This document shows positions 1 through 35,221 of a stretch of 35,221 nt of DNA, in pieces. Position 1 is the first letter of the stretch. The number at the start of each line of letters is the position of its first letter. The stretch lies in the NCBI GenBank assembly GCA_964358625.1, contig CAYHPG010000001.1, positions 1 through 35,221 on the forward strand, given 5' to 3'. This DNA comes from an uncultured Gammaproteobacteria bacterium (GTDB lineage: Bacteria > Patescibacteriota > Patescibacteriia > JACQSD01). The notes beneath the pieces are model-generated. The model was not told the origin of the DNA, made no database searches, and worked only from the letters and a program-made list of their open reading frames with translations. A program made the translations under genes and the position numbers.

Positions 1-254
1 AAAGGAATCTTTCCCTCAACGGCAAGCCCAACCGCCACCCCCGCCATATTTTGTTCTGCGACACCCACTTGGATAAATCGCTCGGGGAATTTTTTCGCAA
101 ACGCCAAACTGCGAGTAGACTCTGTAAGATCCGCACACAACACCACCACATTCGGATCCTTTTCTCCTGCCAACACTAATCCATCACCGTACCCGTTTCG
201 GGTCGGAATTTGTTCAACGTCTTTTTTGTAAAGATTTGTGTTCAGATAGTTCAT
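1..254 (-). CDS. transketolase, C-terminal (pyrimidine-binding) subunit; only the 5' part is present because the gene runs off the window start
   Basis: It is truncated, so it is absent from the ORF track. The reverse complement starts with ATG at 254-252 and reads MNYLNTNLYKKDVEQIPTRNGYGDGLVLAGEKDPNVVVLCADLTESTRSLAFAKKFPERFIQVGVAEQNMAGVAVGLAVEGKIP. This is a typical N-terminus of the second subunit of a split transketolase (GVAEQNM motif). It lies directly downstream of the N-terminal subunit gene. Confidence 0.8.
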   Translation of the reverse strand, partial: MNYLNTNLYKKDVEQIPTRNGYGDGLVLAGEKDPNVVVLCADLTESTRSLAFAKKFPERFIQVGVAEQNMAGVAVGLAVEGKIP

Positions 255-259
255 TGTAA

Positions 260-277
260 TTCTCGACTACGCTCGAA
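260..277. repeat. solo half-copy of the intergenic palindromic repeat family (TTCTCGACTACGCTCGAA)
   Basis: This 18-mer is identical to 7429-7446. No matching left arm is present here. Confidence 0.6.
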
Positions 278-299
278 TAATAATGGAGCTCCAAAAAAA

Positions 300-1142
300 T
301 TATTCATGTTCGCTCTTAATTTTACCTTTCAATGTTCGCAATTCGTGCAACGCAAGTTTCGCCTCGTCTTTGTTCGGCGGTTTGCCATGCCACTCGTACT
401 GAAACTCCATAAAATCAACACCCTTGCCCGGAATCGTGTGTGCGATGATCATTACGGGCTTCTCAACGATCGCTTTTGCGCTGTTGCACGCGTCGATGAT
501 TGCCTCGACGTTATGTCCGTCAATCTCAAGCACATGCCAATTGAATGCTTCATACTTTGCCTTCAATGATTCGAGCGGCATAATGTCTTCTGTCATGCCG
601 TCAATCTGTATATTATTACGATCCATCATACACGTAAGATTGTCGAGATGTAATTTCCCTGCAAGCATGATTGCCTCCCATGTCTGCCCCTCATCATGTT
701 CGCCGTCACTCATAAGACAATATACGACGTGTTTTTTCTTGTCCATCTTTGCGGCAATTGCCATGCCAATTGCTTGTGAAAGCCCCTGCCCCAAAGGACC
801 GCTTGTATTTTCAATACCCGGCAAACTCCCACGATGCGGATGCCCTTGGAGACGCGTACCGAGTTTTCGCAATGTACCCAATTCTTTTTTTGGAAAATAA
901 TCCGCGTGTGCGAGGGTTGCATACAGTACCGGACAAATATGACCATTCGAAAGAATAACGCGGTCACGATCCTCCCATAATGGTTTTTTTGGATTGTGCT
1001 GCAAAACAGAGAAATATAGCGCGGTAAAAATATCCGCCATACCTAAAGGGCCGGCAGAATGTCCAGAGGAAGCCTTCAAAAGCATTTTCACGATGTCTTG
1101 ACGGATTTCGTTTGCTTTCCGTTTAAGTTGCTTTATGGTCAT
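300..1142 (-). CDS. transketolase, N-terminal (TPP-binding) subunit
   Basis: The 280-aa ORF carries transketolase N-terminal signatures (SGHSAGPLGMADI, GHPHR, GPLGQGLS, DGEHDEG). Its start makes a 4-nt overlap with the stop of rpe. Confidence 0.9.
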   Translation of the reverse strand: MTIKQLKRKANEIRQDIVKMLLKASSGHSAGPLGMADIFTALYFSVLQHNPKKPLWEDRDRVILSNGHICPVLYATLAHADYFPKKELGTLRKLGTRLQGHPHRGSLPGIENTSGPLGQGLSQAIGMAIAAKMDKKKHVVYCLMSDGEHDEGQTWEAIMLAGKLHLDNLTCMMDRNNIQIDGMTEDIMPLESLKAKYEAFNWHVLEIDGHNVEAIIDACNSAKAIVEKPVMIIAHTIPGKGVDFMEFQYEWHGKPPNKDEAKLALHELRTLKGKIKSEHE

Positions 1143-1777
1143 ACACGAAGCGAGTGGGCCGCATACGCGGCATCATCGCTACGAAAAAGATACGATCCGC
1201 TTACCACAATGGTTGCGCCTGCATTACGCGCGAGGCGAGCGGTTTCGGCGTTAATCCCACCGTCCACCATGATCGGCAACTTAAGCGCATATCGCCGTAG
1301 TACACGAATTTTTTTAAGTACACGTGATGCAAACTTTTCTCCGCTCGTTCCCGGTTTTTCCTGTGTCATACATAAAACCCCATCAAGAAAAGGAATGAGC
1401 GGAATAATAGCACGTGCGGGCGTCGTGGCATTTACTGCAAGATAAAGAACGACTTTGGGAAAACGTTTTTTAATACTTCGCAGCGAATGTGCTGGCATCT
1501 TCAGCGTTTCAAAATGGATATCTATTTCCTGTGCACCTGCGCGAACATACGCTCCCACATAGCGCTCCGGATAGCGCACCATAAGGTGCACGTCTTTCCA
1601 TTTGCGCGTCTTTATTGTTCGTGCAAACTGTGGCGTAAATCTCGTCTTATGAGAAACGAAGAGTCCATCAGCAACGTCAATGTGCACACCATCAACATAC
1701 CGCTCTACACGCTTCCATTCCTTCACCGCGTCACGATCGTGCACCGAAAGAAGTGATGCGTAGATATGCATCTTCAT
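1139..1777 (-). CDS. rpe: ribulose-phosphate 3-epimerase
   Basis: The 212-aa ORF has HIDVADGLFV, a MVDGGI motif and the overall Rpe layout. It overlaps both neighbours by 4 nt. Confidence 0.85.
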   Translation of the reverse strand: MKMHIYASLLSVHDRDAVKEWKRVERYVDGVHIDVADGLFVSHKTRFTPQFARTIKTRKWKDVHLMVRYPERYVGAYVRAGAQEIDIHFETLKMPAHSLRSIKKRFPKVVLYLAVNATTPARAIIPLIPFLDGVLCMTQEKPGTSGEKFASRVLKKIRVLRRYALKLPIMVDGGINAETARLARNAGATIVVSGSYLFRSDDAAYAAHSLRV

Positions 1778-2223
1778 TTCATGTGTTCCCGTTCAATGTC
1801 TGCAATCTTTGCAATGCGGCGCTGGTGCCGAGGTTCGCGGGAGAATGGTGTACTAAGCCACATCCGTACGATTTCTTTTGCCGCATCAATTTTGAGGGCA
1901 TCTGCAGGAAGGCACAGTACATTGACGTCATCGTCTTCCCGCATGGTCTTTGCCGCATAGGTAGAATACCCAATACCTGCGCGCACACCGCGAAATTTAT
2001 TCGCAACAACACATACGCCAATCGCATTGCGACAAAGAAGAATCCCGCGTCCATCTTTTTGGAGCAGCGTCTCTGCGAGTTTCGAAGCATAATCAGGGTA
2101 ATCGTCATTGAAATCAAGTGTCGTGGGCCCAAGATCTTCGCACGATTCACCAAGCTCCGCAAGATATTTCTTGAGCACTTCTTTTAATTCGTATCCTCCA
2201 TGATCCGATGCGATGTAAATCAT
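1774..2223 (-). CDS. rpiB: ribose-5-phosphate isomerase B
   Basis: The 149-aa ORF begins MIYIASDHGGYELK and contains a CRNAIGVCVVANK core typical of RpiB/LacAB. Confidence 0.9.
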   Translation of the reverse strand: MIYIASDHGGYELKEVLKKYLAELGESCEDLGPTTLDFNDDYPDYASKLAETLLQKDGRGILLCRNAIGVCVVANKFRGVRAGIGYSTYAAKTMREDDDVNVLCLPADALKIDAAKEIVRMWLSTPFSREPRHQRRIAKIADIEREHMK

Positions 2224-2313
2224 AAAATAATTGCAAATTGTTGATTGTAGATTTTAGATTGAATCTCCCAAAAAAATAAATCATCAATCAAAAATCTGAA
2301 ATCACAAATCTTT

Positions 2314-2925
2314 CTATCCGGCACCCTTTTTTCGAATAACCCGCATTGACGGAAGTACAACCTTCTCCTTCTTAATAAGTTCAATCACTTTTTCAACCAA
2401 TCGTTTCGGATTCGTATCATACACAATTTTCCCCGAACCTCTGTGACTTTTCGCTACAATATCGCGAATCATATCGGCGGCTCCTCCTGTTCCTTCCAAA
2501 ACACCAATAACTTTTTTATCTTCAAACGCAATCGTAAATTCGTTTAAGGTGCCGATGCGTCCGCAAATATTAATGACCGCATCAGACGAACGGATGAGGA
2601 GAAGGTTTCTTCCGGAATACTCAAACCCCGTGTACATGATGAGGTCGAAATAATCCGTCGGAAGTTTATAGGATTTTACATGCGCAATCTCGCTTGCCGC
2701 CGGAGAAATACCAAGCGATATCCCACCTTCTTCTTTTGCGCCAATCGCCGCCCAATACGGAATGCCGGTCGTAGCACCCGTCACAATAATGCCGTTTTGC
2801 CGAACAATTTCTCTCCCGACTTCTTTCGCAAGCTCCAATGTATCCTCGCTGCAAAGCTCGGTCTCCGCTGCTCCGGACACACAGATTTTATATTTAAGGT
2901 AAGAATTGCTAAGTTCTTGTGGCAT
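2314..2925 (-). CDS. LOG / TIGR00725-family Rossmann-fold protein
   Basis: Its features are KICVSGAAE, IVTGATTGIPYWAA and a GRIGTLNEF (GGxGTxxE-like) motif. The track ORF extends to 2985 but starts with TTG there; the first ATG is at 2925-2923. Confidence 0.65.
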   Translation of the reverse strand: MPQELSNSYLKYKICVSGAAETELCSEDTLELAKEVGREIVRQNGIIVTGATTGIPYWAAIGAKEEGGISLGISPAASEIAHVKSYKLPTDYFDLIMYTGFEYSGRNLLLIRSSDAVINICGRIGTLNEFTIAFEDKKVIGVLEGTGGAADMIRDIVAKSHRGSGKIVYDTNPKRLVEKVIELIKKEKVVLPSMRVIRKKGAG

Positions 2926-2974
2926 AATGTTAGTTATACTTTCAGCCAAATGCTGATCCGCCTTAGGCAGAAAT

Positions 2975-4324
2975 TTATAATTCAAATGAGTCCCCCAGCC
3001 CCGGCACGGTCACGTTCACTCCTAGTGTATCACGAATTTTAAATTTAAGCGCGTTTGCGGCCTCTTCTTCTCCTTGCACCAAAAACACTTTTTCAGGAAG
3101 CGGACGCATAGCAGCAACCAGTCCAAATAATCCATCTTGATCTGCGTGAGCAGAATAGCCGCCGATGTTTTGAATTTTCGCACGAACATGAATGGGTTCC
3201 CCGTGGATTGTCACTGTTTTTTCTCCTTCTAAAAGTCGTCTTCCCATACTCCCCTTTACTTGATACCCAATAATCAAAAGTGTGGAATGTGGATCCGAAA
3301 GATAGCGTTTTTCGTGATGGAGAATGCGCCCCGCGGTTCCATCTCCACTTCCCGCGATAATCATTTTTGGTGGTTTTATCGCATTGATCGCTTTTGATTC
3401 CTCACTTGTTAATGTAAAATGTAAACCCGGAAATTTAAAAATTTCGTCGCCACTTCGGATAATATACTGCGCAGATTGGTTAAAGTAGTTCTCATATTTT
3501 TTATAGAGTGCGGTCGCGTGGATCGCCATCGGACTGTCAATGTAAATAGGAATTTGCGGAACGCGATGATGCTCGACAAGATCATTCAATTCAAAAAGGA
3601 TTTCTTGTGTGCGCTCAAGGGCAAATGCGGGGACCATGAGTACGCCACCTCGTGCTATGGTATCTTCAATCGCACGCTCAAGATGAATTTTTCTCGTATC
3701 ACGATCTTCATGTAAGCGATTCCCATACGCAGACTCCATCACAAGATAATTCGTTGTCACAATTTTCGTCGGCGGCGGAAGTAACGGCGTTGGCGCATTC
3801 CCCACATCGCCCGTGAAAACAAGTCGCTTGCCTTCTGTTTCAATCACGACAAAAGATGATCCGAGAATATGCCCCGCATCTTCAAGCGTTATCGTAAAAT
3901 TGTTATTGAGTATATACGGCGTTTTATAGGTAAGCCCTTCGAAAAGCCGCTCTGTTGCGAGCACGTCATTTGCGCTATAAAGCGGTTTTGTGCCGTAACG
4001 CTCCGCCTCCTCTTCCATCAACTTTAAAGAGTCGTGCAGATTTAAAAGTGTAAGGTCGAGTGTCGGCGGCGTCGCAATAATTTTGCCATGAAACCCATCA
4101 TGCACAAGTTTCGGCAATCGCCCCACATGATCCGCGTGTGCATGTGTCAAAAAAACAGCAGCAATCTCTTTCGGATCATACACCCACGGCGCATAATTTT
4201 TTTCTCGACAAAAACGATCACCTTGCGCCAAACCACAATCGACCAAAATTTTTGTTGCACCACTTTCAATCAAGTGATTCGCGCCCGTAACACTTTTTGC
4301 CGCACCGTGAAAAGATATTTTCAT
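2975..4324 (-). CDS. MBL-fold beta-CASP family metallo-hydrolase (RNA-processing nuclease-like)
   Basis: The 449-aa ORF has THAHADHVGRLP (HxHxDH), later GDVG and ESAYG motifs, and a C-terminal YSAHADQ typical of beta-CASP / CPSF-like nucleases. Confidence 0.85.
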   Translation of the reverse strand: MKISFHGAAKSVTGANHLIESGATKILVDCGLAQGDRFCREKNYAPWVYDPKEIAAVFLTHAHADHVGRLPKLVHDGFHGKIIATPPTLDLTLLNLHDSLKLMEEEAERYGTKPLYSANDVLATERLFEGLTYKTPYILNNNFTITLEDAGHILGSSFVVIETEGKRLVFTGDVGNAPTPLLPPPTKIVTTNYLVMESAYGNRLHEDRDTRKIHLERAIEDTIARGGVLMVPAFALERTQEILFELNDLVEHHRVPQIPIYIDSPMAIHATALYKKYENYFNQSAQYIIRSGDEIFKFPGLHFTLTSEESKAINAIKPPKMIIAGSGDGTAGRILHHEKRYLSDPHSTLLIIGYQVKGSMGRRLLEGEKTVTIHGEPIHVRAKIQNIGGYSAHADQDGLFGLVAAMRPLPEKVFLVQGEEEAANALKFKIRDTLGVNVTVPGLGDSFEL

Positions 4325-5328
4325 GTGTTTTTACTGTCTTCACTGGCTTTACTTACCTCGCGTGATGGCGCCACCACCGGTACTGCATGGAGCTCACAAA
4401 CATTTGCTGCGTGCGCACCTACATCCTGATATGCGCTCGTTGCAGCAAGAGCGCCTTCCGCTGCTGCAGTAACGATTTGTTTAAATCCACCAGCCGCATC
4501 CGTCATATCCCCCGCCGCAAAGACGCCATCAACACTTGTTTTCATCATGCGATCGACAATCACCTCTCCTTTAGCATTCGTCGCAACGCCAAGTTCCTCT
4601 GGAATTGTCCCGCGTGGCACTGCGCCAATTGCGACAAACAAACCATCAAGCGCGAGCATATCTGAACCTGCAACTTTTTTTGAAAGACGCACCTGTTGTA
4701 ACTTTCTTTCACCAACGAGCTCTTGCACCTCCGTTTCAAAAAGCATCGTAATATTTTTTTTCTTTTTTACTATACTGCGATTGATTGGCTCCGCTCGATC
4801 GATATTTTTTTCACGTGCAATAAGGTACACATGCGCGGCAATATCAGAAAGTTGATTCACCCACTTTACTGCGCTGTCCCCTCCTCCAACAACACCAACA
4901 ATTTTATTCTTATACACTGGCCCATCGCAGGTTGCGCAATAATGGATACCCTTGCCTTTTAATGTACCCTCGTTTGGCAACCCTATTTTTCTGCGTTCCA
5001 TGCCAACCGCAAGAATAATCGTTTTGCCCTCAAAAAGTTCTTTTCCTACGCGTACTTGGAAACAATGATGGATATTTTTGGTAAGCTCTGCTTTTCCGCC
5101 AACCATGGTAACACCGAGCGCTTTTGCTTGTTCTTCCATGTTCTGCATGAGTTCGAACCCATCAATTTTTTTAAAACCCGGATAATTTTCAATGGGCCCA
5201 GCGGTACTTGTTTCGCCGCCAAACTCTTCATGAATGAGCATTGTGGCCATCTGATAGCGTGCAGAATAAATAGCAGCAGAAAACGCCGCCGCCCCCCCGC
5301 CTAAAATAATCGTATCGTAGTAATTCAT
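4321..5328 (-). CDS. thioredoxin-reductase-like flavoprotein (divergent paralog lacking the HRRxxxR NADPH motif)
   Basis: The 335-aa ORF has GGGAAAFSAAIY (FAD), a CATCDG redox motif and GGGDSAVKW. Where TrxB has VHRRDxxR it has IAREKNIDR. It also carries about 35 extra C-terminal residues. Confidence 0.8.
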   Translation of the reverse strand: MNYYDTIILGGGAAAFSAAIYSARYQMATMLIHEEFGGETSTAGPIENYPGFKKIDGFELMQNMEEQAKALGVTMVGGKAELTKNIHHCFQVRVGKELFEGKTIILAVGMERRKIGLPNEGTLKGKGIHYCATCDGPVYKNKIVGVVGGGDSAVKWVNQLSDIAAHVYLIAREKNIDRAEPINRSIVKKKKNITMLFETEVQELVGERKLQQVRLSKKVAGSDMLALDGLFVAIGAVPRGTIPEELGVATNAKGEVIVDRMMKTSVDGVFAAGDMTDAAGGFKQIVTAAAEGALAATSAYQDVGAHAANVCELHAVPVVAPSREVSKASEDSKNT

Positions 5329-6248
5329 AGATGTTCTTCAAGCCATTTCTCTGCATCAATCGCAGCTTGGCACCCCATCCCTGCTGCAGTCACGGCTTGG
5401 CGGTAGCGGTGATCGTTCACATCACCTGAAACAAAAACACCGGGAACATTTGTCGCAGAATGTTCTTTCGGGACGATGTATCCTTTCGCGTCAAGCTCGA
5501 TTTGCCCGGCAAAAATTTCCGTATTCGGTTTGTGTCCGATCGCAACAAATACGCCGTCGGTTTTATATGCGGTCACGACGTTCGTCTTCACGTTTTTTAA
5601 TTGCACGCCAGTGACGTTCGTGTCGCCCAAAATCTCTTCCACGGCGCTATCTAAAATAAATGCGATTTTCGGATTTTTCTTTGCGCGATCCTGCATAATT
5701 TTTGATCCCCGCAGAGCGTCGCGCCGATGCACGATGGTCACCTTCGTACAAAACTTCGTTAAAAAATTCGCCTCTTCAAGCGCACTGTCCCCTCCTCCAA
5801 CAACCACCACTTCTTTATTGCGAAAAAATGCGCCATCGCACGTGGCGCAGGACGATACGCCCTTGCCGCGAAGTCGCGTTTCCGAATCGAGCCCAAGCCA
5901 AATGGATGAAACGCCAGTTGCAATGATGATTGCTTTTCCAGTGTACTGTTTCTCGCCAACAAAGACGTGATGTGACGACCCTGAAAAATCCACGCGCGTG
6001 ACATTGTCATCAATAATTGTCGTCCCGAAACACGAAGCTTGATCACGCATGAGCTGCATAAGTTCCGGTCCCATAATCCCCTTCGGGAACCCGGGATAAT
6101 TCTCTACCTCTGACGTCAACATCAACTGCCCGCCCCACGTTCGACCAGCAAAAAGCAAGGGCTTCAAATTTGCCCGCGCAGCATAAAGAGCGGCGGTCAA
6201 TCCCGCCGGCCCGGAGCCAATAATAATGACGTTGTAGATGTCGGACAT
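5325..6248 (-). CDS. trxB: thioredoxin-disulfide reductase
   Basis: The 307-aa ORF has GSGPAGLTAALYAAR, CATCDGAFF, GGGDSALEEA and IVHRRDALRG, which is the canonical low-Mr TrxR pattern. Confidence 0.9.
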   Translation of the reverse strand: MSDIYNVIIIGSGPAGLTAALYAARANLKPLLFAGRTWGGQLMLTSEVENYPGFPKGIMGPELMQLMRDQASCFGTTIIDDNVTRVDFSGSSHHVFVGEKQYTGKAIIIATGVSSIWLGLDSETRLRGKGVSSCATCDGAFFRNKEVVVVGGGDSALEEANFLTKFCTKVTIVHRRDALRGSKIMQDRAKKNPKIAFILDSAVEEILGDTNVTGVQLKNVKTNVVTAYKTDGVFVAIGHKPNTEIFAGQIELDAKGYIVPKEHSATNVPGVFVSGDVNDHRYRQAVTAAGMGCQAAIDAEKWLEEHL

Positions 6249-6311
6249 ACTTCTAATAACTCAAGCTGAAAAGAAAGAATAGGTTATAGAGTTAGAAATT
6301 ATGATTGATGA

Positions 6312-6566
6312 TTAGATAGTTATACCGACGGCTGTTGCGAGTTTAGCGCGATCAAATCCGATAATGATTTCTTCTTTTCCGTTTTCATCGGTAACGGCAA
6401 TGACCGGCACACCCATCTGTCCGGATTTATTAATCATCTCTTGGGCTTTTTTTTCGTCTGCCGCAACATCAACGTCGGTATACGCAATTCCCTTCTCTGT
6501 TAAAAATTGCTTTGCCATCTTACAAAAAGGGCACGTCGGCGTTGAATAAATGGTGACTGATTTCAT
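6312..6566 (-). CDS. glutaredoxin-like / NrdH-like small redoxin
   Basis: The protein begins MKSVTIYSTPTCPFCKMAKQFL, with a CPFC active site and a GVPVI motif. The track ORF starts at a TTG at 6578. The ATG at 6566 sits just after the upstream stop codon (6568-6570). Confidence 0.8.
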   Translation of the reverse strand: MKSVTIYSTPTCPFCKMAKQFLTEKGIAYTDVDVAADEKKAQEMINKSGQMGVPVIAVTDENGKEEIIIGFDRAKLATAVGITI

Positions 6567-6567
6567 A

Positions 6568-7341
6568 TTATTGAACAACCTGATTCAATATCTGTTTCAA
6601 TTCTGATGCAGGCACGGCGCCAGATACCGGAATCTTCTGATCCCCAGCGACAATCACGGAATATGGCGTGCCACGACCTCCTGCCGAAACGGCATCATTT
6701 TCATCTTCTTGAACTTTACTTACATATTTTCCTGAATTTAAACACGTCTCAAATTTTTGCTTATTAAGACCAATCGATGTTGCAATCTTTGGAAGCTCTG
6801 CCGGATCCAATCCATCATTCGATGGTGTAATTGCATAAATACGATCCACGTACTTCCAGAACGCATCGTCCCCTCCTTGCTCATACGCACACTCTGTTGC
6901 CTCTGCTTCTTTCGCTGCCTTGGAGTGTAATTGTCGCAATGGAAAATGACGATACACCCAACGCACTTTCCCTTTATACGTATCAAGCATCTCTTGTACG
7001 GTTGGATGAAAACGTTTGCAGAAGGGACATTCAGTATCAGACCACTCAATAATTGTCACTGCGGCATTTTTATCACCGCGAATATGCTCTTTTTCATTAT
7101 CAACAGGACGGAACGATCCGACTTGCTCTTGCGGCTCTTCCACGGACAAAGGATTTGGCGCTTGTGCGAGTGTCGGAGGAGTAACATTCGAAGCAACTTC
7201 CTTTCCTTCTTTAAAATTCCCAGCAAGCAAGATAATAAATCCAATAAAACTTACAACTGCAAGCCCCGCGACAAGACCGAAAACAAATGTAAGCTTCGGT
7301 GACGCGCTACTAAAAAATCCTCCGTTTTGTGATTCTGACAT
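6568..7341 (-). CDS. membrane-anchored DsbA-family thiol:disulfide oxidoreductase
   Basis: The 257-aa ORF has an N-terminal TM helix (LTFVFGLVAGLAVVSFIGFIILLAG) and a thioredoxin-fold CPFC site (WSDTECPFCKRFHP). Confidence 0.8.
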   Translation of the reverse strand: MSESQNGGFFSSASPKLTFVFGLVAGLAVVSFIGFIILLAGNFKEGKEVASNVTPPTLAQAPNPLSVEEPQEQVGSFRPVDNEKEHIRGDKNAAVTIIEWSDTECPFCKRFHPTVQEMLDTYKGKVRWVYRHFPLRQLHSKAAKEAEATECAYEQGGDDAFWKYVDRIYAITPSNDGLDPAELPKIATSIGLNKQKFETCLNSGKYVSKVQEDENDAVSAGGRGTPYSVIVAGDQKIPVSGAVPASELKQILNQVVQ

Positions 7342-7371
7342 AATTTGAACCTGTAGAAAAAGTCATTTATT

Positions 7372-7447
7372 CTTCGAGCGGAGTCCGCCAGCTAGCGGAC
7401 GAAGTCGAGAAGTAAGCCACATTGTAGCTTCTCGACTACGCTCGAAG
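7372..7447. repeat. full copy of the intergenic palindromic repeat (nested-hairpin element)
   Basis: The outer stem is CTTCGAGCG (7372-7380) / CGCTCGAAG (7439-7447). Inner hairpin A is GTCCGC / GCGGAC (7383-7400). Inner hairpin B is GTCGAGAAG (7404-7412) / CTTCTCGAC (7428-7436). Related copies lie at 260-277 and 34118-34166. Confidence 0.7.
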
Positions 7448-7479
7448 ACTAAAATTTGTCTTTTTTCTACGCTCTCAAT

Positions 7480-8055
7480 TTACAAGCCAAGCGTTAAATT
7501 GATTTTTTGTTTGGCGAGTGGAAGTGAATAATCAACAGGAATCACGCGCGGAGCGCCGAACGTTTGCGCATACACAATGTGTCCCTTCGTACGACCATAG
7601 TGATATAAATCGCGGGTAATGCGCACATCGTCCAGACAATATTTTTTCAATTTTTCAATCTCTCCGGTTTGCCAATAACGCACGGCATCAAGCCCATGGC
7701 CGCTTTTACGGGTTTTAAGGGTCCCAAACGCAAGATCATCAAGCTTCGGACGATACCCCAATGCATCTGCTGCTGCTTCCATCATATCTAAAAGTGGAAA
7801 GGTTGTACAATCGCCGGAGTAATAATTATTGAGCACCGGCATATCGAACAAGCGATGATTGTAGCCAATGATACGATCTGCGTGTTCAAGAACAGACCAG
7901 AGTGTCGGTAATTCTTCTTCGGTGTAAATACGAAATTGATCATCACGATACGTATACACGCCCACTACGGAAATTTTTAACTGATCCGTATCACGACTTC
8001 CAATATCTTGAAACGTATTTTGTGTTTCGATGTCGAGGACAACTTCATTGGACAT
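7480..8055 (-). CDS. DEDD-type 3'-5' exonuclease (RNase H-like fold)
   Basis: The protein reads MSNEVVLDIETQN (Exo I), YNHRLFDMPVL (Exo II) and KKYCLDDVRIT (Exo III). The longer track ORF (to 8112) would run through the tRNA gene, so the ATG at 8055 is used. Confidence 0.7.
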   Translation of the reverse strand: MSNEVVLDIETQNTFQDIGSRDTDQLKISVVGVYTYRDDQFRIYTEEELPTLWSVLEHADRIIGYNHRLFDMPVLNNYYSGDCTTFPLLDMMEAAADALGYRPKLDDLAFGTLKTRKSGHGLDAVRYWQTGEIEKLKKYCLDDVRITRDLYHYGRTKGHIVYAQTFGAPRVIPVDYSLPLAKQKINLTLGL

Positions 8056-8067
8056 AGGTTTATTTTT

Positions 8068-8139
8068 TAGCCCCACGGAGAATCGAACTCCGATTTGGTG
8101 GATGAGAACCACCTGTCCTAGCCATTAGACGATGAGGCC
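8068..8139 (-). tRNA. tRNA-Glu (anticodon CUC)
   Basis: The reverse complement is GGCCTCATCGTCTAATGGCTAGGACAGGTGGTTCTCATCCACCAAATCGGAGTTCGATTCTCCGTGGGGCTA. It folds as a 72-nt cloverleaf with a 7-bp acceptor stem (two G-U pairs), a Glu-like D arm, anticodon loop TTCTCAT and T arm CGGAG/TTCGATT/CTCCG. No CCA is encoded. Confidence 0.85.
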
Positions 8140-8142
8140 GTG

Positions 8143-8148
8143 ATTATA
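8143..8148 (-). promoter_or_regulatory. possible -10 box (TATAAT) for tRNA-Glu
   Basis: The minus strand reads ...cttttTATAATcacGGCCTC, so a perfect TATAAT ends 3 nt before tRNA position 1. No good -35 element was found. Confidence 0.3.
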
Positions 8149-8158
8149 AAAGAATAAC

Positions 8159-8188
8159 AAAAAAAATCTTTCTTCACAAGAGGAAAGA
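8159..8188 (-). terminator. rho-independent terminator-like hairpin
   Basis: The minus strand reads TCTTTCCTC-TTGT-GAAGAAAGA (8 of 9 pairs) followed by TTTTTTTT. Confidence 0.6.
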
Positions 8189-8295
8189 CTAGCAGAAAAT
8201 CGCATAATGCGACGGCGTGGAGCGAGCACCGAGCGAGGCGTAGTAATACTACGATGAGCGAGGAGCGGAGCGAACGCCAAGCGCGAAGCGTCACC

Positions 8296-8322
8296 AAACG
8301 AAAAGTCCGCCTTTGGCGGACT
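8296..8322 (-). terminator. terminator-like hairpin downstream of rplU
   Basis: The stem is AGTCCGCC / GGCGGACT (8304-8322). T-rich tracts follow on both strands, so it may act bidirectionally. Confidence 0.55.
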
Positions 8323-8346
8323 TTGTTTGTGTGACAGTATGCGATT

Positions 8347-8670
8347 TTATGCGGTCTGTATTTTTTCTATCTTCACTTTCGTCTGGAGCTGCCGATGCCC
8401 ACGCTTACGACGGTAGTGCACCTTCGGCTTGTATTTGATGATAAAAATTTTCTTCCCTTTCCCCTGCTCCACAATCTTGCCTTCCACCTTCGCGCCGGAA
8501 ACCAATGGAGTACCAGCAGTTACCTTTTCTCCTGCTTCGTCTGCGACAAGAAGTATATCCGAAAACGTTACCGTATCACCTGCGACTCCGACCAATTTCT
8601 CCAATGTCAACACATCGCCCTCGCGGACGATATATTGTTTTCCACCGGTTTTGATTACTGCGAATGTCAT
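8347..8670 (-). CDS. rplU: 50S ribosomal protein L21 (bL21)
   Basis: MTFAVIKTGGKQYIVREGDVLTLEKL is the canonical L21 N-terminus. The track ORF has a 19-codon upstream extension that is unlikely to be real. Confidence 0.9.
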   Translation of the reverse strand: MTFAVIKTGGKQYIVREGDVLTLEKLVGVAGDTVTFSDILLVADEAGEKVTAGTPLVSGAKVEGKIVEQGKGKKIFIIKYKPKVHYRRKRGHRQLQTKVKIEKIQTA

Positions 8671-8690
8671 TTGATGATAATAGCAAAGAG

Positions 8691-9155
8691 CTAAAAAGAT
8701 GTAAAGACTGTATCCCCTATTTTCCACCCCAAACGTTCCGCTGTCCCCGCATTCACTTCAAGAACCCTCGTCGCCGGCATTTTGGGTGCATAAAAAGGCA
8801 AAGCAGAATCCAGCGCACCAAATGCCGGCGCGGGAACGCGTGGAAGAATATCAACGATCTTCCCATCATCAATCCAAATCATATCAAGAGGAATAAACAT
8901 ATCTTTCATCCAAAAACGCTCTGCACTTTTTTCCGGAAAAATAAAAAACATCCCATGATCTTGCGCGAGTGTCATGCGCCCGGAAAGACCCCTGCGCCGC
9001 GTTTCTTCATCACGCGCAACTTCGACAATAATAGATTGTCCACCAATCACGACACGAAATTCTTTCATAGGAGAAAGCCAATAGATCATTCGGAGAATGA
9101 TCGCTGTGGCAATCACAATGCCAAAAATAATAAATGGACGGCGAGAAGAATTCAT
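8691..9155 (-). CDS. DUF192-domain protein with an N-terminal TM anchor
   Basis: The central GLSGR...MFFIFP...FWMKDMFIPLDMIWID pattern is typical of DUF192 (COG1430). The ATG at 9155 forms an ATGA overlap with the upstream stop. The track ORF starts at a GTG at 9176. Confidence 0.75.
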   Translation of the reverse strand: MNSSRRPFIIFGIVIATAIILRMIYWLSPMKEFRVVIGGQSIIVEVARDEETRRRGLSGRMTLAQDHGMFFIFPEKSAERFWMKDMFIPLDMIWIDDGKIVDILPRVPAPAFGALDSALPFYAPKMPATRVLEVNAGTAERLGWKIGDTVFTSF

Positions 9156-10261
9156 TTTTTTATCCAACGTATACACATGAGTCCCACTCCCAAAACCAGC
9201 ATACTTGCCGACAATACAACAAACGCAATAAGCTTCCCTCTACTCTGCAGGAAAAGCGCAGTCACGCCAACGTATGCGGTGAGAAAATAGAGAAGGAGAA
9301 CTGTTTTCCGATGCGAGAGCCCAATATCAAGGAGTCGAAAATGCAAATGCTTGCGATCAGCGCGAAGCGGCGAATGTCGTTCCCAAAAAAGCCGTCGCGC
9401 AATCACCCAAAGAACATCCAATATAGGAATACCAAAGACCAGCGCGGTTGTTGCAACTTTACTGCCCGAGACGATAGAAAGCGCTCCAAGCATGAATCCC
9501 GCAAAAAGCGAGCCGCCCTCACCAAGAAATATCTTTGCCGGATGCCAGTTCCAAAAAAGAAATCCAGCAAAACACCCTGCGAGCAGAATGGCAAGGAGCG
9601 CTGTCACTGGCTGATCAACGACGGGATCAAGCGCTAATGCGGCAACAATCAATGCGCCGATAATCGTTACCCCCGGCACAAGGCCATCGAGCCCATCCAA
9701 AAACTTCGTTGTATACATCATGCCAAGGAGCCAAAGAAAGGTAAAGAGATCTGCGAGAATAGTAAATTTATACGGCCAACCACGAAACCAAAAAAGAATT
9801 TTTTCATAATCATCAAGACGAATCTGCTCTGTTCCCAAGGGTCCGCCAAACGGATTTGTAATATACGTAATCCCAATCCCACTTGCAATGATAACAAGCG
9901 CTGCAGCAATCGGCCAAATAATTTGCTTGCGCGGCGACAACGAATAGCGATCATCAAAGTATCCCCCGATCATAAGAAGAAGCGCGCCAAGAAGCATGCC
10001 AAGAAAATACTTCGCTTTAATTTGGCTTTCAGGAAAATCAATTCCCCAAAGATACAAGAAAAGAACGAGGATAAAAAAAGAACAAAAGATTGCTATACCG
10101 CCGAGCAGTGGCGTTGGCCGCGTATGAATCTTCCGTGCAGGAGCTTGCGTGCGCTCATCGACAATATGAAAACGCAATGCGACTCGCCGCACGAGCGGAA
10201 CAAATAAAAAAGAAAGTCCAACAGCGCCGAAAAATGCAATGAAAAAAATGCCTATTGACAT
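9152..10261 (-). CDS. MraY/WecA-family polyprenyl-phosphate N-acetylhexosamine-1-phosphate transferase (glycosyltransferase family 4)
   Basis: The 369-aa polytopic membrane protein has HTRPTPLLGG, GGYFDDRYSLSP, FLDGLDGL and NWHPAKIFLGEGGS motifs characteristic of this family. I cannot tell from sequence whether it is MraY or WecA/TagO-like. Confidence 0.85.
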   Translation of the reverse strand: MSIGIFFIAFFGAVGLSFLFVPLVRRVALRFHIVDERTQAPARKIHTRPTPLLGGIAIFCSFFILVLFLYLWGIDFPESQIKAKYFLGMLLGALLLMIGGYFDDRYSLSPRKQIIWPIAAALVIIASGIGITYITNPFGGPLGTEQIRLDDYEKILFWFRGWPYKFTILADLFTFLWLLGMMYTTKFLDGLDGLVPGVTIIGALIVAALALDPVVDQPVTALLAILLAGCFAGFLFWNWHPAKIFLGEGGSLFAGFMLGALSIVSGSKVATTALVFGIPILDVLWVIARRLFWERHSPLRADRKHLHFRLLDIGLSHRKTVLLLYFLTAYVGVTALFLQSRGKLIAFVVLSASMLVLGVGLMCIRWIKK

Positions 10262-10556
10262 ACGGATGAAACGATACTATGCTGTGGACTATAGGGTTTG
10301 GTGGAGGCATTCGTTAAACCGCCGGTTCCCCCCCCTGTTTCCCGGCACACGGATGCTCTCCACCTTTCTATAATGGGACCAAAACCTGGAGAGAAAAGAA
10401 AGAGCAATGCTTTGGGATGAAGACTTGTAGTTTTCAGCCCACGGACAAAAGTATTGACTAACTAACTCGAAGCTATGGTCCCTCCCCCAGTTTCGCATAG
10501 ACCTACTATGTTGAGACTGGGGATTTTTTTATAACTCGGCCGAAAATTTGAGCCGA

Positions 10557-13256
10557 TCAATTTTTCCGCTCTACGCGAATAATACCGCCTTTTTCAAAAA
10601 TCAAACGATCTCCGCGCCCGACATTCTCCTGCAATAAAACATTCGCCAATGCGTCATCAACTTTTTCTTGAACAGCTCGCCGCAAAGGACGCGCGCCAAA
10701 CAACGGATCAAATCCAGTTTTTGCGAGCTCTTCCACTGCTTCGGGCGTAATGTCAAAAAGAATTCCTTTTTCATCAAGTTGTTTCACAACCTTTTTAATC
10801 ATGAGTTTCGTGATCGTTAAAATTTCTTCAAAATTAAGTGGCCGGAAAAGGACAATCGCATCAAAACGGTTCAAAAATTCCGGGCGGAAATTCTGCCGCA
10901 ACTGCTCTCGCATCAGCTGCTCCTTCAATACTTTAAGATCAGTCCCCTTCGCAACAGCATCCTGAATGTACTGCGCGCCGGCGTTTGATGTTGCGATAAT
11001 AATCGCATTGGTAAAATCAATAGTCTGTCCTTGCGCATCGGTCATGCGACCATCGTCCATCACTTGCAAAAAGATATTTAAAATATCCGGATGCGCTTTT
11101 TCAATTTCATCCAAAAGCACAAGAGAAAAAGGATTCCTTCGCACCGCCTCCGCAAGATATCCTCCCTCCCCGCTCGTTGTTCCGAGAAGTCGATCAAGCG
11201 AACTTTTCTCCTGATACTCCGACATATCGAGCCGAATCATGTTTTCTTCATTGCCAAAGTACACCTCTGCCAGTGTCTTCGCAAGTTCAGTTTTCCCGAC
11301 ACCCGTTGGTCCCAAGAATAAAAAGTTGGCAATTGGGCGCTTCACATCGCGAAGTCCCGTACGCGCCCTTCGTAGCGCCGATGCAACAGCGGTCACCGCC
11401 TCTTCTTGTCCAATCACCCGTTTGTGCATTTCTTCTTCGAGGTGCAACAGTTTTTCCTTTTCTCCCGTGCCTACCTTTGTAATCGGAATCTTCGTTTTTT
11501 CAGAAATAAGCTCCGCAACATCTTCGCCGGCAACAATCGTATTTTTTCCTTTCTTCTTCCGTACATACACCGCTACCTCCTCAAGGATCTTTAACGCTTT
11601 ATCGGGGAGATAGCGATCCTGAATATAGGTATGTGAAAGCGTTGCGACTTTTTCAATGGCGTCGTACGAGAAGTACACACCGTTTTTATATTCTATACCA
11701 CCCACTTTTGACTCGAGCACGAAAATCGTATTTGCGACATCCATTTCATCAATACGCACTGCCTGAAAGACAACCGAAAATGAGCCGACCTTTTCAAGAT
11801 AGCGTTTATGCTCTTGCGGCGATGTTGCGCCAATGGCGATGAATGCATGCTTCTCGAGCACGGATGTTAATACTTGCGAAAGGTCAAACCCCCCGCCACC
11901 GGTTGTCGACGCGCCAACAAGTTCATGAATGCCGTCAATAAAGAGAACAACATTGCCTGCGCGAACAATTTCGTACATAAGTTCTTGCAACCGTCCTTCC
12001 AGTTCACCGGATGCCGCTGCGCCGGAAAGAAGATTAGGCACGGAAAGACTGACGAGACGTTTATCGAAGAGTACTTCAGGGACATCTTCCTCAACCATGC
12101 GTTGCGCAATGCCTTCGACAATTGCTGTTTTCCCTGTTCCCGGATTCCCAATAAGGAGTACATTTTGGCGTCCACTCTCAAAAATACGCAGTATCTCTTC
12201 GATCTCGCGGTCGCGACCAACGCAAGGCGCTAAATAGCCATTGCGCGCAAGACGCGTCAAATCATGGCTCACGCGGTCGAGCAAGGGCGTTGCAACGGCG
12301 GTCATTGCGCGATCAACATCGCCCCCGGGCTTTGCTCGCGCTTTTTTTCGGAATGAAATATACTGCCGTCGAAGATTTTCTTTAAGCGCAATCCACGCAA
12401 TAACGTTTTGCATTTTCTCTCCTGCGGCATCAAGGTCAAAAAGGATCTGCATACTTGTCTCATCGTCATGCGCAAGAACCGCAAGCAATTCCGTGACATC
12501 AATGCGCCGTCGTCGTTTTGCAATCGCTTCCGCATATGCAGAGAAAAAAATATGATAAAACGCTGGATCAATTGAAGCGATACCCCGCTCTTCCAATTGC
12601 AGAAAATGTTTAAGCTTGCTCGTGATCTGATCGGAAGCAACGCCAAGCCGCCCAAAAATAATCCCAACCGCGCGCGCGGAAATCAAACTTGCAAAAAGAT
12701 GCAGTGGCTTCACCCGCGCATGGTGCAAACGATCGGCAATCTGTACGGCGCGCCGCACGGCCTTGTGCGCTTCAGGAGTAAATGCTCGCGCAATATCAAA
12801 ATGATTTTTTTTCTCAATTGACTTCAAGGATGACCAATCACGCGGCGCAACGCCGGCAATGGTTGTTTCCCCATATCGATGCAAGGGAATTTCTGCATAC
12901 TCTTCGGTATCGTGTACGAGTCGCCGATACGCAAAAAGATCAAGTAATAACGAACTCCAAAATAAAAACGCAACTCCGCTCGTGCGCGGAAGTATGCCAA
13001 TGGTCGCAAAAGCAAAAAATAAAAATCCACAAAGGCCGTACAGCACCAGTACGCCATTCAAGGCGCCGCGAATAAAGGATTGATATCGCGCTAGCGTAAT
13101 GCTCGTTGGATCAAGCGCGCGACTGAAAAATAACAAAAGTCCGTCAAACCACGCGAAGACAGCCCGACCATTGCAATCCGAACATCGCTTTGCTTCACGC
13201 ACACCTTTGCCACCACAGCTCGGGCAGCCAAATAACGCAGGAGGTATATTAACCAT
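10557..13256 (-). CDS. ClpA/B/C-family double-ring AAA+ ATPase with an N-terminal CxxCxGxG zinc finger and two TM helices
   Basis: D1 Walker A is GNPGTGKT and D2 Walker A is GPTGVGKT. D2 Walker B is LLDEIEKAHPD, and Clp_N-like repeats are present. The N-terminus is MVNIPPALFGCPSCGGKGVREAKRCSDCNGRAV followed by two hydrophobic helices. The first ATG is at 13256; the track ORF starts at a TTG at 13268. Confidence 0.9.
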   Translation of the reverse strand: MVNIPPALFGCPSCGGKGVREAKRCSDCNGRAVFAWFDGLLLFFSRALDPTSITLARYQSFIRGALNGVLVLYGLCGFLFFAFATIGILPRTSGVAFLFWSSLLLDLFAYRRLVHDTEEYAEIPLHRYGETTIAGVAPRDWSSLKSIEKKNHFDIARAFTPEAHKAVRRAVQIADRLHHARVKPLHLFASLISARAVGIIFGRLGVASDQITSKLKHFLQLEERGIASIDPAFYHIFFSAYAEAIAKRRRRIDVTELLAVLAHDDETSMQILFDLDAAGEKMQNVIAWIALKENLRRQYISFRKKARAKPGGDVDRAMTAVATPLLDRVSHDLTRLARNGYLAPCVGRDREIEEILRIFESGRQNVLLIGNPGTGKTAIVEGIAQRMVEEDVPEVLFDKRLVSLSVPNLLSGAAASGELEGRLQELMYEIVRAGNVVLFIDGIHELVGASTTGGGGFDLSQVLTSVLEKHAFIAIGATSPQEHKRYLEKVGSFSVVFQAVRIDEMDVANTIFVLESKVGGIEYKNGVYFSYDAIEKVATLSHTYIQDRYLPDKALKILEEVAVYVRKKKGKNTIVAGEDVAELISEKTKIPITKVGTGEKEKLLHLEEEMHKRVIGQEEAVTAVASALRRARTGLRDVKRPIANFLFLGPTGVGKTELAKTLAEVYFGNEENMIRLDMSEYQEKSSLDRLLGTTSGEGGYLAEAVRRNPFSLVLLDEIEKAHPDILNIFLQVMDDGRMTDAQGQTIDFTNAIIIATSNAGAQYIQDAVAKGTDLKVLKEQLMREQLRQNFRPEFLNRFDAIVLFRPLNFEEILTITKLMIKKVVKQLDEKGILFDITPEAVEELAKTGFDPLFGARPLRRAVQEKVDDALANVLLQENVGRGDRLIFEKGGIIRVERKN

Positions 13257-13617
13257 TGAAGTTCGCAATTATGCCGTAGATAGCAAGAGCGGGTAAAAGG
13301 AGATACAAAAAGAAAACCACCGCCATACACGCCAACCATATAAAGAAAAGGATCGTGCGCCAAAAAAGAATCAGCAAACGAAAAAAGAAACTAATAATCT
13401 TCCCCTGCCAATCTTCTTGCCCGTACATGGGTTTAAAAAGATTCGCGATCCAAAGCCCAAGCGCCAGAGAGCGCTGACGACGAGCAATAGCGCGACCGAT
13501 TGTTTTCCCAATACGAAAAACGCCTTTGGTATACCACCACACGGGAAAGAACAAAAAATCAACAATCGTTTCACGAAAAACTATGAAAAAAAGACGTAAA
13601 ACAAAAGGAGATTGCAT
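13249..13617 (-). CDS. small integral membrane protein, function unknown
   Basis: The 122-aa ORF has 3-4 hydrophobic segments and an ATG start. Its stop overlaps the start of the Clp-like gene by 8 nt. Confidence 0.55.
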   Translation of the reverse strand: MQSPFVLRLFFIVFRETIVDFLFFPVWWYTKGVFRIGKTIGRAIARRQRSLALGLWIANLFKPMYGQEDWQGKIISFFFRLLILFWRTILFFIWLACMAVVFFLYLLLPALAIYGIIANFNG

Positions 13618-13646
13618 GCGTCTAGTATATCACATTTTTCTCTCTC

Positions 13647-14942
<1,296 letters not shown>

Positions 14943-15000
14943 TCAAAAAGTCATCTGCGAATTATGCACAAGCAATCATTGCAATACCAAAAAAATAAGT

Positions 15001-15038
15001 TGATTCGATTTCCTCACGATCGTGAGGTTTTCGAATCA
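15001..15038. repeat. 38-nt palindrome copy 1 (TGATTCGATTTCCTCACGA|TCGTGAGGTTTTCGAATCA), possibly a bidirectional terminator
   Basis: It is a near-perfect palindrome matching 15633-15670 at 35 of 38 positions (differences only at positions 9-11 of the left arm). The stem CCTCACGA / TCGTGAGG is followed by TTTT. Confidence 0.7.
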
Positions 15039-15046
15039 ATATCATT

Positions 15047-15589
15047 TCAGGATGGATGCATCACACGAAAAACATGAATCCATTTTTCGCTTTTCGTTTC
15101 TTTAATAAATTCACGTATCTCGTCAAAGACCTCACAATTACTGAACCATACGCTGCGTTCAACAATTTGAAAACCGCATTCCTTCAAGAAAGAACGGAAC
15201 TGATCGCGCACATCGCGAGCGCGCTCGGGAATATCGAACGTGACAAGGACACCTTCATTGATCGCGCATTTTCGAGCGCATCGTATTTTTTCTTTTCGTA
15301 TAATAGACTTACCCTTCTCCGTAAGGACAACGGAAATATTTCCTGCTGCATGCTGTATTGTAATCCATTTTTGGCGTTGTAATACGGCAAGTAGTTGCCG
15401 TTGCTCATATTCTGCTCGACGGCTCCAACTCGCGCGCACACCATCAAGACTGCTCCCGCCCGCTAATTGACGATAACTTCGACGATCAGTAAGCGCGGCG
15501 ATTAAATCAACAAAATCCACGGTTGCACTATGCATATTTTCAGCAATCGCGCATAACAACTGTTTTCTTCGAGAAATTTTCTTTTCCAC
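15047..15589 (-). CDS. PaaX-like / Cas2-fold domain regulator (winged-helix plus ferredoxin-like C-terminal domain)
   Basis: The central LQRQKWITIQHAAGNISVVLTEKGK looks like a winged helix. The C-terminal GVLVTFDIPERARDVRDQFRSFLKECGFQIVERSVWFS matches the Cas2 / PaaX-C pattern. The start is a GTG at 15589; an alternative ATG lies at 15535. Confidence 0.55.
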   Translation of the reverse strand: MEKKISRRKQLLCAIAENMHSATVDFVDLIAALTDRRSYRQLAGGSSLDGVRASWSRRAEYEQRQLLAVLQRQKWITIQHAAGNISVVLTEKGKSIIRKEKIRCARKCAINEGVLVTFDIPERARDVRDQFRSFLKECGFQIVERSVWFSNCEVFDEIREFIKETKSEKWIHVFRVMHPS

Positions 15590-15632
15590 AATAGAGAAAA
15601 TAATATTATTCTAAGTGTATCATAGAATCCTC

Positions 15633-15670
15633 TGATTCGAAAACCTCACGATCGTGAGGTTTTCGAATCA
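15633..15670. repeat. 38-nt perfect palindrome copy 2 (TGATTCGAAAACCTCACGA|TCGTGAGGTTTTCGAATCA)
   Basis: It is perfectly self-complementary across all 38 nt and pairs as a copy with 15001-15038. Confidence 0.75.
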
Positions 15671-15746
15671 AAACAAAAAAAGGTAAAGTTCGCGTGAACC
15701 CCACCCCATGATGAGTGCCATCTATTAACTCCCCTCCTTTCTGCTC

Positions 15747-17612
15747 TTACTCTCCTACAACGCCTTTGCCCCTCCCAAACTCGTCGTCGTCAAGCGCGGT
15801 GTTGACGCTTGATTTTTTTATGGTGAGTAATGCGCCGGTTGCTTTATCGCGGCTAGCAAGCGTCATATCTCCAGTCAACGGCAAAATCTTCCCGACCGCT
15901 TCTTTTGTTGGCGTCACCACAACAGAAAATTCAATCGTCGCTTTTGGTGTCGTTGTTTGCAAACGCTGCAATGTCCAGCTCACCTCTCGCGTATCCGGAT
16001 TATACAAAAGCGTCCCTTGTGACACACGCCCAACAGCGCCGAACGACACATCAAGAGGAAGAATAGTTGCCGCTTTTACGCTCAATAACTCATGAAGTGT
16101 GTTAGTCACGGTCCAAATCACTCGATACGTCGTCGTTTGCCCCACGCGCGGGGGAAGCGGCCCATCGCCAATTTTCGTGCCATCTTCCGCAAAATAACGC
16201 GCCTCATTCTCAAGAGCAAGATCACTATTCACTTGCGTAATGATCGTATTGCTATTCACGACAATCGGCACCGGCAATTTCCCCGCTTTATCGACCGTAA
16301 CTTCTGCACGACTCTCCATCACGAGATCCTCAAGGTTCAATCCTTCTTTCGTGCGTTTCACTCGAAGCCCCATATTGATAAGCACCTCTTCTCCCGGATC
16401 AAGGAGACGCAAATCGCGTACATTGCTTCTCGTCCATGTGATCGTGCTTCCATCGCGCGCGCCGCGAGCTTTATCATCGAGCGCTCCCCAATCAACAATC
16501 GGCGAAGCGACAAGAAGACGCACCGCAACGTTTTCCATGGGAGTATCGGAATTATTTTTTATGCCAACAGTATATTGGAGCGCATCGCCAAAATTCACTG
16601 CTCCGGATGTTCCCGATCCATTCAACGCAAGTGAAACAAGAAGATCGCCTTTCACGATGTTTGTCGTGAACACATCTTCTTTTTGCAGAGAAAACGCGTC
16701 GCCCTTTCCAATACCAATACTCGCTCCAATGGTCCGTTCGCCGCTTGCATCTTTTGCAAATTTTCCACGAATTTCAATGGCGCCTTTTTTCTTTTTTTCA
16801 ATTGCATCAAATGTCCATTGCGTTGCAATCCCACTGCGATCGGGCTTTGTGCCGGTAATCGTAAAATCATTAGAGAGTTTGACGCGCACTTCCACTGGCG
16901 CGATGGTCGTGTCGGCAGCATTCTCATATGCAATCGTATACAATGTCTCGGTGTCGGGAAGAACGCGATCTGCTCCTTGGATTTTTACGGCAAGGATAGA
17001 GCTCGCAATGGTTGTTGTTGCGCTCCCCACTTCTTGGAATTCCGCATTGAAATTCGCGGGTTTATATGTTAAAAGCGCTTGTAAATTTGCCTGCGCATTT
17101 AATGCGCCAACAAGGGTTCCAACAAGTTCGATCGTGCCATCGCGTCCACGTGGCAATGTGCCAATAAGCCATGTTCCCCCGCTCCCTGTTTTATTCGATG
17201 GCTCTGGGTGCGATTCGGTTACGGTAAATCCACGTGGATAACGAACAGTAAGTTCAACATTGCCAAGGACAAGTGGTTCATTATTTGTATACTGAATTTT
17301 GTACCGCATTGTTTCGCCAGAGGTTACTTGCTCTGGCGCAGTCACTTTCACCCTCACGCCTTCTCCGCTAAAACGATCCTGATTGCGCAATAAAAAAAAT
17401 CCTGTCACTCCTGCGCCGGCGACAAACGTAAAAAGAATCAAAAAAATAATAAATACGGTACGCGTACGGCGGCGGCTTCTGTGTTCAAATCGTGACATAT
17501 CGCGAATATGCCCTTCGTCGTCACCATAAATCGCCCGTAACGGCGTTCCAAAATCATCCGTTGTTTTCGTGCTTCGACGTTTGGGGCGAATAGGCCGAGT
17601 AGAAAATGGCAT
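15747..17612 (-). CDS. membrane-anchored envelope protein with repeated beta-sandwich (DUF11/CARDB-like) domains
   Basis: The 621-aa ORF has a basic N-terminus and one TM helix (TVFIIFLILFTFVAGAGVTGFFLL). Repeated T/V/G-rich segments of about 100 aa follow. It begins 2 nt after the DUF4012 gene ends. Confidence 0.55.
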   Translation of the reverse strand: MPFSTRPIRPKRRSTKTTDDFGTPLRAIYGDDEGHIRDMSRFEHRSRRRTRTVFIIFLILFTFVAGAGVTGFFLLRNQDRFSGEGVRVKVTAPEQVTSGETMRYKIQYTNNEPLVLGNVELTVRYPRGFTVTESHPEPSNKTGSGGTWLIGTLPRGRDGTIELVGTLVGALNAQANLQALLTYKPANFNAEFQEVGSATTTIASSILAVKIQGADRVLPDTETLYTIAYENAADTTIAPVEVRVKLSNDFTITGTKPDRSGIATQWTFDAIEKKKKGAIEIRGKFAKDASGERTIGASIGIGKGDAFSLQKEDVFTTNIVKGDLLVSLALNGSGTSGAVNFGDALQYTVGIKNNSDTPMENVAVRLLVASPIVDWGALDDKARGARDGSTITWTRSNVRDLRLLDPGEEVLINMGLRVKRTKEGLNLEDLVMESRAEVTVDKAGKLPVPIVVNSNTIITQVNSDLALENEARYFAEDGTKIGDGPLPPRVGQTTTYRVIWTVTNTLHELLSVKAATILPLDVSFGAVGRVSQGTLLYNPDTREVSWTLQRLQTTTPKATIEFSVVVTPTKEAVGKILPLTGDMTLASRDKATGALLTIKKSSVNTALDDDEFGRGKGVVGE

Positions 17613-17614
17613 GG

Positions 17615-20257
17615 CTAGCGGAATGTTTGCAACAACGTCATGTCATACTTTAAGGGAATTGGATTTGCGAGTGCCGGCAACGTATCTTCTTGCAGTACGA
17701 TATTTTGCGATGCAATGGTGCGATGCATGATTGTCATTCCACGTATACCTGACTGTTTTTCAAGACGAAGACGATAGGTGGCTACGCGCTCTTTCGTAAA
17801 AGAAAACGGTAATCGATACGTCAGCGCAATCGTTTTTATTTCTCCGGGATTCACCTCTACCCACCCGCCAAAAAAAGTGCGATCACCCTCTGTCGTCACT
17901 TGTACGCGTTGCTCCGGATCAATCGCGCCCGTACGAAAATATGCAAGATCGGGATCATCACGATATTCTTCAGGCGGAATCTCGCGCGCACGTGTCGGTA
18001 AAGAAAAACCATCGGCACGAATTAATGTTGCGCCTTTTGGCACATAGACGCGAAGAAAATCACGACTACGCGCTCCTTGAAATAACGCACCGCGTTTCCC
18101 GTTGTGAACTCGCGTGATCGTTACTTGGTCCTCAATCGATCCATCATCCGCAATCGTCGTCGTATGCGTCACGGTATCACGCACGACGTGATCAGTCTTT
18201 CCTCCGCCAATATTTGTGCGCACAATACGGAGCGCATCTTCCGAGGGGGCAAGCGGCATAAACGCCCCACTCAATCGCGCGCCCACCACTTTTTGCTGAA
18301 GTGCGGGATCAATAAGATAGGCCTGTATATCGCGCTCTGGTATTGCATCAAGAAACGCAAGAGCAATCGGGAGTAATGCAGCGTTCCCACTTACACCAAG
18401 TTTTTCTATGACCACTGTTGCGAGGTCACGTAAAAACTTTTTTGGCGTATTTGCTTTTCGATCATACTCGAGTTCTACTGCCTTTTGCGTCTCAAAGAAA
18501 AAATTCTCTGCGTCAATGCGTTTTCCGTAAGCCGGCATTTCAACAGGTCCCACGATTGTAAGCAATCGTTCAAAGAACGACGCATTCACGGCGATCACTC
18601 CATCAACCGTCGGCTCCTGCGCATTATCCCAAAGCGCCAAGAGCTTTCGCGCTGATGTAGGAAAATCCGGCCACCAATTTGCATCGTGAAATTCAAAACG
18701 TGGATTCACATACTGCAACGGTTCGGGCGAGCGATAATTGACGCGAAGCGCGCCTTGCACATCATAACTCCCACCCGTCGGCATATAGATCTTACGTACA
18801 TTCCCTTTTTCAATATCAACAATCCCGATACTACCAATAAACCCGCCGGTTGGACGCGCTTCTGCATCATTTTGGAAAAGTACAAGATACCGCATCGGAT
18901 GATCATGTCCCAAAAGCGCAGGAAGAACCCCAATGATGCCCTCAATACGGCGGATCATGCCTTTTGCTTCGTCGAGTAACGGAGGAATGCGTGCAACATG
19001 TTCTCGTAATTCAGAGGGGAGATACGCAACATCAATGGAAGGCATGCTCGCGTCAATACGATCAATCGCAGACGCAAAATCATTAAAGAGTGGCTCAATA
19101 CGCACCAATCGATCAGAGAGCGTAGAGTCTCGTGCCGCTATCTCTCCCATCATTGCCGCTGCATTTCCCGCATCGGCAAATGCTGTTGCCACGGTGACGA
19201 TTGCGCGTCCCGTGCGTATGCGCGAAGAAAAAATGCTCCCCAGCCCTCCGATAAGAGGATTCGTAAGATAGAGACTCGACGCTAATGCTTGACTTCCTTG
19301 TTTCAATGCTGCCCATTCGTTTTGCGCGTCACGCCATGCGCCCTGTTTCATGAGGGCGAGCGCTGTATTGGCGTGCGCAAAAGTTGCTATTCCTTTTTGT
19401 TGTACATTGTGCACGTTCGGGATAATCGGTTGGTACGATGAAAACGCATGAAACGGTATACTCAAAACAAGCGCAAGGATAATGAAAACAGAAAGTGTAC
19501 GGCGATGTGTTTTTCGTGGTAGTGCGGGAGAAACGAGAACAGGAGCGACTGCAAGAGAAGTAGCTCTCGGCATGGCCAACGAGTCCCATTCAATGCGCAT
19601 ACGACGAATCGCATATCGAAAGGTACTCGCGAATACGCGAAGTAGGTGCAATGGTCGCCCGATCCACGCAACAAGAGAAAAGAGGGAAGCAAAAAGAAAA
19701 GATGCTATTGGGCGCAATACGATACAACAATGAGCAAGAAGAAGTAACGGAATACCGATACTCAACTCTGAAAGAAATACATATTTTTGAATGAGCATCG
19801 CCGGATCAAGATCGTTCCAATCCCCCTCTCCCCATGCTCGGCCTCGAGGAGAAAAATGCTCTGCAATATCGTGCGCATGAATCGCCGGGAGACGCGGAGA
19901 ACTGCCACTCGCAAGCGGAGCGACCATGTGATCAGGCAATGCTCGTTTTCTCTTCTTCCATACAGAAAAAAAGCGAGAGATAAAAGAAGGAGGCGACATC
20001 GGCACTCCCGCCATAGCTGTATGCATGTGCCGCAAATCAAGAACGTGCGGTGAAAATTCTTTTGGATCGCGAGCAGGAACTTCCACTATACAAGGGTGCC
20101 CCTTGTCGCGACAAGGGGCACCCTTGTCATTCTCTGTTACCTGATCTCTTTCATTCAACGAAAAAAATGACACGCGTGGCGTATATTCGCGCGCAACGCC
20201 CACACCTCGTTCTGTATCCCAGATAATTTTTCGAATGGTCTTTTTTGTTTTTGCCAT
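17615..20257 (-). CDS. DUF4012-domain membrane protein
   Basis: The 880-aa ORF contains RYLVLFQNDAEARPTGGFIGSIGIVDIEKG, the signature stretch of DUF4012, and TM helices in the N-terminal third. Confidence 0.8.
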   Translation of the reverse strand: MAKTKKTIRKIIWDTERGVGVAREYTPRVSFFSLNERDQVTENDKGAPCRDKGHPCIVEVPARDPKEFSPHVLDLRHMHTAMAGVPMSPPSFISRFFSVWKKRKRALPDHMVAPLASGSSPRLPAIHAHDIAEHFSPRGRAWGEGDWNDLDPAMLIQKYVFLSELSIGIPLLLLAHCCIVLRPIASFLFASLFSLVAWIGRPLHLLRVFASTFRYAIRRMRIEWDSLAMPRATSLAVAPVLVSPALPRKTHRRTLSVFIILALVLSIPFHAFSSYQPIIPNVHNVQQKGIATFAHANTALALMKQGAWRDAQNEWAALKQGSQALASSLYLTNPLIGGLGSIFSSRIRTGRAIVTVATAFADAGNAAAMMGEIAARDSTLSDRLVRIEPLFNDFASAIDRIDASMPSIDVAYLPSELREHVARIPPLLDEAKGMIRRIEGIIGVLPALLGHDHPMRYLVLFQNDAEARPTGGFIGSIGIVDIEKGNVRKIYMPTGGSYDVQGALRVNYRSPEPLQYVNPRFEFHDANWWPDFPTSARKLLALWDNAQEPTVDGVIAVNASFFERLLTIVGPVEMPAYGKRIDAENFFFETQKAVELEYDRKANTPKKFLRDLATVVIEKLGVSGNAALLPIALAFLDAIPERDIQAYLIDPALQQKVVGARLSGAFMPLAPSEDALRIVRTNIGGGKTDHVVRDTVTHTTTIADDGSIEDQVTITRVHNGKRGALFQGARSRDFLRVYVPKGATLIRADGFSLPTRAREIPPEEYRDDPDLAYFRTGAIDPEQRVQVTTEGDRTFFGGWVEVNPGEIKTIALTYRLPFSFTKERVATYRLRLEKQSGIRGMTIMHRTIASQNIVLQEDTLPALANPIPLKYDMTLLQTFR
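20090..20127. repeat. 38-nt perfect palindrome inside the DUF4012 CDS
   Basis: ACAAGGGTGCCCCTTGTCG|CGACAAGGGGCACCCTTGT is perfectly self-complementary. It is translated in frame as part of DKGAPCRDKGHPCIV. Confidence 0.8.
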
Positions 20258-20280
20258 TTAATAAATATCCCGACGAATTT

Positions 20281-20694
20281 TCACTCTCGGATATCCACTA
20301 AGAGTCCGAAGATATATCCAAGCACAAGAAGATTTACAAGACTTCCGACAACCCACCCACTGATCAACCAAAATGGAAGCGCGACGTTTGCATAAAGAAG
20401 CGGCGGATAAAAAACTGTCGCAACTGCCCACACACCAAATCCATACTTCAACCCTCGCATACCATGCGAGCCGCTAATTCCTCTCCCAAAAATCGTGTAG
20501 AAAAAGGAAAGGACAAGTCCGACAATAAGGTTTGCAACAATAAGCCACAAATACCAATACGCGCCCATAAGGCGTTGTAATGGTACGGACGGCGCGCCAG
20601 AAAAAATTCCGACAAGATACCCTTCAACCGCATAGAGCAACGTTAACGCTGCTGCGGCAATGAGCCCTCCCATGATCACATTATGTCGTGACAT
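20281..20694 (-). CDS. integral membrane protein (about 4 TM), function unknown
   Basis: The 137-aa hydrophobic ORF has an ATG start and packs tightly with its neighbours. Confidence 0.55.
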   Translation of the reverse strand: MSRHNVIMGGLIAAAALTLLYAVEGYLVGIFSGAPSVPLQRLMGAYWYLWLIVANLIVGLVLSFFYTIFGRGISGSHGMRGLKYGFGVWAVATVFYPPLLYANVALPFWLISGWVVGSLVNLLVLGYIFGLLVDIRE

Positions 20695-20716
20695 ATGTAT
20701 AAAAATTTAAAAATTC

Positions 20717-21043
20717 TTAAAGAAAGTTTTGCGCTTTGATTTCTTGCCATGCGTTATTCACCGCGTCCCATTGCCACGCAGAAATCTTGTGTACCATTTC
20801 GGTATCTGAATACTCATATTCGACAGACGTGCTTCCTCCAATACGACGAGAGCCAAGTGTTTTTTTTCCGGTCACCAATGGGTGTGTCACGCGCTCCAAC
20901 TTCATCTTCTTGTCCTCCGGCGCTATAAAACAAATGAACTCTACAAATCCGGGCATGCCATCACGATCGTACTTTCCTTCTTCAAGAACGTTAAACGTAT
21001 CTTTGATATGTCCGACAACCTCTTGCCAACGTTCATCCGTCAT
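20717..21043 (-). CDS. hypothetical soluble protein
   Basis: The 108-aa ORF has an ATG start. I recognise no motif in it. Confidence 0.5.
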   Translation of the reverse strand: MTDERWQEVVGHIKDTFNVLEEGKYDRDGMPGFVEFICFIAPEDKKMKLERVTHPLVTGKKTLGSRRIGGSTSVEYEYSDTEMVHKISAWQWDAVNNAWQEIKAQNFL

Positions 21044-21155
21044 AATAAATTTAAAGTTGAAAAATCAAAATGGAAAATGACAATTTAAAATGTAAAAAAT
21101 AATTTTATCATTTTGCATTATAATTTTGATTTTTGATCTTTGCATTTTACATTAC

Positions 21156-22352
21156 TCAATTCTTCGACTCCGGATGATAATATTTTTTCCCAACAAGCTC
21201 CTCCGGTAAAAATTTTTGCTTCGCGTCAGGGTTGTCATGCGTATAGGTATACTCCTTCCCATATCCCAGTTCTTTCATAAGTTCGGTCGGCGCATTGCGA
21301 AGATGAAGCGGGATTGCGAGATTCAAATGATTTTTGACGTCTTCCTCCGCGGCAAGGATTGCCTTATAGGATGCATTGGATTTTGGCGCCTTCGCAAGAT
21401 ACACGACCGTCTGCGCCAAAATGATTCTTGCCTCCGGCATCCCAATCATGTGCACTGCCTGCATTGTGGCAACCGCTAAGGGCAACGCATGCGGATCGGC
21501 ATTACTAATATCTTCCGATGCGAGCACGACCATACGCCGCGCGATAAACAATGGATCCTCTCCTGCCGCAAGCATTCGCGCACAGTAATACAACGCCGCA
21601 TCCGCATCAGAACCACGCAAAGACTTAATAAATGCCGATATCGTATTATAATGTTCGTCTCCTGCTCTATCATACAACAAATGCGTCTTTTGGAAAACAG
21701 CTTTGAGTGTTTCAATTGAAATACTCGGCGACATTTTCACCGCGATGTCAAGCGCGGTCAACGCAATACGCGCATCACCGTTTGCCGACTGCACAAGAAA
21801 ATGTATCGCGTCTTTGCCCGCTTTCGCGCCGACAGCTTTCAAAGCATTGTCGAGAATCCGTTCAAGCGCTATAGCAGAAAGCGGCTGTAATATAAAAACA
21901 CGCGTTCGCGACAACAAAGGACTAATCACCTCGAAACTCGGATTCTCCGTTGTTGCGCCGATGAGTGTCACGACCCCTCGTTCGACATGCGGCAAAAGCG
22001 CGTCCTGTTGCGCCTTGTTCCAGCGATGAATTTCGTCGATGAAAAGTATTGTCCGCTTGCCATTAAAATTTTTCAGCTTCTCGGCATCTGCAACAATCTT
22101 CCGCAATTCAACTACGCCCGATCCAACCGCCGAGAGCTCTTGAAAATTCGCTTTTGTCTCATGCGCAATCAAATGCGCGAGTGTTGTCTTGCCGGTTCCC
22201 GGCGGCCCCCAAAAAATCATCGAGGGAACGTTGTCCTGACGAATAAGCTCGCGCAAAAATTTTCCCTCGCCAACCAATTCTTCTTGTCCGAAAAATTCGT
22301 CGAAGTTTTTTGGTCGCAGACGCTCGGCAAGTGGCGCAATTGATTCTTGCAT
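21156..22352 (-). CDS. rarA: replication-associated recombination protein A (AAA+ ATPase, MgsA/RarA)
   Basis: The 398-aa ORF has LAERLRP, GPPGTGKTTLAHLIA, ILFIDEIHRWNKAQQD, ATTENPSFEV and a C-terminal MgsA-type domain (DEHYNTISAFIKSLRGSD). Confidence 0.9.
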   Translation of the reverse strand: MQESIAPLAERLRPKNFDEFFGQEELVGEGKFLRELIRQDNVPSMIFWGPPGTGKTTLAHLIAHETKANFQELSAVGSGVVELRKIVADAEKLKNFNGKRTILFIDEIHRWNKAQQDALLPHVERGVVTLIGATTENPSFEVISPLLSRTRVFILQPLSAIALERILDNALKAVGAKAGKDAIHFLVQSANGDARIALTALDIAVKMSPSISIETLKAVFQKTHLLYDRAGDEHYNTISAFIKSLRGSDADAALYYCARMLAAGEDPLFIARRMVVLASEDISNADPHALPLAVATMQAVHMIGMPEARIILAQTVVYLAKAPKSNASYKAILAAEEDVKNHLNLAIPLHLRNAPTELMKELGYGKEYTYTHDNPDAKQKFLPEELVGKKYYHPESKN

Positions 22353-22370
22353 AATGCCTCAACTATAACA

Positions 22371-22404
22371 TACAAGGTGCCCATGTATACATGGGCACCT
22401 TGTA
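22371..22404. repeat. 34-nt perfect palindrome (TACAAGGTGCCCATGTA|TACATGGGCACCTTGTA)
   Basis: It is perfectly self-complementary. It shares an ACAAGG(G)TGCCC core with 20090-20127. It lies between the Cys-rich gene and rarA. Confidence 0.8.
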
Positions 22405-22425
22405 AAGACTCCGTAAACTTCCCCT

Positions 22426-22731
22426 TTATTTATGGTCGCACTTGCCGCCGTCACAACACGATCCTTCGCCCGCCTTTTCATCTCCCGAAGATCCGCCACA
22501 TTTCTTTAATGCATGATACACGGCGAGCAGTGACGACAAAAGGCCAAGTCCTACGAGGGCAGTCACATCCTGGTACCAATGCTCTGCATCTTGTCCCCAG
22601 GCGATCCCGTTTTGTGTTGCCACCCACGCAAGGATAAGCGCAACAACTCCTCCAAGCCAAAGAAGCCCAGAGAGCATGTGCATACCCTTCCCGCACTTTG
22701 GTCCGCAGGACCACTTTGAATCATGACACAT
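22426..22731 (-). CDS. Cys/His-rich small membrane protein
   Basis: The 101-aa ORF has two TM helices. These are flanked by MCHDSKWSCGPKCGKG and KKCGGSSGDEKAGEGSCCDGGKCDHK. Confidence 0.55.
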   Translation of the reverse strand: MCHDSKWSCGPKCGKGMHMLSGLLWLGGVVALILAWVATQNGIAWGQDAEHWYQDVTALVGLGLLSSLLAVYHALKKCGGSSGDEKAGEGSCCDGGKCDHK

Positions 22732-22942
22732 AGATTATTTTCTTATTACTTGTTAAACCTCTTTTAATTATAATACGTTCCTTTGCAATATGGAAATGCC
22801 CTGCAAGAAAACGAATAAGCTCCGCATTTGCCTTCCCCTTTTCCGGTGGTGCAGCAATAGCGATTTTTAATGTCCCGTCAGCCATGGTCCCACGCACTGC
22901 GCTCCGCGGTGCATTGGGAATTACTTTTACCGTAATGTGCAT
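22721..22942 (-). CDS. DUF167 (YggU/UPF0235) family protein
   Basis: The 73-aa ORF shows the typical YggU pattern: V.V.PNA..S...G....LKIAIAAPPEKGKAN.ELIRFLA......I..G..S..K. Confidence 0.75.
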   Translation of the reverse strand: MHITVKVIPNAPRSAVRGTMADGTLKIAIAAPPEKGKANAELIRFLAGHFHIAKERIIIKRGLTSNKKIIYVS

Positions 22943-22946
22943 ACCC

Positions 22947-22989
22947 GTAAATCACATGGGCGCCATGTGATGCATGGCGCCCATGTGAT
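22947..22989. repeat. 19-bp-stem hairpin (AAATCACATGGGCGCCATG-tgatg-CATGGCGCCCATGTGATTT)
   Basis: The stem is perfect over 19 bp with a 5-nt loop, and it fills almost the whole intergenic gap. Each arm is itself palindromic (CACATGG-GCG-CCATGTG). Confidence 0.8.
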
Positions 22990-22990
22990 T

Positions 22991-23119
22991 TTATTCTTCA
23001 TCTTCAGTGTCCCCTTCTTCCTTTTCTTCGCTTTCGTCGCTCTCCAGTGGTACTTGGCAGGATGGGCAGTCACCTGCGTCATCTTGCTCGTAACCACACT
23101 CTGGGCATAAATATGCCAT
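22991..23119 (-). CDS. 42-aa zinc-ribbon mini-protein with an acidic tail
   Basis: It is below the ORF-track cutoff. The reverse complement reads MAYLCPECGYEQDDAGDCPSCQVPLESDESEEKEEGDTEDEE-stop, with two CPxC pairs. It is co-directional with the downstream genes and tightly packed against them. Confidence 0.5.
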   Translation of the reverse strand: MAYLCPECGYEQDDAGDCPSCQVPLESDESEEKEEGDTEDEE

Positions 23120-23151
23120 AGATATTTTTATTTTTTAAACCTCATGCACAA

Positions 23152-23180
23152 GAAATATCATGCTACAAAATCCGTGTCAA
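23152..23180 (-). promoter_or_regulatory. possible sigma70-type promoter upstream of the zinc-ribbon/yggU unit
   Basis: The minus strand has TTGACA (23180-23175), a 17-nt spacer and then TATTTC (23157-23152). The -10 element is weak. Confidence 0.3.
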
Positions 23181-23234
23181 CGAAGTTTTCCCCACCTCAT
23201 CTCATCGTTAGAATTTTCAAAATGTCTGAATTTT

Positions 23235-23305
23235 TCGGGCTGCCGGGAATTGAACCCGGTCTTTACCCTCCCGAAGGGCACGTACTACCGGTATACGACA
23301 GCCCG
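23235..23305 (-). tRNA. tRNA-Pro (anticodon CGG)
   Basis: The reverse complement is CGGGCTGTCGTATACCGGTAGTACGTGCCCTTCGGGAGGGTAAAGACCGGGTTCAATTCCCGGCAGCCCGA. The acceptor stem is CGGGCTG / CAGCCCG, the anticodon loop is TTCGGGA (G37) and the T arm is CCGGG/TTCAATT/CCCGG. No CCA is encoded. Confidence 0.85.
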
Positions 23306-23322
23306 CAACTCCCCCTACCATA

Positions 23323-23356
23323 ACAAAAAAATCCCCCGATGTCTATCGGAGGATTT
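23323..23356 (-). terminator. rho-independent terminator after the coiled-coil protein gene
   Basis: The minus strand reads AATCCTCCGAT-agac-ATCGGGGGATT followed by TTTTTTGTT. Confidence 0.65.
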
Positions 23357-23374
23357 TTCGGTATTTTAGTAGGA

Positions 23375-24388
23375 TTATCCGCCCTCGCCTTCTGTTGATT
23401 CGTCTTCTTCCCCTTCTCCGCCCTTCTGCCCCTGCACTTGCAACCGATCGCTAATCAACTGCTCAAGAGCTGCGATTTTTTTCAAGAATGAACCCCGTTC
23501 CTTCTTCCCAACTTTCACTGCCTTTTGCATAATCTTATCTATCTGCGGGCCAAGTTCATCCGCCGTCATGCGCGCTTCACGAATATCCCCTTCATTCAAT
23601 GCAACAATAATCGGTTTAATAAAATCCTTAATCCCATCGCGAATTTCTGGATCACGAACCATCTTTAATCGACGAGAAAAATCTTGCATTCCACGAATCA
23701 TCCCTCCAAGCTCACCAGGGTGCCCGCCTTCACGAATATCCATAAGCGCGTCATCGACTGCCTCAACATCTGCGTTTGCCATTGCTTGCGTCGCAGCATC
23801 ATACGCACCCCGCATCGTTTCAACAACCGCCTGCACACTCTCAACATCACCACCAAGTGCAACAAACGCTTTCAGTACTTGCTTCTGCTTCATGAGTTTT
23901 TCGACAGTAGTAAGACTTCTCTTGATACCAGCGAGTTCCTTCGGCAAATCCACGCGCCGCCGAATATCATTAAATGAGTCCCAGATCCCTGAATCACGAT
24001 ACTCCTCAAGAATATCGCGCGCTCCGTCGGTATCTGGCTTTAATGCTTTGATCTTCTTTTGGAAATCAAGGACTATTTTTTGAAGCGCTGTAAGTTCTTG
24101 AAATTCCTTTGTCATTTTCTGGCGCTTCGTAGAAGAAAGTAATCGCTTCACTTCACGGAGCTGATCATTTGTCTGCCGAATCTCATTTTTAATCTCCTGT
24201 AGATCGACAAAATCGCGCGGCTCCACTGATTCCTCTTCCATCGCCTCTTCTTCTTCTAATTGCTGCGCATACACCTGTTTTACTGCCTCAAGCGGTGGGA
24301 GTTTTGCGCCGAAAATCCCCGCAGCAGAGGCGTTCCCGGCAAGCAAAAACGCTGTAAAAAACGCTATGAGTATCGAAAAAATACGCAT
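23375..24388 (-). CDS. secreted coiled-coil protein, function unknown
   Basis: The 337-aa ORF has a signal peptide (MRIFSILIAFFTAFLLAGNASA). The remainder is charged heptad-like sequence with an acidic C-terminus. Confidence 0.65.
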   Translation of the reverse strand: MRIFSILIAFFTAFLLAGNASAAGIFGAKLPPLEAVKQVYAQQLEEEEAMEEESVEPRDFVDLQEIKNEIRQTNDQLREVKRLLSSTKRQKMTKEFQELTALQKIVLDFQKKIKALKPDTDGARDILEEYRDSGIWDSFNDIRRRVDLPKELAGIKRSLTTVEKLMKQKQVLKAFVALGGDVESVQAVVETMRGAYDAATQAMANADVEAVDDALMDIREGGHPGELGGMIRGMQDFSRRLKMVRDPEIRDGIKDFIKPIIVALNEGDIREARMTADELGPQIDKIMQKAVKVGKKERGSFLKKIAALEQLISDRLQVQGQKGGEGEEDESTEGEGG

Positions 24389-24430
24389 AAATTTTATTAA
24401 AAATGATTAGATATACACAAGTATACTCCT

Positions 24431-24994
24431 TTAGAAAGTCTTCGTATAGCAATAGATGCGATCGTTCTTGCCGATAGGAATCATTTCACTTTTCCAATTT
24501 GAAGAAAGTGGAATGGAAAATTTATACGATACAATCCGCGCCCCATTCGGTAACTGTTCAAACCGCAGCGCTAAGCGTGTCAGAACACTTGTAATCAAAA
24601 AACAAAACACCACCGTAACACCATCGAGTGGATAAATAAAAAGATTTTGCTTCTCCCACGTGACACTCCCCCGTTGACGCGTACAGAGTTGCCGTAATCG
24701 CGATGCCGCTAAAAGCATAGGTGACAATTCAACGCCGACAACAGTTACCGGATATTGTCGCGCGACCTCAAGAACGATGCGACCTGTTCCTGATCCAAGG
24801 TCTACCACGCGGTCATGCGTCTGAATGCCCGCGAGCGCAATCATGCGACGAATGATGGAATACGGCGTTGGCACGTACGGCAACTCTCTTCGCATTGTCC
24901 AAAGTACGTAGCCAAAATATGACACGAGAATAAAAAAACACAATGCGGTCAAAAGCTGCATTGCGAGAACAAAAAGAACAACGTCACCGTTCAT
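24431..24994 (-). CDS. class I SAM-dependent methyltransferase with an N-terminal TM helix
   Basis: VVDLGSGTGRIVLEVA is SAM-binding motif I. The start forms an ATGA overlap with the alaS stop. Confidence 0.75.
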   Translation of the reverse strand: MNGDVVLFVLAMQLLTALCFFILVSYFGYVLWTMRRELPYVPTPYSIIRRMIALAGIQTHDRVVDLGSGTGRIVLEVARQYPVTVVGVELSPMLLAASRLRQLCTRQRGSVTWEKQNLFIYPLDGVTVVFCFLITSVLTRLALRFEQLPNGARIVSYKFSIPLSSNWKSEMIPIGKNDRIYCYTKTF

Positions 24995-26910
24995 TCGACA
25001 ATAGCTTTAATGCGCCGTATGCCAGCAGATACCGCCTCTTCTTTCACAATTTTAAATTTCCCCACCTGCCCTGTGTGCTCCACATGTGGCCCACCGCAAA
25101 TTTCCACTGAAAAATAACTATGCCCTGAGCTTGTCGAAGGGTCACCCATAAAATACACTTTAATCTTTGCGCCAAGCTCTGCATACTTGTCATCAAAAAG
25201 CCCAATAGCACCACGAGTTTTCGCCTCTTCAACGGTGAGCATCTCAAAATGCACGGGAAGATCGCGACGTACTTGCTCATTCACAATATCTTCCGCTTTC
25301 TTTATTTCTTCCGGCGTCATCTTATTCGGATGGATAAAATCAAATCGCAAGCGCTCTTTCGTGATATTACTCCCCTTTTGATACACATGATTCCCCAGCA
25401 CATCGCGTAGCGCCTGATGGACAAGATGCGTTGCCGTATGTTGGCGAACAACTTCCCACGAGTGATCCGCAAGTCCGCCGGCGAATTTCTGCGTCGCGCC
25501 GGCGCGAGAGAGGTCTTGGTGTTTTTTGAAATATTCGTCAAACTCTTTTTTAAATTCTTTTTCATCTACTACAAGTGCTCTTCGCGCAAGCTCCTCCTGG
25601 ATCATTTCCAATGGAAAACCATATGTTTGATAAATATCAAATGCCCGTTTTGCATCAACGCGGTTAAAGATAGGATACTCCTGCCCTTCTTCTATCCGCT
25701 CGATCTTTCCGATACGTATAAGACTCTCAAGTTTTTTCAATCCCTTTTCGAGTGTCCGATCAAACTTCTCTTCTTCTTTTATAAGCTCGGCAAATACTTT
25801 TTCTTTATTACGCTCCACTTCCGGATATACGTCACGAAAAATTGTAACAACGGCGCTTGCAACGTCCGCACAAAATTTACCCTTGAGCCCCAACTGCCGA
25901 GCATAGCGAATCGCCCGCCGTATCAATCGCCGCACTACATACCCTTGATCCACGTTCGAGGGAACGATCCCACGATCATCCGCCATAATCATCGTCGCCG
26001 TGCGCAAATGATCCGCGACAATCCGCATCGCCCGTTGCTCAATCTTACGAGGTCCGACCTCATAAGATTGATACTGTTTCCCCGATAATTGCTCAACTTT
26101 TTGAATAAGTGGCCAAAACGTATCAATTTGAAAAACATCGTGATATCCGTTCAATGCAACAAGCGTCCGCTCCAAGCCCATCCCGGTATCAACATTTTTT
26201 TGCCTTAACGGAACAAACTCATATTCCGACCCCTGACTTTCGACTTTCGACTTTACAGACTTTACGACTTTATTGTATTGCATGAAGACGTCGTTCCAAA
26301 TCTCGAGCCAATTGTCTTCGTCCGTTGCGGGGTTGCTCGACTCCGGCGGATACTCTCCTTCCCCAGTCCAATAAAACATTTCCGTGTCCGGCCCGCATGG
26401 CCCTGTTTGCCCTGCTGGCCCCCACCAATTATTTTTCTTCGGAAGATAGGCGATCTTATGCTCCGGAACACCCACCGACTTCCAGATGTTCGCTGACTCT
26501 TCATCGCGCGGGGCATCAGCATCCCCTTCAAATACCGACACCGCAAGCTTCTTCGGATCAATGCCAAGCCATTTTTTTGCAGCCAAAAACTCCCAGCTCC
26601 ACTGGATTGCGTCTTTCTTAAAGTAGTCACCCAAAGACCAGTTCCCCAGCATCTCAAAAAATGTGTCGTGGCGATTGTCCCCGACCTCGTCAATATCCTG
26701 CGTACGCACCGATTTTTGCGCATTCGCCAACCGCTTGCCCCCCGGATGCGGTTCACCTAAAAGATACGGCACGAGCGGATGCATCCCGGCGGTCGTAAAC
26801 AACACCGTCGGATCATTTTCCGGAATCAAAGAAGCGGAAGGGATCACCGTATGCCCCTTCTCTTTAAAAAATCGTAAATACTTTTCACGGAGTTCGTTTG
26901 AGGTCATCAT
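24991..26910 (-). CDS. alaS: alanine--tRNA ligase, short form ending after the editing domain
   Basis: The protein begins [43 protein letters not shown]. It also contains DTGMGLER, editing-domain [12 protein letters not shown] and CGGPHV, and it ends ...[10 protein letters not shown]. The track ORF (to 27123) adds 71 implausible residues that overlap the receiver gene. Confidence 0.9.
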   Translation of the reverse strand: [639 protein letters not shown]

Positions 26911-26963
26911 GCAAAGAATGATAGCAAAATGAAAGAAAAAAGAAAAGTTTTTAAATTGAAGAA

Positions 26964-26988
26964 GCCCGTTGTAAACGTACAGCCGGGC
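26964..26988 (-). terminator. possible terminator hairpin after the receiver gene
   Basis: The stem is GCCCG...CGGGC with an inner TGTA/TACA pairing, and the sequence after it on the minus strand is T-rich. The evidence is weak. Confidence 0.3.
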
Positions 26989-26998
26989 CTCGATATCT

Positions 26999-27364
26999 TT
27001 ACCTCGGCGCGGTGCCGAAAAGGAGATTCCGTATAAGCGGCGGGACCTCCCATGGTGCCGCGCGATGACTCGCGCCATCATTGAGAAGCGCCGTTGTAAA
27101 TGAGGAGTCGGTTGACTTCGCAATGATAGGTTCTTTAAACCCTTTCTCGCGGATCAACCGTACAAGCGCTTGCGTATTGGGCTTATTACCCGGTACACAG
27201 CAATCAACGACCATGAGCGCAAAATCGAGCGATCCTCCCACGATGCGCTCCGCGTCTTCGATCGTGCTTGACGAAACGATCTCTACCTCATTCTTGAGAA
27301 GACCCATCCATGCCTTAACGAACAGCTCCTCGTCCTCCACGATGAGCACTTTTGGCTTCTCCAT
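26999..27364 (-). CDS. stand-alone response-regulator receiver domain (atypical)
   Basis: The 121-aa ORF has KVLIVEDEE (acidic pocket), a putative phospho-acceptor in ALMVVDCCVPG and IIAKSTD. I could not find the conserved K-P. No output domain and no adjacent kinase are present. Confidence 0.65.
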   Translation of the reverse strand: MEKPKVLIVEDEELFVKAWMGLLKNEVEIVSSSTIEDAERIVGGSLDFALMVVDCCVPGNKPNTQALVRLIREKGFKEPIIAKSTDSSFTTALLNDGASHRAAPWEVPPLIRNLLFGTAPR

Positions 27365-27386
27365 CCACTACCCTCCTAAAAAATTC

Positions 27387-29222
27387 CTAACGCTTCCACC
27401 GCTTTGTCGGATGAATCACGACACCTCGTTTATGATGCAGGAAATTACGGATAGTGTCAATGGGATACCCGCCGTATATATAGGCGCGCAGGGCTGTCGT
27501 CCATTCACCAGGTTTAAGTTTAGGACGACGCCAACCAAAGGATTTTCCAACGGCATTCCACATGCGCTTTTCCGCTACTTTTTCTTCCCTGCTACTTTTA
27601 CGCATCACGCCATAGAATGATGGACGATCTGGCGCAGTAAAAAGTGGTGTGGGTGCCGCTTCTGCTGCAAACAATGTCCGAACCTTCGGCAAAGGGAGCA
27701 CAGGGGTAAATCCACCCGGGACAGGCGCCGCAAACTGTGGTGCCAAAGCAAGAGGGATGGTTATTGCATAAACTTCCTCGTTGAAATCGACGTTCCCTTT
27801 TGCGTCTTCTGCGCGAATCACATAACGATAGAGAACACCGCGCCCTCCTTGCGTATCAATAAATGTCTGTACACCTCGCGCAACGCGCCCATAGATCTTC
27901 CCCCCATCAACCGGTGTTGTCCCTCCGCGATTCCGAAGAATCATCATACTCGCAAGATCATCGTCCGATGGATCGTGCCACGTAATCGTAATTACGCCAT
28001 CATGTTCCTGCAATACAACATTCGTTGGCGCTCCGGGGGCCGTAACATCGCGCTCGGATTTTACCGGTTCTGTTGTAACACTTGGCTCTCCTGGTTCTCC
28101 TTTCACTGGTTGCGGAAGTTCCGGTGGCGCGCTTGGGGGAATGCTCGGCGGTGGAAGTACCGGAGCTGTTACAACACCCCAATACTTTACCAGAACATCA
28201 AGCGCTGGTTTTTTTCTATTCAAATTATGATCTTTATCCGTCGTTCCGCCAATCCACGGCTTAATATTCCACATCCACCAAACAATGCCCGTCACCCACG
28301 GCGTATCTTTCCATGTATCTAAGAGCGCCTCAATGCCGTCTGCTTGTTCCTGCAGATCCACTTTTGCAACCGGATTGCACCACCAGGTGATGCGTGTGCC
28401 GCCGTCGCAACTTTTGTATCCCGCTTCAGTAAAAATCACCGGCTTTTGGTATCGGTCATGCACCGCAGTTATCTGATCAATCCACCGCTCTTCTCTCCCT
28501 TCGTATTGGATACTCTTCCACCCCGAACGCATGTCGGCAAATCTCGAGGCATTCGTTGTAGACACGGGAAAGTACGCCTGAATGCCGATAAAATCAAGCG
28601 CGTCCCACCAATTTATTTTTTCATACTCCGCATTCCCCTTCGTCCCCCAGTTCGCTCCATAGCCGATTGCGCCGTGATATTCCTGCCGAACCGCGCGAAT
28701 GATGTCGCGCCACTTTTCCGCATACTGCGGAGTGGAAAGGGTAGCGTACTCTGAACCAATGACATACGATGCGACACGCAAACGTTCAGCCATCTTTGCG
28801 TAATACACCGCAAAACTTTTATAGCTTGCAAACCATGCTGTCGGATTCGACGGCTGAAACTGTCCGCGCCACACGCCGTTCTCTGCATCCACATACGGCT
28901 TCAGCATAACCTTTAATCCGTTATCATGTGCGAGCGCAATGACATGCTCGACGCTCGCGTCTGTCGCAGTGCGATCTCGATGCGCGCGCATCGTCGTTGC
29001 GAACTGATCCGTTTGATACCAAAACGGCTCGACCGCAACCACGTTCGGCTTTGTCGCGAGCATCTCACGAAACGAATCATCAGACCACGACTGGCTGTAC
29101 GAATCAAACCACCATGAGGGAAAATTAAACCCCATGGAAAATGACATGTCGTATGCGGCATTGCTATACGAAGGCAAGAGCAAAATGCCCAGTAATACGA
29201 TGGTATACAAATATTTTTTCAT
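27387..29222 (-). CDS. secreted glycoside-hydrolase-like protein (clan GH-A TIM-barrel-like) with an Fn3-like domain
   Basis: It has a signal peptide (MKKYLYTIVLLGILLLPSYSNA). IGSEY and FTEAGY resemble clan-A acid/base and nucleophile strands. A Pro-rich linker follows, then an Fn3-like segment (APGAPTNVVLQEHDGVITITWHDPSDDD). The GH family assignment is uncertain. Confidence 0.7.
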   Translation of the reverse strand: MKKYLYTIVLLGILLLPSYSNAAYDMSFSMGFNFPSWWFDSYSQSWSDDSFREMLATKPNVVAVEPFWYQTDQFATTMRAHRDRTATDASVEHVIALAHDNGLKVMLKPYVDAENGVWRGQFQPSNPTAWFASYKSFAVYYAKMAERLRVASYVIGSEYATLSTPQYAEKWRDIIRAVRQEYHGAIGYGANWGTKGNAEYEKINWWDALDFIGIQAYFPVSTTNASRFADMRSGWKSIQYEGREERWIDQITAVHDRYQKPVIFTEAGYKSCDGGTRITWWCNPVAKVDLQEQADGIEALLDTWKDTPWVTGIVWWMWNIKPWIGGTTDKDHNLNRKKPALDVLVKYWGVVTAPVLPPPSIPPSAPPELPQPVKGEPGEPSVTTEPVKSERDVTAPGAPTNVVLQEHDGVITITWHDPSDDDLASMMILRNRGGTTPVDGGKIYGRVARGVQTFIDTQGGRGVLYRYVIRAEDAKGNVDFNEEVYAITIPLALAPQFAAPVPGGFTPVLPLPKVRTLFAAEAAPTPLFTAPDRPSFYGVMRKSSREEKVAEKRMWNAVGKSFGWRRPKLKPGEWTTALRAYIYGGYPIDTIRNFLHHKRGVVIHPTKRWKR

Positions 29223-29226
29223 ATCT

Positions 29227-29374
29227 ACTGTGAATTACGAAACTCTCTTTATTCCCTCTCCCTCAATGGGAGAGGGTTAGGGTGAGGGTGGAAATAAGGG
29301 GCTTTTTTTACACACCCTCCCCTTAGTCCCCTCCCATCAAGGGAGGGGAAAACCGGAGTTTCGTAATTCACAGT
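29227..29374. mobile_element. MITE-like 148-bp composite palindrome with 19-bp terminal inverted repeats
   Basis: The TIRs are ACTGTGAATTACGAAACTC (29227-29245) and GAGTTTCGTAATTCACAGT (29356-29374). ATCT flanks both sides. The three internal hairpins are CCCTCTCCC/GGGAGAGGG, GAGGGTG/CACCCTC and TCCCCTCCC/GGGAGGGGA. Confidence 0.55.
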
Positions 29375-29917
29375 ATCTACTTTTACCCTAATACTTTGAC
29401 GGAAAAAAGCAAGTTACAAAAAAAGAACCCGGGTGAAACACGGCGTTGTTAACCTTCCCGAATTAACACGCAATGCTCCACCCAGGGATACAAAATGGGA
29501 GAGTGAATTTCAGTCTTTTCTTCTGCAGGGGTCCATTTATAAAGTTGAGCATATACTATCGTGACAAGAAAATTTCTTTTCTTATATGGATAGTATGCCT
29601 TTCTTCAAGAATCCCCTGTAAAAGACAGCCAGTTGCTGCCGGTTCCTAAGTGCGCATACGTTTATCCCGCATGGGTTAAAAGCCCATTTGGCAAGGGATT
29701 CCTTTCGCTCGCTGGTAGGTCCAGAAAGCACGGGTTCTGTTTAAGGCATTGCCATTGGAGAAAGAAAAATAAATTCTCCCATCCACAGAACCTTTATAAG
29801 GAATCCAACAAACGGCGACTTAAGCAGTAACCGCACCTCTGACTTTCACTCACCCTCCCGAATAAAGAACGATCTGATTAGTATCAGAAAGGAGCATAAC
29901 AGAAGGAGTAAAAAGCG

Positions 29918-30292
29918 TCAAGCGGTCTCAATCACCTCGCCCAAATGCTCCTTCCATCTCTCCTTGGTCCAGAGCTCAAGCACATCGTTTTCCCACACGA
30001 GCACGACCGTTTTTTCGGTAAAATACGATCGCAGTTCGAGTGGGATATACGTCCGCCAAACTCTATCAATACGCAACGGCATGACGATCTTGCTTCTCCC
30101 TCCTTTCCTTTCCCATGCCTGCGTATCCGCGTAGATGCAAAGATTCGTTGCGCAGACTGACTGCTCCCCGAATACTTCGCGCAACGCGACCGGCAGTACG
30201 AAACGCCGAGCATCATCCATCCGGAGGATGAAGGCGCCGTAACATACCCCAGAAACTTTCTCCAAAACACCCTCTCTTGATCCCCCGGTCAC
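29918..30292 (-). CDS. MraZ-like protein (two SpoVT/AbrB-like half-domains)
   Basis: The 124-aa ORF has RMDDARRFVLPVALREVFG and RIDRVWRTYIPLELRSYFTEKTVVLVWENDVLELWTKERWKE. These mirror the duplicated MraZ pattern (LDxKGRxxIPxxxR ... IEIWxxxxW). It has a GTG start and no dcw genes nearby. Confidence 0.6.
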   Translation of the reverse strand: MTGGSREGVLEKVSGVCYGAFILRMDDARRFVLPVALREVFGEQSVCATNLCIYADTQAWERKGGRSKIVMPLRIDRVWRTYIPLELRSYFTEKTVVLVWENDVLELWTKERWKEHLGEVIETA

Positions 30293-30346
30293 GCTTTCGC
30301 AGACGTATCACTCTTCACGCTTTCGCGTGAGGAAGATAATAAAGCT

Positions 30347-30514
30347 TTATAATTCGAATGGCCATCCATGTGCGACACGCCGTTGATGCGCGCGCTCCAT
30401 CCGCTTCTCTCGACCGAGGCTCCTACGATAATGCCAGACCCCGAGCGCGACTCCGATCGCGAAGAGCAATAACCACCCAGGCCAATAGAGCAAAAACGCC
30501 ACTGTCTTTCCCAT
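30347..30514 (-). CDS. 55-aa single-TM protein
   Basis: It is below the track cutoff. The sequence is MGKTVAFLLYWPGWLLLFAIGVALGVWHYRRSLGREKRMERAHQRRVAHGWPFEL. It is preceded by a strong SD (gttAAGGAGGggcgATG). Confidence 0.55.
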   Translation of the reverse strand: MGKTVAFLLYWPGWLLLFAIGVALGVWHYRRSLGREKRMERAHQRRVAHGWPFEL

Positions 30515-30577
30515 CGCCCCTCCTTAACTATCGAAACCTTTCAGAAAGAGGATTGCGAGACCACCCCGCAATCATTT

Positions 30578-30820
30578 TCACGCAGCGTTCGGATTGTTCT
30601 CCACCTTTTCGATGGAAAGTTTGCCGTGCCGCAGACGGACATGAAGGGCAAGTAACGACTCGTCATTTGCCCACTCGTAGTTCGTCCAGCGAATGCCGCA
30701 GCTGCAGCATTCCCGACGACGCCGGATTCCGTCTTTGACGGCACGACTGTCGACGACCTTCGCCTTCCCTTTGCACTTCGGACAACGAATCCCCTTCTCT
30801 TCTTGGGACGAACCAGACAT
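30578..30820 (-). CDS. NrdR-like zinc-ribbon protein without an ATP-cone
   Basis: The 80-aa protein starts at an internal ATG preceded by aGAAGGAGGtatcgcccATG. [39 protein letters not shown] parallels the NrdR N-terminus (CPxC..TKVIDSR....RRRRxCxxC..RFTTFE). The longer track ORF (to 31063) is an Arg-rich GC artefact. Confidence 0.65.
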
Positions 30821-30900
30821 GGGCGATACCTCCTTCTTTTGATCCCCCGGTCCATCCCTCCTCAATTCCGACACCGTGCCGGAACCCACCCTCGCGCTAC

Positions 30901-31170
30901 TCAACCTTTCTTCCACCACTCGCCGTCGTCTTCTGTGTCTCCCTCCGGAGACCAGTGCACGACGTCCGGTGGTGAAACCCGTTCCTTTGCGTACATCTTC
31001 CACCAGCCGACAACGCTTATGATCGTGTCCGAGGTCATGATGTACTCTCGGACAAACACCCACGAATAGAATCGGCGAGCGTAGTCTTTAGCGAAAAAAA
31101 CATAAAACACTGCGATGCCGATCATCGCGGGGACTCCAATCCCATACATCAAGAAGTTTTCCATAGGCAT
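30901..31170 (-). CDS. 89-aa single-TM protein with an acidic, Trp-rich tail
   Basis: The protein begins [30 protein letters not shown]. Its ATG lies after gccGGGGaATG, 11 nt downstream of the preceding mini-ORF stop. Confidence 0.5.
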
Positions 31171-31180
31171 TCCCCGGCTT

Positions 31181-31297
31181 TCAGTCTTTACTACGGATTT
31201 CTCGTATCGTAGCCCACACTGCACATCCAAGGGCAATAACGCACCCAAGGATAACCGTGCCTGTAATGCCGTAAAAAAGATACGCTTGCCAGATCAC
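31181..31297 (-). CDS. 38-aa single-TM mini-protein (GTG start)
   Basis: GAGGAGGGGaagacGTG follows directly after the mnmA stop. The product reads (M)IWQAYLFYGITGTVILGCVIALGCAVWATIREIRSKD. It is below the track cutoff. Confidence 0.4.
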   Translation of the reverse strand: MIWQAYLFYGITGTVILGCVIALGCAVWATIREIRSKD

Positions 31298-31309
31298 GTC
31301 TTCCCCTCC

Positions 31310-32449
31310 TCAAACAATCACGCCGCCGCCAAGCATGTGTTCTCCCTGATAGAAAACACATGCCTGCCCGGGCGTAACTGCGCGTTGCGGGTTTTTGAAC
31401 TCGACGGTAACCCCCTCTCCCGCTCTCTTCACTGTCGCCTCCTGCAACGCTTGACGATAGCGTATTCTTGCCTTGCAGTCAAGAGGAAAAGTTTGCACAT
31501 CACGGGAAATCCAATGAATACTCTCAAGAAATGCTTCTTTACGATACAGCGCCGCGTCCTCTTTCCCTTGCGCAACAATAACTCTATTCGCTACAACATT
31601 TTTCTCTACAACAAAATACGGTGTTCCGCCACCCGGACTTCCGATGCCATGACGCTGGCCGATTGTCATGTAGTGCGCCCCTTCATGCGTTCCCACCACT
31701 TCCCCGCTTGTGGTTACGAGTGCACCCTCTCGCGGCGCTAATCGCGTCTTCAAAAAATCTCGCACCGGAATCTTCCCCAAAAAACATAATCCTTGGCTGT
31801 CCTTGCGATTCGCCGTCGGCAACCCCCACTCTTTTGCCATTTTCCGCACCTCCGTCTTCGTATACTCACCAATTGGAAACAGCACGTAACGTAATTGCTC
31901 TTGAGTAAGTGAATAGAGAAAATAACTTTGATCTTTATTTAAGTCCTTCGCTTTGAGAAGCGCATAGGGGTGACACGCGGAGGGGGTCCCACCGCCCGCC
32001 CCAGCAGGTCCCTGACCGATGCGGTCGGATGGGGGTGTAGCGTGGCAGGACCCCGAACCATGAGTTAATCGAACATAATGTCCAGTAGCAATTGCGTCCG
32101 CACCCTCTGCAAGCGCGCGCTTCAAAAAAATCCCAAACTTGATTTCCCGATTACACATGATGTCCGGGTTCGGCGTCCGCCCTGCTTCATACTCCGCAAA
32201 AAAATACGACACTACCTTCTCGTAATATTCCCGCGACACATCCCACACTTCAAATGGAATTTTTAAGTGCTCTGCAACCGCGCTCGCATACCGAACATCC
32301 TCCTCCCACGGACAGCCCTGCATTAAATCCTCCAAATCCGGCGACCACACTTTCAAATACACGCCACGCACAACATGGCCCTCTTTTTGCAAGAGGGCCG
32401 CTGCGACAGAGGAATCCACTCCACCTGATAAACCCACAAATACTTTCAT
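31310..32449 (-). CDS. mnmA: tRNA 2-thiouridine(34) synthase MnmA with a GC-rich internal insertion
   Basis: The protein contains VGLSGGVDSSVAA (PP-loop), GRTPNPDIMCN, ATGHY, NKDQSYFLY and DSQGLCFLG. There are about 25 extra residues between GHYVR and LLKAKDLNKDQSYFLY. Confidence 0.9.
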   Translation of the reverse strand: MKVFVGLSGGVDSSVAAALLQKEGHVVRGVYLKVWSPDLEDLMQGCPWEEDVRYASAVAEHLKIPFEVWDVSREYYEKVVSYFFAEYEAGRTPNPDIMCNREIKFGIFLKRALAEGADAIATGHYVRLTHGSGSCHATPPSDRIGQGPAGAGGGTPSACHPYALLKAKDLNKDQSYFLYSLTQEQLRYVLFPIGEYTKTEVRKMAKEWGLPTANRKDSQGLCFLGKIPVRDFLKTRLAPREGALVTTSGEVVGTHEGAHYMTIGQRHGIGSPGGGTPYFVVEKNVVANRVIVAQGKEDAALYRKEAFLESIHWISRDVQTFPLDCKARIRYRQALQEATVKRAGEGVTVEFKNPQRAVTPGQACVFYQGEHMLGGGVIV

Positions 32450-32450
32450 A

Positions 32451-33053
32451 TTACTCCACCGTCACTCGCTCCATCACATCCCCTACGTGTATGCGGTCCA
32501 CGACATCTTGTCCAGAAATCACCACGCCAAAAATCGTATAGTTCGGGGGCAGGAAAGATGCATCATCAAGCATAATGAAGAATTGTGATCCATTGGTGTT
32601 TGGACCAGCGTTTGCCATGGCAACAATGCCCTTCGTGTACGCACGCTTTACCGGTTCATCTTCGAATTTATACCCCGGTCCACCCATACCATTGCCATTC
32701 GGATCCCCACCCTGAATCACAAACCCTTCTTCACGGCGATGAAAGGTGAGGCCGTTATAGAATCCCTCGCGTGCGAGTGTCAAAAAATTACTTGCTGCTT
32801 TCGGCGCTTCATTTCCAAACACTTCAAAAACAATCTCCCCTTTCGCGGTTACAATACGTACTTTTTTGTCATTACGCTCGGCTTCTGGCAATACACCCGG
32901 AAACGTAGTGTATGTCTTGCTTCGTACAGTAGCAGGATTTTCTTTTGGTGTCGTTGACTGCTCACTCACTATTTTTGGGGATCGCAATTTCCAAAATATG
33001 AACACACCGACTAAAAGAACGAATACGCCGAGGAGATATAAATAGTTCTTCAT
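32451..33053 (-). CDS. membrane-anchored cyclophilin-type peptidyl-prolyl isomerase
   Basis: It has an N-terminal TM helix followed by FYNGLTFHR...VIQGGDPNGNGMGGPGYKFEDE...GSQFFI. Confidence 0.9.
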   Translation of the reverse strand: MKNYLYLLGVFVLLVGVFIFWKLRSPKIVSEQSTTPKENPATVRSKTYTTFPGVLPEAERNDKKVRIVTAKGEIVFEVFGNEAPKAASNFLTLAREGFYNGLTFHRREEGFVIQGGDPNGNGMGGPGYKFEDEPVKRAYTKGIVAMANAGPNTNGSQFFIMLDDASFLPPNYTIFGVVISGQDVVDRIHVGDVMERVTVE

Positions 33054-34105
33054 AAAATAATTTCAATCCAGTCTTGTGGTGGAGTAAACCCATCACCACA
33101 GACGGTTTCAATAAGCGCGGTGCAAACTTTATACGGATCCATGCTCGCCGCCGGACGACGGTCTTCAATATAGCCGTATCCCTGATTTGCTGTTGCCATC
33201 GGAATACGGATGGATGCCCCGCGATCAGAAACTCCATAGCGGAACGTGTTGATATCGCACGTCTCGTGTCGCCCAGTCAAACGTTTATCATTTTCTGCTC
33301 CGTACACGGCGATATGTTGTTTGTGGCGCTCACCCAATTTTTTACATGCCGCAGTCGCGATCTCCATGCCGCCCGGTTCCCGCATTGCTTTCGTACTAAA
33401 ATTCGTATGCGCGCCTGCACCGTTCCAGTCGCCTGCAATGGGCTTCGGATCAAGCCGCGCAGAAATACCAAACTGATCAGCCAAACGATACAAGATCCAT
33501 CGCGCAAGCCATAGTTGATCCGCAACGTGAGGTGCACCAATAGCGCCAATTTGAAATTCCCACTGCGATGGCATCACCTCCGCATTTGTCCCGGCAATGG
33601 CAAGTCCCGCTTTCATACACGCTGTCGTGTGTGCTTCGATCAAAGGTGTACCATAGACCTCATCACTCCCCACGCCACAATAATATCGCCCTTGGGGTGC
33701 CGGGAAACCCGCACCTTCCGGCCAACGATATGGCCGAATGCCATCGGCGTCATAGAGCGTATATTCTTGCTCAATGCCAAACCACGGTTCATGCGCTTTG
33801 TATTTTTCGCTCGCTTCACGTAACCGCGCGCGTGTGTTGCTTCTGTGTACTGAACCATCGGCATTCAATACTTCACACATCACCAAAATATGCGGCTCTC
33901 CACGAATGGGATCCGGAATAAAATAGACGGGCTTCAAAGCGCAATCGCTATTTTTTGTTTCTGCTTGTTCCGTGCTCGAGCCGTCAAATCCCCAATCAGG
34001 AATTTCCTGCAAACGTTCCGGGCGAGTCGGTAATATTTTTGTCTTTGAACGCAACTTCGCACATGGCTTTCGACCGTCGATCCAGATGTATTCGGCTTTT
34101 ACCAT
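33050..34105 (-). CDS. glnA: glutamine synthetase, type II (eukaryote-like short form)
   Basis: The 351-aa ORF has AEYIWIDGRKPCAKLRSKTK, WFGIEQEYTL, YYCGVG, NGAGAHTNFS and a C-terminal EDRRPAASMDPY, which together form the GSII pattern. Confidence 0.85.
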   Translation of the reverse strand: MVKAEYIWIDGRKPCAKLRSKTKILPTRPERLQEIPDWGFDGSSTEQAETKNSDCALKPVYFIPDPIRGEPHILVMCEVLNADGSVHRSNTRARLREASEKYKAHEPWFGIEQEYTLYDADGIRPYRWPEGAGFPAPQGRYYCGVGSDEVYGTPLIEAHTTACMKAGLAIAGTNAEVMPSQWEFQIGAIGAPHVADQLWLARWILYRLADQFGISARLDPKPIAGDWNGAGAHTNFSTKAMREPGGMEIATAACKKLGERHKQHIAVYGAENDKRLTGRHETCDINTFRYGVSDRGASIRIPMATANQGYGYIEDRRPAASMDPYKVCTALIETVCGDGFTPPQDWIEIIL

Positions 34106-34117
34106 AAAAAAATACTG

Positions 34118-34166
34118 TTCGAGCGAAGTCGAGAACTTTCCTTATTGACTTCTCGACAAGCTCGAA
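34118..34166. repeat. copy of the intergenic palindromic repeat family (short form)
   Basis: TTCGAGCGAAGTCGAGAA ... CTTCTCGACAAGCTCGAA has the same arms as 7372-7447 but lacks the inner GTCCGC hairpin. Confidence 0.65.
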
Positions 34167-34189
34167 GAATACTTATTTTGATTACACTA

Positions 34190-35218
34190 TTATATTACGA
34201 AAGAGCATTGAGTTCTGTCAAACGATGGCCTAATATTTTCCTGTATTATCGTCTGCAATATCTTCGCGTTCCCATGCTGTAAAAGCCCAAGATACGATTG
34301 CAACATGCTGTTATTTCCCTGTTTCTCTGCTAGACGGCGCATCATTCTTCTCTTTGTCGCCGTGCGCAGAACCCGATGATCCATAAAATGCACCCAGCCA
34401 AGAAAATCAACGCCAGAAGCAACTGTACGAAGAAAAATCTTATCCGGATGCATTCGTAAACGCAGACGATCCCATAAAAACTCCTCCATGGCGGGCAACA
34501 AGCGCTGTAACCATTCTTTGTTCGAAGACAGCACAACAAAATCGTCGGCATAGCGAATATAATAATGCGCCTTGAGCTTGTGCTTTACAAATTGATCAAA
34601 TGTATTCATGTACATATTCACGAACAACTGCGACGTCAGATTCCCAAGAGGAAGACCGACCCCTTTCTCTCGCGTATAAAAACTTCCGAGGATTTTCGAA
34701 ATGAGCAAAATAATCTCCCGATCGGGTATATACTGCTCAAGAATGCTCAAAAGAATACGCTGATCGATCGAGGCAAAAAACTTTCGGATATCACATTGCA
34801 GTACCCATACTGTTTTCGTTTGCCCTTCTGATACGCGATACGCAAAAGAACAAAATTGCTCTATCGCCTTGTGCGTTCCTTTACCCTGCCGGCACGAGTA
34901 CGAATCGGCGATAAACGTCCGATCAAAAAACGGATACAATATCCGATACAACGCGCGGTGCAATACGCGATCGCGCACCGATGCTTTGTGGATATTTCTT
35001 GGTTTCGGATCCGCAATATCAAATGCTTCATATGGTGAATGCCGATACGTCTTTGCAACCAAATCATTATGGAGCGCGATAATATTCCCCATAAAATCAA
35101 AAGCAAACTCCTGCACGTCCTTTCTGCTACGTTTCCCACGCACAAATTCCTTCCACGCGTCTAGAAGATTTTCGAGCGAAATGATATCGTGATAACTATA
35201 ATCAAATTGTAATTTCAT
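34190..35218 (-). CDS. diversity-generating-retroelement (DGR)-type reverse transcriptase
   Basis: The 342-aa ORF has RT motifs 1-7: PKPRNIHKASVRDRVLHRAL, SYSCRQGKGTHKA, VLQCDIRKFFASID, GLPLGNLTSQLFVNMYM (the DGR-diagnostic LGxxxSQ) and YIRYADDFVVL (YxDD). It has no maturase or endonuclease extension. Confidence 0.85.
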   Translation of the reverse strand: MKLQFDYSYHDIISLENLLDAWKEFVRGKRSRKDVQEFAFDFMGNIIALHNDLVAKTYRHSPYEAFDIADPKPRNIHKASVRDRVLHRALYRILYPFFDRTFIADSYSCRQGKGTHKAIEQFCSFAYRVSEGQTKTVWVLQCDIRKFFASIDQRILLSILEQYIPDREIILLISKILGSFYTREKGVGLPLGNLTSQLFVNMYMNTFDQFVKHKLKAHYYIRYADDFVVLSSNKEWLQRLLPAMEEFLWDRLRLRMHPDKIFLRTVASGVDFLGWVHFMDHRVLRTATKRRMMRRLAEKQGNNSMLQSYLGLLQHGNAKILQTIIQENIRPSFDRTQCSFVI

Positions 35219-35221
35219 ATT

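Follow-up and report, generated by a model that had tools for sequence, protein, structure and literature searches.

The window analysed here is a 35,221-nt stretch of a groundwater Patescibacteria (CPR) genome from an Uhrbacteria-like clade. In it, mnmA (31310–32449) is followed by five small co-directional ORFs on the minus strand, which form a run of approximately 1.4 kb (1392 nt; 29918–31309), hereafter the cassette; a first-pass annotation made from the sequence alone had correctly placed five such genes here. On the 3′ side of the last gene, which encodes an MraZ-like protein and for which a 99.9% identical contig is known from Hainich groundwater, 695 nt are gene-free and are followed by a GH113 glycosidase gene. 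The genes and associated features of the cassette are as follows:

31181–31297, minus strand: TM38, a 38-aa mini-protein that spans the membrane once and starts with GTG.
30901–31170, minus strand: TM89, a protein of 87–89 aa with an N-terminal membrane helix.
30821–30900, minus strand: leader between TM89 and ZnR80, 80 nt, highly conserved, with a 21-nt box and a Shine–Dalgarno (SD) sequence.
30578–30820, minus strand: ZnR80, an 80-aa stand-alone NrdR-type C4 zinc ribbon with a C-terminal beta-hairpin.
30551–30573, minus strand: terminator-like hairpin with a 10-bp stem, directly 3′ of ZnR80.
30347–30514, minus strand: TM55, a 55-aa mini-protein that spans the membrane once and ends in an Arg-rich tail.
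30266–30346, minus strand: region 5′ of the MraZ-like gene, with a copy of the box, a repeat, a palindrome and a promoter-like site.
29918–30265, minus strand: MraZ-like gene, 115 aa, TTG start, a compact and divergent two-repeat MraZ-family protein.
29815–29917, minus strand: conserved 3′ region past the MraZ-like gene, with stem-loops that contain CUCCUU and, at 29815–29834, a terminator-like hairpin.

The only relative having these genes is represented by two pieces from different samples, L081 (TM38, TM89 and ZnR80 part) and L082 (TM55 and MraZ-like part); synteny is kept in both, each read as a separate piece. A word-indexed search of 5.8 billion protein clusters, queried with ZnR80 and the MraZ-like protein only, returned one related lineage for each, L081 and L082. 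Compared with this relative, dN/dS ranged from 0.15 to 0.42 across all five genes (TM38, 0.21; TM89, 0.42 at 62% amino acid identity; ZnR80, 0.19; TM55, 0.28; MraZ-like, 0.15 at 85% amino acid identity), and the dS of the cassette was 0.5–1.35, a range that includes the value of the flanking mnmA (0.74). Because of this low dN/dS and the comparable dS of mnmA, the five genes are real and under purifying selection. Such a divergence from a relative sharing the cassette, together with purifying selection, also argues against the recent acquisition that had been suggested.

The three membrane mini-proteins, described beforehand as single-pass proteins of 38, 89 and 55 aa, each contain one strongly hydrophobic 19-residue segment (Kyte–Doolittle, 1.97–2.14), located at residues 13–31 in TM38. 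TM89 also has a conserved Trp/acid-rich C-terminal domain, and its start is probably the second ATG (31164; 87 aa), which leaves the GGGGA motif at a workable spacing. The Arg/Pro-rich ORFs noticed at 30358–30738 (plus strand) and 30541–30855 (minus strand) do exist, but the overlapping Arg-rich ORFs were rejected as genes since the domain matches and the dN/dS values below 1 belong to the annotated frames. The frame of the 30541–30855 ORF is additionally broken in L081 by a 1-nt indel, and the same indel rules out an extended, 161-aa form of the zinc ribbon protein.

The composition of the cassette deviates from that of its surroundings. Its G + C content is 0.536, compared with a window mean of about 0.474 (sd 0.023), and the other non-overlapping 1.4-kb blocks of the window reach at most 0.523; the segment, already perceived as GC-richer by eye, is thus the highest-GC 1.4 kb of the window. 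The interval 27000–32449 as a whole is mildly GC-rich (0.510 vs 0.467). Pooled GC3 of TM89, ZnR80, TM55 and the MraZ-like gene was 0.636, compared with 0.454 for 23 background genes, and TM38 was background-like (0.44).

Translation signals were evaluated by anti-SD duplex energy, which was −12.7 for TM38, −13.0 for ZnR80, −12.6 for TM55, −8.6 for the MraZ-like gene and −3.1 for TM89 (taken at the first ATG), compared with a background mean of −1.6 (sd 2.7; Mann–Whitney p = 0.0016). The SD of TM38, GAGGAGGGG, lies at 31303–31311 and overlaps the mnmA stop codon, and AAGGAGG precedes both TM55 (30519–30525) and ZnR80 (30829–30835). The SD contrast reported by the first-pass annotation held in that the three strongest SD sequences of the window are in the cassette and the housekeeping genes are without them; SD sequences are not confined to the cassette, however, as the CheY-like gene at 26999–27364, outside it, also carries AGGAGGG. 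The SD motifs of ZnR80 and the MraZ-like gene, the two comparable without change, are kept between the window and L081/L082; that of TM38 is altered in L081.

The position after mnmA was then compared across relatives. TM89, ZnR80, TM55 and the MraZ-like gene were absent after mnmA in L083–L087, whose MnmA proteins are 64–75% identical, and from 80 GTDB loci, those of Patescibacteria and others. The slot between mnmA and alaS is occupied by genes for 38-aa, 43-aa and 226-aa proteins in L083/84, by GH113, a 420-aa gene and HicBA in L086, and by genes for 61-aa and 70-aa proteins in L087. Most of these slot genes have a strong SD and raised GC3, and the neighbouring housekeeping genes have neither. 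Judged from these gene contents, the mnmA–alaS slot is hypervariable across the Uhrbacteria-like clade, and SD-led, GC3-rich small genes after mnmA are a clade-wide property of the slot, not peculiar to the cassette. Compositional deviation and patchy occurrence in close relatives, which together serve as an island criterion, are both present for the cassette.

ZnR80 matched the Pfam family Zn_ribbon_NrdR (PF22811; E value, 1.2e-12) and scored 40.7 bits against TIGR00244 (cut-off, 124.65), with only profile positions 1–46 of 147 covered. No profile match to an ATP-cone was obtained for ZnR80, which ends at residue 80, and the AF2 model (pLDDT 79.6; >90 across residues 11–50) contains only a beta-hairpin past the ribbon. 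The ribbon match and the missing cone bear out its earlier description as an 80-aa NrdR zinc ribbon without the ATP-cone. NrdR sequences of the PDB were matched at 1e-6; alignment to the E. coli NrdR chains showed that CPxC...DSR...RRRREC..C is kept, and the top PDB matches in Foldseek were all NrdR (probability 1.00; rmsd 0.9–1.2 Å over ~45 residues). The invariant ribbon residues of a 54-sequence alignment are kept in ZnR80, as is the DNA-contact signature of NrdR (VVDSR and IRRRREC). NrdR (COG1327), an ATP/dATP-sensing repressor of ribonucleotide reductase (RNR) genes, therefore has its N-terminal ribbon fold (~1 Å rmsd) and this signature in common with ZnR80. Unlike NrdR, ZnR80 is without the cone and would neither sense nucleotides nor oligomerise through a cone. 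It also differs from NrdR in its surroundings, as no RNR (nrd) genes were found among the annotated genes of the 35-kb window and an NrdR box consensus gave 0 matches in the window at ≤3 mismatches.

The cone-less ribbon had been regarded as unusual, but it turned out to be a common small-protein type: in a profile search of a library of 1.84 billion representatives, 7254 matched at E ≤ 1e-3, and among the 150 best of these most are 60–130 aa long. The BFVD viral structure library contains dozens of short phage proteins named ‘NrdR-like N-terminal domain’, which top the ZnR80 fold search. ZnR80 matches PHROG families 36879 and 10675 and is the only cassette protein with a PHROG match. The genomic context was checked for four stand-alone ribbons: two (P0138 and P0137) come from phage genomes with SSB, portal, terminase, coat and integrase genes, one (P0125) adjoins HTH_17 (Xis) and integrase genes, and one (L088) shares a viral contig with genes for a primase and an HNH protein. 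Such stand-alone ribbons of phages and integrative elements (PF22811 only) resemble ZnR80 in their length of 60–130 aa, C4 ribbon, DSR and RRRR(E)C motifs and short idiosyncratic tail, and short phage proteins can be superposed on the fold predicted for ZnR80; P0125, its closest relative apart from orthologues, has a beta-hairpin-type tail as in ZnR80. In contrast, this family reads RFTTYE or RWTTYE where ZnR80 reads RWTNYEW, and ZnR80 is chromosomal, between housekeeping genes. Its own neighbours are mnmA, genes for small membrane proteins and the MraZ-like gene, and no phage or integrase gene surrounds it among the annotated genes of the window. To our knowledge, no function has been shown so far for the phage stand-alone ribbon proteins.

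The MraZ-like protein matched Pfam MraZ in two stretches (E value, 1e-9; 38.7 bits vs a cut-off of 23 bits) and TIGR00242 at 29.9 bits (cut-off, 98.35). Its residues 5–37 and 64–109 align in register with residues 19–51 and 99–145 of solved MraZ chains, and its DxxxR motifs (D17..R21 and D67..R71) align with both MraZ motifs. In Mycoplasma genitalium MraZ, the DNA-contacting residues are K13, R15 and R86 (PMC12957436). The equivalents of R15 and R86 are present in the MraZ-like protein, and that of K13 is Ala19, with Arg20 adjacent (roles according to PMC12957436). The AF2 model, built from a two-sequence alignment, had a mean pLDDT of 38.7 and was unusable for comparison with the swapped-hairpin beta-barrel ‘cradle’ fold and the ring oligomer of MraZ. 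Since the upstream GTG and ATG are out of frame in L082, comparison of the two sequences makes TTG at 30265 most likely the start, giving 115 instead of 124 aa. Of the 124-aa double AbrB-fold protein initially proposed, the two MraZ half-domains thus stood and the length most likely did not.

MraZ proper (PF02381, TIGR00242) consists of two tandem SpoVT/AbrB-like half-domains with one DxxxR each, an arrangement also found in the MraZ-like protein, but is ~140–160 aa long, whereas the MraZ-like protein has 115 aa and scores far below the equivalog cut-off. [quoted passage not shown] MraZ-type boxes were rejected as a candidate feature, the GTG(T/G) motifs upstream of the MraZ-like gene being spaced 7, 19 and 22 nt and not ~10–11 nt. 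GTG also occurs too often for such motifs to carry weight. Neither tblastn against phages and plasmids nor an IMG/VR scan returned a match for the MraZ-like protein. TM89 likewise had no relatives in Pfam, PHROG, PADLOC, phages (tblastn) or viral contigs (IMG/VR), and TM89, TM55 and the MraZ-like protein were all without phage, plasmid or defence-system relatives in the searches made.

The 21-nt box GACCGGGGGATCAAAAGAAGG occurs at 30832–30852 in the ZnR80 leader, where it overlaps the SD, and again at 30270–30290 before the MraZ-like gene; the window contains exactly these two copies, and 0 are expected by chance. The ZnR80 leader shares 90–97% nucleotide identity with L081, compared with an average of ~79% for the coding flanks. 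Upstream of the MraZ-like gene, a 12-nt perfect direct repeat, TCACGCTTTCGC, is located at 30289–30300 and 30315–30326, accompanied by an AT-rich palindrome (30336–30353) and a promoter-like site, and the box and the first repeat are kept in L082. The box was not found in IMG/VR. Its presence at both ribosome-binding sites suggests, at the level of sequence, common control or autoregulation. At the position of the post-ZnR80 hairpin, L081 has a canonical hairpin with a T-run, and ~75 nt of the 3′ region past the MraZ-like gene are conserved in L082, although the fold of this region was not significant (z −1.1). Hairpins enclosing the SD and start codon are predicted for the ZnR80 leader as well as for the stretch 5′ of the MraZ-like gene; the energies of these hairpins were no better than those of shuffled controls (z −0.7 to −1.5), and the pairing on the MraZ side is not preserved in L082. 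No Rfam family reached its gathering score within the cassette. In E-value mode, Rfam gave only microRNA-like matches, to a long hairpin outside the cassette.

The origin of the cassette as a phage or plasmid remnant, proposed at first, is plausible for ZnR80, whose relatives occur in phage and integrase contexts; it gains no such support for TM89, TM55 and the MraZ-like protein, for which we infer a foreign origin. The earlier remark that no mobility gene is present was correct, as no integrase was found in the window. No tRNA was found at the cassette borders, no phage structural gene near the cassette, and no template or variable repeats of a diversity-generating retroelement around the reverse transcriptase found at the edge of the window. 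The search for att-like flanking repeats returned only one 14-nt pair with one mismatch, and ~0.5 such pairs are expected by chance. Since the divergence of the cassette equals that of the core gene beside it, a foreign origin can be neither dated nor traced to a donor.

The family assignments, distribution, composition and SD contrast of the cassette are established. The reading we favour, with slightly better than even confidence, is that of a lineage-specific, old and domesticated accessory cassette in the hypervariable mnmA–alaS slot, derived at least partly from a mobile element. TM89, ZnR80, TM55 and the MraZ-like gene would have been gained in a recent ancestor of this organism and the one sampled relative, ZnR80 at least representing a gene type characteristic of phages and integrative elements, and would since have been retained by purifying selection. 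TM38, with its background-like GC3, is probably not cargo but a native positional counterpart of the 38-aa SD-led membrane-protein gene that directly follows mnmA in L084, and would belong to the quickly evolving native end of the mnmA operon. As to operon structure and regulatory logic, we infer that TM38, TM89 and ZnR80 form an SD-dependent tail of a glnA-like/PPIase/mnmA transcript ending at the post-ZnR80 hairpin, and that TM55 and the MraZ-like gene form a second transcription unit. Because the NrdR DNA-contact signature and both DxxxR motifs are kept, ZnR80 and the MraZ-like protein may be small sequence-specific DNA binders, and the common 21-nt box at the ribosome-binding sites could mediate their joint control or autoregulation. 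TM38, TM89 and TM55 would provide a membrane-acting output, much as the moron proteins of phages or proteins for exclusion or envelope modulation do. The cassette resembles phage morons and small chromosomal islets in its compact small genes with their own translation signals and deviating composition, and in its insertion where a conserved operon ends, at a site filled differently from one relative to the next. The cassette differs from them in having no recognisable prophage, att sites or mobility gene and in being as diverged as its flanking gene.

The explanation that competes best, possible although distinctly less probable, is that of a native, fast-evolving operon tail, in which clade-specific small proteins always follow mnmA and the SD and GC3 reflect an expression mode rather than foreignness. 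In every close relative examined (L081, L083–L085 and L087), mnmA is followed by SD-led genes for small membrane proteins, and because SD-led, GC3-rich genes occur in all of them, the signal could reflect a native gene class and not foreign DNA. The counterpart of TM38 in L084, equal in length and position, points the same way. TM89 and the 61-aa protein of L087 have similar acidic/Trp C-terminal tails, and the mnmA-like dS, the lack of mobility genes and flanking repeats and the SD motifs of ZnR80 and the MraZ-like gene conserved in L081/L082 (that of TM38 being altered) fit a native tail as well. However, no homologues of ZnR80, the MraZ-like protein, TM89 or TM55 could be detected in the slot at 64–75% MnmA identity, these relatives carry unrelated cargo there (HicBA, GH113 and a lipoprotein among it), and the stand-alone relatives of the ribbon are phage-borne.

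A more elaborate scheme, which we consider speculative and unlikely, is that a miniaturised, dcw-independent MraZ and a cone-less NrdR ribbon jointly control the membrane proteins through the 21-nt box, serving episymbiont–host contact or phage exclusion, with the slot as a swap hot spot and an SD-dependent regime set apart from an SD-independent, partly leaderless housekeeping one. Quite unlikely, too, is a toxin–antitoxin or abortive-infection module, in which the MraZ/AbrB-fold protein and perhaps ZnR80 would act as antitoxin-repressors and one or more mini membrane proteins as depolarising toxins. Pfam labels MraZ ‘putative antitoxin-like’, and the L086 slot carries a HicBA pair, but the PHROG antitoxin matches (E value, 0.08) and the Fst-type toxin match of TM38 (E value, 0.06) are far below significance, PADLOC gave 0 matches and no known toxin domain was found for the five proteins, and the gene order with three separate membrane-protein genes fits no described toxin–antitoxin type. 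Degenerate housekeeping regulators, that is, a true cell-division regulator displaced from dcw and a truncated NrdR still controlling RNR genes, agree with the family-level domain matches and the kept DxxxR motifs and DNA-contact residues but are very improbable in view of equivalog scores far below cut-off for both TIGR00242 and TIGR00244, a 35-kb window without rsmH, fts, mur or nrd genes or an NrdR-box-like site, and the absence of the genes from close relatives, unexpected for core regulators.

Under the favoured reading of a domesticated accessory cassette, this is a fairly ordinary lineage-specific accessory set that probably derives, at least partly, from a mobile element. Approximately half of Parcubacteria 16S rRNA genes are without the anti-SD motif (PMC9297842). 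In the Uhrbacteria-like clade, the variable genes of one slot stand out by strong SD sequences and raised GC3, and the housekeeping genes are without SD. If the SD sites of the cassette are functional, the genome would have two translation regimes; if they are relics, they would be flags of foreign DNA. ZnR80 is a chromosomal, selected copy of a widespread but unstudied phage-type NrdR ribbon, and its location beside a very reduced MraZ-family protein offers a compact test case for minimal DNA binders in reduced genomes.

The window (35,221 nt; GC, 0.473) carries nearly all of its coding on the minus strand, where mnmA lies directly upstream of five small ORFs:

31310–32449, minus strand, mnmA
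31181–31297, minus strand, TM38, membrane mini-protein gene
30901–31170, minus strand, TM89, membrane mini-protein gene
30578–30820, minus strand, ZnR80, stand-alone NrdR-type zinc ribbon gene
30347–30514, minus strand, TM55, membrane mini-protein gene
29918–30292 as the longest ORF, minus strand, MraZ-like gene

TM38, TM89, and TM55 are each strongly hydrophobic over a single segment, and their tails are short and charged. The domain calls of the first-pass annotation, an NrdR ribbon without the ATP-cone and an MraZ-like protein, were borne out by Pfam: the 80-aa ZnR80 matched Zn_ribbon_NrdR (1.2e-12) with the ATP-cone absent, and the last protein of the cassette matched MraZ (1e-9) in two stretches, above the gathering score. 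The NCBIfam equivalog scores were far below the cut-offs for both NrdR (40.7 vs. 124.65) and MraZ (29.9 vs. 98.35). Overlapping Arg-rich ORFs were rejected as genes and regarded as by-products of GC-rich sequence; an indel breaks one of them in L081, a relative's contig.

The GC-rich, Shine–Dalgarno (SD)-led character claimed for the five genes was confirmed. The 1392-nt segment is the highest-GC block of its size in the window (0.536; best elsewhere, 0.523). The pooled GC3 of TM89, ZnR80, TM55, and the MraZ-like gene was 0.636 compared with 0.454 in 23 background genes, and just 1.9% of random blocks of 116 codons drawn from background genes had a GC3 of 0.62 or more. Anti-SD duplex energies were −12.6 to −13.0 for TM38, ZnR80, and TM55 and −8.6 for the MraZ-like gene, against a mean of −1.6 (sd 2.7) for 26 other genes (p = 0.0016). 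The contrast is real but incomplete: the GC3 of TM38 was not raised (0.44), and a scan of every possible start codon of the window found a strong SD at just one other real gene outside the cassette, encoding a CheY-like receiver-type protein (26999–27364, minus strand; 121 aa, MEKPKVLIVEDEE...; SD AGGAGGG). This protein, encoded between GH113 and alaS, had no Pfam match at 1e-5 and a weak NCBIfam response-regulator match. Because its gene overlaps the alaS start given by the longest ORF, alaS must in fact begin further downstream.

In word-indexed searches covering 5.8 billion protein clusters, ZnR80 and the MraZ-like protein had a single relative each; these two are encoded on short Logan contigs, L081 (mnmA–TM36–TM85–ZnR76; 79% nucleotide identity to the window) and L082 (TM51–MraZ115; 83%). 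The window also matched, at 99.9% identity, a Hainich groundwater contig of 1011 nt. In codon-level comparison with L081 and L082, dN/dS was 0.21 for TM38, 0.42 for TM89, 0.19 for ZnR80, 0.28 for TM55, 0.15 for the MraZ-like gene, and 0.17 for mnmA. These values, together with dS, show that all five small genes are protein-coding, are under purifying selection, and have been inherited alongside mnmA since the split of the two lineages. With a dS of 0.5–1.35 for the small genes against 0.74 for mnmA, the island is not the recent acquisition that had been proposed. In L082, the sequence 5′ of the TTG is out of frame, which places the start of the MraZ-like gene at TTG 30265 (115 aa). Inside mnmA, at 31941–32060, some 30 Gly/Pro-rich residues (HATPPSDRIGQGPAGAGGGTPSACHPY) are inserted into a loop that differs in length between relatives; the DNA of the insert is 92–97% identical to that of L081, well above the gene average.

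The SD motifs of ZnR80 and the MraZ-like gene were unaltered across a dS of about 0.5–1.0 between the window and L081/L082, and an SD is present 5′ of mnmA in the related locus L087, suggesting that the SD sites are used. The SD of TM38 is changed in L081. It has been reported that about half of Parcubacteria 16S genes lack the anti-SD motif (PMC9297842). Several background genes preceded by an intergenic gap have a TAnnnT box 9–16 nt ahead of the ATG. In many first genes, this −10-like box ends approximately 6–10 nt 5′ of the ATG with the SD absent (starts at 13617, 22352, 10261, 15589, and 20694 in the window; also in the relatives' loci L083, L086, and L087). These boxes fit putative leaderless transcripts.

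A 21-nt box, GACCGGGGGATCAA(A/G)AGA(A/G)GG, is present in exactly two copies in the window, against none expected by chance: one lies 12 nt 5′ of the start codon of ZnR80, the other 5 nt 5′ of that of the MraZ-like gene. Each copy overlaps the SD, and L081 and L082 retain the core. The 80-nt leader of ZnR80 and its first 60 coding nt are 90–97% identical between the window and L081, compared with an average of ~79% in flanking coding sequence. A terminator-like hairpin follows ZnR80, its L081 counterpart being a clear hairpin with a T-run, and the region 5′ of the MraZ-like gene contains a direct repeat (12 nt, perfect) and an AT-rich palindrome. Taken together, these elements suggest two putative expression units with shared control of both DNA-binder genes. 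None of the RNA structures predicted in the cassette was better than shuffled controls. Just 3′ of the MraZ-like stop codon, a conserved stretch (29840–29917, minus strand) contains two CUCCUU motifs resembling the anti-SD, which pair with a downstream GGGAGGG in a predicted fold of non-significant energy; one base pair is altered on both sides in L082.

The MraZ-like gene is followed by 695 gene-free nt and then by the GH113 glycosidase gene. A 146-nt near-perfect palindrome (29228–29373; RNA fold, −95.5 kcal/mol; z, −12.9) lies between a conserved promoter-like sequence and the GH113 ATG. Its arms (29228–29245 and 29356–29373) are perfect 18-nt terminal inverted repeats, CTGTGAATTACGAAACTC, bordered by a duplicated TAGATA. 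L082 is uninterrupted at this site (GTAGATATG), so the palindrome resembles a MITE-like insertion for which the relative has the empty site; no further copies were found in the window or the compared loci. Elsewhere, a 39-nt palindrome, TTGATTCGAAAACCTCACGATCGTGAGGTTTTCGAATCAA, occurs at 15000–15039 and again, at 92% identity, at 15633–15671, the copies bracketing a gene (15047–15589, minus strand) for a 180-aa protein with a C-terminal PaaX_M/Cas2-like domain (Pfam, 3.5e-14; TIGR01573, just above cut-off). A 342-aa reverse transcriptase at the window edge (34190–35218, minus strand; Pfam RVT_1, 6e-24) best matched group-II-intron-type and CRISPR-associated models (PADLOC RT, 3.6e-52; TIGR04416, 148 bits, below the 300-bit cut-off), and the window showed no template/variable repeat of DGR type. 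Several stretches of 400–900 nt (22353–23234, 8728–9151, and 20695–21155) gave no convincing ORF or Rfam match, the longest adjoining tRNA-Pro (23235–23305).

ZnR80 shares the ribbon of NrdR but is missing the ATP-cone. The stand-alone ribbon had been singled out as an oddity, a view that the searches did not bear out. In a full HMM search covering 1.84 billion representatives, 7254 proteins reached E ≤ 1e-3, and most of the best 150 were 60–130 aa long; some relatives are truncated NrdR fragments, and many have unique tails. Four genomic contexts of stand-alone ribbons were checked. P0138 adjoins SSB, and among the other genes of its 66-kb contig are integrase, DarA, and endolysin-like genes; the contig of P0137 carries P22-type portal, coat, and terminase genes; P0125, the nearest of the relatives whose tail is of the ZnR80 kind, adjoins an HTH_17 excisionase-type gene and an integrase; and on L088, an IMG/VR contig, primase/helicase and HNH genes are present. 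The AlphaFold2 model of ZnR80 (54-sequence alignment) was confident over the ribbon (residues 11–50, pLDDT above 90) and showed a C-terminal beta-hairpin. In Foldseek searches, its best PDB matches were all NrdR (about 1 Å over 45 residues), and its best viral matches were dozens of 51–105-aa phage proteins annotated with an NrdR-like N-terminal domain. These results indicate that the ribbon without the ATP-cone is a common phage-associated small-protein type, of which ZnR80 is a chromosomal member.

The MraZ-like protein can be aligned in register to solved MraZ chains over both of its halves, and it retains both DxxxR motifs (D17–R21 and D67–R71). In Mycoplasma genitalium MraZ–DNA structures, GTG(T/G) boxes are contacted by K13, R15, and R86 (PMC12957436); both contact arginines are present in the MraZ-like protein, but the lysine position is Ala. 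It falls about 30 residues short of the usual MraZ length, it has no dcw neighbors, as rsmH, fts, and mur genes are all absent from the window, and searches of phage and plasmid collections gave no relatives. Homologues were too few for a usable structure prediction. The protein was filed as a divergent MraZ-family paralogue rather than the cell-division regulator.

MnmA places the organism in Patescibacteria (Parcubacteria), with Candidatus Uhrbacteria as the nearest named relatives (64% identity). Relatives of the five proteins were absent from all 80 GTDB loci compared around mnmA (identity ≤ 52%). Loci of closer relatives, L083–L087, were recovered via MnmA matches, and tblastn gave no match to TM89, ZnR80, TM55, or the MraZ-like protein in them. 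In L083–L085 (MnmA, 72%; GCA_040960315.1), mnmA is followed by genes for 38-aa and 43-aa membrane proteins and a 226-aa lipoprotein, then alaS; 3′ of alaS, the methyltransferase and MgsA genes are the same as in the window. L086 (75%) has two unknown genes, GH113, a 420-aa gene, and a HicB–HicA toxin–antitoxin pair before alaS, and L087 (64%) has 61-aa and 70-aa genes. Across 24991–32449, the mnmA–alaS content differed from the window in every relative examined, and gene order was kept around it (alaS, methyltransferase, MgsA, a 137-aa gene, and DUF4012). The slot genes of these relatives mostly have a strong SD (−9.3 to −12.9) and a GC3 of 0.57–0.72; their neighbors (DnaB, alaS, SecD, and others) have neither a strong SD nor raised GC3. 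The mnmA–alaS interval is thus a hypervariable slot in this clade, and the SD/GC3 contrast is a general property of its cargo. TM38 is regarded as native, since L084 has a counterpart of equal length and position and its GC3 is background-like.

The main rival explanation is that these are a native class of fast-evolving small genes, with SD sites and GC3 reflecting their expression mode. On the best-supported reading, the island is an accessory cassette specific to this lineage and, at least in part, of mobile-element type. The first-pass interpretation was right in part, the cassette being lineage-specific and plausibly derived from a mobile element. The cassette would have been captured where the mnmA operon ends, in the variable slot, and then maintained by selection, and the two small putative DNA binders may share the operator-like box and control the membrane mini-proteins. 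The slot tells more than the island itself.

Follow-up and report, generated by a model that had tools for sequence, protein, structure and literature searches.

Among the genes of the window (the whole 35,221-nt stretch of DNA analysed here), the last one encodes a reverse transcriptase (RT) and lies directly at the edge, which raises two questions: does this RT belong to a diversity-generating retroelement (DGR), and if so, where is the remainder of the cassette? An earlier note on this DNA had described a 342-aa RT with LGxxxSQ and YADD motifs, had classed it as DGR-type and had placed the missing parts probably just off the edge. The features that bear on the first question are as follows.

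34190..35218, minus strand: reverse transcriptase gene, assigned below to the DGR type; intact 342-aa ORF with ATG start, last gene of the window
34628..34648, minus strand: RT motif 4, LGNLTSQ, aa 191-197, aligned to IGSLTSQ of Brt from Bordetella phage BPP-1
34541..34552, minus strand: catalytic YADD box, RT motif 5, aa 223-226, aligned to YMDD of Brt
35219..35221, minus strand: AAT, the last 3 nt, between the RT ATG and the window end

The gene and both motifs are thus as the note had them, and its statement that the window stops 3 nt past the RT start codon is correct as well: just AAT lies between the ATG and the end at 35221.

The class of the reverse transcriptase

The 342-aa ORF is a real gene and not a chance ORF; the Pfam family RVT_1 matches it with an E-value of 6.3e-24, and both motifs of DGR RTs, [ILV]GxxxSQ and the catalytic YxDD, are found in it. 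The former, located in RT motif 4, is the signature of DGR RTs, while group II RTs carry QGxxxSP at the same position. Compared with its two closest public homologues, the RT gene has dN/dS ratios of 0.14 (L002) and 0.10 (L001), which indicates that it is under purifying selection.

Among all PDB chains, phmmer ranks 8ub7_A first (E 1.3e-45, 159 bits, residues 12-312), which is BPP-1 brt, as a 108-aa stretch with 100% identity confirms. The motif-for-motif alignment with Bordetella Brt that had been made by eye is borne out. The signature blocks of the window RT and of 8ub7_A read GVGLPLGNLTSQLF and GVGIPIGSLTSQLF around motif 4, and RYADDFVVL and RYMDDIVVL around the catalytic box. The best of the other classes in this search were group II intron RTs with 72-75 bits, followed by Cas6-RT-Cas1 (49 bits) and Drt3a (29 bits). 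By match scores, no other RT class comes as near to the window RT as Brt does. This far stronger similarity, compared with group II, retron and defence RTs, together with the DGR motif and the occurrence of its homologues in DGR cassettes, supports the assignment as a DGR-type RT. The note's classification stands: 159 bits for Brt compare with at most 75 for group II RTs, and the closest homologues adjoin bAvd genes and TR/VR pairs (template and variable repeats) with adenine-specific mismatches. The RT is thus shown to be intact, of the DGR type and under purifying selection, and we read it as a functional DGR RT.

Two other classes have to be weighed. A defence-type RT, that is, a retron, DRT/UG, Abi or CRISPR-associated RT, is suggested by weak-to-moderate PADLOC and NCBIfam matches, namely to the RT part of Cas1_IIIb (E 6e-40), to UG17, UG4, Drt3a and retron St85. 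The PADLOC top match, PDLC01136, is labelled just 'RT', a label too vague to interpret. The NCBIfam scores are far below the curated cut-offs, with 55 bits against 235 for retron St85, 71.5 against 200 for Drt3a, 46 against 390 for Drt2 and 20 against 250 for AbiA; Drt2/3a/4/5, retron St85 and AbiA all stay several-fold under their thresholds. Moreover, the window contains no Cas1 fusion, CRISPR array or extra effector domain, and the homologues of the RT are embedded in DGR cassettes. We regard a defence function as very improbable; the cassettes of the homologues effectively refute it.

A group II intron-encoded RT/maturase, the name that an NCBI-style annotation would give and that several homologues carry in their sources ('group II intron RT' or 'retron-type RT'), has almost nothing left to recommend it and is effectively refuted: the best NCBIfam match is indeed TIGR04416 (group_II_RT_mat), but its 148.6 bits are far under the cut-off of 300, solved group II RTs reach at most 75 bits compared with 159 for Brt, motif 4 reads LGxxxSQ and not QGxxxSP, the protein has just 342 aa with just 84 nt following its stop codon, and no group II intron RNA was found with Rfam, either in the window at the gathering threshold or, in any meaningful form, between 33800 and 35221 in a permissive search (E <= 1). 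For annotation, the gene is hence to be named a DGR RT rather than a 'retron-type' or 'group II intron' RT.

Cassettes of the closest homologues and the sequence expected beyond the window

Among 5.8 billion proteins searched, thousands of homologues with lengths of 327-347 aa were found; the best 120 derive mostly from Patescibacteria/CPR where the source names an organism. The closest ones (58-85% identity) stem mostly from Patescibacteria MAGs and from one single-cell genome, the top two being P0001 (85%, on contig L002) and P0002 (82%, on L001). At a maximum of 85% identity to public matches the sequence of the window RT is new; its DGR is visible in truncated form only. A look-up of the exact RT protein gave no record, and an exact 46-mer from the 5' end of the gene is absent from the genome and metagenome contig collections. 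The exact glnA protein led to the same strain in ENA assembly ERZ1292638, present there at about 3x coverage: its contig L003 is 99.94% identical over 1,582 nt (window 33021-34602) and ends inside the RT gene, at window position 34602. When the N-terminal 200 aa were used as query, to detect an incomplete gene copy on a small adjacent contig, nothing above 88% identity was obtained.

The nearest relative with a complete cassette is L001 (GCA_000405185.1, ASNX01000005.1), in which the following parts were located.

9131-9254: VR, at the 3' end of the target ORF upstream of the RT
9593-9716: TR, the non-coding copy of the 124-nt direct repeat
9723-10079, minus strand: avd, 118-aa bAvd-like protein, on the opposite strand between TR and RT
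from about 10127: RT, 82% identical to the window RT

Of the 21 mismatches between TR and VR of L001, 18 are located at TR adenines. The same order, a target gene with 3' VR, then TR, then avd on the opposite strand, then the RT, recurs in the closest homologues, and nearly all TR/VR mismatches in these cassettes are at adenines of the TR. L002 carries bAvd 52 nt upstream of its RT, in the opposite orientation, and at 210-332 a homologue of the L001 TR with 88% identity; this contig stops short of the target gene. L009/L010 (68% RT identity) have the same cassette order with 18 of 19 TR/VR mismatches at A, and in L011 (66%) the gene order is also retained, with a repeat pair of 200 nt where one would be expected. 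Only 19 of 49 base mismatches of the latter pair are at A, because the alignment extends past the repeat core. The most distant of these relatives, L005 (58%, annotated as Candidatus Rokuibacteriota), shows a TR/VR pair immediately before the RT, all 20 mismatches of which are at A, and two more VR copies that have diverged further. Within L005, three tandem paralogous target genes are found at 2918-5105, and one TR matches their 3' ends with graded identities of 85%, 75% and 68%, which indicates a multi-target DGR.

The avd genes of the relatives were confirmed by the Pfam family bAvd. In six of six relatives with upstream flank, avd is located immediately upstream of the RT (in L004 as judged by eye), and wherever the flank is long enough, the upstream side of the RT holds Avd, TR and target. 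The distance between avd and RT varies from about 50 nt (L001, L002) to an overlap of the called genes by ~10-20 nt (L009, L011); avd itself has a length of 360-440 nt and is placed on the opposite strand, before the TR. Downstream of the RT, the relatives L001, L002, L009 and L011 have a different housekeeping gene each (mraZ and genes for a polysaccharide synthase, an RRM protein and phosphoglucomutase). Hence, the cassette ends with the RT, and its chromosomal position varies among genomes. The order target-TR-(avd)-RT corresponds to the architecture B3, 'TR-(avd)-RT', of Wu et al. 2018 (PMC5758913).

The opposite-strand avd separates TR and RT at 9593-10127 in L001, at 210-748 in L002 and at 5475-6001 in L009. 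Were TR and RT of this RT clade transcribed together as a single RNA, antisense avd would follow the TR. In BPP-1, the position downstream of the TR holds spacer RNA that primes cDNA synthesis.

From these cassettes an expectation for the sequence beyond 35221 can be derived. We consider it highly probable that the window RT is part of a chromosomal DGR, of which the window holds only the 3'-terminal gene, in a Patescibacteria/CPR bacterium of apparent Hainich groundwater origin, and that the cassette belonging to this RT copy lies off the window. With comparable confidence, and by analogy with L001, avd, TR and a target gene of ~235 aa would follow in the same arrangement within 1.6-2 kb past the end. 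The first element, again by analogy with the closest relatives, would be a spacer of ~50 nt between the divergent avd and RT genes, of which 35219..35221 are expected to be the first bases. It would be followed by avd, encoding a bAvd-like four-helix-bundle protein on the strand opposite to the RT, and by a template repeat of ~125 nt directly adjoining avd at its 3' end. A target gene of ~235 aa with no Pfam match would be found ~340-380 nt past the TR, and its last ~125 nt would constitute the variable repeat. As in other members of the family, the RT-Avd complex would copy the TR RNA into cDNA, inserting random nucleotides opposite template adenines. This cDNA would take the place of the VR and thereby diversify the ligand-binding surface at the C-terminus of the target protein.

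Cassette parts sought in the window and the end of the contig

Within the window, the RT gene is preceded along the contig by the following features.

34106..34189, minus strand: RT-glnA spacer, 84 nt, with a long imperfect hairpin (-28 kcal/mol, z = -4.75) and then T7
33050..34105, same strand as the RT: glnA, GSII-type glutamine synthetase (Pfam Gln-synt_N and Gln-synt_C on the identical protein)
31310-32449, minus strand: MnmA homologue, with a Gly/Pro/Ala-rich insertion of ~25 aa, …HATPPSDRIGQGPAGAGGGTPSACHP…, inside the HUP domain

Otherwise the window consists of a run of same-strand housekeeping genes (MnmA, cyclophilin, GSII, AlaRS, MgsA, Tgt and ClpB) and two tRNAs, and this surrounding points to a bacterial chromosome as the setting of the RT. 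An association with a phage found no support: no close relative of the RT was found in IMG/VR, and phage RTs reach just ~35-39% identity. In the MnmA homologue, the Pfam match spans 226 residues for a profile of 202 positions.

The cassette parts were sought throughout the window. Self-comparison of the 35,221 nt revealed no repeat whose mismatches were biased towards adenine. The only direct repeat of at least 60 nt, an 86-nt pair at 4871/5782, was rejected as TR/VR: its copies are 71% identical, lie in adjacent paralogous genes and differ at all four bases. The earlier statement that the window has no TR/VR pair is thereby upheld. Tblastn with the Avd proteins of the relatives found no Avd homologue (best E 0.68) and tblastn with their target proteins no target homologue (best E 0.5); blastn with their TRs gave nothing significant, the best E-values of the Avd, target and TR probes being 0.43-0.7. 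Since avd of the relatives adjoins the RT start on the opposite strand, it would be off the edge here, and the TR, expected upstream of the RT, would likewise be located beyond the window.

The RT-glnA spacer is not a TR, as it bears no similarity to the TRs of the relatives; it is rather a terminator-like or REP-like element. It does contain, as described before, a palindrome of a repeat family: copies of its arm GTTCTCGACTTCGCTCGAAC with 3 mismatches are found in intergenic DNA at 259-278 and 7428-7447, compared with 0 expected by chance. The palindrome is not conserved downstream of the RT in the relatives.

More generally, an intergenic palindrome family, TTCTCGAC(T/A)(T/A)CGCTCGAA and its complement, is found at 34117-34165, 259-278 and 7365-7447 (0 expected by chance), and at two of these three sites inverted copies of the motif form long hairpins. 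The family probably represents REP-like or terminator elements. Two further imperfect self-complementary palindromes are intergenic, one of 106 nt and AT-rich (21048-21153), the other of 152 nt and G-rich with CCCTCCC/GGGAGGG arms (29226-29375); they are related in sequence neither to each other nor to the spacer-arm motif. In addition, a 39-nt palindromic sequence, TGATTCGAAAACCTCACGATCGTGAGGTTTTCGAATCAA, occurs at 15000-15038 and 15633-15671 with 92% identity, and its two copies flank a 180-aa ORF (15047..15589) like terminal inverted repeats.

An alternative to a cassette beyond the edge is an orphan or remnant RT, whose avd/TR/target module was lost or separated by rearrangement at this site. 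That no cassette part is present in 35 kb and that the window ends 3 nt from the ATG, not at a TR/VR, would fit such a history. So would the variable DGR position: in the nearest glnA relative (L012, 89% identity, on a 655-kb contig), no RT is located beside glnA and the neighbours differ, so that synteny gives no independent support for a cassette off the edge. The ORF is intact, though, retains all catalytic motifs and has dN/dS ratios of 0.10-0.14; nucleotide homology to the cassette-bearing relatives L001 and L002 continues to 35221 and 35220, the last base or two of the window, and each relative with upstream flank has avd immediately next to the RT. We therefore consider a loss or separation of the module unlikely; had it occurred, the RT would either be in decay or act on a TR and targets at another place in the genome.

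Slightly more doubtful still is the possibility that the RT is a stand-alone copy, which uses the upstream module of another DGR locus of the same genome or has one in common with it. If true, several diverged RTs would use one avd/TR module, and a shared upstream module would be the kind of repeat that breaks an assembly right at the RT start. A possible precedent is the Hainich Patescibacteria MAG H51-bin046_1, which contains two RT genes with 73% nucleotide identity, each at a contig end (contigs L018 and L019) and preceded by an identical stretch of 54 nt (L006 1-54, L007 1-54). The pattern in H51-bin046_1 suggests a branch of the assembly (de Bruijn) graph at a duplicated avd/TR-side module of two DGR loci.

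For a complete cassette continuing past the edge, which remains our preferred reading, the cause of the break has to be considered separately. The note had assumed that the rest of the cassette is off the edge and that the assembly broke at the TR/VR repeats. The first part agrees with the upstream position of these elements in every relative with flank and, by this analogy, is likely to be correct. The second part did not hold up: judged by the relatives, the nearest edge of the TR should be located ~400-500 nt past the window end, beyond spacer and avd. As the window already ends 3 nt before the RT ATG, a TR/VR collapse explains the break less directly than had been proposed. The 85%-identical relative co-occurs in ERZ1292638, and we may speculate that a repeat similar to the one in H51-bin046_1, or strain mixing with this relative, is behind the break.

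Comparison with known DGRs

The best match among solved structures, Brt of Bordetella phage BPP-1 (PDB 8ub7 series), belongs to the same RT class, shares the IG/LGxxxSQ and Y(M/A)DD motifs and has a similar size (328 aa compared with 342 aa). The match is distant, however, and even the closest phage-encoded RTs are only ~35-39% identical to the window RT. The setting differs, too: the DGR of BPP-1 is encoded by a phage, whereas the window RT is chromosomal. Furthermore, avd, TR and brt of BPP-1 are on one strand, while in the relatives of the window RT avd lies in the opposite orientation, between TR and RT.

CPR/Patescibacteria commonly carry DGRs, which are thought to diversify surface or ligand-binding proteins of these host-dependent bacteria with small genomes. 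The B3 layout reported for CPR DGRs in PMC5758913 is exactly that of the closest homologues of the window RT; in the window itself, unlike in these B3 DGRs, only the RT is visible. The same paper states that most CPR DGR targets have no Pfam match, as is the case for the ~235-aa target of the relatives, and it cites the CPR/DPANN survey of groundwater from which its CPR set stems. Descriptions of CPR DGRs, of their RT clade, of the inverted-avd architecture and of targets without Pfam match hence already exist (PMC5758913), and the window RT extends a family of thousands of public sequences by one, without a new principle.

Closest to the locus is the nearest complete relative, L001, with its 82% identical RT and a full cassette of target with VR, TR, avd on the minus strand, and RT. 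In L001, a polysaccharide synthase gene is located downstream of the RT, compared with glnA in the window, and these different neighbours indicate that the two cassettes occupy different genomic positions.
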